From the NCBI GenBank assembly GCA_043764415.1, contig JAYUKO010000231.1:1-41445 (forward strand): DNA of 41,445 nt, written 5' to 3'. The notes below the pieces were generated by a model that was not told the DNA's origin, did no database searches, and saw nothing but the letters and a program-made list of their open reading frames with translations. Position 1 is the stretch's first letter. Every line of letters begins with the position of its first letter. Both the position numbers and the translations under genes were made by a program. Positions 1-41,445 of this stretch are shown here, one piece after another. The DNA comes from Bdellovibrionales bacterium. Its GTDB lineage: Bacteria > Bdellovibrionota > Bdellovibrionia > Bdellovibrionales > JAGQZY01.

Positions 1-612
1 CGTAAAATTAGTAAACAGCACCACATCGAAGCGCGTGGGCACGCGTTTTTGCTTAAGACTGTGGCTGGACACTTCCATCACGTAGGCTTTTGCCCCGAGC
101 GATAAAAAATCCTGAAGGCGCTGATAAAAGGTGGCCGCGTCGGGCGTGGTGAGTGAGCTTTTCCAAACGTTTTTTCGCAAATGATGATCGATGGTCCCCA
201 TCACGCCGCAGGGGACCTGAGCAAAATTTAAAATTTGCTCGACAAGATAACTCGTGCTCGTTTTTCCGTTGGTGCCAGTGATGCCAACAGAAATTAATTT
301 GTCCTCGGGATAGGAGTAAAACTCCGCAAGCACCGAGGCATAGGCCAAAGCTGAATCGAGCACTTCAACAATGGCACCTTTGTAGTTGGCTGGAATTTTT
401 TGCGTAGACTCCACAACCACGGCGCAGGCCCCTTGGTCGACGGCTTTTTGCAAATAATCATGGCCATCGCTGTTAACACCTTTGACGGCCACAAAAATAA
501 ACCCCGCACCTGCGGAGCGCGAGTCCGAAGTCACCCCTTGCACGATAAAATCAGGCGACATTTGCTGCCAATGGATTTTGCCGAAGAATGTGAGAAGGTT
601 TTTAAGTGTCAT
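1..612 (-). CDS. murE: UDP-N-acetylmuramoyl-tripeptide synthetase MurE, 5' part (runs off window start)
   Basis: Absent from the ORF track; translated by hand from ATG at 612: MTLKNLL...SDSRSAGAGFIFVAVKGVNSDGHDY...VGITGTNGKTSTSY...LTTPDA...VMEVSSHSL...FTNFT, all MurE motifs. Confidence 0.95.
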   Translation of the reverse strand, partial: MTLKNLLTFFGKIHWQQMSPDFIVQGVTSDSRSAGAGFIFVAVKGVNSDGHDYLQKAVDQGACAVVVESTQKIPANYKGAIVEVLDSALAYASVLAEFYSYPEDKLISVGITGTNGKTSTSYLVEQILNFAQVPCGVMGTIDHHLRKNVWKSSLTTPDAATFYQRLQDFLSLGAKAYVMEVSSHSLKQKRVPTRFDVVLFTNFT

Positions 613-824
613 TTTTCAGCTTTATCCTACTGAATAAAGCCCCAATGAGTCACCGCCGATCAAAGATTACGACGAGGTGTGCTAAATATCGATGTGAATT
701 CAAGGGTTTACATTTTACCAAGGAATCACATTTGTGGAGCTGATCTTGCAAAACTGGCGTGAGTCCCTGGTGTTAGGGACATGGTTCGGAAAGTGGTTCC
801 GAGCTTTGATGAGAGGTTGTACGT

Positions 825-1574
825 ATGCTCCGCCAATTATGGCCATTATTTTTCGCAATCTATTGCGCAGGAATCACCTCGTGCACCCACGCACCCAAGG
901 TTGCGGATAACTCCTCAAGCGACGTTCAATCGACTGTCCAATCCGTCACCGTTCAGACCTCGCAAATCCAAAATCTCAATCAAGCCTCGCGCGCGCAAAA
1001 AAATCTAAAGCAAAGCTTGGTGCGCTTACGTGTAAAAAATCTGGCAGGCCAGGATTCTTATGGCACAGGATTCTTTTTCAAAAACCGCAGCCTTCTTGTT
1101 ACATCTCTTCATACTATGGATCAAAATGCCTGTGTTCAAACTGGTACTTGCGAAATCACCATCGGCTTGGTGGAAGACGCCACCAAATTGAGAGAAGTCA
1201 CTGTCACAGCTAAAATCGCACTTCGTGATCCCTTCTCCGACCTTTTATTTTTAGAAATCAAAGACGAAGCGGTTTTGTTAGGAGTTGTTCCTTTGCAGAA
1301 GTCGTCGCAGTCAAAAGCAGAGCCAATCACTGCCGTTGGATTTTATCAAGACTCTCAAGCCCTCACCTTTTCCCATGGTGCTTCACAACTTCGCGCTTCG
1401 GGAAAGAGTCCCACAGACGGGCCTGTCACAACAACAACCATCATCGTCAGTCAGGGCTTTAGCGGCGCTCCCGTAGTGAACGCCAAGGGCGAAGTGGTGG
1501 GCGTTGTGTCGTCGTATCACCCTCTGGTTAACAATAAAGAGATCGGCATCGCTCGCTTTGTCGAGCTGAACTAA
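825..1574 (+). CDS. Trypsin-like (S1) serine protease, probable lipoprotein
   Basis: GTGFF, TSLH (His), SDL (Asp), GFSGAPV (Ser), GEVVGVVS; hydrophobic N-terminus with ITSC lipobox-like motif. Confidence 0.85.
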   Translation: MLRQLWPLFFAIYCAGITSCTHAPKVADNSSSDVQSTVQSVTVQTSQIQNLNQASRAQKNLKQSLVRLRVKNLAGQDSYGTGFFFKNRSLLVTSLHTMDQNACVQTGTCEITIGLVEDATKLREVTVTAKIALRDPFSDLLFLEIKDEAVLLGVVPLQKSSQSKAEPITAVGFYQDSQALTFSHGASQLRASGKSPTDGPVTTTTIIVSQGFSGAPVVNAKGEVVGVVSSYHPLVNNKEIGIARFVELN

Positions 1575-1579
1575 TCGTT

Positions 1580-2740
1580 TTACTTTTTACTGGGTTTTGC
1601 GCGTTTCTTTAAATCGTTGAGTCTTTGAACTTCCACTTCCGGCAAAATCAATCCGTGCGATCCACTATTCTTAATAATCAAACTTTCGTTCAAACGATTC
1701 ACACAGCGCATGGCCACTTCGGAGTGCGGAAGGGTGTCCACACAGATCTCGTAATAAAAATCCGATAGATCCCAAAATCCACCCACCGTAAAATATTCGT
1801 AAATGCGGCCTAAAACGTAATAACTTTCGGCGATGACGGCGACATCTGTTTCCTGCGAGAGACCTTCGTGAATCATCAGTGCTGCCACGATGGCTTTTAC
1901 AAACTGCGGCTCATTGATTTCGAAGGAATTCTTTTTGACCCCCAAAGCTTTTTTCGCACCCTGGAGATTGTGTGGAACAGAAGCAAAGTTTTTTGCCCAG
2001 TACGTGAGATCTTTTTTCCAGTTTTGCAGGTTTTCCTTAAAATATTTGGAGAGGTTTTGATTTTTTGCTTGTTGCGAAATAAACAGATTGGCTTCTTCGA
2101 ATTGCGATTGGCCACGAATTGCGATGAGCAAATAGTATTTAATATCTTGTTCACGCAGAAGCGTGAGGTTGTCCTGCTGGCCAGAATCTTTTACGAATTG
2201 AGCGAGCGTGGTCTTTGCCTTATCATACTGGCGCATGGCAACGTAAATTTGCGCCTTTTCATAGGGCTCAAGAGCATAATTTTCGATGCTAAATTTATTC
2301 CAAAACATGTGCTGCGGCCCTGCGGGGATTCGCGTGTGGCACTGAAAGCAGTATTTGGCGGATTGTTTTAAAAGATTTTGCGCATAGGTGGTTTTTCCCA
2401 ATTCGAAATAAGACAACGAGCGCGACGAAATCTCTTTTAGATTTTCAAGCCCTTTCATCATGAGAGGATCGGCGCCATACAACTGCTTCGCCTTCTCTGG
2501 AGAAATTTGGTGGATGTTCGCGCGAAAATTTTCGATCTTTTTTTGAATCTCTGGTTTGTTAATGGGGTTTTGAAATTTATTTTCGCTGTAGACAAAGGGG
2601 ATCAACTCTTCGAAGGACTGGGCCAAATGCTGCATTTCTGACGACCAAGAAGAATCGCCTTCGGGTTTTTTTGCATTTTGGCAAGACGCTAAAATTAGTA
2701 AAGCGACAAAAAAATTAACGACGTAAAAATATTTATGCAT
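1580..2740 (-). CDS. Lipoprotein with one heme-c motif (CFQCH) and TPR-like helical C-terminus
   Basis: LILASC lipobox; single CxxCH; TPR-like segments (KAQIYVAMRQYDKAK, AESYYVLGRIYE). Start at 2740 or 2770. Confidence 0.65.
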   Translation of the reverse strand: MHKYFYVVNFFVALLILASCQNAKKPEGDSSWSSEMQHLAQSFEELIPFVYSENKFQNPINKPEIQKKIENFRANIHQISPEKAKQLYGADPLMMKGLENLKEISSRSLSYFELGKTTYAQNLLKQSAKYCFQCHTRIPAGPQHMFWNKFSIENYALEPYEKAQIYVAMRQYDKAKTTLAQFVKDSGQQDNLTLLREQDIKYYLLIAIRGQSQFEEANLFISQQAKNQNLSKYFKENLQNWKKDLTYWAKNFASVPHNLQGAKKALGVKKNSFEINEPQFVKAIVAALMIHEGLSQETDVAVIAESYYVLGRIYEYFTVGGFWDLSDFYYEICVDTLPHSEVAMRCVNRLNESLIIKNSGSHGLILPEVEVQRLNDLKKRAKPSKK

Positions 2741-2817
2741 AAATCCTTCTTGTTGATGACGATTTTTCATACGCTACTCCTTATTATCTATAAAAACACA
2801 CAATTTCTTCAAAAACC

Positions 2818-2831
2818 ATGACAGCCGTCAT
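2818..2831. promoter_or_regulatory. Palindrome ATGAC-N4-GTCAT, possible CRP/FNR-family site
   Basis: ATGACagccGTCAT lies between the divergent heme-lipoprotein and macrodomain/CBS genes; geometry matches FNR-type 5-4-5 boxes. Confidence 0.4.
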
Positions 2832-2880
2832 ACTCACTATCGCGTAAGCTCGGTAGATCGAACTTCAACAGGAGGATCCT

Positions 2881-3170
2881 ATGATCGAATTTGTAAGCGG
2901 AGATCTACTCAAGTCCACGGCCGAGGCCATCGGCCACGGCATCGCCCCCAACGACCATTTTAACCAGGGACTGGCGCTGTCATTACGTGAACAGTGGCCC
3001 AGCCTCTACAAAGATTTTCGCCATTATTGTCACACGCAAAAAGCCAGTGAAGGCGACGTGTGGGCATGGAGAGGCGCTGGCGGCCCCACTATTTTTAACC
3101 TCTTCACGATGTGAAAATCTACGTTTACGAAAAATATCAAAAAGATTTACAAGCCACGGAGAAAGTATGA
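2881..3170 (+). pseudogene. Macrodomain (Appr-1-p processing) protein disrupted by internal deletion/frameshift
   Basis: MIEFVSGDLL..HGIAPNDHFNQGLA..FNLFT stops at 3114; the -1 frame 3102-3170 reads LHDVKIYVYEKYQKDLQATEKV*, resembling a macrodomain C-terminal strand, and its TGA overlaps the next ATG. Confidence 0.75.
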
Positions 3171-3550
3171 ACCAACAAATTGCCCATCATATGACAGAAA
3201 TCCCACACACCATTGGGAAAGATGCGTCGCTTCGCATGGCGCGAGAGATGATGCGGGAGTTTTCCTACCACCATCTGCCGGTGTTGTATGGCGGCACAGT
3301 CGTGGGAGTTGTGACTGAGAGGGATTTGCGTGTGGCCGAAATGCTAAAGACGGATGAGGTCACCGGCGTCAACGAAGTCATGAACGACGACCCTTTGTTC
3401 GTAGAGCGCACAACTCCCATTAAAGAAGTTTTGCAGCTAATGCTTAAAAAAGGTTACAGCAGTGTGCTTGTTCGCGGCACAAAAAGCGAGCCCTGGGGTG
3501 TGTTCACCTCAACAGACGCTTTACGACTCTTAATGGTGTTGATGGATTGA
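3167..3550 (+). CDS. CBS-pair domain protein
   Basis: MNQQIAHHMT..HHLPVLYGGTVVGVVTERDL..VMN..SSVLV..GVFTSTDAL; ATGA overlap with the upstream frame supports a start at 3167. Confidence 0.88.
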   Translation: MNQQIAHHMTEIPHTIGKDASLRMAREMMREFSYHHLPVLYGGTVVGVVTERDLRVAEMLKTDEVTGVNEVMNDDPLFVERTTPIKEVLQLMLKKGYSSVLVRGTKSEPWGVFTSTDALRLLMVLMD

Positions 3551-3602
3551 GGTTTTAAATTTCGATTAGGCAGTTTGTGCTTTTGCTGCTATCGTTTTAG
3601 GT

Positions 3603-4796
3603 ATGAAAACGCTTAAAAACTCCATTGCTTTACAAATTTTTCTGGCCGTTCTTATGGGTGTCGTTGTTGGGGTGTTTGCTCCCGGCGAACACATGGCGAT
3701 CTTTACGAAGCTTGCAAAAATGATTTTGCACTGGGTTCGTTTGATTGCTGGGCCGTTTTTGTTTTTTTCGGTTGTGCTTTCGCTGCTACATATTCAGGCT
3801 AAGTGGTCGTCAGGTCTCAAACTCATCGGTATTGCTCTACTAAACACAAGCTTCGCTCTGCTCATCGGAATAACAATGACCCATGTGTTTTTAACCGATG
3901 TCTCCATCCCACTCCCCGCCGAGAGTCGCACCGAAAAGCCCGCGGCCACCCTCAGTGCCGATGGGTGGGTGCAAACCCTCAGCCCCGACAGTTTGTTTGC
4001 TCCCTTAGTAAAAAATGAAATTCTTTTGATAGCCTTGCTCTCATTGCTCTTTGGCCTTGCCGCTCGCCAAGCGTTTCGCGAACAGCCAGAGACGCTTAAA
4101 AAAATTGCCTTTGGCTTCGAAGCTGTGCGCAGCATTTTAGAACAAATGCTTATGTGGATTTTAAAAATTATTCCGCTGGCTGTTTTTTTAGTGATTGCAG
4201 GTTCGGTGTCCCAATACGGCTTTGAAGTGTTCTCACAGCTCGCCATGTACGTGGCTGTCGTTGTCAGTGCTCTTGCCTTGCAATGCGTGCTTGTGTACGG
4301 AACGTGGATTGTGGCCGTGGTTAAAATTCCTGTGCGCCGGTTTTGGCAAGAGGCCAAACGCCCGCTGATCTACGCTCTTGGAATCAATTCTAGTCTGGCA
4401 ACACTGCCACTGACGCTGAAGGCCCTCAAGCAGCTGCGCGTGTCTGACAGCTCGGCCTCCCTCGGCGCTGGTGTGGCTACCAATCTTAATAACGACGGCA
4501 TTGTTTTGTACGAAGCCTCGGCAGTATTTTTTATTGCTCACTTGCATGGCCTGCATTGGGACATGTGGCAGATGATCACTGCAGCGCTAGCCTGTGTCGT
4601 CGCCGCCGTTGGAATCACCGGCGTGCCCGAAGCAGGATTTATTTCCCTCACGGTTGTGGTCACCAGTCTTGGGTTACCCATGGAAGCGCTGCCGTTACTT
4701 CTTGCTGTAGACTGGGTGATGGCCCGCCTCCGCTCTTGCGTCAACGTCCTCAGCGACATGACCCTCGCCATCGTCCTCGATCATTTTGAGAAGTAG
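3603..4796 (+). CDS. Dicarboxylate/amino acid:cation symporter (DAACS/GltP family)
   Basis: Many TM helices; NSSLATLP, ATNLNNDG, GITGVPEAG and VDWVMARLRSCVNVLSD motifs. Confidence 0.92.
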   Translation: MKTLKNSIALQIFLAVLMGVVVGVFAPGEHMAIFTKLAKMILHWVRLIAGPFLFFSVVLSLLHIQAKWSSGLKLIGIALLNTSFALLIGITMTHVFLTDVSIPLPAESRTEKPAATLSADGWVQTLSPDSLFAPLVKNEILLIALLSLLFGLAARQAFREQPETLKKIAFGFEAVRSILEQMLMWILKIIPLAVFLVIAGSVSQYGFEVFSQLAMYVAVVVSALALQCVLVYGTWIVAVVKIPVRRFWQEAKRPLIYALGINSSLATLPLTLKALKQLRVSDSSASLGAGVATNLNNDGIVLYEASAVFFIAHLHGLHWDMWQMITAALACVVAAVGITGVPEAGFISLTVVVTSLGLPMEALPLLLAVDWVMARLRSCVNVLSDMTLAIVLDHFEK

Positions 4797-5123
4797 GGCA
4801 CATCTCCGGATTTAGTAGAGAGTGGCACTTGTTTCATAGACGGGCGAGGTTGCGCTGAACGGGGTTATTTCATGAATAGTCTAGCTAGGTTTTCAGTGCA
4901 TTCCTAGTCGCCTAGGTGCTCCAAAAGATTCGTTTTCTTAACCAAGGTTCACGTGTGAACCTTGAAAATCCTAAAGCTTGGAGCGCGTTTGTCGTTCTCG
5001 AATTTTCAGATGTCGGTAAGCTCGGGGCTTTGCAATTGGCGCTAGGCCAGGCCTACGTCCGATCCGGCGTGAAACCATTCCCTATTTTTTTTAGCCCAGT
5101 AAAATATATTCCGAATAGAGGCT

Positions 5124-6296
5124 ATGGACACAAAAGAACTCAAACGCCGCCGGAACGCCTATTCAATTTTTGACGATCTTCAGGTCAAGATACTGATCGA
5201 TTTTTTTGCCAAACCGCAGCAGCTCAAGGTGTTCAAAGAGCCCAGTGGTTTTTGCAATTGGACACATCCCTTTTTTAAAACAGAGCTGCCCGTTACTTCC
5301 CCGTGGCTCGTACGCGTCAGCCAACAAGTGAACAGCGTCGGGCACGACTTCGACTGTCGCGACTTTATTAAAGGTTTGCTCCTTCAAGAGATCACGCGCG
5401 ATGGAAAATTCACCGTCGATCACCGCGAACTGCTCCATGCATTAAAAATAAATCCTGACGAATTTAAGCAGCGAGATGCGCAGGGGTTTTTGATTATCCC
5501 CGAATGCGTGCTCTACTCAGACATGCCATACCTCACGCAGAAAAATCAGGCCGATGCGTTTCTTAGGAAATTGACTAACTCCTGGATGGCGACTCTCTGT
5601 TACGACACGCAGGGCACACTTATTTCGTGGACTACAGCGGGGCTCGAAAAAGACCGTCGCCATGGGTCGCTTTGGAAAATGATGGAGGCCCGCCTGACCG
5701 ACTGGACTCCGTCTGCCCAGCAAGCCACACTCACCGTGGACATCTGCAATGTGCTTAAAGGACTAGTACTCCAGCAGCTGCACAATAACTTTTCATCTAA
5801 GTTTTCCGCTCAACCCAATGCGCTTGTCAAAGAATTCCCAGGCCTCAAAACGTGGCTCCCGTACTTTGCCATCGATCCGAAGAAAAACCACTTTGATTTC
5901 CTTTATCAACTCTCCCTAAAACTAACCGACCTCCTCGCCTCCCACGGCATGCGCGGTACATTGGATATCACACCTCTGTTTACGGACGCATTTTGGGACC
6001 GTAACGTGGCGAATCTCGCCGCCTCATCGGGAAACGTTGTCTGCGAGATGGTTTTTGAAGGAGACAAGCCTCTCGGCGCAAGCTCACTTCAGCTTGCGAG
6101 CGAAAAATGTGCCGAGACCCTTCAGACATTCTACAAAGTACACGGCCTTGTATTTGAAAGTTTTCAGGCTGAGCAGGTGAGCGAAAATACTGAGCTCCCG
6201 GCTTCCGATCGATTTCGCGCGACTCTGGAAATGCCGGGCATGGGGCCTTCGGTCGAAACTTTAAAATCCTATTTGCAGATTCACGCTCTGAGCTAG
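5124..6296 (+). CDS. Hypothetical cytoplasmic protein, 390 aa
   Basis: Long ORF with GAGG RBS; no motif recognised. Confidence 0.7.
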   Translation: MDTKELKRRRNAYSIFDDLQVKILIDFFAKPQQLKVFKEPSGFCNWTHPFFKTELPVTSPWLVRVSQQVNSVGHDFDCRDFIKGLLLQEITRDGKFTVDHRELLHALKINPDEFKQRDAQGFLIIPECVLYSDMPYLTQKNQADAFLRKLTNSWMATLCYDTQGTLISWTTAGLEKDRRHGSLWKMMEARLTDWTPSAQQATLTVDICNVLKGLVLQQLHNNFSSKFSAQPNALVKEFPGLKTWLPYFAIDPKKNHFDFLYQLSLKLTDLLASHGMRGTLDITPLFTDAFWDRNVANLAASSGNVVCEMVFEGDKPLGASSLQLASEKCAETLQTFYKVHGLVFESFQAEQVSENTELPASDRFRATLEMPGMGPSVETLKSYLQIHALS

Positions 6297-6639
6297 CGAT
6301 GCGAGCGGTTTTCGAGCCTCAACGGCAAATCCAATGCTGGTTGGCTTTCGCAATTTGGTTCAATTCTACATTTCACTGTTCGCAAGGTCCTCGATTCCGC
6401 GAACAATGACACTGGTCAGTTATCCGTTGAGTGTTCTTGAATGCCTTTAGAACATGATCTAGCAGTTCTCGGAAAGAACTCCGAGAACTACCTCCATAAT
6501 CCCCTATAAAAGAATAAGCCATTCTTTAAAATAAGCCGAGGCCGAAGTTGTCGCGGAAGAATGATGCCCTCTCATTTGTAAAAACTTTCTATAAAAGCAA
6601 TGTTAAAAATAAATCAAACTCCATTAACGAAAGGTCAAT

Positions 6640-7080
6640 ATGATTCAAAATTTATGCTTGTTTATTTTAGTAGCGCTATCCTCTGCATGCGCCTCTGTGC
6701 CCATGATGGATTTAGGTGCCGATCAAGAGGCCAAACAATTTAATACCCCAGCAGGAAGAAGCCGTATTTATATCTTTCGCAACGAAAGCTTTGGCGGAGC
6801 TATCAAAGTGGCTATGTCCGTTGACGGGAAAAGTATTGGCCAGACAGCACCGCATACGTACTTTGTCTTGGATGTGAAGCCAGGCAAACATGAAATCGCC
6901 TGTTTAGCGGAGTCTAATTCTGACCTTACGGTGACGACTCAGAGAGGGAAATCAAGCTATGTTTGGCAAGAAATGAAAATGGGTCTTATACAAGCCAGCC
7001 GTAAACTTTCCGAAGTTACACAGGAAGAGGGCCAAAAAGCAGTAGCGTCTTGCAAGCGAGCGCAGGTGAAAAATTTTTAA
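6640..7080 (+). CDS. DUF2846-like lipoprotein
   Basis: LSSAC lipobox; AKQF..SRIYIFRNESFGGAIK..DGK..GQTAPHTYF..PGKHEI; AAAGG RBS. Confidence 0.8.
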   Translation: MIQNLCLFILVALSSACASVPMMDLGADQEAKQFNTPAGRSRIYIFRNESFGGAIKVAMSVDGKSIGQTAPHTYFVLDVKPGKHEIACLAESNSDLTVTTQRGKSSYVWQEMKMGLIQASRKLSEVTQEEGQKAVASCKRAQVKNF

Positions 7081-7125
7081 AGAAGCTTAAATAATAAAGC
7101 ATTTTTTTATGCAATAGGTCCCAAA
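7078..7125 (-). repeat. Solo degenerate arm of the TTTGGGA palindromic element
   Basis: Minus strand directly after the cfa TAA reads tttgggacctattgcataaaaaaatgctttattatttaagcttcttt, alignable with the arm tttgggattcattgcataaaaataatttcccatttttttaaagggcttcttt of the 12.8-kb element. Confidence 0.65.
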
Positions 7126-8301
7126 TTACACTGGGACCAACCAAAATTGGCTCACGCTGATTCGTTGGGCACGAAAAGCGCCTTCGCAGTAGGCTAAGTA
7201 CAAATTCCAAAGGCGAATAAAGCGATCGTCAAATCCCATGGCGCGAACATGCGGGAGCGCTTTGTTAAAATTCTCGCGCCACAGCTTGAGGGTGTGCGCG
7301 TAATCCAAACCGAACTCATGGGAGCCGTAAACCACCAAGCCATTTTGCTCACTGGCGTTAGATACGGCTTTGTCGGTTAAGAGCATACCTCCTGGAAATA
7401 CGGATTGCTGAATAAAGTCTGTTCCTTTTTTGTAGGAGTAAAAAAGATCTTCGCGAATGGTAATTCCCTGAATGGCGGCTTTTCCCTTTTCTTTTAACGA
7501 CGCCCGCATTTTTGAGAAAAACGTATTCCAATATTGTTCTCCCACCGCTTCGATCATTTCGATGGAGATCACCTTGTCAAAGCGCCCCGAAATGTCGCGG
7601 TAGTCTTGCTGCAAAACTTGCACATGGTTCTTCATGTTTTGTTTTTCGATTTTTGCCTGATTGTAGCGAATTTGCTCTGGGGAATTTGCAACCGCCGTCA
7701 CCTTGCAGCCCGTGCGTTCGATGGCGCGACTAAAAAATCCGCCCCACCCACAGCCGATTTCAAGCAAGTGGTCGCCCGATTTGATGTCTAAGGAATCGAT
7801 AATGTGATCATACTTTTGGTTTTGCGCCTCGGCCAAACTCTGTGTTGGAGATTTGAAAATAGCCGAAGAGTAAGTCATGGATTCGTCGAGCCACAAACTA
7901 TAGAATTCGTTGCCGAGGTCGTAATGGGCCATGATATTTTTTTGCGCCCCTTTGCGATTGTTGCGATTGAGAAAGTGGTGAATTTTTGATGCGATGGTTC
8001 CATACCACGAGCCATAAATCACTTTTGCAAGATCTTGATCGTTGCGGCAAGCCCACTCCACAAGCGCGGCCACATCATCAACTACCATGAGGTCGTCGAC
8101 AATGGCTTCGGCCAAGCCGATATCGCCTTTGCTAAAAAGCAGATCTAGTGCTTTCCAATTTTTTAAATGCACCTGAATCTGCGGCGCTCCCTCGCCGTAT
8201 CGATCGCGACTGCCGTCGGGTAGAATCAATTCGAGGGTTCCGTGTTTGGCACTTTTTAAAACCTTTAGAAACATTTGTCCGCGGAATGACGGTGTCTTCA
8301 T
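7126..8301 (-). CDS. cfa: Cyclopropane-fatty-acyl-phospholipid synthase family SAM methyltransferase
   Basis: HYDLGNEFY, MTYSSA, LLEIGCGWG, SIEMIEAVG, FPGG and YLAYCEGAF motifs. Confidence 0.95.
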   Translation of the reverse strand: MKTPSFRGQMFLKVLKSAKHGTLELILPDGSRDRYGEGAPQIQVHLKNWKALDLLFSKGDIGLAEAIVDDLMVVDDVAALVEWACRNDQDLAKVIYGSWYGTIASKIHHFLNRNNRKGAQKNIMAHYDLGNEFYSLWLDESMTYSSAIFKSPTQSLAEAQNQKYDHIIDSLDIKSGDHLLEIGCGWGGFFSRAIERTGCKVTAVANSPEQIRYNQAKIEKQNMKNHVQVLQQDYRDISGRFDKVISIEMIEAVGEQYWNTFFSKMRASLKEKGKAAIQGITIREDLFYSYKKGTDFIQQSVFPGGMLLTDKAVSNASEQNGLVVYGSHEFGLDYAHTLKLWRENFNKALPHVRAMGFDDRFIRLWNLYLAYCEGAFRAQRISVSQFWLVPV

Positions 8302-9047
8302 TTTGTAATCTCCTTTTGAGGTGGTAGCGGTTTAGAATAAAAGCGGCTTTTACGAAGCCATAATTTAAAAGCTTGATAATGAATCCGCAAAACAACAAGC
8401 GGTGTGATCCAGCCGTATTTAAAGAACAGAGGAAAGAAGGTATGGTTTTCCAATTCGGTTAATTCTCCATCAATCCACGTCACCAAGCGGACGGATCCGT
8501 CGGGATTGTAATAGTTAATGTAGATTTTTATTCGGTGGGACAGAAAATCAAAGCGAAATTTATAAAACCCGTCCACAGGAAAGAATGGCGAAACATGGAA
8601 ATTTTTTTCCGATCTGTACCACTCGGTAGCCTGGATGCCAGTTTCGGGATGAATCCAATAGAAGTGCCGTTCTCCAAACGTATTATGAACCTCGACAAGG
8701 ATCGCATCTAACCGTGAATTTTTATAACAGCACCAAAAACTCACCGGGTTAAATGCATAGCCAAACATTCGCGGCATGGAGTAGAGCCAAACCTGCTCTG
8801 GCTGGTAGCTACAATTTTCCTTTAAAAAGTTTTTTACGGTGGCGCTCACTGGAGCGGATTTTTGTTGTAAATAGTCTTTGCTTTTAAACGACAGCAAACC
8901 ATAAAAATTTTGGCGCAAGACTTTTAAAAATCCCTCTTCGTTATCGCAATTGAAAAAAGCAAAAAACGTAGGATAACGAAAGGCTGTCTTCGCACCCTCG
9001 CGCCGACTGTGGTAGACAAAACCTTGGCTCAATTGCATATCACTCAT
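8298..9047 (-). CDS. DUF1365 family protein
   Basis: PRMFGYAFNPVSFW, EVHNTFGERH, KNFHVSPF and IHYQAFKLW motifs; coupled to cfa. Confidence 0.92.
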   Translation of the reverse strand: MSDMQLSQGFVYHSRREGAKTAFRYPTFFAFFNCDNEEGFLKVLRQNFYGLLSFKSKDYLQQKSAPVSATVKNFLKENCSYQPEQVWLYSMPRMFGYAFNPVSFWCCYKNSRLDAILVEVHNTFGERHFYWIHPETGIQATEWYRSEKNFHVSPFFPVDGFYKFRFDFLSHRIKIYINYYNPDGSVRLVTWIDGELTELENHTFFPLFFKYGWITPLVVLRIHYQAFKLWLRKSRFYSKPLPPQKEITK

Positions 9048-10311
9048 TGTTCACCGTCCAGGGAGCCTTAACACCGAGGAGCTCTGCCACATTGACTGCG
9101 CTCAGCAAGCCGTCCTCATGAAAACCATAGCGCGTCCATGCCCCCGCAAAGTACACTCCGCCCTGACCTTGTATCGAAGGCAGTGCCCGTTGTGCGCGGA
9201 TGGCGGTCTGATTAAACTGTGGGTGTGCGTACTCAATTTCACGCTGGACATTATTTATTTTTTTTGTGGGATTCAGAGTTAAAAAGTAATTCGTTTTCGT
9301 GGGAAGCTTTTGCAGCTCATTTAAGTGGTAAGTTAACGACACTTTATGGCTTGCAGCTTGAACATCCGCGTTCATTTCGCCATACACATTCCATGCGGAC
9401 CAACAGCGCTTCAACTTGGGCATGGCTTGCTCTTGGTTGTGTAAGAAGGCTTTATTGCCCTCGTAGGAGATCGCTGTTAGTACACTTAGCTCCTCTGGCG
9501 ACTGGTCTTTAAGAATTTTCGCCGTGATCGGAGCGTGGGTTGCCAGAACTACGGCATCAAACTCGAAGGCCTCTTTAGACGTTTTTAAAAAAACTTTATT
9601 TTGCGCGCGTCGCACTTCTACAACCGCTGATGATAGATGGATGTGTTGAATTGCTGCGGCCGCTTTTTTAACATACTCCACGCTGCCATTTTTAACGGTT
9701 CGCCAAATCGGACGACCGTTGACTTGTAAAAGCTTATGATTGATAAAAAAAGTTAAAAATGTGGACGCTGGAAACTCCAACATCTTTTTTTCGGGCGTGG
9801 ACCAGATCGCTGCTCCGATGGGCAATAGATAATCTGATTGAAACGCCTCAGAGTACTTTCGCGCTTGCAACATATCGCCCAGGGTCCACGCGTGACGAAG
9901 TGCCGCTTGCCGGTTGGACTCGGCTTCTCGTCCAAAGCGCAGAATCTCTAAAAGCATTTTGTAAAAACTGAGTTTAAAGAGATTCCGTCGTTGTCCAAAA
10001 ATGGTATTTAAATTTCCACCGCTCCACTCTAAGTTTTTTTGCGGCACCTGAACCGAAAGCGACATGCTCGATTCCATGGTCTCCACATTAAGATGTTTAA
10101 AAAACTGCGTCAGATGGGGGTACGTGAGCTCGTTGTAAACTAAAAAGCCTGTATCCATGGGAAGGCTATTTTGCGCTTCGTTCACTACAACCGTGTGCGC
10201 ATGCCCACCCAGTCGCGATTCCGCCTCAAAAAGATGCACTTCATGCTGTTTCGACAAGAGCCAAGCTGCGCCTATTCCACTGATTCCCGAGCCAACAACT
10301 GCGATTTTCAT
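9040..10311 (-). CDS. FAD-dependent oxidoreductase (amine-oxidase family, cfa-cluster type)
   Basis: GSGISG Rossmann motif, RLGGHAHT, DTGFLVYN, WSAWN, YAHP and GFHEDG. Confidence 0.93.
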   Translation of the reverse strand: MKIAVVGSGISGIGAAWLLSKQHEVHLFEAESRLGGHAHTVVVNEAQNSLPMDTGFLVYNELTYPHLTQFFKHLNVETMESSMSLSVQVPQKNLEWSGGNLNTIFGQRRNLFKLSFYKMLLEILRFGREAESNRQAALRHAWTLGDMLQARKYSEAFQSDYLLPIGAAIWSTPEKKMLEFPASTFLTFFINHKLLQVNGRPIWRTVKNGSVEYVKKAAAAIQHIHLSSAVVEVRRAQNKVFLKTSKEAFEFDAVVLATHAPITAKILKDQSPEELSVLTAISYEGNKAFLHNQEQAMPKLKRCWSAWNVYGEMNADVQAASHKVSLTYHLNELQKLPTKTNYFLTLNPTKKINNVQREIEYAHPQFNQTAIRAQRALPSIQGQGGVYFAGAWTRYGFHEDGLLSAVNVAELLGVKAPWTVNNE

Positions 10312-10329
10312 GGCTAAATCCTTTTTGTA

Positions 10330-10354
10330 TTAATGTCACACAGTATGACATTAA
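10330..10354. promoter_or_regulatory. Probable TetR operator TTAATGTCA-N7-TGACATTAA
   Basis: Perfect 9-bp inverted repeat in the 81-bp gap between the divergent tetR gene and cfa operon. Confidence 0.75.
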
Positions 10355-10392
10355 ATCATTGATTTTTTAAATTGGGAAGTGCAAAATAACTT

Positions 10393-11016
10393 ATGGCTCA
10401 GATCAGGAAAAAAGTAAAAAAAACACCCTTATCTAAACGAAAATACAACAATACCTCACGTAGTGAGAAATCCGCACAAACCCAAAAGGCGATTATCGAG
10501 GCATTTATATCACTTCTTGTGGAACGACGAGGCGGCGAGGTCCAGCTGCAAGAAGTGGCCAAAAAAATCGGTATCGCGCAGCGAACCATCTTTCGTTTTT
10601 TTAAAGACAAAAAAACTTTGCACGACGCCATGGATAACTACCTGCTCGGGTTTTTGCAATCCAGCACGCAGCAAATGGAAACTCTGCATTTTGTGGGCTT
10701 TGCCATCAACGCGTTTAAACTTTTTGACCAACACGAATCATTGACTATGGCGTACGTTCTATCACCATTTGGGCAAGAGACACGTGTTTTGTTTCGTAAA
10801 AAATTAACACAACTGATGATTGCGCGCATTGCTGCAGAAAAAAAATTGCACGTCACTTCGCAGATGCAAAAGCGATTAGCGCTAGTAACGTGTTTGGTGA
10901 ACGCAAAAATTTGGTATGATCTCCGCGAAGATTTTGGCTACTCCGGCGAGGCCATGAGCGAGACCGTGGGCTGGGCCGTAAAATCTCTTTTGGATAACTG
11001 TGAGGACGAAGTATGA
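10393..11016 (+). CDS. TetR/AcrR family transcriptional regulator
   Basis: N-terminal HTH: LQEVAKKIGIAQRTIFRFFKDKKTL. Confidence 0.9.
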   Translation: MAQIRKKVKKTPLSKRKYNNTSRSEKSAQTQKAIIEAFISLLVERRGGEVQLQEVAKKIGIAQRTIFRFFKDKKTLHDAMDNYLLGFLQSSTQQMETLHFVGFAINAFKLFDQHESLTMAYVLSPFGQETRVLFRKKLTQLMIARIAAEKKLHVTSQMQKRLALVTCLVNAKIWYDLREDFGYSGEAMSETVGWAVKSLLDNCEDEV

Positions 11017-11819
11017 TTAAAAGAAGCCTATTTATATTAACATCCGTTTTTACAGCCGGCATTTTTTTTGGTTGCGCTACTTTATTTTCATCTCAACCTT
11101 ACGACGTGCAAAAAGACGTTATTTTTAAATCTGTCGGCAACGTCTCTTTAAAGGCCGATTTGTTTCTTCCTAAAAAAGGTAACGGGCGTCCAGCGATAGT
11201 GGTGATCCACGGTGGTTCCTGGGCAAAACGAAGCGGCGATATGGAAAGTTTGTGTAAAGACTTGGTCGCGGAGGGATTCGTTGTCATGAACGTTACGTAT
11301 CGCTTGGCTCCCGAGCATCTATATCCCAAAGCTCTCGATGACGTGCGTGACGCCATTGCGTGGCTTAAACACAGTGCCGCTCCGTTGAAGATTGATCCCG
11401 AAAAACTCTACGTATGGGGCTACTCCTCAGGTGCCCATTTGGCCCTGCTCGCCAGCCTCGATGGAACTCTTGGCGTAAAGGCAGTTGTGGCCGGCGGCAC
11501 GCCGGCTAACCTTACCGCCTGGCCCAACTCTCCACTGGTTAAAACATTTCTGGGTGTTTCGTACGCCGAAAACCAACAACTCTGGGAAAAAGCCTCCCCG
11601 GTTTTTCAAGTGAGCGAAAATTCACCCCCGGTATTTTTATACCACGGCGCCTGGGATAGCCTCGTAGAACCCGAACAGATGGACATGATGGCCGCAGCTC
11701 TACAAAAAAAGAACCGCGAAGTAAAAACCTACAGAGTATCTTTTTTCGGCCACATCGCCGTATATCTATTTAGTTATTCATCGATCGACCAAGGCATCGA
11801 ATTTATCAAAGCCCATTAA
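11013..11819 (+). CDS. Alpha/beta hydrolase (esterase/lipase), probable lipoprotein
   Basis: HGGSW oxyanion motif, YRLAP, GYSSG nucleophile, HGAWD Asp and FGH His; ATGA overlap with tetR. Confidence 0.9.
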   Translation: MIKRSLFILTSVFTAGIFFGCATLFSSQPYDVQKDVIFKSVGNVSLKADLFLPKKGNGRPAIVVIHGGSWAKRSGDMESLCKDLVAEGFVVMNVTYRLAPEHLYPKALDDVRDAIAWLKHSAAPLKIDPEKLYVWGYSSGAHLALLASLDGTLGVKAVVAGGTPANLTAWPNSPLVKTFLGVSYAENQQLWEKASPVFQVSENSPPVFLYHGAWDSLVEPEQMDMMAAALQKKNREVKTYRVSFFGHIAVYLFSYSSIDQGIEFIKAH

Positions 11820-12691
11820 AGTGCAGTTTTTTCGACACCTAAAATTTTTTGTAGAAAAGTGTTTTTCTCGTTGATGCGAACACAAAACGGAATGTCTTCT
11901 TCGAGTTCTCTCTTTTGCACGCAGGCATCGGTAATAAACTTTGCGTTCACAAGTGCTAAAGCGCTGGTGTAGTCCTTCACTTTAGCCTTTACAGTTTTGA
12001 TCTTTCCGTTACGGATAATTTTTAACTGAACATGCTTATCCGCCTTGTTAGCTTCGATGATGGCGCAAGCGGAAATCTCGCAGCGTTTGTCACCGACATT
12101 GATAACAACATCACCTTCTCGAAGAACGCTGTTTACGGACGTTTTTTTTACAATCAAACCACCCTTAAAATCTTTCGTTATCTCATGCACTAAGTCCCGA
12201 CCAATCTCTTCGAATTTTGGAACATCTTCCAGTGCTTTGTAACTATCTACACATTGAAAAACTGAAAAATAGCGCGGGTACCGTTCTTTCACCGGATAAC
12301 TGCTTGTTGAAACGGTGGTAAAATCTCGGCTGGTATTGCGGTACGTTTTGCCCTGGAATTTCGAATAACCGGGTATCGTATTGGTATTGGTAACAACTTG
12401 CGTGTAATTAAGCTCTGTTGTTTTATCAAAAGTCCCAATGATCAAAGCAAGCTTTCCATGCGCATCGCAAATTTCATTGGCTTTAAGATGTGTAAAACTC
12501 TTTGCACGAGAAATGGAAGTATACTTATTGCCACTAAAAACAACGATGTTGCCATCTAAATCCTTCGCCGTTTCGGTCACAAAACCATAGCCATCGGTTT
12601 TATCCTGATAGGGCGTTGGACCAAAACTCGCACAAGCCGTCAACGCAGATAAAGCTGCAAGTAATATGAAAACCCGATAAATTTGAATCAT
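11816..12691 (-). CDS. Hypothetical lipoprotein with PDZ-like C-terminal region
   Basis: ALTAC lipobox; GLIVK..LREGDVVINVG..VQLKIIRNGK is PDZ-like. Confidence 0.65.
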   Translation of the reverse strand: MIQIYRVFILLAALSALTACASFGPTPYQDKTDGYGFVTETAKDLDGNIVVFSGNKYTSISRAKSFTHLKANEICDAHGKLALIIGTFDKTTELNYTQVVTNTNTIPGYSKFQGKTYRNTSRDFTTVSTSSYPVKERYPRYFSVFQCVDSYKALEDVPKFEEIGRDLVHEITKDFKGGLIVKKTSVNSVLREGDVVINVGDKRCEISACAIIEANKADKHVQLKIIRNGKIKTVKAKVKDYTSALALVNAKFITDACVQKRELEEDIPFCVRINEKNTFLQKILGVEKTAL

Positions 12692-12799
12692 CTCAACCTC
12701 TCAAAAAACTTTAAAAGCGTTATAACACAACCTACAGTGAGAGAATTCCAAAGGCGTCGCGCTATGTAATTTTTATCGAATCGTTACTTTGAGACACAC

Positions 12800-12967
12800 T
12801 TTTGGGATTCATTGCATAAAAATAATTTCCCATTTTTTTAAAGGGTTCTTTTTAAGACCTCTCGCAAACAGGATGTTTCGTCCTGCGAGCGAGTCCAGGA
12901 TGGACGCGTCTTAAAAAGAAGCCCTTTAAAAAAATGGGAAATTATTTTTATGCAATGAATCCCAAAA
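12800..12967. repeat. Long palindromic element, copy 1 (59/60-nt arms around a 49-nt core)
   Basis: Arms 12800-12858 and 12908-12967 are exact reverse complements except one extra G at 12921; core is 12859-12907. Confidence 0.95.
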
Positions 12968-12975
12968 CGCCGAAT

Positions 12976-14892
12976 CTACTCGAGGTAGACTTTGAGTTTC
13001 TTGTCGTCCGTCCAAATTTCGCCAACAGCGGGAGCTGTTTTAACAACGCGGCCTTTGCGACCCACAAGGTTTAAATCGACTTTTTCTTTTTGCACATAGC
13101 GAAGCACATCGCGGAGAGCCCAGCCCTTCATGTCAGGCACAAAAGCCTCACCCTCCGTGCCAAGGAGAACCTCGTGAATTTCGGTGCGCGGCTTAATTAA
13201 ATCCTCTTCGGAAATTTGCACGGGTGCCAGTCCACGCTTATTGATCGCGTAGTGCGCGATTTTCGCAAAAATAGGAGCTGCCGTTTCTGACCCGTAATAC
13301 CCATTGTTGCGAGGATTATCCACCACCACATAGATTAAAAACTCAGGATCGTTTGCTGGCAAAAAACCAATGAAGCTCGAAATATATTGCCCTTTTAAAT
13401 ACCCACGACCGTGGGGATCCACTTTTTGCGCCGTGCCGGTTTTTCCCGCCACAGGAAATCCTCGCACGCGCGCTGCCTTTCCCGTGGCTGTTTCGGCCGT
13501 GGCTGCCACCAGCATCATTTTGATTCTCTCGGCTTCCTTATCCGAGAGCACCCGGCCCATGTTGCGCTCTTGCGCTGTTTTAGCGTCGAGAATTTCTTTT
13601 TGCGATTTCACAAGAATGGGTCGTTGCAGGACACCTTTGTTGGCAATGGCGGCGTAGGCGTTGGCCATTTGCAGAGCCGTCACCGCGATGCCGTGGCCAA
13701 AAGAAATATTGGCTTTGTGGTGATCGCGCCATGGAGGCGTTAAAAAGATTCCTTTGGATTCTCCCAGAATATCGATTCCCGTTTTTTCGCCAAAGCCAAA
13801 CTTTTTATATTCTTCGTAAATCTGCTTATCCTTCATCTTAAGGGAGATTTTAGAAACCCCCACGTTGGACGAATTGGCTAGGACTTCGGTGGTGGAAAGT
13901 TTTTCGTAGGTGTGATGAGCATCGGATTCGCGAATCACTCGTTTGTCGATTTCGATTTGGCCAGTTGAGGTATCGATCACTGAGTTGCCTTGAATGATTC
14001 CATTTTTAAGAGCAGCCGCTAAGAACATGGTCTTCATGGTGCTGCCGGGCTCGTAGATATCGGTGGTGATGCGATTGCGGCGAGATTCCTTACTTGCGCC
14101 ACCGGCATTGTTGATATCAAAGTCGGGAAGCGATGCCATGGTGAGGATCTCGCCAGTTTTAGGACTCATCACAATAGCCCACGCCGCCTCGGCGTTGTGG
14201 TGCACCAATGCTTTTTTAAGTTCCTGCTCGGTGAAGTACTGAAGGTCTGCATCGATGGTGAGGTACACGTCCTCGCCGTCGCGGTTTTGCATAAACAGCC
14301 AACCGTCCTCCACCAAAAATCGCCCGCGGGCATCTTTCGGAAGATTCATGACTTTATCCTCAGCACTCAGGCGAGCATCGTAGCGAGCCTCGATGCCCTC
14401 AAGCCCATGACCATCGGCACCTACAAAACCAATGGTGTGGGCCATTAAATTTTTATTGGGATACACCCGTTTGAATTCGTCTTTAAAACCCAAACCCTTT
14501 TCGTTGAGCGCCAGGATTTTCTTTTTGCTGTTTTCGTCGAGCAAGCGCTGAATCCAAACAAAGCGCGAATTCTTTTTAGTCAATTTTTTGTAAATAGTTT
14601 TTTGCGACAGTGGCAAAATCTGTGACATTTTTTTTGCCAACCGGCGCGGCGTTTTGATTAACAGTGGATCGGCAAAAAGCGAAAAGGCAGGTACTGAGAT
14701 CGCGAGCTCCTGGCCATTGCGATCAAAAATATCTCCGCGCTTGGAATAGAGCTTCACAATCCGTTGATACTGCTTTTGGCTTGCGAGATCTAAATTGTGA
14801 CTGGGATAAAGTTGAATTTGTAATCCGCGGAAAACCAGGAGTGACCAGATCGCAAAAAACCAAATGAGCAGTATGGATAGACGATGCTTCAT
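12976..14892 (-). CDS. ftsI: Penicillin-binding protein 3 (FtsI) with C-terminal PASTA domain
   Basis: RGDIFDRNG, RVYP, GLEGIE, EPGSTMK (SxxK), SSN and KTGTAQ; downstream of rsmH-ftsL. Confidence 0.95.
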   Translation of the reverse strand: MKHRLSILLIWFFAIWSLLVFRGLQIQLYPSHNLDLASQKQYQRIVKLYSKRGDIFDRNGQELAISVPAFSLFADPLLIKTPRRLAKKMSQILPLSQKTIYKKLTKKNSRFVWIQRLLDENSKKKILALNEKGLGFKDEFKRVYPNKNLMAHTIGFVGADGHGLEGIEARYDARLSAEDKVMNLPKDARGRFLVEDGWLFMQNRDGEDVYLTIDADLQYFTEQELKKALVHHNAEAAWAIVMSPKTGEILTMASLPDFDINNAGGASKESRRNRITTDIYEPGSTMKTMFLAAALKNGIIQGNSVIDTSTGQIEIDKRVIRESDAHHTYEKLSTTEVLANSSNVGVSKISLKMKDKQIYEEYKKFGFGEKTGIDILGESKGIFLTPPWRDHHKANISFGHGIAVTALQMANAYAAIANKGVLQRPILVKSQKEILDAKTAQERNMGRVLSDKEAERIKMMLVAATAETATGKAARVRGFPVAGKTGTAQKVDPHGRGYLKGQYISSFIGFLPANDPEFLIYVVVDNPRNNGYYGSETAAPIFAKIAHYAINKRGLAPVQISEEDLIKPRTEIHEVLLGTEGEAFVPDMKGWALRDVLRYVQKEKVDLNLVGRKGRVVKTAPAVGEIWTDDKKLKVYLE

Positions 14893-14899
14893 AGTTTAC

Positions 14900-15196
14900 T
14901 TACTTTACAGCGACGGTGCCTTGCCCAGCCACACGAATCACTTGTCCTTGTTTTGCGTTTTGAAATGTCAGTTGAGTGGTCGCGATTTTGCGCACACGCT
15001 CGGGGCTTGTCATGCGTGCCAGGCTCACCATGCTCAATTGTTGTCTTTGAGTGGCGCGTTTTTCTTTTTCGGCAAGCTCTAACAAAGCGTAGCCCATTCG
15101 ACGGTTTTCCATTTTTACATAAACAATGGCGAATAAAGATAACAGCAAAATAAATACGCTAAAGAATGGCTTTATATTTTCATTCAAATTTTTCAT
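14900..15196 (-). CDS. ftsL: Cell division protein FtsL-like
   Basis: One TM helix plus coiled coil ending SPERVRKIA; lies between rsmH and ftsI; GGAGG RBS before ATG 15196. Confidence 0.8.
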   Translation of the reverse strand: MKNLNENIKPFFSVFILLLSLFAIVYVKMENRRMGYALLELAEKEKRATQRQQLSMVSLARMTSPERVRKIATTQLTFQNAKQGQVIRVAGQGTVAVK

Positions 15197-16076
15197 CCGG
15201 CCTCCGCAAAAATCCACGTAGCTTCGCACTTCGCGATCGAGGATTCAGTTTTTGCTCCTCGTCGTTTGCCACAATGACCTTCTTATTAATACGATACCCG
15301 AATTCTTCGTGATCCTTAAAGATATTTTTAGCAATCCGATCCTCTAAAGAGTGAAACGTCATCACAACCAGCACTCCACCCGGGACTAAAGACCTGATCA
15401 TGCGCGGCAGACTGTCTTGCACACTCTCCAACTCCTGATTCACTCGCAAGCGAAGGCCCAAAAAATACTGCGTCGCTGGATGCTTGCCTTTTTTTTGCCA
15501 GCCGTCAATTCGCTCGATCAACCCTGCGAGCTGATGGGTTGTGGTAAACGGCTTGGTTTGTCGATCGAACAGAATGGCGCGAATCACGCGGTAGGGGCTG
15601 CGAACTTCGCCGTAATTTTTAAAAATATCAATCAAGTCTTCTTCATCCCATTCATTGATCATTGTGGCTGCCGAGATTTTTTGATTTTGATTCATCCGCA
15701 TATCCAATGGGCCGTTGTGGTAAAAACTAAATCCCCGCTCGGGATTATCCAGCTGGGGCGAGCTCACTCCTAAATCCAATAAAATAAGATCAAACGAGTC
15801 GCCATTTTGCTCGGTAAATTTTGCAAATGTTCCGTGGAACATGGTGAGGCGCCCGGGAAACTGCGGTTCGATCACTTTTTCACCGTGTTCGATGGCGGTT
15901 AAATCCTGATCCACGCCCACAACATGAAGAGTGGTATATCGCTGCATCAAAGCCGCCGAATGCCCACCGCGACCGAAGGTTCCATCCAGCAATTTGCGAG
16001 GCTCTGAAGGACCCGCATTGAAGAGTTCGATGATTTCATTGAGCATGACCGGGACATGATGATTGGATTCTGACAT
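15180..16076 (-). CDS. rsmH: 16S rRNA m4C1402 methyltransferase RsmH (MraW)
   Basis: HVPVML, DGTFGRGGHS, DLGVSSPQLD..RGFSF, PLDMRM, FHSLEDR and NPRSRSAKLR. Confidence 0.97.
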   Translation of the reverse strand: MSESNHHVPVMLNEIIELFNAGPSEPRKLLDGTFGRGGHSAALMQRYTTLHVVGVDQDLTAIEHGEKVIEPQFPGRLTMFHGTFAKFTEQNGDSFDLILLDLGVSSPQLDNPERGFSFYHNGPLDMRMNQNQKISAATMINEWDEEDLIDIFKNYGEVRSPYRVIRAILFDRQTKPFTTTHQLAGLIERIDGWQKKGKHPATQYFLGLRLRVNQELESVQDSLPRMIRSLVPGGVLVVMTFHSLEDRIAKNIFKDHEEFGYRINKKVIVANDEEQKLNPRSRSAKLRGFLRRPDEKFE

Positions 16077-16191
16077 TCGGTGATTTTACGCTCGCTGCGG
16101 GACGAAGTCAGTTAGACCATAGGCGAGGAGCGTCAACTCTCTTTAGCTCATCACAAAACACTATGTTAGTCTGTTTTGAGAAGGATTTTTC

Positions 16192-17136
16192 ATGATAAAG
16201 TGTCCAAAATGCGACTTCGAACAGCCCGAGGATATTTATTGCGCCCAATGCGGCGTCAATATGAAAAACTTTGTTCCTCCGCCAAAATCCATCCTTGCTT
16301 TGTTGCTCTCCAATCAAAACCCCATTTTGGGAATTTTGTTTGTGGGCATTATTATTTTTGTCTTGTACGACTACGCCCTTTCTAAAAAACCAAGAACCAA
16401 CACCGTGGCCGCCATCACAAAACAAACCAGCGAGCAGATGGATGTGCAAGACTCCCAAACGCCGTCTTCTTACAAGCCAGCGATTGAAACACAGCAGGCT
16501 CAGCTCGCCGAAGCCCCCAAAATTGAAAAAGTGGCCCAGGAAGCTCCTCGTCCCGCGCGCGTTGCTAACGACTTACCGGTTCCCGGGGCCGCGGTAGCAA
16601 AGTCCTCCTTACAAATTTCTTTTTATCAAATTTCCCGAGCCTTGTTGGGCGAAATTCAGCGCGAAACCAACGCCAGCCCCTTTAACGGCGATGGTTTTGG
16701 CGGCATCATTGCAAAAAAGCGTCTTGCGGTTTTGCGCAGAAGTCCCGAGCTCAAATCTATTTCCACAAATCGCTATAAACTTGATGGTCATCCCATCAGC
16801 ATTTTTAAAGGGCAAAAAAGTGGCGAGGCTGCAAAAAGCATCGGGCTCTATTTTCAGGTAAATCCCCTCAAGAATGATGCTACGTCCACCCAAATCGAAG
16901 TTAAAAGTTGGGGAAGCCTAAAACTTCAGGAGAACGACGAAAATCTCTTCACCAGCGAAATGACGCTCAACTCTCAATCGGTGGCCATGATCGCAGGCTT
17001 TCTTCCCAAGGATAAAGTCTTTGGGGATGAGGAAAAATCCATTTTCGAAACCGATCGTGCCCTCAAAATCTATAATTCTGAGGGCTTTTGGGACGGTGAC
17101 ATTGATTTGATCATGTTTGTTGAACTTCCCGATTGA
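16192..17136 (+). CDS. Hypothetical membrane protein with N-terminal zinc ribbon
   Basis: CPKC..CAQC, one TM helix, low-complexity linker and a globular C-terminal domain. Confidence 0.75.
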   Translation: MIKCPKCDFEQPEDIYCAQCGVNMKNFVPPPKSILALLLSNQNPILGILFVGIIIFVLYDYALSKKPRTNTVAAITKQTSEQMDVQDSQTPSSYKPAIETQQAQLAEAPKIEKVAQEAPRPARVANDLPVPGAAVAKSSLQISFYQISRALLGEIQRETNASPFNGDGFGGIIAKKRLAVLRRSPELKSISTNRYKLDGHPISIFKGQKSGEAAKSIGLYFQVNPLKNDATSTQIEVKSWGSLKLQENDENLFTSEMTLNSQSVAMIAGFLPKDKVFGDEEKSIFETDRALKIYNSEGFWDGDIDLIMFVELPD

Positions 17137-17154
17137 GCACGCTATAAAACCCAA

Positions 17155-17946
17155 ATGGGGTACAAGTCTTACGAGATTGAACATCGATATCCAGCCAATG
17201 TGCACATTTTGCATCATCCAACGATGAACTCTTTGCTCACCAAGCTTTGCGCCCCCGAAACACTACAACCCGAATTCAATCGCTTAGTGGCGACCATTTA
17301 CAGCACATTGTTTATCGAGGCGATCAACAACGAATGGCCAAAAATCACTGTAAAAAAATCGACGCGCATGACGGCGTCCCATCCTGAATGTTTATATACC
17401 GGTGAAATTCTCGATGATAAACAAAAGGCTGTGATTGTGGATATCGCCCGCGCTGGCATGTTGCCTAGCCAAGTGGGTTTTGATCTTTTGTGCCACACGG
17501 TGAACCCGCATTTGGTGCGACAGGATCACATCTTTGCTTCTCGCATCGTCAACGCGCAAAATACCGTCACAGGAACCGACCTTGCAGGTTCAAAAATTGG
17601 CGGCGACGTTACAAACTCCATCGTCATTTTGCCAGATCCCATGGGCGCCACCGGTCAGTCGTTATCGACCGTTTTGGATTTTTATAAAAAAAATATAAAA
17701 GGTCCTGCGAAAAAGTGGATTGCAGTGCATCTGATCGTAACGCCAGAATACATTCGGCAAATCACCCAGGCTCATCCCGACGTGATTATTTACACCGCCC
17801 GCGTAGACCGTGGACTTTCCAGCGAATCGGTTTTAAAAACTATTCCGGGTGAGCGCTGGGCCGATGAACGCGGCCTCAACGACCAACAATATATTGTCCC
17901 CGGCGCTGGTGGCGTCGGCGAATTGATTAGCAACTCATTTGTGTAA
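17155..17946 (+). CDS. upp: Uracil phosphoribosyltransferase
   Basis: IARAG, PDPMGATGQS PRPP-binding loop and LNDQQYIVPGAGGVGE. Confidence 0.9.
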   Translation: MGYKSYEIEHRYPANVHILHHPTMNSLLTKLCAPETLQPEFNRLVATIYSTLFIEAINNEWPKITVKKSTRMTASHPECLYTGEILDDKQKAVIVDIARAGMLPSQVGFDLLCHTVNPHLVRQDHIFASRIVNAQNTVTGTDLAGSKIGGDVTNSIVILPDPMGATGQSLSTVLDFYKKNIKGPAKKWIAVHLIVTPEYIRQITQAHPDVIIYTARVDRGLSSESVLKTIPGERWADERGLNDQQYIVPGAGGVGELISNSFV

Positions 17947-17961
17947 TAAACAGGGGGAACC

Positions 17962-18492
17962 ATGGTGCCATTAAAACTTTCAAAACTGATTGATGAAAAA
18001 ACGCTGCAAGAACGCGTAAAGCAATTGGGAGCGCAGATCACTAAAGATTTTAAAGGCGAAGATGTGGTGGCCATTTGCATCTTAAAAGGCTCCTACATGT
18101 TTTACTCTGATCTCATTCGCGAAATCGACGCCAATGTCATCTGTGAATTTTTTGGTGTTTCCAGCTACCACGGCGACACGCAATCGTCGGGCGAGGTAAA
18201 GGTAACTTTGGATCTCACCAATCCCCTCGAAGGAAAAAATGTTCTGTTGGTCGAAGACATCGTAGACTCTGGGCTCACCATGACTTACCTCAAGACTTGT
18301 TTGCAAGCGCGCCAGCCAAAAAGCCTCAAAACAGTTTCACTACTTGTTAAACCCGACGCCATGAAAGCCGATGTGCAGTTGGATTATTTTGGCTTCGAAA
18401 TCAAAAACGAATTTGTGGTGGGTTACGGCCTTGATTATCAAGAGCTCTATCGCAATCTTCCCTACATCGCTAAAGCAGATAATTTGAATTAG
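17962..18492 (+). CDS. hpt: Hypoxanthine phosphoribosyltransferase
   Basis: ILKGS, VSSY, VLLVEDIVDSGLT, FVVGYGLDY and RNLPYI. Confidence 0.97.
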   Translation: MVPLKLSKLIDEKTLQERVKQLGAQITKDFKGEDVVAICILKGSYMFYSDLIREIDANVICEFFGVSSYHGDTQSSGEVKVTLDLTNPLEGKNVLLVEDIVDSGLTMTYLKTCLQARQPKSLKTVSLLVKPDAMKADVQLDYFGFEIKNEFVVGYGLDYQELYRNLPYIAKADNLN

Positions 18493-18507
18493 CTCGGAGG
18501 AGTCCGA

Positions 18508-19005
18508 ATGAGAATTTTTTTAGCTATTTCATTTTGTTTATTTACATCATGCTCTCGGTTTAGTAAAGAGCCCGTGGCGCCGTCGGTGCAGGTGGCGACT
18601 CCAGCGGAAAAAACAAACGACACTGAAAATGTTTGCATGAATGCATTTCAGAAAACAATTTATGAACTCGACACCAATGGAAATTTTCAGTCACTCTACG
18701 ACTTTTACAAAAACCATAGCAACTGCATGGACGGCGCTTACTCTCAGGGGATTGAGGGAGCCATCAGCTTAAGTTTGGACGTTTTCTGGAAGAATCTTCC
18801 TGATCTTGCAAAATTATTTGATGCTGATAAAGAGTTTAAAAATTTCTTTTTTAAAAGTATGGGCTGTTATGTTTCGGCCACCGAGAAACAGCTAGCCAAT
18901 GTTGTGGTTAAAGCACAAGGCGAATGTCCCGCCGCTCTGAAAAATCTCTGTGTAGAGCTAAAATCAAAAGCCGAAAAAGAAATTTCTTACGCGAAGTCGC
19001 AATAG
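18508..19005 (+). CDS. Cys-rich helical hypothetical lipoprotein
   Basis: LFTSC lipobox, GGAGG RBS and several further Cys residues. Confidence 0.7.
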   Translation: MRIFLAISFCLFTSCSRFSKEPVAPSVQVATPAEKTNDTENVCMNAFQKTIYELDTNGNFQSLYDFYKNHSNCMDGAYSQGIEGAISLSLDVFWKNLPDLAKLFDADKEFKNFFFKSMGCYVSATEKQLANVVVKAQGECPAALKNLCVELKSKAEKEISYAKSQ

Positions 19006-19042
19006 ATTGCGACGCTGTGCCGCCGGTAAAGGTACTTGGTAC

Positions 19043-20401
19043 CTAAAAGCTGCCGTGGCGGAGGATGTTGTCGAAGACGTCTCGCACTTGGCTGTCGTAC
19101 TTGGTGGGGCCGTTGTACATGAATACGAAGGCTTTTTGCTCACCGTTTTTTTGGTAGTAACCCGCGAGTCCAATAATACCGTCCAAGTAGCCCGTTTTTG
19201 CACGCACCTCTGTGGCTTTGTCTTTCAGGCGTTTTTTAAGTGTTCCATCCACTCCAGCGATGGGCAATGAAACCATAAACTCCGGAAAAATGGCATGCTT
19301 CGAGCGAAGATCCACGAGCAGCTGTCCTAAATCCTGGGCGCGAAATTTATTGTCGTGGGAAAACCCCGATGGATTTTCGAAAACGAAGTTTTTTTGTTTC
19401 CAACCGTTATCGAGCAACCATTGCTGTATTCGTTCCACACCTTTTTTAAGAGTTGCGGGTTTTTGCGATGAGAGGGCCTTTGTCAGCATCTCGGCCACGT
19501 AGTTGTTTGAAAACTTCGCCATGTCGGTGACGATGTCGCGCAAGGGTTTGCTCTTAAAAGTCACTAACAGTTGGGCCGATGGCGACGGTGCCTTTTTTTC
19601 GACAGTACCGCTGTACTCAATACCCTGTTGATTTAAAAATGTCTTAAAGTTTTCGCCCGCCCAAAAATCAGGATGGCTGATACTTTTGTAAATCGCCTGT
19701 TCCACAGATCCCAGGGCGATGGTTCCACTCACGATGACTTCGTCGTGTTGCTTTTTCGAACGGCGCTCTACCCGCAAGTCGGTTTTCGCACCGGTTTTCA
19801 CTTGATTTTTTAATTCGATGTAATCGTTTTGTGGATCTGCAAAAACAGAGGCAGCTTCGCCTTTTTTACCCGGTCGAACAAAAATGTTTACCGAATTCCA
19901 GTTAAACGACATGGCCGCCACTGGTGCATCATACGCTCGATCAACTCGCACACTTTGGCGAGAGTCCGAGAAATACTCTTCGTCAAATAGGGAGCTATCC
20001 ACATACAACTGCCCTTTAAGGGACTTTATACCGGAGCGCTTGAGCTCGTTGACAATGGCCCAGTAGTTTTCCGAAACCAGTGAAGGGTCGCCGCCCCCCT
20101 GAAGATAAAGGTCGCCCTTAAATTCAGGACCCGTTATTGGCTCTGACGACCACACACGAGTTTCGAAATAGTGACCCAAACCAAGTACGCCTAACACGGC
20201 TGCCGCCGTTGGAATTTTGCTGAGAGATGCCGGGGTCATAAGCACGTCGGCGTTGTGGGTCCACGTGGTTTTTTCGCCCTCCATCCAAATGCCAAAGTGC
20301 TTCGTCGGAATTTGACTTCGTCGCAAAATTCCATCAATCGGTTCGGCTAAGGCATTCCAATGAACAACCAATGCGAGAAGAAATATCGTGTATTTTCCCA
20401 T
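19043..20401 (-). CDS. dacB: D-Ala-D-Ala carboxypeptidase/endopeptidase PBP4 (peptidase S13)
   Basis: PASLSK (SxxK), GGGDPSL, FSNNYVAE (SxN) and AKTGYL; signal peptide. Confidence 0.94.
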   Translation of the reverse strand: MGKYTIFLLALVVHWNALAEPIDGILRRSQIPTKHFGIWMEGEKTTWTHNADVLMTPASLSKIPTAAAVLGVLGLGHYFETRVWSSEPITGPEFKGDLYLQGGGDPSLVSENYWAIVNELKRSGIKSLKGQLYVDSSLFDEEYFSDSRQSVRVDRAYDAPVAAMSFNWNSVNIFVRPGKKGEAASVFADPQNDYIELKNQVKTGAKTDLRVERRSKKQHDEVIVSGTIALGSVEQAIYKSISHPDFWAGENFKTFLNQQGIEYSGTVEKKAPSPSAQLLVTFKSKPLRDIVTDMAKFSNNYVAEMLTKALSSQKPATLKKGVERIQQWLLDNGWKQKNFVFENPSGFSHDNKFRAQDLGQLLVDLRSKHAIFPEFMVSLPIAGVDGTLKKRLKDKATEVRAKTGYLDGIIGLAGYYQKNGEQKAFVFMYNGPTKYDSQVRDVFDNILRHGSF

Positions 20402-20461
20402 GCAAATAATTATGCCCGATCCCCTCTTGGCATTACAACAATTATTAGCTAAGCTTTTGAA

Positions 20462-22030
20462 GTGATACTTTCTGGACGTCGGCTGCTTCGCATTTTAACT
20501 CTTTGTTTGATTGTCATTCCACTGACAATCTTAATGGCAATTCTCCTCACAAGTTGCAAAAAGCGTTCGCAAACGCCACCAGACACAGTTGTTATTGGCA
20601 TCCCCGCCGCACCACCGACTTTGGATCCTCGCCTCGCGCGCGACTCCATCGGCAGCAACGTGCGCAGTCTGATCTTCACATCACTTGTGCGTGTGACTAC
20701 CGAAACACCTTCTTCTCCCATCACCATTCAGGGAGATCTTGCGGACTCCTGGACTTATAAAAATTTAGTTTATCATTTTAATTTAAGGCCTGGAGTTACT
20801 TTTTCAAACGGCGAGCCACTAACAGCTGAGGATATTGAATTTTCGTTCGCTGAGTTTCAAAAAGATTCCTGCATATTTTCGCCCGCCTTTAAAAAAATTA
20901 AAAAAGTGGTCGCGGTCTACGATGGAACAAACCACTTTGTCGACCTCACGGTAGATCGTTTTGAATCCACCTTCTATCTTGATCTGGCCATCGTACAAAT
21001 GCTCCCTAAAAAAATTGTACAAGCCCACGACAAGGACTTTTACGAGCACATTGTTGGCTCGGGCGCTTTTGAACTGCTAACGGCAAATGACAATGAGCTT
21101 GTCCTGAAGGCGCGAGCCAATCATTACCGCGCTCCTAAAATTTCTAAATTGCAACTCAAAGTGATTCGCGACGACAACACGCGCTTTCAAAAGCTCTACA
21201 AGGGCTCAGTGGACCTCGTGCAAACCGATATTCCACTCTCCAAGATGACGGTTTTTAAAAGCTCGCCTCGCTTTGACGTGTACGATATGGCGGGCGCCAA
21301 CGTAACTTACATGTTGTTGAATCTGCGGGATCCTTTACTGAAAAATAAAAGCGTCCGCGCTGCGATTAACTACGCTCTCGATCGAGCCGAAATTATTAAA
21401 TACAAACTCGAGGGTTACGCCACCCCAGCAAGCACCTTTGTGATTCCCAGTACACCTTACTACGATGCCTCCATTCAACTTCCTAGCACGAACGTTCAAA
21501 AGGGAATAGAGCTTTTAAAGAATTTGCCGAAACCATTGGAACTCGAACTTAAAACCTCCAATCAAAAAATGGCCATCGAAAACGGTCGTATTCTTGCTCA
21601 TCAAATCGAAAAACTTGGAATTTCGGTACGTATGAAAAGTTTTGAATGGGGAACTTACTACGAGGATGTTTCGAAGGGCAATTTTCAGCTCGCAACAATG
21701 CGCTTTGTGGGCATTTGGGATCCCGATCAGTATCGACTCGCGTTTCACTCTGAACAAGTTCCTCCAAAAGGCGCTAATCGCGCTTTTTATATTAATCCTC
21801 AGCTTGATAAGCTTTTAGAGCAGGGGCAGCAGCTCGAAAATCTCGATCAACGGATTCAGCTTTACAAGCAAATTCAAAAAATAGTGGTTGAAGACATGCC
21901 CGTGTTACCCCTTTGGTACGACCAGTATGTAGCGGTCGTGAATAAACGGATAAAAAACTTTGTGCCGTCACCGCTGGGTGGATTTCAGTTTATTTTCAAC
22001 ATTGAGAAGGAAACAGAAAAAAATGAATAG
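20462..22030 (+). CDS. ABC transporter substrate-binding lipoprotein, family 5 (peptide/nickel)
   Basis: LLTSC lipobox, TLDPR, LADSW..LRPGVTFSNGEPLTAEDI and VRAAINYALDR; exact start uncertain. Confidence 0.9.
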   Translation: MILSGRRLLRILTLCLIVIPLTILMAILLTSCKKRSQTPPDTVVIGIPAAPPTLDPRLARDSIGSNVRSLIFTSLVRVTTETPSSPITIQGDLADSWTYKNLVYHFNLRPGVTFSNGEPLTAEDIEFSFAEFQKDSCIFSPAFKKIKKVVAVYDGTNHFVDLTVDRFESTFYLDLAIVQMLPKKIVQAHDKDFYEHIVGSGAFELLTANDNELVLKARANHYRAPKISKLQLKVIRDDNTRFQKLYKGSVDLVQTDIPLSKMTVFKSSPRFDVYDMAGANVTYMLLNLRDPLLKNKSVRAAINYALDRAEIIKYKLEGYATPASTFVIPSTPYYDASIQLPSTNVQKGIELLKNLPKPLELELKTSNQKMAIENGRILAHQIEKLGISVRMKSFEWGTYYEDVSKGNFQLATMRFVGIWDPDQYRLAFHSEQVPPKGANRAFYINPQLDKLLEQGQQLENLDQRIQLYKQIQKIVVEDMPVLPLWYDQYVAVVNKRIKNFVPSPLGGFQFIFNIEKETEKNE

Positions 22031-22910
22031 ACCTCTCATCCTGTGCATCGACGACGACATCCATATTCTCGAAGCTTTGCAAAGAGATCTCCGACAGTCT
22101 TTTGATATCGCGCTAGCGACAAATTTTTCGGACGCGCAGAAAGCTTTTTCACAAAAAGTGTCCATCGTGATTTGCGACTACAATCTAAAAACTATCAACG
22201 GTTTAGAAATTTTAAATTGGGTCAAAGACAGCCACCCACAAACCCTGCGCGTTCTTTTGACTGGTGAAGTGGGTCTTTCGGACATTTCAAGCGCCATGGA
22301 ATCAAATCTCATTCATAAATTTATCTTAAAACCCTGGGAACCTGATTTACTGCGCCTGCACATGCGAGAGGCCGAGAGCACCCTGCGACTTTTAAACGAG
22401 CGCGATAAATTTAAGGAGCTGTCCATTACCGATCCGGTGACTGAACTGACAAATCATCGTTTTTTCCAAGAAAAATTACGCATCGAAATCCAAAAAGCCA
22501 AACAAACAAAAACCGCTGTTTCGCTGATTATGATCGATGTGGATCATTTTAAAATTCTCAACGATCAATTTGGTCACCCGCGCGGAGATCAGATCCTGTC
22601 CTTGCTTGCACAAAAGCTATCCAGCGAGATGAAGCCCCACTACTCTCTCTCCCGCTATGGCGGCGAAGAGTTTGCGGCGATCTTGCCTAAAACCCCATCT
22701 GATTTTGCCTTCGCGTTTGCCGAAACCCTGCGCGCCTCAGTCAGCCACATCCCCTCTCTGCAATTCCGACTCAGCATTAGCCTTGGTGTTGCCAGCTACC
22801 CCGAGCACGGACTCGATGCCGACGAAATCGTCGCGGTCGCAGACCAAGCACTTTACCTCGCTAAAAAACAAGGCCGCAATATGACCGTCATAGGCCAAGA
22901 CATCGCCTAA
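22023..22910 (+). CDS. REC-GGDEF response-regulator diguanylate cyclase
   Basis: IDDD, ICD phospho-Asp, LLTG and KPW receiver motifs; DVDHFK..ND.FGH..GD and RYGGEEF; overlaps the SBP stop by 8 nt. Confidence 0.93.
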   Translation: MNRPLILCIDDDIHILEALQRDLRQSFDIALATNFSDAQKAFSQKVSIVICDYNLKTINGLEILNWVKDSHPQTLRVLLTGEVGLSDISSAMESNLIHKFILKPWEPDLLRLHMREAESTLRLLNERDKFKELSITDPVTELTNHRFFQEKLRIEIQKAKQTKTAVSLIMIDVDHFKILNDQFGHPRGDQILSLLAQKLSSEMKPHYSLSRYGGEEFAAILPKTPSDFAFAFAETLRASVSHIPSLQFRLSISLGVASYPEHGLDADEIVAVADQALYLAKKQGRNMTVIGQDIA

Positions 22911-22930
22911 CTTTGGGATATTCCCTAACA

Positions 22931-23086
22931 CTTTCTTCTATTTTTTAGAATATTTGGAGATTCGAAACAGTCCTTTTTCAAACGCGTCCATCCTTGGACT
23001 CGCTCGCAGGACGAAACGTCGTGTTTGCGAGAGGTTTGAAAAAGGACTGTTTCGAATCTCCAAATATTCTAAAAAATAGAAGAAAG
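22931..23086. repeat. Long palindromic element, copy 2 (53-bp perfect arms around a 50-nt core)
   Basis: 22931-22983 is the exact reverse complement of 23034-23086; core 22984-23033 is the reverse complement of the copy-1 core with 2 substitutions and 1 indel; TTTGGGAT at 22912. Confidence 0.95.
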
Positions 23087-23336
23087 GTGAAAATGAATGC
23101 GCAAAGCTACCAACGTGGACGTTCATGGCCTTTTTTCGCTATTAAGAATAGGGTTGGACTAGACTCTGGAGAGCTAATTTCTGTTCACTTTTCATAAGTT
23201 TCTCTTTTAGGACCTTTGCGACCTGGATGGGTTAAAAATTGAGCAGAAATTAGCTCTGTAGAATTGGCCTAGAGTTCTGTCTAGTTAAGACCTTTTTGTG
23301 TTTTACGGTTTTTGCCGAATCTTTTATTCTAAGTGA

Positions 23337-24308
23337 ATGAAAAAGCACGAATGGTTCTATGTCCTCGCCCCGATGTTCTTTACGATTGCAATTGATCAAG
23401 CAACCAAATGGTGGGCTTTGGGACTTGCTGGTACACTGAAATATGGCCCTCTCGGGTTTGCACTGCATTTCAATAAGGGTGCGATGCTTGGATTGTTTTC
23501 TAGTCTTCCTCCGATCTTGAGAATTGTTTCTCTTTCTACGGGTGGAGCTTTTTTACTTTTTACGTTTGTTATTATTCAGTATCTTCTCCCGATCAAATCC
23601 CTTTTGTTACGCGTTGGAATGTCGACCCTCATGGGTGGAATTATCGGCAATGTGATCGATCGCACAATTCAGGGTTACGTGATCGATTTTATTTACTTCG
23701 AAGTGGGTGGCTGGCACTCTCCTGTGCTTAACGTTGCCGATGCACTTCAGTGGGTGGGTTACATTTGTTTAGTGACCGCGCTTTTAAAAGATGGCGAATT
23801 GCTGTGGCCACAAAATAATATTCGTAAATACTACTGGGTCAATCCAGCGTTTCAGTTGCGTTACTGCTTTACGCTGATGGGCATTGGTTTGGGATTTGGT
23901 CTCATCGCAGGCGTGTTTAGTTATACCTTTTTGCGCTTTATGGTGGTGGACTTGATTGGTAACAATCAAAAACTCCTCGATCAATTTTTAATTCCCTTCA
24001 TCCAAACTTATACAGCTTTCACATTGGCGTTTGGTGCGTTTTTGTTTATGATCGGTCGCTCCCTTTCTCACCGTGTGGCTGGACCGGTGTACGCCTTCGA
24101 ACGTTTTGTAAAAAACTTCGTGGCTGGCAAACCGCAAAAATTGAAATTACGCAAAAGTGATGAATTTAACCACCTAGAAGCTTTATCGCAAATGATGATG
24201 GAAAATCTTATCGTGACGGAAAAAATGGAAACTGAAATCGTTCCTATCCTCCCGCATGGGGTGGCCAACACCGTATTACCTGGTCCGAGGCACGCTCAGG
24301 TCGGCTAA
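23337..24308 (+). CDS. lspA: Signal peptidase II fused to a 2-TM/HAMP-like C-terminal module
   Basis: DQATK, NKGAMLG, GNVIDR, VIDFI and NVADA; about 160 extra residues with SHRVAGP..LRKSDEF. Confidence 0.88.
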   Translation: MKKHEWFYVLAPMFFTIAIDQATKWWALGLAGTLKYGPLGFALHFNKGAMLGLFSSLPPILRIVSLSTGGAFLLFTFVIIQYLLPIKSLLLRVGMSTLMGGIIGNVIDRTIQGYVIDFIYFEVGGWHSPVLNVADALQWVGYICLVTALLKDGELLWPQNNIRKYYWVNPAFQLRYCFTLMGIGLGFGLIAGVFSYTFLRFMVVDLIGNNQKLLDQFLIPFIQTYTAFTLAFGAFLFMIGRSLSHRVAGPVYAFERFVKNFVAGKPQKLKLRKSDEFNHLEALSQMMMENLIVTEKMETEIVPILPHGVANTVLPGPRHAQVG

Positions 24309-24367
24309 ACTGTGAACAAAAAGTAACCACTTCTAAAACTTTTACAACGTAAAGACGATGCCATTCC

Positions 24368-24387
24368 AGGTCACTGACAAGTGACCT
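24368..24387. promoter_or_regulatory. Inverted repeat AGGTCACT-N4-AGTGACCT upstream of the helicase
   Basis: Perfect 8-bp arms ending 12 nt before ATG 24400. Confidence 0.45.
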
Positions 24388-24399
24388 ATATTGCCCCTC

Positions 24400-27300
24400 A
24401 TGCGTTTAATACAATTTTTCCTGTCTCTGATGCTTCTGAGCTCAAGCCCTGTTGCCTTTGCTCAATCCCCTGAATCTTATGTCGCCCAATATGTGAAAGA
24501 GGTTCTATCCCCCCTGCTTCCGCGGATCGAAGCCGATCCCCAACAGCACCCCATTCGCACGAAAATTTCTCAAACGGAACAGGGATCTATAATTACGCTG
24601 GAAGTTCTGATTCCCGAACACAAAAAAAAGCGGAGCGAATGGAACATCTACTCCACATACAAAATTCACTTCATAGAAGGCGAATCCTACATCGCTGGTC
24701 CACCCGATGTGCGTGTTCACCGTTTTCAATCCAATAAAGGGGAATATCTTGGGCCAGCTATCGAGGGCAATCTCGTCGTCATGTACAATTCACAAAAAGA
24801 ATTGCTGAACGTCGAAGACCTCAAGGGATTCACAAGATCTCTCTTTCGTGCTGATCAAACCCTGCATCCTTTGTTTAAAAACCCTCTCCTCCCCGCTCAG
24901 AAAGCTAAGAAGCTCACTCCTCCACAGCTAGAGACTCTTACGGGAAAGAGGGAGGGGGACTATTCTCGGCCGGGACTGGTCACAATGTACCAAGACCACT
25001 TAAAACAAGGGCTCACCCATCCGCTGCATATGCTCCTCATGCTCCCAACGGGTGTTGGAAAAACAATTGTGGCTTTAAAATTTCTTGAGATGGTCAAGGC
25101 GATTCATCAGCAACAAATGCCCATGATGGTTTTTGTGGTGGAGAACAAATTGATTCTTTCGGATGTAGCAGAAAAACTGCAGGAAATCTTTCCGGGAGTA
25201 GAAACTGCGCGCTTGTTTGATACGGGCACCACCTCTGCGATAGGCAGCAACACTCGCTTTATCCTCGCAACCCGCTCTACATTTTTTAAACGAAGCCAAG
25301 AGATACTCACTCTTCTCGAACGATACAGCGGCCCGAAAGTTATTTATCGCGACGAAGCCCACCATGCCGGGAAGGTGGGAGGACAGTTTGCTGTTGTTCA
25401 TGATCAGATGATGTCTCGCCTCTCTGCCAACACGGCAGTGATTGATATGTCGGCCACTCCTTGGCATGAGACGCAGCCTGACCTGATCGCCAACTATGAC
25501 GGTCGTGTTGCAACGGCTTTTATTTCGGTGGAAGAATACAAAAACCTGATCGAGGGTGTTGAGGCCGACCGCATTGCTCGCATCCAACTTGTGCGGGCTA
25601 TCACCGAAGGCTGGCTGTCTCCACTTCAAGAACTCACTTTTATCACTGGCATGAACGATAATTTTGAGGGTTTAAGTTTTAGGAAAAAATTGCTGCGTGA
25701 ACAGCAAGCTCTCAGCGAAAAATTAGGTGCTCACCAGGACGCTTTTATCCGAGCCGATGTGGATGATATCCCCGAAGAGATTTTAAAAACTCTTCGCGAC
25801 GAAATCCGTTTTGTACATACTGCCATTATCGAAAAAGTTTTCAACGACCTGCGAGCGCAATTTCAGCGCGACCGCAACGACCGTGTGGCCGAGTACGACC
25901 GCGGTATTATCTTTGTACCTTCGATTGTACACGCTGAAATCTATAAGATATTCCTCAACGAAATGGCAAAAAGCGAAAATATGGAGTTTCGTGTCGTTCA
26001 CTCACGACAAAAACAAAGTAATTCAGTGGACGTCGTCGCTCAGAATATCGATTGGTTTAGCAGTACGCAAAACTCCCATAGACATCGATATTTAATCAGT
26101 GTGGATCTGCTTCGCGAAGGAGTGGATCTACCGTCTGCAAACAGAATCGTCTACGTGAACACATCCTCTAATATCAAAGTTCTTTTGCAAGCATTCGGTC
26201 GAGGAACGCGTTTAAGTCAGTTAAAAACTGGAATTCGCCTCACTGATTTTGGCGGCTCTTTTATACGTTTTTTTCAGGAAATTCCCGGCCACCTGTTAAA
26301 CACGCTATTTCCCGTTTTCCAATTTGATCCTAAAAGCAATGAGCCCTTTCGCAAATACACAGAAAAAAAGGGGTCTGGTATCACCCTCGATGACCAAAAG
26401 GTAAGCATCGACTCTTTAGTCAGCTTGCAAGTTGACAATCCAATGCTCGAAATTATGGAAAGAGCTCAATCAGACAAGGACTTTATCAATGATTCAGAAC
26501 TGCAAAAGTTAAAAAATGCAGAGCGCGATACTCTCAGCCAATCCACTAAAATCGCAACTCAGTTTGGTTGGAGTGTAAAAGTGGATCCACCCACCTCAAC
26601 CCAAATCAATGATTGGGTGCAGACCATCTTAGAAAGAGCAGATCTGCATCTTGATGGAAGATGGTCGATGAATGCTGAAAAAAGTACTGGGCCCAAGATT
26701 TCAAGCGATCTTTCCGAATTTATTTTTACCAACTGGAAAATGCTCAGCTTACCTTGGCAATATTTTCTGCAGGATGTTCAAATCGAACGCCTTTTTTATG
26801 ACGGGTTAAAACACCCCATGCAGAGAACTTACGAAGCCATGATGAACGACCACAGTGTCCGTTTAGGGCCTGAAAGCGGTATCCACAGAGTCTATGAGGC
26901 CTTTGTTCAAGGGAAAACCGAACTCTTTCCAGAAAGCTGGGCCGATAAAATAAAGTCTTTAACCGATTTTGAAAAAAAGCAAATTGTGGCCATTGTGAAT
27001 ATACTTTCTCTTTTGAACTCCAGCGAAGGGCGACGTCTTGTCTTAGCCGCTCCAAACGCTCCTTCTCTTTTAAAAATGATTCTACAAACAGATACTATGT
27101 CACGTGCACCCTATACACTTCCAACTAACAGACAAAAAATGGTTCCCAATTTTCAAAGATTGGGGATCACAAACCCTTGGCACTATGATTACAGGTGGGC
27201 GGAATCCTTTGAAGGAACAGAGGACTTACTAAAACTCACACGCCTTTCATCGGATGTTGCTAAACTTCGTATGCAAAGTCTTTCCGTTGGACTTCCCTTC

Positions 27301-28800
27301 GATGGGATCCATGCTCGCAATGGAAAAATTCCGTTATTCAGATTGGCCGCTTTGGCTCGTCAACTGTCGTTGCAAAATCCAGGACAAAAGCAATTTATTG
27401 CCCAGTTTGCTCAACCCCTTTTGGACGCAGATATCACACTGGGCGGTAATGCGTCTCCCCACCGCCTGACTCCTCAAGATGGCATCTTTACTCTTCACAG
27501 AGCCTACCAAGTCGATGCTTACATTAGCTCACAGGTCAGCAACATCGAGCTCTATATGATGAAGCAAGCATTGGCTGTTGAAGCCGTAAAAAACTGGGGT
27601 GTTCGCCTTCCAGATGCAGATGAGAAATTAAACTGGTTTTCTAAAATAGCCACCACTCTACAACCTCTTCCGCCGCTTCTTCTTCAAGATCTTATAGACC
27701 AAGCGCCCTTTGCCCAACGAATGATCGATCATATCGATGAATCTCACCGGCAAGCACTTCAAGCCCAACTCAAGCTCTCCGACTACAGGATGACCGGAGA
27801 TGATCTCATGGACTACCGCTCTTGGGATATACGAAACCACGGCGAAGACTATTTCGCAGAAAAATCCTACAATATGACGCTACCTAAAACTGTAAATGCT
27901 GTTTGGTGGCTGGAATATTATCGCCGTATTGTTTACAATCCCCAATTAGAAACTCTTAGCATCGCGCAAAGAGAGAAAACTTTGGATATCGTTTCAGTGC
28001 TTGCAGAGAGACTAAATTACACACATCAAGTTCCCGCGCCTTGGGCAATAACCATGAAAGACTGGTTACTGAAACCTTTGAGTCACGACGAACTTCCCAT
28101 GGACCTGAGCAGAATTAGTCTTGATGATGCCAATGGAATGGTTTTTGGTACGCGAATTTTTACCGCCCTGCCATTTTATTTTTTAGCCAAATATGGAGGA
28201 CATCTCGAAGATGTTAATGGCCTTGGCGATGTGAGATCGAAAGAAATCGTGCTTTGGTCCCAGCAATTTGGGCAGAGATATGAACAAGAACTTCAGCAAT
28301 TGAATTTAGAACGTCTATTTCATCCTTCCCCGGACGTCATGGAAATTCTGTATCAAATGCAGCTGAACCAAAGTATCGAGCCTGATAAGGCTTACCGATA
28401 CAGAGCTCTCTATGCGCATCTTGTGGAACCAATCACTGGAAGTGCCGATGACATCGCCTCCGCCAAGAAAATCGAAACTTTGATTGGCGGGGTATTAAAA
28501 ATTGATCACGTCTACTCAACGTTGAGTGTTAAAACCAAGGAGCGAGCCATCATTCTTGATCGAGCTGTTTTCGAATCTGTGATTTTAAGAAGAATCATCA
28601 TGCGAGTTTTCTTTCAACGGAGAGGGGAACCTTCAAAGAGAGATCAAAAAAACATGGGCCCCTGGGACGTGCTCGTGGACAGCCTTATCTCCTCGGAACT
28701 CAAGTCCGTGGTGGAACGCTCGCGGACGGGAATGACACTTCAAGTAACTCGGCCGGCCCCTTCTGCAGGAACAGGCTTGCGTTGCGTGGACTTGTTTTAA
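24400..28800 (+). CDS. SF2 (ResIII/DEAH-type) helicase-like ATPase with N-terminal signal peptide and long unknown C-terminus
   Basis: LPTGVGKT, DEAHH, SATP, GIIFVPS, VDLLREGVDLP and QAFGRGTR; N-terminus MRLIQFFLSLMLLSSSPVAFA-QS. Confidence 0.88.
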   Translation: MRLIQFFLSLMLLSSSPVAFAQSPESYVAQYVKEVLSPLLPRIEADPQQHPIRTKISQTEQGSIITLEVLIPEHKKKRSEWNIYSTYKIHFIEGESYIAGPPDVRVHRFQSNKGEYLGPAIEGNLVVMYNSQKELLNVEDLKGFTRSLFRADQTLHPLFKNPLLPAQKAKKLTPPQLETLTGKREGDYSRPGLVTMYQDHLKQGLTHPLHMLLMLPTGVGKTIVALKFLEMVKAIHQQQMPMMVFVVENKLILSDVAEKLQEIFPGVETARLFDTGTTSAIGSNTRFILATRSTFFKRSQEILTLLERYSGPKVIYRDEAHHAGKVGGQFAVVHDQMMSRLSANTAVIDMSATPWHETQPDLIANYDGRVATAFISVEEYKNLIEGVEADRIARIQLVRAITEGWLSPLQELTFITGMNDNFEGLSFRKKLLREQQALSEKLGAHQDAFIRADVDDIPEEILKTLRDEIRFVHTAIIEKVFNDLRAQFQRDRNDRVAEYDRGIIFVPSIVHAEIYKIFLNEMAKSENMEFRVVHSRQKQSNSVDVVAQNIDWFSSTQNSHRHRYLISVDLLREGVDLPSANRIVYVNTSSNIKVLLQAFGRGTRLSQLKTGIRLTDFGGSFIRFFQEIPGHLLNTLFPVFQFDPKSNEPFRKYTEKKGSGITLDDQKVSIDSLVSLQVDNPMLEIMERAQSDKDFINDSELQKLKNAERDTLSQSTKIATQFGWSVKVDPPTSTQINDWVQTILERADLHLDGRWSMNAEKSTGPKISSDLSEFIFTNWKMLSLPWQYFLQDVQIERLFYDGLKHPMQRTYEAMMNDHSVRLGPESGIHRVYEAFVQGKTELFPESWADKIKSLTDFEKKQIVAIVNILSLLNSSEGRRLVLAAPNAPSLLKMILQTDTMSRAPYTLPTNRQKMVPNFQRLGITNPWHYDYRWAESFEGTEDLLKLTRLSSDVAKLRMQSLSVGLPFDGIHARNGKIPLFRLAALARQLSLQNPGQKQFIAQFAQPLLDADITLGGNASPHRLTPQDGIFTLHRAYQVDAYISSQVSNIELYMMKQALAVEAVKNWGVRLPDADEKLNWFSKIATTLQPLPPLLLQDLIDQAPFAQRMIDHIDESHRQALQAQLKLSDYRMTGDDLMDYRSWDIRNHGEDYFAEKSYNMTLPKTVNAVWWLEYYRRIVYNPQLETLSIAQREKTLDIVSVLAERLNYTHQVPAPWAITMKDWLLKPLSHDELPMDLSRISLDDANGMVFGTRIFTALPFYFLAKYGGHLEDVNGLGDVRSKEIVLWSQQFGQRYEQELQQLNLERLFHPSPDVMEILYQMQLNQSIEPDKAYRYRALYAHLVEPITGSADDIASAKKIETLIGGVLKIDHVYSTLSVKTKERAIILDRAVFESVILRRIIMRVFFQRRGEPSKRDQKNMGPWDVLVDSLISSELKSVVERSRTGMTLQVTRPAPSAGTGLRCVDLF

Positions 28801-28985
28801 GGACTCAATTTCTTTTAAACTTCGGCAGACCCAACCGACCACTCGCTGTCCAGACTGGATAATTTGTCCGGTATAGTGAAATTTTGATACGAAATGCAGG
28901 GCATTTTTACTAAAAAGGTAAATAAGTATTAGCTAGATCGGCATCTAAGGTAACTTCTTCTAGTTCTTTATCAAGGAGCTTTAAG

Positions 28986-31892
28986 ATGCCTATCTTCGCA
29001 ATTCTCTTCGTTTTACTTTTGAATTTTTTTGCTTCAGCCGATCAAAATCCCTCATCGGTATTGAGCCCCTCCGCACAAAGCCCCTTTTCGACCAAAGAAG
29101 CTCAAGTCAATGTGATCATCAACGGCAATCGTGCGAGTCGCGAATCGCGAGAGATGTATTTAATTTTAAAAACTCTTCAGCAGTCTCAGACCGACTACTT
29201 AGAAAATCCAGAAAAATTTAAAGTTCTTGAGAGCTTTACGTCGGGCGAACCTCCTCGACAAATGACTCAAGATGAAGTGGCGTTGATGTATTTTAGTAAA
29301 CTCGTAGCAGACGAGCAGATTTCTTATACCATCCGACCTCCAGATTGGTTTGAAGCTGCAAAACATTTAGTCCCCAGCTTGGGGCTCGATATAAGCCCTC
29401 TAGATCCGATTTTCGATGGCCTAACCCTCCAAGGAAATCCTCCCCTCACCTGGGAGATTGAAGCCCAGGGAATGAATCCTGGTGCCTTGCTTGTCTCTCT
29501 GGATGGGCAGCCTGGGCAGCTTGGCACTTTAGCTCGGGATAGTTTTAAACAACTTTATGGATACGATTTGAACGAAAATTTACTGATGACCAAAGAGCTT
29601 AGAGATGCTGAATTCATCTATGAACAAAACCAAAACGACACGCTTCTCTTTAATGAAATGGGCAAGCTGAATAAGCAAGTCGAAGAATTTAATCGCCAGC
29701 AACTGAAATGGAATCAACAGCTGCAGGCTGCTAAAACACAGGAAGAAAAAGCTGCGCTTCAAAGAAAAGAAAAAATTGATCTCGAAATGCGTCGCAATGA
29801 AATTCGTGGCGGCCTGCAGATGACGTCGACCGTGCTTCAGCTCACCGGGAACCCTGAGGCGGCGCAAGCAGCCTCGAATATTTCACAGCTTGCAGAAATA
29901 ACCTTTTCCCTTCTTGATGGCACTACGGCCGCAGGTGTTCCGCTGGGACCTCTAGCCACGGCCAATCTGTATACTTCCGGAGCTGCAGTGCTAGTTTCCA
30001 TGCTTTCGAATTCAAAGGGAAAATCGGAGATGGAAGCTATCATGGCACAACTTCAAGCAATTTTTGATTTACTCAATGATACAAGAAAAGAAATGCACGA
30101 ACGCTTCGATCTTGTGGATATGAAGTTAGATTATCTAATTTACCGAATTGACTCTGGACTTCACGCTTTACAAGCCAGCAGCGAGAGAATTGAAGAGAAC
30201 TTGGCAAATATTCAGATCGCGATCGACGATCTGCACGCCAGTAATCAGCAATTTGTATTGGATCTTTACAGTCGACTTACATTCGATGATATAAGCATTT
30301 GTCTTCCACGTGATCAGGGATTTAGTCCTCCTATATCGTCACAAGATTTTTATAAGTGTTTTTTAAGCCTTGAAAACAATTTGTATAGTTACTCGGCTTA
30401 CGGTTACGATTCTTTGTCGAAGGGTGATCAAAGTATTGAAAACGTCACCTTAGATATTTTTAGTTTTCCGTATGTGTCCGCACTTCCGCGGTTGATCCAA
30501 AAATTACGCAATGAATATCAGGTGCCCATTCAAAATGAAGCCAGTGTTCTCAATCCATACGTTTGGAACCGCCATGTTCAATCATTAATGCTTATGTGGT
30601 CGGCGCACCCACAGTACTCCAAAGAGTATGGAACTGTGGAAATTCAAAAGGCCATTGATACCGCCGATGAAATTCAAACCCTTTACGGGTCCTTGGCATT
30701 AAATAGGGAAGACAGCGGTAGAAAAATTATCAATATACCGCTATTTGAGAAATTGAAGGAAAATTACCAAAACCTCGTTGCGACTACCCTGGAATGGATG
30801 GATGCAGCGGTTAGAAACAATAATGACTTACGCATCAATCCTTCGCTCGTACAAAATGTTAAAAATCAAGATCTACCACACATTTCGCAAGCAAATCAGA
30901 TGATTGCTGCTTGTTCGGGCCAAACCAGTTTTGGGGTGGCCCACCTAACGGCCAATGGATTTTTACCTTTTTCAAAAACCTCTAGCTATCAAATACCTCC
31001 CATCAATAGTACTTGGGAAAATTTTAATTTGTTGAAAAACTTAAAAGATGTTGCTCCATCAAATCTTTCCATGTGGCCTACTGCATTTTATGCATTGCCT
31101 AATGAGTTTCTAAATCATGAGAAACGATTTCCCGGTTCAGTAGCAATTTGCATACAAAAATTTATTTTTAACTCTTGGATTCAGGAGAATCAATCGAGCA
31201 CAGCTGATTTATCAATCGTTCTTGAGACAAGAATCAACGGCGCCACTGTAGCTACAGCTAACATCGATCAAAAACTATTTTTCGAAGGTATTGATGAGAT
31301 CGCACAAAAATTGAATATCATAAGACCCAAATCACATTTATCTATCGTTAGAACTGACCCCGAAGCGTGGGATTTTGGTAAATACATCGAGTTGTATAGT
31401 ATTTACTGGAATCAAAATACAGTTGAAAGCAAACTTCCAACAAACGGCATTATTACGAAAAATTTCTTAGATGTCGGTAAGTGGGAACTACGAGTCAATA
31501 GAGGTGTAATGCAGCAGCAGGCCCGGGAGCGCATTCAAAATGACCCAGATTACAAAGCTCGTAGAACGCAGATCAACGAAACTCGAAATATGATGCGAAT
31601 TCTACTGGAGATCGGCTTGAGTGACGCTGCTCCAAATAAGTTTGAAGCACAGTCTTTGCTTCGCGAAGCCTATGGTATCGTGCCTAAAGGGTTGCGATCA
31701 TTGGACGCCTTGGCTGATCAGTATTTAACGGGGCATTATACGGAAAAAGAGATTTTGACGCAAACGAGTCTCGCCGGATCGGCACTTATTGATTTACTGA
31801 AAATCATGAACACTTCTCATGTTCCACTGGAACCAAGAAATGCCGCCATCGATACTTCGATAGAATATCTGCAGACGCTCTTAGTTTTCTAA
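28986..31892 (+). CDS. Secreted coiled-coil protein with central hydrophobic segment (pore-forming-toxin-like), 968 aa
   Basis: AGGAG RBS; signal peptide ..LLNFFASA-DQ; coiled coils flank AAGVPLGPLATANLYTSGAAVLVSML. The function is inferred. Confidence 0.6.
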   Translation: MPIFAILFVLLLNFFASADQNPSSVLSPSAQSPFSTKEAQVNVIINGNRASRESREMYLILKTLQQSQTDYLENPEKFKVLESFTSGEPPRQMTQDEVALMYFSKLVADEQISYTIRPPDWFEAAKHLVPSLGLDISPLDPIFDGLTLQGNPPLTWEIEAQGMNPGALLVSLDGQPGQLGTLARDSFKQLYGYDLNENLLMTKELRDAEFIYEQNQNDTLLFNEMGKLNKQVEEFNRQQLKWNQQLQAAKTQEEKAALQRKEKIDLEMRRNEIRGGLQMTSTVLQLTGNPEAAQAASNISQLAEITFSLLDGTTAAGVPLGPLATANLYTSGAAVLVSMLSNSKGKSEMEAIMAQLQAIFDLLNDTRKEMHERFDLVDMKLDYLIYRIDSGLHALQASSERIEENLANIQIAIDDLHASNQQFVLDLYSRLTFDDISICLPRDQGFSPPISSQDFYKCFLSLENNLYSYSAYGYDSLSKGDQSIENVTLDIFSFPYVSALPRLIQKLRNEYQVPIQNEASVLNPYVWNRHVQSLMLMWSAHPQYSKEYGTVEIQKAIDTADEIQTLYGSLALNREDSGRKIINIPLFEKLKENYQNLVATTLEWMDAAVRNNNDLRINPSLVQNVKNQDLPHISQANQMIAACSGQTSFGVAHLTANGFLPFSKTSSYQIPPINSTWENFNLLKNLKDVAPSNLSMWPTAFYALPNEFLNHEKRFPGSVAICIQKFIFNSWIQENQSSTADLSIVLETRINGATVATANIDQKLFFEGIDEIAQKLNIIRPKSHLSIVRTDPEAWDFGKYIELYSIYWNQNTVESKLPTNGIITKNFLDVGKWELRVNRGVMQQQARERIQNDPDYKARRTQINETRNMMRILLEIGLSDAAPNKFEAQSLLREAYGIVPKGLRSLDALADQYLTGHYTEKEILTQTSLAGSALIDLLKIMNTSHVPLEPRNAAIDTSIEYLQTLLVF

Positions 31893-33605
31893 CTTTTTAA
31901 GACGAGCCATCATGGGCTCGATCTCTTCGAAGCCTGTCAGGGTGAGCTCCTTATCCACAACGCCGTTTTTGTCGATGAAGATAATTGTTGGCAGTCCGTA
32001 GACTTCGTACTTCTTTTGCAAATCCGCAAGCTCTGGAAAGTTTTCGCTGGCATCTACTTTTAACAAAATATAGTTCTTCGTGGCTTCGATAAATTCGGGT
32101 TTGGTGAAGGTTTTCTCGTCAAGTTCCAAACAGGCGGCGCACCAGTCGGCAAAAAAATCGATGATGACGGGCTTTCCCTGCTCTTTGGCTTTGCTTAAGG
32201 CGTCTTCGGAATAATAGGCCCAACCATTTTTAAGAGCTGCTTTTTGAGTTTGCTCTGTACTATGTGAGGACGTTGGAATTTTCATTACTAAAGGGCTAAT
32301 CACAATCAGCGCGCAAAAGATAAACGGCATGTAGTGCCAAAACTTGTGATCCACCTTGGGGTAAACCTTGGCGATAAAAATAAAAACAGCGGCGGCAATC
32401 ATCAAAGCTAAACAGATGATAAACCACGCTTCAGGTAACAATGGTTTTAGATAATAGAGCGCCACACCCAACATCGTTGTACCAAGAACAAATTTAACCA
32501 CGTCCATCCAAGGCCCCGAGCGCGGGAGTTTTTTAAACGAGGAGCTAAAAGTTCCAAGGAATAAAAATAAAACACCCATGCCCATGGCAAAGGTAAATAA
32601 CAACCAAAATCCAAGTACGATATTTTGCGTTTTTGCAATATAAGCCAGCACGCCCACTAGCACCGGCCCCACGCAGGGACTAGCTACGATTCCCGCGATG
32701 AGACCCGACGAAAAGGCACCCATGTAGCCGCGATTGTCTCCTGATTTTTCAAGCCGCTTGCTAATAAAATGCGGAATGCCAATTTCGAAATACCCGTAAA
32801 TGCTTAAGGCCATTAAAACAAAAAGAATCACAAAGGCCATGACAACGGGTTGATAGCTCAACGCCTGCCCAAACAGAGCCCCTGTTTTTGCCGCCACCAC
32901 ACCGAGCAACGAATAGGTGGCCGAGATCCCTAGCACATAGACCAAGCTTAAACTAAATGCCTGTGCCTTAGAGAGTTGCGAGGCGCGAGCGCCGATCACG
33001 GCAAGCGTAATTGGAATCAGCGGATACACGCAGGGCGTGAGGGACGTTAAAAAGCCAAAAACAAAAACGAGGACAAAGGCCCAAAATAAATTTTTGGAAA
33101 TCTGCTGTTCGATCATGGAGGAACTGGGCGCTAAATCTCGCGATTCGATATTGAGGGGAAGCTTTACTTCGAGTTTTGTGGGCGGTGAACAGTACTTGGT
33201 GGTGCATGCAATGTATTCCAGATCCATGGCAAAAGTTTTTAAAGGGACGTCGGCATCTTTAGGAATTTCGGCGAAAAAATCGAGACGAGCGGTTTTTTGT
33301 AATCCGCGATGTTGTTTTCGCGAAAAATCAACAAACTCCACCACCGGTGTCATTTGTAAACCACCCAAGGTCATTCCATCTGGTTCCAACGGAAAGAGTT
33401 TGAGTTTGTCTTCATAAACCGAAAAGCCCTGCGTAATATCCACATCAATGGAAACGCTGATTCGACTGCCCGGCTTCACTTCAAGGGGGGACACTCGCGC
33501 GGATTTTACCTGCACCGGTTGCTTGTCGTTTGCGGGCGAAATATCCAGGGCCTGCGCTGCGCTTCCAACAATAACTAACAGAAAAATTACAAGTGCTTTC
33601 ATCAT
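31881..33605 (-). CDS. dsbD: Thiol:disulfide interchange protein DsbD
   Basis: N-domain CTTKYC, TM motifs LTPCVYP and ASPCVGP, thioredoxin FADWCAAC; start 33602-33614. Confidence 0.95.
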   Translation of the reverse strand: MMKALVIFLLVIVGSAAQALDISPANDKQPVQVKSARVSPLEVKPGSRISVSIDVDITQGFSVYEDKLKLFPLEPDGMTLGGLQMTPVVEFVDFSRKQHRGLQKTARLDFFAEIPKDADVPLKTFAMDLEYIACTTKYCSPPTKLEVKLPLNIESRDLAPSSSMIEQQISKNLFWAFVLVFVFGFLTSLTPCVYPLIPITLAVIGARASQLSKAQAFSLSLVYVLGISATYSLLGVVAAKTGALFGQALSYQPVVMAFVILFVLMALSIYGYFEIGIPHFISKRLEKSGDNRGYMGAFSSGLIAGIVASPCVGPVLVGVLAYIAKTQNIVLGFWLLFTFAMGMGVLFLFLGTFSSSFKKLPRSGPWMDVVKFVLGTTMLGVALYYLKPLLPEAWFIICLALMIAAAVFIFIAKVYPKVDHKFWHYMPFIFCALIVISPLVMKIPTSSHSTEQTQKAALKNGWAYYSEDALSKAKEQGKPVIIDFFADWCAACLELDEKTFTKPEFIEATKNYILLKVDASENFPELADLQKKYEVYGLPTIIFIDKNGVVDKELTLTGFEEIEPMMARLKKLEN

Positions 33606-33628
33606 GCCCTCCATGATACAAGATCCCC

Positions 33629-34447
33629 ATGATCACGACCAGTTTAAATTCGACTTTTATCGGCTTTGACACAGAGACCACAGGCAAATACCCCATCGAA
33701 TCAGAGATCTGCGAAATCGCCGCTGCTAAATATCTTAACGGCGAAATCATTGATACATTTCAGTCACTCATCAAGCCCGTTCGACCAATGGGTGAGGAAG
33801 TGATTAAAATCCACGGAATCACCAACGAAATGGTGCAGGATGCTCCCGCTCTGAAGGATGTTCTCCCTGGGTTCCATAAGTTTATCCAAGATGGAACTCT
33901 GATTGCCCACCACGCGCCCTTTGATCTGGGTTTTATCTCTGTGGGCTTTGAAGCCTGCGGCCTGGAGCTGCCATCAAAGCCTGTGATCTGCAGCAGCCGT
34001 CTTTCGCGCAATGTGATTAAGGATTCCAAAAATCACAAGCTACAAACTCTCATCCCTCACTTGGGCATTACCCAGGGTGCAGCCCATCGCGCACTCGACG
34101 ACGCCATCGCCTGCTTGCAAGTGGCCTTGCACTGTATCGAACGCGCGCAGCTCACATCGCTCGAAGATGTGTTTCAAATGCAAGATGGCGAGCTTTATTG
34201 GAAAGACTACTCCATGGATGAGCTAAAATTTAAAACAAAGAGCTTAGGGATTTTGATCGAAGCCATGTATCAGCGCACCCGGGTGCGCATGACCTACAAA
34301 AACGGTGGCTCCCCCGGCCGCGAGCGCCTCATCGAGCCCATCGGCCTTGTGCGCTCTCCCGATGGTGACTTTTTTGTGGCCTACGACGACAGCCCCATCG
34401 CCAAGCGCTTTTACATCAGCAAGCTTGGCGATGTGACAAAAATTTAA
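33629..34447 (+). CDS. DEDDh 3'-5' exonuclease (DnaQ-like) with C-terminal WYL domain
   Basis: FDTETTG, AHHAPFD and HRALDD; C-terminal MTY..RERLIEPIGL..FFVAYD..KRFYISKL. Confidence 0.85.
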   Translation: MITTSLNSTFIGFDTETTGKYPIESEICEIAAAKYLNGEIIDTFQSLIKPVRPMGEEVIKIHGITNEMVQDAPALKDVLPGFHKFIQDGTLIAHHAPFDLGFISVGFEACGLELPSKPVICSSRLSRNVIKDSKNHKLQTLIPHLGITQGAAHRALDDAIACLQVALHCIERAQLTSLEDVFQMQDGELYWKDYSMDELKFKTKSLGILIEAMYQRTRVRMTYKNGGSPGRERLIEPIGLVRSPDGDFFVAYDDSPIAKRFYISKLGDVTKI

Positions 34448-34459
34448 AGCGATTTTAAA

Positions 34460-34879
34460 TTAAAGTATCCATTTTTCTGAAAAAGTTATCGAGATATAAT
34501 CGTCATCCGCACTGTCGAGTTTTCCGTCATTGTTTCCATCGACTCCAATTTTATACACACTTGGTATTTCTTCCGTCTCCATGCGATAAACTGACGTACG
34601 GATTGTGACTATCTGATTGACGGCTAATAGGGGATGCACCGTCTGTGTTGCCTCAATAATCTTTTCAACGACATCCGTTCTCGTGATGAGTGGCATTCCT
34701 ATTTTTTTAGTGGAATAGAAAGTAACTTTTAAATCTACCTGACTATTTTTATCGAGGACCACTTCATAGTCAGAACCATTCAAATTAATTCCGCCAATTC
34801 CTTCAAATGACTTAATTATGATCTCAGCCGAAGCAACTTGCGAAACTACCAATGCACAAACGAATAAAAACGATTTCAT
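34460..34879 (-). CDS. Small secreted hypothetical protein
   Basis: AGGAGG RBS, signal peptide ..SQVASA-EI, and DGNNDGKLD Ca-binding-like loop. Confidence 0.7.
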   Translation of the reverse strand: MKSFLFVCALVVSQVASAEIIIKSFEGIGGINLNGSDYEVVLDKNSQVDLKVTFYSTKKIGMPLITRTDVVEKIIEATQTVHPLLAVNQIVTIRTSVYRMETEEIPSVYKIGVDGNNDGKLDSADDDYISITFSEKWIL

Positions 34880-34925
34880 AAAACCTCCTGTGTTTTACGA
34901 AAGCCTATTTGCTGTGGTTTGGGAG

Positions 34926-37031
34926 TCAATTATTAACGCTCTCGAGCCAAACCAAAAAAGCGTACTCGTCCGCGATTTCGCGGGTGCGCGAAAAGCGACC
35001 GGTGACGCCGCTGTGGCCAGCGCCCATTTCGGTTTTCATTAAAATCAAACTATCAGCCTGATTGTTTTCGCGAAGTTTTGCCGCCCATTTTAAGGGCTCC
35101 CAGTACTGCACCTGGGAGTCGTGGTAGCCTGTGGTGATGAGCAGGTGAGGATACTTTTGCGGTAGTACATTGTCGTAGGGAGAGTAGCTCTTGATATAGC
35201 TGTAGGCTTTTTTCTCGTTGGGATTGCCCCACTGCTCATACTCGCCCGTTGTGAGTGGAATCGAAGCATCGAGCATCGTCGTGAGCACATCCACAAATGG
35301 CACGGCGGCGTGAACGCCATGGTAGAGGTCGGGGCGAAGGTTCATCACCGCACCCATCAACAAACCACCGGCGCTGCCACCTTGCATGTACACGTGGCCT
35401 GGTTTGCCGAGGCCCGACTTGAGTAAAAACTCGGTGCTCTCGATAAAATCTGTGAAGGTGTTTTTTTTGTGCATGAGTCGGCCTTTTTCGAACCAGTCGC
35501 GGCCCAACTCCTGCCCTCCGCGAATATGGGCAATGGCATACACAAAGCCACGGTCCAATAAACTGATTACGTTGGGGCGAAACTGCGCTTCCATGGAAAG
35601 TCCGTAGGAGCCATAACCATAAACAAAAAGCGGATTCTGTGATTTTTTAAATGTGTCCTTACGATATACGAGAGAAATGGGAATGCGCGAGCCATCTTTG
35701 GCCTTCGCCCAAACTCGTTCGGAGGCATATTTTTTTGCCTCGTAGGTGGGGATTTCTTTTTGTTTTACCAACACTGATTTTTTAGTTTTTAAATTGTAAT
35801 CAAAAACAGCGTCGGGCTGCACTAACGAGCTGTAGGAATAACGTAAGGTATTTGTGGCGTACTCTTCGTTGAGGCCAATGCCAGCCAAGTAAACTGGATC
35901 TTTAAAGTCGATCAGCGATTTCTTTTTATCTTTGCGATGACGAATTTCGATTTGAGCTAAACCTTTTTCGCGCACTTCGGTAGCTATAAAGGATTCGAAC
36001 ACTGCCACGGATTGCAAGTAGACTGTCTTGCGATGGGACACAACATCGCGCCACTGATTTTTGCTTGTTGCGGTGTAAGCGGCTTTCATCAAACGAAAGT
36101 TCACGGCCTTCCAGTTGGTGCGCACGTAAAAACCATCGCCGCCGTCTTCGAGATCGTACTCATGGTTTTTTTCGCGCTTCAGAAATATTTTAAAATTCTC
36201 TTCGGGGCGATCCGCCGAGGTGTAAAGGTACTCCGAGCTATTCACGCTGCTAGTTTCGATAAAAATGGTTTTTCCATTGAGAGATTTTCCAACTCCCACA
36301 TTAAACATATCGTCTTTTTCGTAATAAACCTCGGTGGCTTTATTAGCGCTGAGATTATAGCGAAAAACTTTTTCGGAACGCAGAGTTTCGGGATTTTGCT
36401 GGCTATAAAAACCAGTGTTGTTGTCGCTGGCCCACGTCCAACTCCCTGTGGTATTGGCAATTTTTTGTTTCAGAATTTCGCCGGTCTTTAAATTTTTAAA
36501 ATGAATGGTGTAAAACCGTCGTCCCACGTCATCAACAATAAATGCGAGCAACTCATGATTGGTGGAAATATCCACAACACCAGCCGAGTAGTACTTTTTA
36601 CCTTTGGCCAGAACGTTGATATCCAAAAGAATCTCTTCGGGTGCCGTCAGCGCTCCTTTTTTACGACAGTAGATGGCGTACTCTTTTCCCTTTTCATAGC
36701 GCGTATAATAAAAATACTCACCCTTGCGACTCGGTGCCGATGAGTCGTCCTCTTTGATTCGCGCTTTCATTTCGCCAAACAAAATATCCGCTGTGGGCTT
36801 GCTCGCTTGCAGATTTGCCTTGGCGTAGTCGTTTTCGGCAGTCAAATGGCTGAGGACGGCTGCGGTGTCGCGCTCGCGCATCCAAAAGTAGGGATCGGTG
36901 CGAACATCGCCATGGAGATTCATTTCGTGAGCTATTTTTTGTGCTTTGGGCGGACCTTGAGGTTTTGGTTTCATGGACTGACAAGATAGCAAAAAGATCA
37001 CGGTGCTGAATAGACATAACGCCTGACGCAT
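34926..37031 (-). CDS. ptrB: Oligopeptidase B (S9A), lipoprotein
   Basis: DPYFWMR, YGYGSYG, HIRGGQELG, GGSAGG, HDSQVQYWEP and GAGHSG; FLLSC lipobox and AGGGAG RBS before ATG 37031. Confidence 0.95.
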   Translation of the reverse strand: MRQALCLFSTVIFLLSCQSMKPKPQGPPKAQKIAHEMNLHGDVRTDPYFWMRERDTAAVLSHLTAENDYAKANLQASKPTADILFGEMKARIKEDDSSAPSRKGEYFYYTRYEKGKEYAIYCRKKGALTAPEEILLDINVLAKGKKYYSAGVVDISTNHELLAFIVDDVGRRFYTIHFKNLKTGEILKQKIANTTGSWTWASDNNTGFYSQQNPETLRSEKVFRYNLSANKATEVYYEKDDMFNVGVGKSLNGKTIFIETSSVNSSEYLYTSADRPEENFKIFLKREKNHEYDLEDGGDGFYVRTNWKAVNFRLMKAAYTATSKNQWRDVVSHRKTVYLQSVAVFESFIATEVREKGLAQIEIRHRKDKKKSLIDFKDPVYLAGIGLNEEYATNTLRYSYSSLVQPDAVFDYNLKTKKSVLVKQKEIPTYEAKKYASERVWAKAKDGSRIPISLVYRKDTFKKSQNPLFVYGYGSYGLSMEAQFRPNVISLLDRGFVYAIAHIRGGQELGRDWFEKGRLMHKKNTFTDFIESTEFLLKSGLGKPGHVYMQGGSAGGLLMGAVMNLRPDLYHGVHAAVPFVDVLTTMLDASIPLTTGEYEQWGNPNEKKAYSYIKSYSPYDNVLPQKYPHLLITTGYHDSQVQYWEPLKWAAKLRENNQADSLILMKTEMGAGHSGVTGRFSRTREIADEYAFLVWLESVNN

Positions 37032-37088
37032 TGGTACTCCCTTGGGAAGATCCCAAATTAGGAGCACTTCTAGCGACAGGCAAGGTTT

Positions 37089-37151
37089 TTAATTAGAAGC
37101 TCGTGCTTCGAGCATCTCTGTTAGTTAGAAGCTCGTGCCTCGAGCATCTCT
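37089..37151. repeat. Tandem 31-bp direct repeat duplicating the 3' end of the 37121-37567 gene
   Basis: ttaattagaagctcgtgcttcgagcatctct (37089-37119) versus ttagttagaagctcgtgcctcgagcatctct (37121-37151), 2 mismatches. Confidence 0.9.
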
Positions 37152-37567
37152 AATGACTTATCGAGAACTTTCATCTCGATGAAGCGGTAGCGGTTTCGTG
37201 GGTCGATGGAGCCGCGACGGATTTTGGTATCCACATAACCGAGCACTTCTTTTTTAAAGTGAAAGCGCTCGCGAGCTGTGAGGCCCTTTAAAGGTCCAAA
37301 AGGACTAAATAAGTCGTTAACTGCGGCAGGGGATGCGCTTGCGACGCGACGTCCACGCTTGGCCGTCACAGACCCCGTCGTCTTACTGCGATTGGGTTTA
37401 ATGATTTTTATGAGGCTCACCTTTGATGGATCGAGCTTTACATACTGCGAATGGAGACGCGCTCTTGGCTTAGCAGTATATGCTTTAAAAACTAAAGCGC
37501 CGGCCAGAAAGATTCCAACTAAACTGCTAGAAAGTATGGCTCCGTGCCACAACGACTGTGCTCTCAT
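37121..37567 (-). CDS. Basic single-TM hypothetical protein
   Basis: G-rich RBS before ATG 37567; N-terminal TM; K/R-rich with RRVAS linker. Confidence 0.65.
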   Translation of the reverse strand: MRAQSLWHGAILSSSLVGIFLAGALVFKAYTAKPRARLHSQYVKLDPSKVSLIKIIKPNRSKTTGSVTAKRGRRVASASPAAVNDLFSPFGPLKGLTARERFHFKKEVLGYVDTKIRRGSIDPRNRYRFIEMKVLDKSLEMLEARASN

Positions 37568-37619
37568 TTTTTCCCCCCGGAAAATTAAGGAGAGAGTTTT
37601 TAAACACTCTCCAACTAGA

Positions 37620-37647
37620 CTTTCGGCGTCCTCGACTAAGGACTTGA
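37620..37647 (-). promoter_or_regulatory. Possible sigma28 (FliA) promoter TCAAG-N15-GCCGAAAG
   Basis: Minus strand reads TCAAGtccttagtcgaggacGCCGAAAG about 50 nt upstream of ATG 37567; resembles the sigma28 consensus. Confidence 0.4.
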
Positions 37648-37723
37648 GGGTATTTACGAAAAAATGTCTATTATCTCGACACGAGACACACATTGAATCA
37701 ACTTGAAACACTTTGAGGTGTTT

Positions 37724-38596
37724 TTACAAGCTATAGCAGCGATCAAACGAAAGAGCTTCAGAGTCTTCGCCCACAACAATCGTCCCCGTACCGCAACCAG
37801 TGACGGCGATCGTGGTATCTTTGCCGTCGGAGCAACTTCCTGTCCATGTGCCAGAAGTGGCGCAGTTACAAGTAGAAGCCCAGGTCACATTGCTTGGAGC
37901 ATAGTTGCACGTCACGCCAGACGAATTATTTGTTACGCGCAATGAGCCACCGGTCATCACGCGGTCGGTGCGCGACGTTCCCGTGACCGTGATGTCAGAC
38001 GTTGTTTCTGCTGTGTAATCAAACAATGTTTGGCTCGCAAGGGTGAATACACGACGGATACCGGCGTTTGAAAAAGTAAAATTCCCGGCAGTGGCTCCGC
38101 GGGTGATTCTTTGCCCGGTACCTATTTTAGTAACCGTGAGGACAGCTCCCCGTCGGCCGGTGACAGTGAAGTTTGGCTCGCGATCAACCGTATCACCGTT
38201 GCTATCTAAAACACAGGCGGCGTCACTAAATTGCAAAGTGATATCGCCAGTAAACGTGGCGCCACCGATGGTGCAGCCCGAAAGATCGCGAACTTTTTCC
38301 GAAGCTGCACAGGCCGTAAACGTGGTGTCTTTGCATGCCACCGCCTGCGCCTCAGGTATTAGGCCCAAAGCCTTCAATAAGAAAAGTGGAGATGGCTGCA
38401 TGGCTTTTTCGCGAGCGGCTATAAAGCGACGATGACTTTCCATCATGACCATTGTTCCATTTGAAGTCCCGCCGGACTCATCCACAGAAGCCATCACGTC
38501 GCCGATCTGTTGGGCAGTCTCCTGAATATCCACTGCGGATTCTTCTGCACAGCCAACAAGTAAAGATAACGCTAAAAAAGAAAAAATATATTTCAT
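37724..38596 (-). CDS. Cys-, Thr- and Gly-rich beta-structured lipoprotein
   Basis: GGAGG RBS, LLVGC lipobox, many Cys residues and T/G-rich strands. Confidence 0.75.
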   Translation of the reverse strand: MKYIFSFLALSLLVGCAEESAVDIQETAQQIGDVMASVDESGGTSNGTMVMMESHRRFIAAREKAMQPSPLFLLKALGLIPEAQAVACKDTTFTACAASEKVRDLSGCTIGGATFTGDITLQFSDAACVLDSNGDTVDREPNFTVTGRRGAVLTVTKIGTGQRITRGATAGNFTFSNAGIRRVFTLASQTLFDYTAETTSDITVTGTSRTDRVMTGGSLRVTNNSSGVTCNYAPSNVTWASTCNCATSGTWTGSCSDGKDTTIAVTGCGTGTIVVGEDSEALSFDRCYSL

Positions 38597-38616
38597 AAAA
38601 CCTCCATGTTTTAAAA

Positions 38617-39558
38617 TTACTGTCCGACGTCACCGTCGAGAATGGGACTCGGTGCTAAAAGATTTCCGTTTAAAAAATTGACCGTGTTTTCTCGTTGGGA
38701 GTCGTCTAATTTTCCACAGTAGTAAAACCATCCGCTTCCAGCTGTTGCTGAGTCTACACCGTCCACCATTTGTTCAGAGCCACCCGCCTGTTGAGTTTCG
38801 CTAATGGTCATTTCAAACTCGGAGCCACGTTTGCCATTGGTTGTGAGATAGGATTTTGTGCCGTCGGTGTATTCTATAGTCATTCCATCTTCGCCCTCAC
38901 AAGACATACTAAGAATGGATTTTCTGGCCTTCGTCACTCCAGCAAGAGCCTTCTGAATGGCTGGTTCTTCTAAAAAATAATCCCACATAATGCTGCCGTC
39001 ACCGGCGGTGTGAACGTCCATGTAGTAAAGCAGTGTTGCGAGGTTGTACGCCATGGAGTCGTCGCTCGATGCGGCGTGGGCACAGGAAAAAACATGGCAG
39101 CTCGCAGAAGCGCGCCCCAGCGATTTTAACTGTGCACTGATGGCTTTATAATTTGTTAACAAACTTTGCTTGCGATCAATTTTAAAAACCGAAGAGCCTA
39201 GAAAAACAGCTTTCCCGTCCTGCGAAAATCTAAAAACTTTCGTTTTGTCTTCAAACGAAAAACTATTGGCGTCGTGTAAATGAATATTCGATCGGTTGCG
39301 AAAATTTACTTTTAGGAGATCTCCCTGTTGCTTGAGGGCACGCAGGTCAGCGGCCGAAATATGTCGACGTAAGATATTGAGTTGCGAGCCGCGACTCTTA
39401 ACGGTGTTCATCATCTCAACCACAAAGCTTGGTTTTTTTATTTTTTCGCTGAGAAGTTTTAATTCTTTTTGTGTTGGCGTGCGAACCAACTTCGGCGTTT
39501 TGGCTGAAGCGATAAAAGGGAGAAACAAACCAATAAGTAAGACGCTGATTATTTTCAT
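38617..39558 (-). CDS. Secreted hypothetical protein (basic N-domain, acidic C-domain)
   Basis: Signal peptide MKIISVLLIGLFLPFIASA-KT; 313-aa ORF. Confidence 0.72.
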   Translation of the reverse strand: MKIISVLLIGLFLPFIASAKTPKLVRTPTQKELKLLSEKIKKPSFVVEMMNTVKSRGSQLNILRRHISAADLRALKQQGDLLKVNFRNRSNIHLHDANSFSFEDKTKVFRFSQDGKAVFLGSSVFKIDRKQSLLTNYKAISAQLKSLGRASASCHVFSCAHAASSDDSMAYNLATLLYYMDVHTAGDGSIMWDYFLEEPAIQKALAGVTKARKSILSMSCEGEDGMTIEYTDGTKSYLTTNGKRGSEFEMTISETQQAGGSEQMVDGVDSATAGSGWFYYCGKLDDSQRENTVNFLNGNLLAPSPILDGDVGQ

Positions 39559-39685
39559 AGAATCAAATCCCCCATGTGGATCTTATTCTACAACTGTGCA
39601 AATGGAGCGGCAACAGTACGAGACCGTTTCAGGCCTCCAGGACATTGGTCGGTGAGCTGCTAAGCAAATTTGTTAGACAAACTTG

Positions 39686-40483
39686 CTATACAAATTTTAC
39701 GGCGTTTTTATCTTTGGGCTCTTTGTCGTCTTTTTTGGCTTTGCTGCGCTTTTTAAAGATTTTATGAATTTGCTCAAAGGTCAGCTCGCGGTGTTCGCCG
39801 GGCTTAAGACTGCCGATGCGAAACTCGCCGATGGAGACTCGACGAAGTTTTTCCACATCAAAACCAATCTTGGTGAACATTTGTTTCACCTGATGGTTTT
39901 TACCTTCGTCGATCATCACTTCGACCCAGGCTTTTTTATCTGTGGCTTTTAACAAACGCTTTACGTGCAATGCCGAAACTTTTCCACCGACGATGGAAAC
40001 CCCTCGGCGCAATTTATCAAGCTGCGGATCCGTGGGAATGCCGTTGAGTTTAACGTGGTAGGTTTTTGTGACGTGCTCATCTGGGTGAATCACTTTCTGA
40101 GCGAACTCGCCGTCGTTGGTGATGATCAGTAGACCTTCGGAATCAAAATCCAAACGTCCCACAGGAAACAAGCGCAGCGTGGTTTTTGGAAAATAGTCCA
40201 TCACAGTTCTACGACCATGGGGATCGTCGGTGGTTGTGACCACACTTTTGGGTTTGTTAAAAGCGTAGTACACGAAACGGTTTTGCGCCTGAATCGGCTT
40301 ACCGCGAAACAAAATGCGATCTTGTTTGGGATCTACACGGATGCCAAGTTCAAAAACTTTTTTTCCATTGATGGTGATTTCGCCGTTTTCGATCATGTCG
40401 TCAGCTTTACGACGGCTGGCGATACCGCAGTCGGCGATATACTTGTTAAGTCTTACTCTATTAGAAGTTGATCTTTCTGCCAT
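39686..40483 (-). CDS. rluB: RsuA/RluB-family rRNA pseudouridine synthase
   Basis: S4 domain RLNKYIADCGIASRRKAD, NKP, GRLDFDSEGL and EGKNHQVK; exact paralog uncertain. Confidence 0.85.
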   Translation of the reverse strand: MAERSTSNRVRLNKYIADCGIASRRKADDMIENGEITINGKKVFELGIRVDPKQDRILFRGKPIQAQNRFVYYAFNKPKSVVTTTDDPHGRRTVMDYFPKTTLRLFPVGRLDFDSEGLLIITNDGEFAQKVIHPDEHVTKTYHVKLNGIPTDPQLDKLRRGVSIVGGKVSALHVKRLLKATDKKAWVEVMIDEGKNHQVKQMFTKIGFDVEKLRRVSIGEFRIGSLKPGEHRELTFEQIHKIFKKRSKAKKDDKEPKDKNAVKFV

Positions 40484-41445
40484 GGGATCTCTCTTTGCTT
40501 TTCCGATGTCACAATCAGATTGCGATTATTTTGCAGAGAAGATCGCAGAGTTTGCGTTAAAAGGCGAATCATATTGTCATTTTGGAAAATATTTTCCTTG
40601 GCAGATTCCCCTCTCTCAAGAGCGGCCTGGCCAAACGTGAGCGCTTCGGGGTGCCGCAAGTTCACGAGTTCTATGGCCTTTTCTAAAAGCTGTGTGAGCT
40701 CCTGGTACATAGGGTCTGTTTTGCGATCCACAAAGTACTGTTCCAGTCTCTTAATGGCGTAGTAAACTTGCGGGTACTGGGCCACATTCCCACCCTTGAA
40801 TTCCTCGGCCTTCTGAAAGGTATAACCGCGAATGAGATTGCCATGCATTCCCGGCCCCAAAATCATAAAGCGCGCGGTCACACTGGGAGCAACTTCCACA
40901 TACTGAACTTTTTGAAACTGTAAACTGAGGTCTGCCGTGTAATGGATCTTCATCAACGGGTTTAAGGGCTCAAGCTCACCGATGTTATTAATCAACATTA
41001 AGTTGTTGAGATGAGTCACCGTCATGGCCTGTGATTCGTCGAGGCTTAGCAAAATAAAGGTTCCGTTGTTGGTGGCGATCAAACGACTTTTGTTTCCCGC
41101 ATTGGAAAATTTCTTTTCGAGAATTTTTAAACAATCAATGGGATTGTCGATGGCAACAACCTGCCAACGATCTGGCAAAACCATATTTTTAAATTCTAGT
41201 TTGATTTGATAGGTTTCGGCAAAGTGGTGCAAAAAATATTGCATCTCTTGCACCAGCTGATGCCGGTTTTTTCGCCAGTGTTCAAAACCGAGCGCAAAGC
41301 GATTAAAGCTTTCAATCAGCTCGGGAGTGACTTTGTCCGTAGGTTCGCAGTGATGGATGAGGAAATGATAGAAACAAAGACGCGCAGCATCTTTGTTCGG
41401 TTGAAAGCGCAAAATATGTCTGGCAAGCTGAAGAACAGTATCCAT
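40453..41445 (-). CDS. Hypothetical protein (may extend beyond window end)
   Basis: 330-codon open frame reaching the window edge and overlapping the rluB start; no motif recognised. Confidence 0.7.
   Translation of the reverse strand: MDTVLQLARHILRFQPNKDAARLCFYHFLIHHCEPTDKVTPELIESFNRFALGFEHWRKNRHQLVQEMQYFLHHFAETYQIKLEFKNMVLPDRWQVVAIDNPIDCLKILEKKFSNAGNKSRLIATNNGTFILLSLDESQAMTVTHLNNLMLINNIGELEPLNPLMKIHYTADLSLQFQKVQYVEVAPSVTARFMILGPGMHGNLIRGYTFQKAEEFKGGNVAQYPQVYYAIKRLEQYFVDRKTDPMYQELTQLLEKAIELVNLRHPEALTFGQAALERGESAKENIFQNDNMIRLLTQTLRSSLQNNRNLIVTSEKQREIPWQKDQLLIE

Follow-up and report, generated by a model that had tools for sequence, protein, structure and literature searches.

The window, meaning the whole 41,445-nt stretch of DNA analyzed here, belongs to a metagenome-assembled genome (G000, 81% complete) of an uncultured Bdellovibrionales genus. 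Within it lie two full copies of an element in which a conserved apex is carried by two long complementary arms, together with a half copy and a degraded copy (Table 1). A preliminary description of this DNA had counted two full copies and one arm; the arm is the half copy on the minus strand, and the degraded copy has to be added to that count. The cores of the two full copies are 94% identical over 50 aligned positions (two mismatches and one gap), in agreement with the 47 of 50 shared positions first reported, and the chance expectation of a 36-nt core piece in the window is 0.00. The arms are self-complementary, as had been claimed: those of copy 1 form 59 Watson-Crick pairs with one bulge when the pairing is anchored (54 nt at 94% by an ungapped repeat finder), and those of copy 2, 53 nt each, are 100% complementary. 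Directly beside the core, AAGAC/GTCTT of copy 1 is replaced by CAAAC/GTTTG in copy 2, the compensatory difference that had been pointed out.

Table 1. Element copies in the window, their parts, and the gene next to copy 1.
Feature	Position	Strand	Remarks
Copy 1, 5' arm of basal stem	12800..12858	+	Worn REP-like end (TTTTGGGATTCATTGCATAA), conserved inner arm with AAGAC last
Copy 1, conserved apex	12859..12907	+	Three-way junction; hairpin 1 loop AGGAT, hairpin 2 loop AGGAT
Copy 1, 3' arm	12908..12967	+	Ends 8 nt short of the penicillin-binding-protein gene stop codon
Penicillin-binding-protein gene	12976-14892	-	Neighbour of copy 1
Copy 2, 3' arm (sense orientation)	22931..22983	-	Locus-specific sequence, without REP-like end
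Copy 2, conserved apex	22984..23033	- (sense)	Hairpin 1 loop ACGAC, hairpin 2 loop AAGGAT
Copy 2, 5' arm (sense orientation)	23034..23086	-	Pairs with 22931-22983
Degraded partner copy	23165..23262	+	28-nt arms (86% complementary); 'type B' inner arm, hairpin 1, junction
Half copy	7046..7123 (about)	-	REP-like end, one arm, worn core piece

Scored with covariance model R1, copy 1 reaches 96.2 bits on the plus strand versus 25.1 on the minus strand, and copy 2 reaches 95.9 bits on the minus strand versus 23.1 on the plus strand; both copies are antisense relative to their neighbouring genes. Copy 2 and the degraded copy form a head-to-head (divergent) doublet. Alignment of the degraded copy to type B copies on contigs C291, C121 and C328 shows that its hairpin 2 and inner 3' arm have been deleted, and at the orthologous site in genome G004 an intact type A copy stands in its place. 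The half copy, which R1 does not pick up, lies where synteny with G004 breaks off, G004 carrying a full copy there.

These copies belong to a multi-copy family present in all six genomes of this one genus. R1 gives 23, 31, 23, 22, 10 and 24 matches in them (23 in the window's own genome), bearing out the earlier expectation of a large dispersed family; all genomes used were assembled from metagenomes, where palindromes are prone to error. The BLAST comparison with the genome and its relatives that had been proposed places the 73-nt unit in 6/6 genomes of the genus and in 0/35 genomes of other genera. Weak R1 matches, one to three each, occur in 8 of 20 genomes from other genera of the same family and are built alike, their stems being long and perfect and their hairpins CCA(N)GGATGG. 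An exact-pattern scan of public species genomes returned three Bdellovibrionales MAG records only, and viral contigs gave 0 matches to the core pattern. Of the suggestion that the arms be matched to genes or phage, the gene part bore fruit, at two loci described below (C328 and C288).

The conserved apex, about 74-100 nt long, is built from an inner stem of 12 bp and a three-way junction from which two small hairpins arise. When structure was counted over 57 cores (52 of them distinct) and 25 pairs, 97.0% of cells were paired, compared with 91.7% in shuffles and 36-53% with the partners slid. Twelve of the 25 apex pairs have changed on both sides, a number reached by 0/500 shuffles, and RNAalifold run on 20 full elements agrees with these counts. 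A GGA is present in the loop of hairpin 2 in 48 of the 52 distinct cores, as an exact AYGGAY in 16; hairpin 1 contains GGA in 31, never as a clean AYGGAY, and the 21 cores lacking it there mostly read ACGAY. The apex is the best-conserved part of the element, its unpaired letters included: its conservation is about 80% over the genus, against decaying REP ends and arms between orthologues.

The stems are nearly perfect. Across 72 copies they comprise 3012 Watson-Crick pairs (3012 of 3061 stem positions, about 98%), 12 transversion mismatches, 8 bulges and 29 wobble-type mismatches, and of the last 24 are G.U on the sense strand versus 5 that would be G.U on the opposite strand. The 55 untruncated stems have a median length of 52 bp (range 24-78), and 20 of them are perfect. 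Among 20 REP-ended copies, pairing has been kept through changes on both sides at 34 of 70 predicted pairs. In six orthologous pairs, whose divergence is only about 7%, 247 stem pairs are unchanged. In 17 others both partners differ and still pair, in 5 a single partner differs, and uncompensated double changes number 0; 11 of the 17 matched double changes are of transversion type.

The core is not without precedent. In the Rfam family TwoAYGGAY (RF01731), a motif catalogued by Weinberg et al. 2010 (PMC2864571), two adjacent hairpins likewise stand on a common, long, poorly conserved basal stem; the model apex CCaUGGAuGG is the commonest hairpin-2 apex of the present family, both have GGA-containing loops, and the Rfam alignment sets hairpin 1 against hairpin 1 and hairpin 2 against hairpin 2. 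Both occur in many copies per genome, are associated with REP sequences and form head-to-head doublets a few hundred bp apart; in the present family, close pairs of copies are head-to-head in 11 of 11 cases. A 2026 preprint already reports TwoAYGGAY as multi-copy and in divergent doublets (in Pseudomonas, 68.4% of doublets are divergent, with a median distance of 249 bp), and the passages cited call it mobile-element-like and name no mechanism (bioRxiv 10.64898/2026.09.22.753630). The present family has a covarying conserved structure, as TwoAYGGAY does, but not AYGGAY in both terminal loops: its hairpin 1 has an inner stem with a 6-nt internal loop, and the terminal loop is AGGAY or ACGAY. 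It also differs in that its ends are tied to a specific RAYT gene and its arms to copied flanks, and in that it lies in Bdellovibrionota, a phylum named in neither TwoAYGGAY paper in the passages cited ('Bdellovibrio' occurs 0 times in the main text of the preprint). Long-stem variants like ours may already be present among the TwoAYGGAY variants in its figures S17-S29.

Scanning with Rfam, another check suggested at the outset, returned 0 matches in the window at the gathering threshold, and none above the TwoAYGGAY cut-off in the window's own genome; at a loose threshold TwoAYGGAY was found, copy 1 of the window being the best real copy with 32.4 bits against a gathering cut-off of 43. This score owes much to the stem, and the match vanishes once the stem is trimmed. 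A TwoAYGGAY 'match' on C37, with 40.2 and 35.3 bits on the two strands, was discarded as a stem artefact (a long hairpin with an unrelated core). The other loose-threshold matches, mostly plant and animal microRNA precursors, arose on either strand by virtue of the long stem only and were likewise set aside as a long-hairpin artefact. Compared by eye, the junction letters do not fit a hammerhead or any other ribozyme core, and none of the Rfam ribozyme families gave a match.

Twenty-one of the 62 full copies have a REP-like end on both arms, including copy 1 of the window in a worn version; 5 more have it on one arm only, and 36, copy 2 among them, have no recognisable common end. The arms in the window had been described as unalignable. 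This is true of copy 1 and copy 2 with each other, whose arms are unrelated, but for the arms of copy 1 about 20 other alignable copies exist in three genomes (for its 5' arm, 19 other REP-ended copies); the arm of copy 2 clusters with its G004 orthologue only. The same end that closes both arms of the 21 copies surrounds, as perfect 27-nt inverted repeats, the gene for a 197-aa Y1 protein on G000 contig C155. The best NCBIfam match of this protein is 'REP-associated tyrosine transposase' (REP_Tyr_transpos, 73.5 bits, below the cut-off of 80), and it scores 40 bits against Pfam Y1_Tnp, above the cut-off of 23. The recommended search for a linked HUH/RAYT transposase thus led to a RAYT-type Y1 gene flanked by the end repeat of about a third of the copies, an arrangement also known from REPIN systems. 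Because the same repeat brackets this gene, we take the REP-ended copies to be REPIN-like and probably movable in trans. The 24-nt end occurs 19 and 30 times in the two genomes that have this transposase at >=88% identity, and 6, 6, 0 and 0 times in the other four; genomes G003 and G005 have 22 and 24 R1 matches without such a REP. Since apex copy number is independent of the REP/RAYT pair, this transposase cannot explain the whole family, and the earlier proposal of mobilisation in trans is plausible for the REP-ended third of the copies. The contention that the family is the reverse of a MITE holds in part only, given the 21 copies with a conserved REP-like end on both arms, as in REPINs.

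With REPIN-RAYT systems the family shares, in its REP-ended copies, an inverted pair of REP ends forming a hairpin, and further a Y1 gene flanked by the same REPs, an extragenic location and singlet remnants; the REPIN spacer, too, is variable and keeps its pairing by compensatory changes (Bertels and Rainey 2011, PMC3116915). Unlike in REPINs, it is the apex and not the ends that is most conserved, stem length is much greater, reaching 78 bp, each genome has several RAYT-like paralogues, and arms can hold copied ends of neighbouring genes.

It could be argued that the element is nothing but a selfish REPIN or MITE, its hairpin and apex existing for recognition as ssDNA by RAYT or an IS200-like Y1 enzyme, with the apex hairpins as sites for a transposase dimer and no RNA role. 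The identity of the REP-like ends with the flanks of the transposase gene fits this, as do the RAYT-like paralogues (14 matches at E 1e-20 or better in six genomes), the frequent half copies and the turnover seen at the same sites. The location of the copies, between or after genes only, fits as well: of 27 copies with both neighbours called, 10 are in convergent, 17 in co-directional and 0 in divergent context. A sigma-70-like promoter was found in 0/51 copies on either side, allowing up to three mismatches to the consensus hexamers, the apex points with the neighbouring gene about as often as against it (8 co-directional, 9 antisense), and the strand bias of the wobble pairs would suit a strand-specific ssDNA intermediate too. 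Against this, the number of apices does not follow the one REP/RAYT pair that can be matched, the 36 copies described above lack a common end, the apex outlasts the REP ends and arms of orthologues, and no transposase gene adjoins an apex. We regard a purely selfish element as unlikely. Among the ORFs that end inside arms, two (C292, C247) look spurious.

The origin of the arms can be followed where sister genomes have the site and not the element. The orthologous site of the C360 copy is empty in G004, and the second locus of the window is empty in G003 and G005. At the C328 locus (contig C31 in G004), a GreA/GreB-family gene supplies the outer 34 nt of one arm, made up of its last codons (…IEKIEFI, stop) and 3' flank; element-free G002 has this stretch too, and G003 and G005 conserve its coding end. 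On the other side, the outer arm is an inverted copy of the gene-end stretch, and G002 is without the inverted copy. Similarly, the outer 13 nt at the C288 locus comprise the last codons (KNF, stop) of an ORF of 334 codons with an inverted copy, which is missing from the empty G002 site. The duplication at both loci is inverted, not direct, and a direct target-site duplication is absent there as well as from the C360 filled/empty comparison. G002 could also have lost the element secondarily at these sites, which would leave the origin of the inverted copy unaffected. Judged from these alignments, the C328 and C288 loci directly support that an arm can be templated from the opposite side, as had been suggested from the window. 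Both loci have other core variants (type B and C37-type) than the type A of the window; by analogy, the arms of the window's own two copies, those of copy 2 included, may have arisen in the same way, no close enough empty site having been found for them. Metagenome contigs aligned to the window contained no excision joints, only a contig pile-up on the core. A G002 copy on C38 looked like a third, larger flank copy, its palindrome extending at least 200 nt into both flanks; the 4.6-kb contig has the look of a fold-back misassembly, and the copy was not counted.

These arms bear directly on the view that the element is a structured regulatory RNA, whose stem is kept by ordinary selection on dsRNA pairing with stepwise compensation and no templated copying. 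Strong covariation of apex and arms and the excess of G.U on the sense strand would be expected of such an RNA, and one metatranscriptome-library contig covers 12793-12929 at 90-95% identity. This contig was rejected as evidence of expression: it derives from another copy or organism, carries no strand information and may be DNA carry-over. Outer arms that are inverted copies of pre-existing gene ends are not creatable by point substitutions, transversion-type double changes have no wobble intermediate, double changes exceed single ones (17 versus 5) at a low divergence, an RNA stem could do with far less strict pairing, and no promoter was found, all of which makes this view improbable. No better a chance can be given to a REP-like 3'-end element that serves the host in some generic way (mRNA 3' stabiliser, RNase III site or termination aid), in which the stem works and the apex is incidental: each of the 27 copies is downstream of at least one gene and several stems extend into the last 3-20 nt of the adjacent gene, but the apex is the best-conserved part, with covariation and conserved unpaired letters, no run of T was seen by eye after the stem in either direction, and sister genomes are without the element at the same sites.

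The explanation we consider best, and somewhat probable, is that of a two-layer element: a lineage-specific variant of TwoAYGGAY-class structured repeats, made up of the apex and of a stem drawn from REP ends and flank copying. As part of this explanation, and with the same restrained confidence, we propose that the apex, with its A(N)GGAY nearly always in the loop of the second hairpin, owes its conservation to selection acting on one strand, on both its fold and its unpaired letters. It may be read as single-stranded nucleic acid, either RNA or the ssDNA of transposition or replication, by a dimeric protein, for which CsrA is the predicted candidate. The basal stem would have no sequence of its own and two sources, REP-like repeat ends and copied flank. 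It would grow outward as the flank on one side is copied inverted onto the other, probably by fold-back or by an intramolecular template switch at the hairpin during replication, and the same copying would match a mutation of one arm by a corresponding change in its partner. Copying of mutations between arms would explain why the arms are almost completely Watson-Crick paired yet different between loci.

Quasipalindrome correction and inverted-repeat extension through intramolecular template switching are reportedly the subject of work by Ripley and by Lovett and co-workers. Such switching predicts the pattern described here, namely copying of mutations from arm to arm, compensation of transversions as easily as of transitions, and extension into the flank. 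To our knowledge, it has been described as a source of mutations at reporter sites and not as the means by which a natural repeat family is maintained. A bolder version, which we put forward tentatively and consider rather less probable than not, is that the hairpins extend themselves, a seeded copy lengthening and repairing its stem by inverted copying of neighbouring DNA, the last codons of a gene included. If true, template switching would here be in natural use throughout a family, and the poorly conserved outer stem of TwoAYGGAY-class elements, long without an explanation, would be accounted for. A gene would incidentally acquire an antisense copy of its own 3' end next to it, and the mRNA end with its stop codon could enter a long duplex under a protein-binding apex, leading to locus-specific regulation.

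As for the protein partner, CsrA recognises GGA in hairpin loops (PMC13443453), and TwoAYGGAY has been proposed as a CsrA binder (PMC4333381). Our leading guess is that the apex is a ligand of a GGA-binding protein such as CsrA. A csrA gene was found in 4/6 genomes of the genus, and not in G000 (81% complete) or G003 (99% complete), the latter still having its 22 R1 matches. CsrA regulation in Bdellovibrionota is described as little known (PMC13443453), and no description of a CsrA-titrating RNA from this phylum was found in the passages cited. The family resembles sponge RNAs of the CsrB/RsmZ type in having GGA in short hairpin loops and two sites per unit; unlike them, it consists of many dispersed units with one or two sites, not of one many-site RNA, has no promoter or terminator, and often lacks GGA in hairpin 1.

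TwoAYGGAY elements have been catalogued since 2010 without known function or mode of spread. The genus offers copies whose ends match a RAYT gene, filled, empty, half-deleted and replaced sister sites, and two loci with copied gene ends, so that both the origin of long, copy-specific, near-perfect stems and the working of the apex as RNA or ssDNA are testable here. Most apparent 'flipped' orthologues turned out to be doublet partners or shared flank repeats, and in one such pair (G002 versus G004) the copy may have been replaced instead of flipped. A true inversion separates G000 from G004 at the C288 locus, where the core lies in opposite orientations.

The two full copies of the element in the window proved to be as the preliminary description had them. 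The arms of copy 2 (53 nt) were 100% complementary by a repeat finder, which returned 54 nt at 94%, ungapped, for copy 1; its stem comprises 59 Watson-Crick pairs once one bulge is permitted. The two cores are 94% identical across 50 positions. Both copies are intergenic, copy 1 lying between a 291-aa ORF without a Pfam family and a penicillin-binding-protein gene (each on the minus strand), and copy 2 between a response-regulator/GGDEF gene and a signal peptidase II gene (each on the plus strand). Between copy 2 and its degraded partner, a 34-codon ORF is present (23094-23198, plus strand) that has a plausible ribosome-binding site; by eye, it is not conserved in the corresponding spacer of sister genome G004 and is therefore probably due to chance.

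Copies of the element and their remnants in the window
Feature	Position	Strand	Remark
Copy 1 core	12859-12907	+	between arms 12800-12858 and 12908-12967
Copy 2 core	22984-23033	minus	between arms 22931-22983 and 23034-23086
Worn partner of copy 2	23165-23262		hairpin 2 lost
Half copy	about 7046-7123		at end of synteny with a sister genome

A dispersed family, as had been proposed, is indeed present. In the source assembly (2.79 Mb, 403 contigs, 81% complete; the window is contig C231), BLAST returned 16 core matches with E of 1e-4 or better, several of them at contig ends because the repeat broke the assembly. A public pattern scan found the core in "Bdellovibrionales bacterium" MAGs, and a 73-nt unit was detected in 6/6 genomes of the genus and 0/35 genomes of other genera. 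A covariance model trained on 57 copies gave 10-31 matches per genome across the six congeners (the window's own genome, G000, and sister genomes G001-G005). In other genera of the family, 1-3 weak matches were found in 8/20 genomes, and these are built alike: CCA(N)GGATGG hairpins at a three-way junction on top of a long perfect stem. G000 also holds variant cores, type B and type C, with a different hairpin 1.

In every copy, a long stem leads to a three-way junction that bears two small hairpins. When a specified structure was applied to the 57-core alignment (52 distinct rows), 97.0% of cells in the apex were paired, compared with 91.7% in shuffles and 36-53% with partners slid. Both-sided changes occurred in 12/25 apex pairs, a number reached by 0/500 shuffles. 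Pairing appears lower in helix 4 (86.5%) only because MAFFT displaced 14 rows by one column. Conserved unpaired letters are located in the junction and loops: hairpin 2 carries GGA in 48/52 distinct cores (exact AYGGAY in 16/52), and hairpin 1 carries GGA in 31/52 and ACGAY in most others. The covariance model scored the sense strand at 96 bits and the opposite strand at 23-25 bits.

Stem pairing was analyzed in G000 and in fetched regions of its five sisters, where 104 nhmmer matches yielded 72 distinct copies once partial matches and overlapping-locus duplicates had been removed. Counted by a strict stem rule, their stems contain 3012 Watson-Crick pairs, 12 transversion mismatches, and 8 bulges. 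Among the 55 untruncated stems, 20 are perfect, and the median length is 52 positions (24-78). There were 24 G.U pairs on the sense strand versus 5 A.C mismatches, which are G.U on the other strand (binomial p 0.0005, indicative only, the copies being related by descent and hence non-independent). This asymmetry is an indication that one particular strand of the element folds; RNA and single-stranded DNA would both be compatible.

Among 20 copies with REP-like ends (a repeat near the outer ends of the arms), 34/70 predicted pairs retain pairing via both-sided changes. Six pairs of copies passed a two-flank orthology filter; with 31 indel or shifted-register positions excluded, 247 of their stem pairs were unchanged, 17 had changed on both sides and still paired (11 by transversion-type changes), 5 had changed on one side, and none showed an uncompensated both-sided change. 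Independent mutation at roughly 7% divergence predicts about one coincident double change; the complementarity points either to extremely strong selection or to arms copying each other.

Two loci bear directly on the suggestion that one arm is templated from the other. In both G000 and G004, the copy at the C328 locus (type B core) has a left arm that begins within the final codons of a gene of the GreA/GreB family (166 aa; …IEKIEFI or V, stop), and the end of its right arm is an inverted copy of those codons plus 3' flank, 34 nt in total with one mismatch. The G002 site is element-free: the gene end joins the downstream flank directly, and the 34 nt are present singly, without the inverted copy. 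The coding end is conserved in G003 and G005 too. At the C288 locus, where the core is of another type and REP ends are lacking, the stem's outer 13 nt are formed by the closing codons of a 334-codon ORF (KNF, stop) and their inverted copy; the G002 site is empty, with the gene end only. Because the inverted copies reproduce pre-existing coding sequence, these comparisons imply that the opposite side must have served as their template and that they were not brought within the mobile unit, whether the G002 state is ancestral or due to deletion. Smaller overlaps (3-11 nt) of stems with real gene ends were seen at C360, C180, C134, C378, and in one G005 copy. Between G000 and G004, the C288 apex is inverted, with the arms in place.

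We infer that such arms arise during replication, when the hairpin folds back or becomes the site of an intramolecular template switch; this would lengthen stems and also bring one arm into agreement with the other. Template switching at hairpins is known from quasipalindrome mutagenesis. For the window's own copies, analogy with C328 and C288 suggests that the same origin may apply.

The arms of the two copies had also been described as largely unalignable with each other. This holds; however, 21/62 full copies have a shared REP-like end on both arms and 5/62 on one arm (36/62 have none), recognizable by the 9-mer TTTGGGACT toward the outer ends. Copy 1 belongs to this group in worn form, and copy 2 is outside it. 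Hairpins whose interiors are quite unlike the element's are closed by the full end (…GGTACGGACACACTTTTTGGGACT…) as well. The linked HUH/RAYT transposase that had been sought was found on G000 contig C155, where the full end, as a perfect 27-nt inverted repeat, brackets a 197-aa gene. Its product passes Pfam Y1_Tnp; in NCBIfam, it comes closest to "REP-associated tyrosine transposase" (73.5 bits, below the cut-off of 80). Reversed-pattern controls for the 24-nt end gave 0 in each of the six genomes. The ends and the transposase constitute a REPIN-RAYT pattern. Apex copy number does not track the 24-nt REP count across the six genomes, so the C155 transposase can account for part of the family only.

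REP-like ends, C155 transposase (88% identity or more), and apex copies (covariance model) per genome
Genome	24-nt end	Transposase	Apex copies
G000	19	yes	23
G002	30	yes	23
G004	6	no	31
G001	6	no	10
G003	0	no	22
G005	0	no	24

Two more RAYT-like genes of G000 (C81:10036-10826 and C398:9169-9958; 213 and 225 aa) each have their own flanking inverted repeat, both holding small GGTAC…GTACC palindromes; in G001, a hairpin of this type stands in for the left arm of one element. G000 contigs C7, C327, C258, C39, and C232 encode members of another multi-copy family of Y1_Tnp-like proteins, shorter (about 140-160 aa) than the RAYT-like ones (about 200 aa) and separate from them. This family is characterized by an HFHF motif and KESVQKDHFHFCIKI; G000 has at least 5 paralogues, and the sister genomes have many. 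Flanking inverted repeats were not found around its genes in G000.

An Rfam search gave no match at cut-off, the only meaningful near-match being TwoAYGGAY (RF01731; 32.4 bits versus 43). In the alignment, hairpins 1 and 2 map to hairpins 1 and 2, and the model's CCaUGGAuGG apex is the commonest hairpin-2 apex among the copies. Much of the score arises from the stem, and membership was therefore not assigned. In a sample of 151 genomes of the phylum, one had a TwoAYGGAY match above cut-off and two more had near-matches, all being long perfect stems with GGA hairpins. TwoAYGGAY was proposed in 2015 as a CsrA binder, its outer stem being remarked as poorly conserved (PMC4333381). A preprint of 2026 describes it as multi-copy in Pseudomonas, with divergent doublets enriched (68.4%, median distance 249 bp), as adjoining REP arrays, and as having an elongated basal stem in Bacillota, and terms it mobile-element-like while offering no mechanism; the terms Bdellovibrio, RAYT, and REPIN are absent from its main text (bioRxiv 10.64898/2026.09.22.753630). 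Compensatory change that keeps the hairpin of a variable spacer was already noted in the original REPIN paper (PMC3116915).

CsrA recognizes GGA-containing hairpin loops, and that of B. bacteriovorus is active in a reporter assay (PMC13443453). A csrA gene was found in 4/6 genomes of the genus, but not in G000 or G003. No promoter of the element was found. A lone RNA-library contig was not accepted as evidence of transcription. By a crude ORF rule, 27 copies had both neighbors called: 10 lie between convergent genes and 0 between divergent ones, and there is no direction bias (8 co-directional with both neighbors, 9 antisense to both).

We conclude that the finding holds and exceeds an ordinary MITE in interest, yet each of its parts belongs to a known kind, namely an apex like TwoAYGGAY, ends like those of REPINs, and maintenance of a palindrome by copying. 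Apparently new are the lineage (Bdellovibrionota), the explicit tie between such an apex and a RAYT-flanking repeat, and stems that include inverted copies of neighboring gene ends.

The loci turn over between genomes. The copy 2 locus is a head-to-head doublet in G000, G004, and G001 (the right-hand partner having differing core types in G000 and G004), a truncated single copy in G002, and a short empty spacer in G003 and G005. Copy 1 has an orthologue in G004; G002 retains one arm and 12 nt of core, and G001 has other repeats. The C360 site is empty in G004, has the same REP ends with a different interior in G001, and holds another palindrome in G002. Half copies are recurrent. All 11 pairs of covariance-model matches within 500 nt are head-to-head, several being mutually orthologous, so that independent loci number fewer than 11.

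Synteny with G002 and G004 breaks exactly at copies in the window (about 7124 and 12692-12800), the left neighbor of copy 1 differing in G000 and G004 continuing differently near the half copy, which suggests that the repeats mediate rearrangements. Other long perfect hairpins of G000, with quite different GC-rich structured interiors, lie at C37:17997-18230, C294:8387-8565, and C90:13019-13133, which share the same REP-like ends, and at C288:6690-6892 and C378:916-1044, which lack them; the C37/C288 interior is present again in G003 and G004. Directly beside the REP end of several copies lies a GC-rich repeated module of about 50 nt (…CGCTCGTTCACGAGCAGAGCTCGCTCCGTGCCCACAC…), to the left of those on C132, C227, and C292 in G000 and also in G002/G004, suggesting a mosaic, BIME-like arrangement. 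At the C360 and copy 1 loci of G001 and G002, palindromes of another family, with the common motif GGTGCCAGGT(C/T)CTGTTTGT, occupy intergenic sites filled by the element in other species. Around one G002 copy (C38:520-1200), a palindrome extends 200 nt or more into both flanks; either the inverted duplication is very large, or this short contig was misassembled by fold-back.

Follow-up and report, generated by a model that had tools for sequence, protein, structure and literature searches.

By textbook account, helicases and AAA+ machines are enzymes of the cytoplasm, and the periplasm lacks ATP. Among restriction and defence helicases, PADLOC PbeA, the type IV mREase (PDB 7clg), type I HsdR and the Dnd-associated helicase share a pair of RecA-like domains and Q-like, I, II, III, V and VI motifs with the protein described here. 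A second group, made up of Dicer/RIG-I/MDA5/DRH-1, Chd1/ISWI/Snf2, RadD, FANCM and the type ISP enzyme LlaBIII, consists of duplex translocases that are cytoplasmic or nuclear. Known terminal sorting or modification tags are the CaaX box, the exosortase/rhombosortase/myxosortase -CTERM domains, the T9SS C-terminal domain and the bacterial lipobox. We analysed a 41,445-nucleotide stretch of DNA from a Bdellovibrionales bacterium (the window), focusing on one gene product, P0001. All of the evidence on its export and function is computational. Our preferred reading, which we consider about evenly balanced between right and wrong, is that P0001 is a Sec-exported SF2 duplex-nucleic-acid translocase, an effector that uses prey ATP and belongs to a lineage-specific set of tagged proteins.

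The helicase core and its flanking regions

The P0001 gene occupies 24400..28800 on the plus strand, as do all features given below, with an ATG at 24400 and a stop codon ending at 28800, and encodes 1466 amino acids. The reading frame also has an alternative TTG start at 24391. The original prediction had described a signal-peptide-like start followed by an intact, restriction-type SF2 core, and the sequence confirms both in a real open reading frame. The core (residues 196-640; 24985..26319) comprises two RecA-like domains separated by a helical insertion. Pfam returned ResIII at residues 206-354 (E 4.4e-13), Helicase_C at 498-605 (1.1e-10) and DEAD (9.5e-8), all over their cut-offs. We checked the motifs in window coordinates and found a Q-like LTPPQ at the end of the N-terminal domain (24913-24927), motif I (Walker A) PTGVGKT (25045..25065), motif II DEAH (25351..25362), motif III SAT, motif V EGVDLP and motif VI QAFGRGTR (26188..26211). 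Key motif residues are invariant across family alignments of 11 and 26 members, among them the G and K of motif I, the D and E of motif II, and the Q and both R of motif VI. The invariance of the Walker A lysine, the motif II DE and the motif VI Q/R in 26 sequences argues for retained catalysis. Motifs, Pfam matches and the AF2 fold together place P0001 in the SF2 helicase/translocase superfamily.

The predicted fold of residues 22-655 matched solved structures in Foldseek at E values of 1e-13 to 1e-11 with a probability of 1.0, and the nearest folds to the core were duplex translocases: Dicer/RIG-I/MDA5, Chd1/ISWI/Snf2, RadD, FANCM and type ISP enzymes. The fold shared with the second group of proteins named above includes the helical insertion between the RecA domains, at an identity of 12-16% and TM-scores of 0.38-0.45. 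Those proteins do not have the N-domain, C-terminal region, signal peptide or tag of P0001.

In profile searches, the best matches outside the family were PbeA (2.3e-9), the type IV mREase (3.8e-7), PDB 7clg (7.6e-6) and a Dnd restriction model (1.3e-5). Every match to a defence model was partial and far below its cut-off, for example 24 bits against a cut-off of 600 bits. The closest helicases outside the family are 527-543 amino acids long and 22% identical, have no signal peptide and contain several cysteines. Unlike restriction and defence helicases, P0001 has a signal peptide, an N-domain of its own, an 800-residue helical C-terminal region and a terminal cysteine tag, and it lacks a methyltransferase, a system partner and any recognised nuclease domain. 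Two specific assignments were tried and rejected. PbeA of the PbeABCD defence system aligned best over residues 201-341 only (34 bits), and the downstream neighbour had no PADLOC match; for a type III or type I restriction-modification (R-M) helicase subunit, the partner Mod or HsdM is absent from the P0001 operon. For the original prediction of a defence-derived helicase, restriction and defence helicases are the best profile matches, but these matches are partial and below cut-offs, the nearest helicases outside the family are 22% identical, and the fold lies equally near Dicer/RIG-I, Snf2 and RadD. The case for a defence-derived origin, as judged from sequence, is weak.

The regions on either side of the core appear to be specific to the family. 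The N-terminal domain (residues 22-195; 24463..24984) is beta-rich in the AF2 model (mean pLDDT 84), and no relatives were found outside the family; residues 22-200 had 0 relatives among shorter proteins, and ESM Atlas scores were below 0.8. The C-terminal all-helical region (residues 641-1443; 26320..28728) is restricted to the P0001 family. Past approximately residue 640 there was no Pfam match, and residues 656-1466 matched no Pfam or NCBIfam model and had just seven relatives among 1.84 billion representatives, all of the same family. The earlier description of about 800 unassigned residues behind the core agrees with the lack of any family or fold match for residues 656-1466. The structural model of this region is of mediocre quality (pLDDT 62.5). 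At that model quality, a Foldseek search of the C-terminal 811 residues against the PDB gave nothing at E <= 0.001, a wider structure search gave generic helical hairpins only (Z <= 6.3 over ~65 residues), and the ESM Atlas gave no usable match. No nuclease fold, for which the original prediction had proposed a search in this region, was recognised. Likewise, no endonuclease domain of the PD-(D/E)xK or a similar type was found in P0001 by Pfam or NCBIfam, or by fold match in residues 656-1466, and Pfam and fold searches outside the core recognised no nuclease or nucleic-acid-specific accessory domain. The helical C-terminal 800 residues are probably a substrate- or partner-binding scaffold and not a nuclease.

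The signal peptide and the genomic neighbourhood

Residues 1-21 of P0001 (24400..24462) read MRLIQFFLSLMLLSSSPVAFA and are followed by QS. We called signal peptides by n-, h- and c-region rules together with conservation in the family. The Sec/SPase I criteria were a basic n-region, ~7-15 hydrophobic residues, small residues at positions -3 and -1, and the absence of any other transmembrane segment. By these heuristic rules the N-terminus fits, with M-R, then LIQFFLSLMLL, then SSSPVAFA|QS, and AFA|QS is the predicted SPase I site. A single hydrophobic 19-mer reaches a KD value of 1.6, with no second hydrophobic segment in the protein; a weaker 19-mer (KD 1.51), around residue 211, coincides in part with the Walker A strand. 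All 26 family members scored have a positively charged n-region, a hydrophobic core and a small-x-small site. The core was detected by script as an uncharged run of 8-20 residues; the script also called 24 of the 26 cleavage sites, and the other two were read by eye (SFA|QD and IQA|QT). One locus with a broken 5' part (L011) was excluded from scoring. The feature persists in distant family members at 21-32% identity. Two other export signals were considered and rejected. For a lipoprotein (SPase II), P0001 has no lipobox [LVI][ASTVI][GAS]C and 0 cysteines in residues 1-1461; for a Tat substrate, the n-region M-R-L-I-Q holds one arginine and no S/T-R-R-x-F-L-K motif.

Neither of the two refuting conditions set by the original prediction was borne out. 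A true start downstream of the hydrophobic segment is excluded: family conservation begins directly behind the signal peptide, and the next methionine outside the h-region lies at approximately residue 127, within the conserved N-domain. Homologs carry signal peptides throughout the scored set and lie outside R-M and defence operons: in the distant subfamily, 10 of 12 loci adjoin another, conserved secreted protein, c1, and eight have a TetR regulator. With the start and the homologs so placed, there is good support in the sequence for reading P0001 as an exported SF2 ATPase, and the predicted signal peptide is not a start-codon artefact.

The neighbours of P0001 encode an LspA paralog, a GGDEF regulator, an SBP, a signal-peptide protein and DsbD. 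No R-M, DNA methyltransferase, nuclease or other defence gene was found beside P0001 or in the distant loci. The statement that no methyltransferase lies near P0001 held up: the sole one among the scanned window ORFs is of the MraW/RsmH type (15180-16076), adjoins a PBP gene and is ~8 kb upstream. The slot that holds P0001 varies within the genus and between strains; where something else fills it, the occupant is mostly a signal-peptide protein too. Variability of this kind is typical of defence islands as well. Two neighbours were considered for specific roles. The 968-residue signal-peptide protein was rejected as a partner, since it has four cysteines and no tag and does not occur in the slot of L002 or G274. 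For the LspA paralog immediately upstream, nothing specific supported a role in processing the tag: of 81 genomes of the order, 80 carry its C-terminal extension, with the helicase present or not. The P0001 family was not found in six other genomes of the same taxonomic family and occurs in 15 of 300 other genomes of the phylum, all with the subfamily that bears the tag at the N-terminus; it is therefore no core predation gene. A scan of genome contigs for the P0001 family returned only one near-identical MAG (93%), and a metagenome search with the family alignment returned five weak matches to the helicase core (26-29% identity) that were of no use for neighbourhoods.

These data bear on the possibility that P0001 is not exported but is a cytoplasm-facing defence helicase in a defence-island-like slot, its N-terminal segment serving as a membrane anchor or having no relevance. 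The identity of the best matches outside the family and the difference in the slot between strains are consistent with this. Against it, the h-region has K/R residues on its N-terminal side and acidic or polar ones on the other, which gives an N-in, C-out topology; the short hydrophobic core leads into AXA; and all 26 members keep the signal, with a methyltransferase, nuclease or other defence gene adjoining neither P0001 nor the distant loci. The partial, sub-threshold nature of every defence-model match, a mature chain almost free of cysteine, and a tag common to periplasmic enzyme types also speak against it, and we regard this alternative as improbable. If the tagged proteins are not exported after all, then conserved signal-peptide-like N-termini can mislead even when present in every member scored.

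A terminal cysteine tag shared by predicted exported proteins

The end of P0001 (28729..28797) consists of a disordered Pro/Ala/Ser/Gly linker and a terminal tag, GLRCVDLF. The last five codons (28783-28797) encode CVDLF, and their cysteine, Cys1462, is the only one in the 1445-residue mature chain. At the genome's cysteine content of 1.12%, the probability of finding no other cysteine in 1440 residues is ~9e-8. P0001 is the longest of 58 low-cysteine ORFs among the 333 ORFs of at least 500 amino acids in its genome, and a lone terminal cysteine is likewise found in P0002-P0010, P0012 and P0013. In homologs of P0001 the cysteine stands fifth to seventeenth from the C-terminal end.

The motif L-x-C-x-[DE]-[LI]-F occurs in this genome at 10 C-termini and at 25 N-termini behind signal peptides, far above chance. 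C-x-x-[LIVM]-F stands exactly at the C-terminus of eight ORFs against 0.52 expected (Poisson 8e-8), and 42 motifs start in residues 10-29 against ~7 expected, piled up behind signal peptides. Tagged ORFs make up 35 of 2388 in the P0001 genome, compared with 1 of 348 and 2 of 331 in two other genomes sampled. The N-terminal version is not a lipobox because its cysteine lies 3-6 residues past the AXA site, with Q, R or S at position -1. Three lipoproteins of the genome have a mature chain that begins C-A-T-L-F, with a spacing equal to that of the tag.

The tag has in common with known terminal tags a short conserved motif, an invariant cysteine, a flexible tail and its occurrence on many unrelated exported proteins. 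It differs in having four residues after the cysteine, not three, with no transmembrane helix or basic cluster behind it and no ~80-residue beta domain, and in standing at either end of the mature chain. A CaaX lipidation motif was rejected, the cysteine of C-V-D-L-F being fifth from the end and not fourth, as were PEP-, GlyGly- and MYXO-CTERM sorting domains, for which P0001 ends four residues past the cysteine with no C-terminal hydrophobic segment and no NCBIfam match. Among 22 tagged proteins searched with NCBIfam, no model covered the tag. The tag shared by exported proteins is new in this analysis. A search of full-text articles returned no secreted, periplasmic, extracellular or exported helicase and no terminal cysteine tag, and passages of PMC2797640, PMC3526173, 10.1101/2023.11.21.568195 and PMC12622784 deal with neither the P0001 family nor the tag.

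Several tagged proteins are predicted to use ATP: a ClpA/B-like protein with two AAA+ domains, an AAA+/M41 protease with no second transmembrane segment, bpMoxR and vWA proteins, and an amidoligase/ATP-grasp protein. The cysteine tag of the MoxR and vWA proteins was confirmed and is of the N-terminal version, and that of the tagged AAA+ protein is kept in orthologs at 93%, 87% and 30% identity. Other tagged proteins are nucleases (EEP and ParB-like) and classic periplasmic enzyme types (5'-nucleotidase and a trypsin-like peptidase). Tagged genes are often paired or in operons, with an N-tagged and a C-tagged gene in each of C112 and C263 and MoxR with vWA in C155. Among 171 proteins in the neighbourhoods of the 35 tagged genes, there was no recurring untagged neighbour that could be a candidate sorting enzyme. 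The presence of ATP-driven machines among the tagged proteins suggests a toolkit for work outside the predator's own cytoplasm.

The pairing of tagged genes would also suit a model in which P0001 is one half of a disulfide-linked exported complex, with one terminal cysteine per partner and a motor that acts on an envelope protein or polymer and not on nucleic acid. In the distant subfamily, the helicase has a cysteine right behind its signal peptide, and c1 has one 8-24 residues from its C-terminus in all nine intact copies examined, as such a complex would have it. However, no tagged partner adjoins P0001, whose 968-residue neighbour is untagged, the c1 family gave no match in the P0001 genome (81% complete), and the SF2 core resembles nucleic-acid translocases. 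We consider this model very improbable.

Possible sites of action

For the Sec-exported translocase that we favour, the unfolded pre-protein would cross the inner membrane through Sec and be cut by signal peptidase I after AFA21, a step to which the sequence points strongly. The flexible C-terminal tail with its sole thiol may then mediate a second step shared by the tagged proteins, either outer-membrane sorting or a covalent tether (disulfide or lipid) to a carrier, partner or membrane. The motor could be active only where NTP exists, most plausibly in the prey cytoplasm or a leaky bdelloplast, where it may translocate along prey DNA or RNA, or clear them of proteins, alongside the tagged nucleases, unfoldase and proteases. 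This third step is the weakest, and we know of no established route from the predator periplasm into the prey cytoplasm.

The same export evidence applies to a protein that is exported and does not burn ATP in prey. P0001 might instead be an NTP-independent or occasionally fuelled nucleic-acid binder, anchored through its cysteine by lipid or disulfide at the surface, in the periplasm or on vesicles, possibly to capture or handle DNA that is extracellular or released by prey. Such a binder accepts the periplasm as ATP-free; a lone terminal cysteine on a disordered tail fits a tether, and the three C-A-T-L-F lipoproteins share the spacing of the tag. Catalytic residues that do not vary among 26 sequences, some as low as 21% identical, and several other tagged proteins that are also obligate ATPases, are harder to reconcile with it, and we think it unlikely.

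A broader form of the favoured reading, which we put forward tentatively and with considerable doubt, is that a lineage of Bdellovibrionales has a previously undescribed two-part address. In it, the Sec signal peptide would be paired with L-x-C-x-[DE]-[LI]-F at one or the other end of the mature chain, usually with that chain's sole cysteine, and would export an ATP-driven arsenal of otherwise cytoplasmic machines into prey, where it would run on prey ATP and dismantle nucleoid and proteome. As part of this same tentative proposal, the arsenal would comprise the SF2 helicase, a Clp-type unfoldase, an FtsH-like protease, MoxR-vWA, an ATP-grasp ligase and nucleases. If it is true, P0001 would be the first known exported helicase effector. 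That bacteria should export intact NTP-dependent motors goes against the rule of an ATP-free periplasm; if the tagged proteins are both exported and active, predators would deliver energy-dependent machines that exploit the ATP of their victims, a new principle of prey dismantling. The tag provides a testable handle: it is open to mutation, mass spectrometry can map its modification, and with it the effector set can be listed from sequence alone. It may also serve as an address label in engineered predators. Its letters L-x-C-x-E also resemble LxCxE, the eukaryotic Rb-binding motif, and we see no reason to connect the two.

Predicted signal peptide and start of the helicase

The source genome of the window is a MAG (81% complete, 403 contigs), and the same helicase gene occurs at 93% identity in its nearest named relative, a 'Bdellovibrionales bacterium' MAG. 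The helicase, P0001, is encoded by an ORF at 24400-28800 on the plus strand (1466 aa), with a G+C content of 0.42-0.47, similar to the remainder of the window. Pfam matched ResIII at residues 206-354, DEAD, and Helicase_C at 498-605. The original observation held up in every point. The SF2 motifs located in the core are Q-like (LTPPQ), I (PTGVGKT), II (DEAH), III (SAT), V (EGVDLP) and VI (QAFGRGTR). For the roughly 800 unassigned C-terminal residues, Pfam found no family past about residue 640.

Residues 1-21, MRLIQFFLSLMLLSSSPVAFA, read as a signal peptide and are followed by QSPES. A word-based search returned 10 relatives, all of which open with one or two basic residues, followed by a short hydrophobic stretch and then by a small-x-small site; one of them, P0010, is preceded by about 47 additional residues, and its start is probably mis-called. 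When 300 other Bdellovibrionota genomes were searched with a profile, a shorter, distant subfamily (about 1150-1390 aa) was identified in 15 of them, distributed over three families of the phylum (f15, 10/34 genomes; f27, 4/4; f30, 1/2) and found in none of six genomes of the window's own family. A signal of the same kind opens the frame in 15 of the 16 distant loci returned; the remaining locus, L011, has a broken 5' end and was excluded from the count. When the sequences were scored jointly by n/h/c rules, again excluding L011, the signal architecture was present in 26/26, including distant members with identity to P0001 down to 21-32%. The letters of the signal vary and only its character is kept across the family, which is the pattern expected from selection for export. 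Further, conservation starts immediately past the signal peptide, and the next methionine outside the hydrophobic core lies near residue 127, within the conserved N-domain. These positions rule out a start downstream of the hydrophobic segment, which the original prediction had named as incompatible with export, and the Sec signal it proposed for P0001 is supported by rule-based scoring and family conservation. We conclude that, at the sequence level, P0001 is an intact, conserved SF2 NTPase with a conserved, predicted Sec-type signal and no other membrane segment, and that it is probably exported.

The charges around the signal core are basic on the N-side and acidic or polar on the C-side, and P0001 has no second strongly hydrophobic segment, which together place most of the protein outside the cytoplasm, whether or not the signal is cleaved. 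A helicase that is exported but tethered, or that has a non-motor role, is an alternative that we regard as rather unlikely; the invariant catalytic residues of the family speak against it.

Motor core, C-terminal module and genomic setting

An AF2 model of residues 22-655 (pLDDT 84, pTM 0.86, 26-row alignment) placed the core nearest to duplex translocases by Foldseek (E 1.5e-13 to 2e-11, TM 0.38-0.45). The modelled fold neighbours were the ancestral Dicer helicase, DRH-1, RIG-I, MDA5 and LGP2, together with Chd1, ISWI, Snf2, RadD, FANCM and the type ISP enzyme LlaBIII. The best outside sequence matches are restriction or defence helicases, all partial and far under family cut-offs. Among 5.8 billion proteins searched, the nearest shorter helicases share 22% identity (E 4e-6) and, unlike P0001, have no signal peptide and several cysteines. 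With matches this partial and distant, the family forms an isolated SF2 branch, and the defence-derived origin originally proposed is possible but weakly supported.

The N-domain (22-195) is beta-rich in the model, and no relatives of it were detected. For the C-terminal 811 residues, a search of 1.84 billion representatives yielded just seven relatives, every one a member of the helicase family. These residues were modelled as helices with modest confidence (pLDDT 62.5), and structure searches with this model returned no known fold or nuclease match. In the roughly 2040-aa members P0008, P0009 and P0013 this helical module is present twice, each with a W..LSLPWYY motif, indicating that it is a duplicable unit.

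The helicase is surrounded by genes for an S13 carboxypeptidase, a solute-binding protein, a GGDEF response regulator, an LspA paralog, a 968-aa signal-peptide protein without a family, DsbD, an RNase T-WYL protein and a prolyl oligopeptidase, which are ordinary envelope and housekeeping genes. The RNase T-WYL protein, which joins an RNase T-type exonuclease to a WYL domain, is encoded at 33629-34447 (+). As originally noted, no methyltransferase lies nearby; the only one among the window ORFs scanned is of the MraW type and lies 8 kb upstream, next to a PBP gene. The LspA paralog (Peptidase_A8; 23337-24308, +; 323 aa) has a C-terminal extension of roughly 170 aa, and a canonical lspA lies elsewhere in the genome (G000:C130:853-1272). 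We rejected the paralog as a helicase-linked gene because, with its extension, it is an order-wide gene present in 80/81 genomes of the order.

Between the LspA paralog and dsbD lies a slot (window 24309-31880; loci L002, L134, L135 and L136 in other genomes) that is hypervariable within the genus. This slot is empty in genome G274, where the flanking proteins are 93-98% identical, and holds the helicase alone in L002, the helicase and the 968-aa protein in the window, a different 659-aa signal-peptide protein in G253 and two other genes in G335. Several of the alternative slot genes have signal peptides. The 968-aa protein (28986-31892, +), missing from the slot in L002 and G274, has no Pfam, NCBIfam or PADLOC family. 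The helicase is thus an accessory, strain-variable gene, and such a slot fits an effector arsenal and a defence island equally. A defence island and defence-type matches would suit a helicase that is not exported at all; given the signal in every family member scored, we consider this quite improbable and favor export.

A terminal cysteine motif in the helicase family

The sole cysteine of mature P0001 is Cys1462, in the terminal GLRCVDLF, within the final 23 residues that are disordered in the AF2 model. At the genome cysteine frequency of 1.12%, a cysteine-free stretch of 1440 residues has a probability of about 9e-8, and P0001 is the longest of 58 ORFs with at most one cysteine after residue 30, out of 333 ORFs with a length of 500 aa or more. 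A single cysteine 5-17 residues before the C-terminus is also found in P0002-P0010, P0012 and P0013, with the tails CVDLF (P0002, P0003), CKAALGF (P0004), CKAIL... (P0005), CTQLF (P0006), CKALLAN (P0007), CSQVFGE (P0008), CSQIFAI (P0009), CDDVLTD (P0010), CSAFL (P0012) and CSQIFK (P0013). The C-terminal tag is absent from the distant subfamily, which has a conserved cysteine 3-10 residues past the signal peptide, an N-terminal version of the tag. The 968-aa slot protein has four cysteines and no tag.

In 10 of 12 distant-subfamily loci (L022-L033) the helicase adjoins c1, a divergently transcribed secreted protein of 365-430 aa without a Pfam family (for example L029:7725-8903 and L024:7874-8971); a TetR regulator is present at eight of the 12. 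All nine intact c1 copies have a cysteine 8-24 residues before the C-terminus, which hints that terminal cysteines may pair partner proteins. Such pairing would suit a disulfide-paired envelope machine acting on a non-nucleic-acid substrate. The core is nearest to duplex translocases in the model, and c1 has no match in the window's genome (81% complete); of the alternatives, we give this one the least weight.

Tagged proteins across the genome

Among 2388 crude ORFs of the window's genome, C-x-x-[LIVM]-F stands exactly at the C-terminus in eight, versus 0.52 expected (Poisson 8e-8), and one residue short of it in three more. All 11 have a signal-peptide-like N-terminus, and in 10 the motif cysteine is the only one after residue 30. 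The motif is also strongly clustered just past signal peptides (starts per 10-residue bin: 14, 17, 25, 12, 6, 6, 4, 4, 3, 2). After lipobox-like and cysteine-rich cases were dropped, SP-AXA-x(2-5)-C-x-x-[LIV]-F was counted in 25 proteins, mostly without other cysteines; one reads RCVDLF, as the helicase tail does. Taken together, the two versions give the consensus L-x-C-x-[DE]-[LI]-F, which marks the C-terminus of 10 proteins and the post-signal-peptide N-terminus of 25; apart from the motif, these proteins are nearly cysteine-free (examples in the window's genome, G000: C180:3810-6356, C265:3070-7107, C112:874-4646, C155:19652-25630, C263:2777-5209 and C322:306-7215). Tagged genes are frequently paired or in operons.

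Pfam and NCBIfam annotated the C-tagged set as a ClpA/ClpB-like double AAA+ protein (848 aa), a Clp-D2-like AAA+ fused to an FtsH-type M41 peptidase (1345 aa, no second hydrophobic segment), an amidoligase plus ATP-grasp protein (806 aa), an FAD oxidoreductase, a 5'-nucleotidase, a weak trypsin-like match and DUF7790. Families were found for seven of 20 N-tagged proteins scanned and for none of the other 13: bpMoxR AAA+, its vWA partner, EEP nuclease/phosphatase, ParB-like nuclease, C1-like peptidase, TPR and a marginal DUF559. Both the MoxR and vWA proteins of this genome have a signal peptide and a tag. Signal and tag are kept in double AAA+ orthologs from two same-genus genomes (93% and 87% identity; CKELF) and in a 30%-identical protein in family f6 (CSALF); a fourth signal-bearing relative, L059, is without the tag. 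Two other genomes, each sampled over 400 kb, had fewer tags (1/348 and 2/331 ORFs versus 35/2388 in the window's genome), all of them N-terminal. Thus, the tag exists beyond the window's genus; it may be expanded in this genome, the comparison samples being small.

From these sequences, we conclude that P0001 has a near-cysteine-free predicted mature chain with a statistically robust terminal cysteine motif, common to putative periplasmic enzyme types and other NTP-dependent machines. In our preferred model, P0001 would be exported, the tag would mediate a common second step (sorting, tethering or pairing), and the helicase, its catalysis being conserved, would work where NTP exists, for a predator most plausibly prey-derived space. 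Taken as a whole, we judge this chain evenly balanced. A full-text search of literature on Bdellovibrio-like bacteria, incomplete in coverage, found nothing on exported helicases or such a tag, and P0001 is an SF2 motor in an unprecedented, putatively exported and tagged architecture. The tag-defined secretome is a bolder and less certain claim than the helicase.

Three lipoprotein-like ORFs (window 11013-11819, +; G000:C86:3556-5802; G000:C28:50-1186) have a lipobox cysteine followed by A-T-L-F. This is the C-x-x-L-F spacing of the tag, and may hint that the tag is connected with the way lipoproteins are handled.
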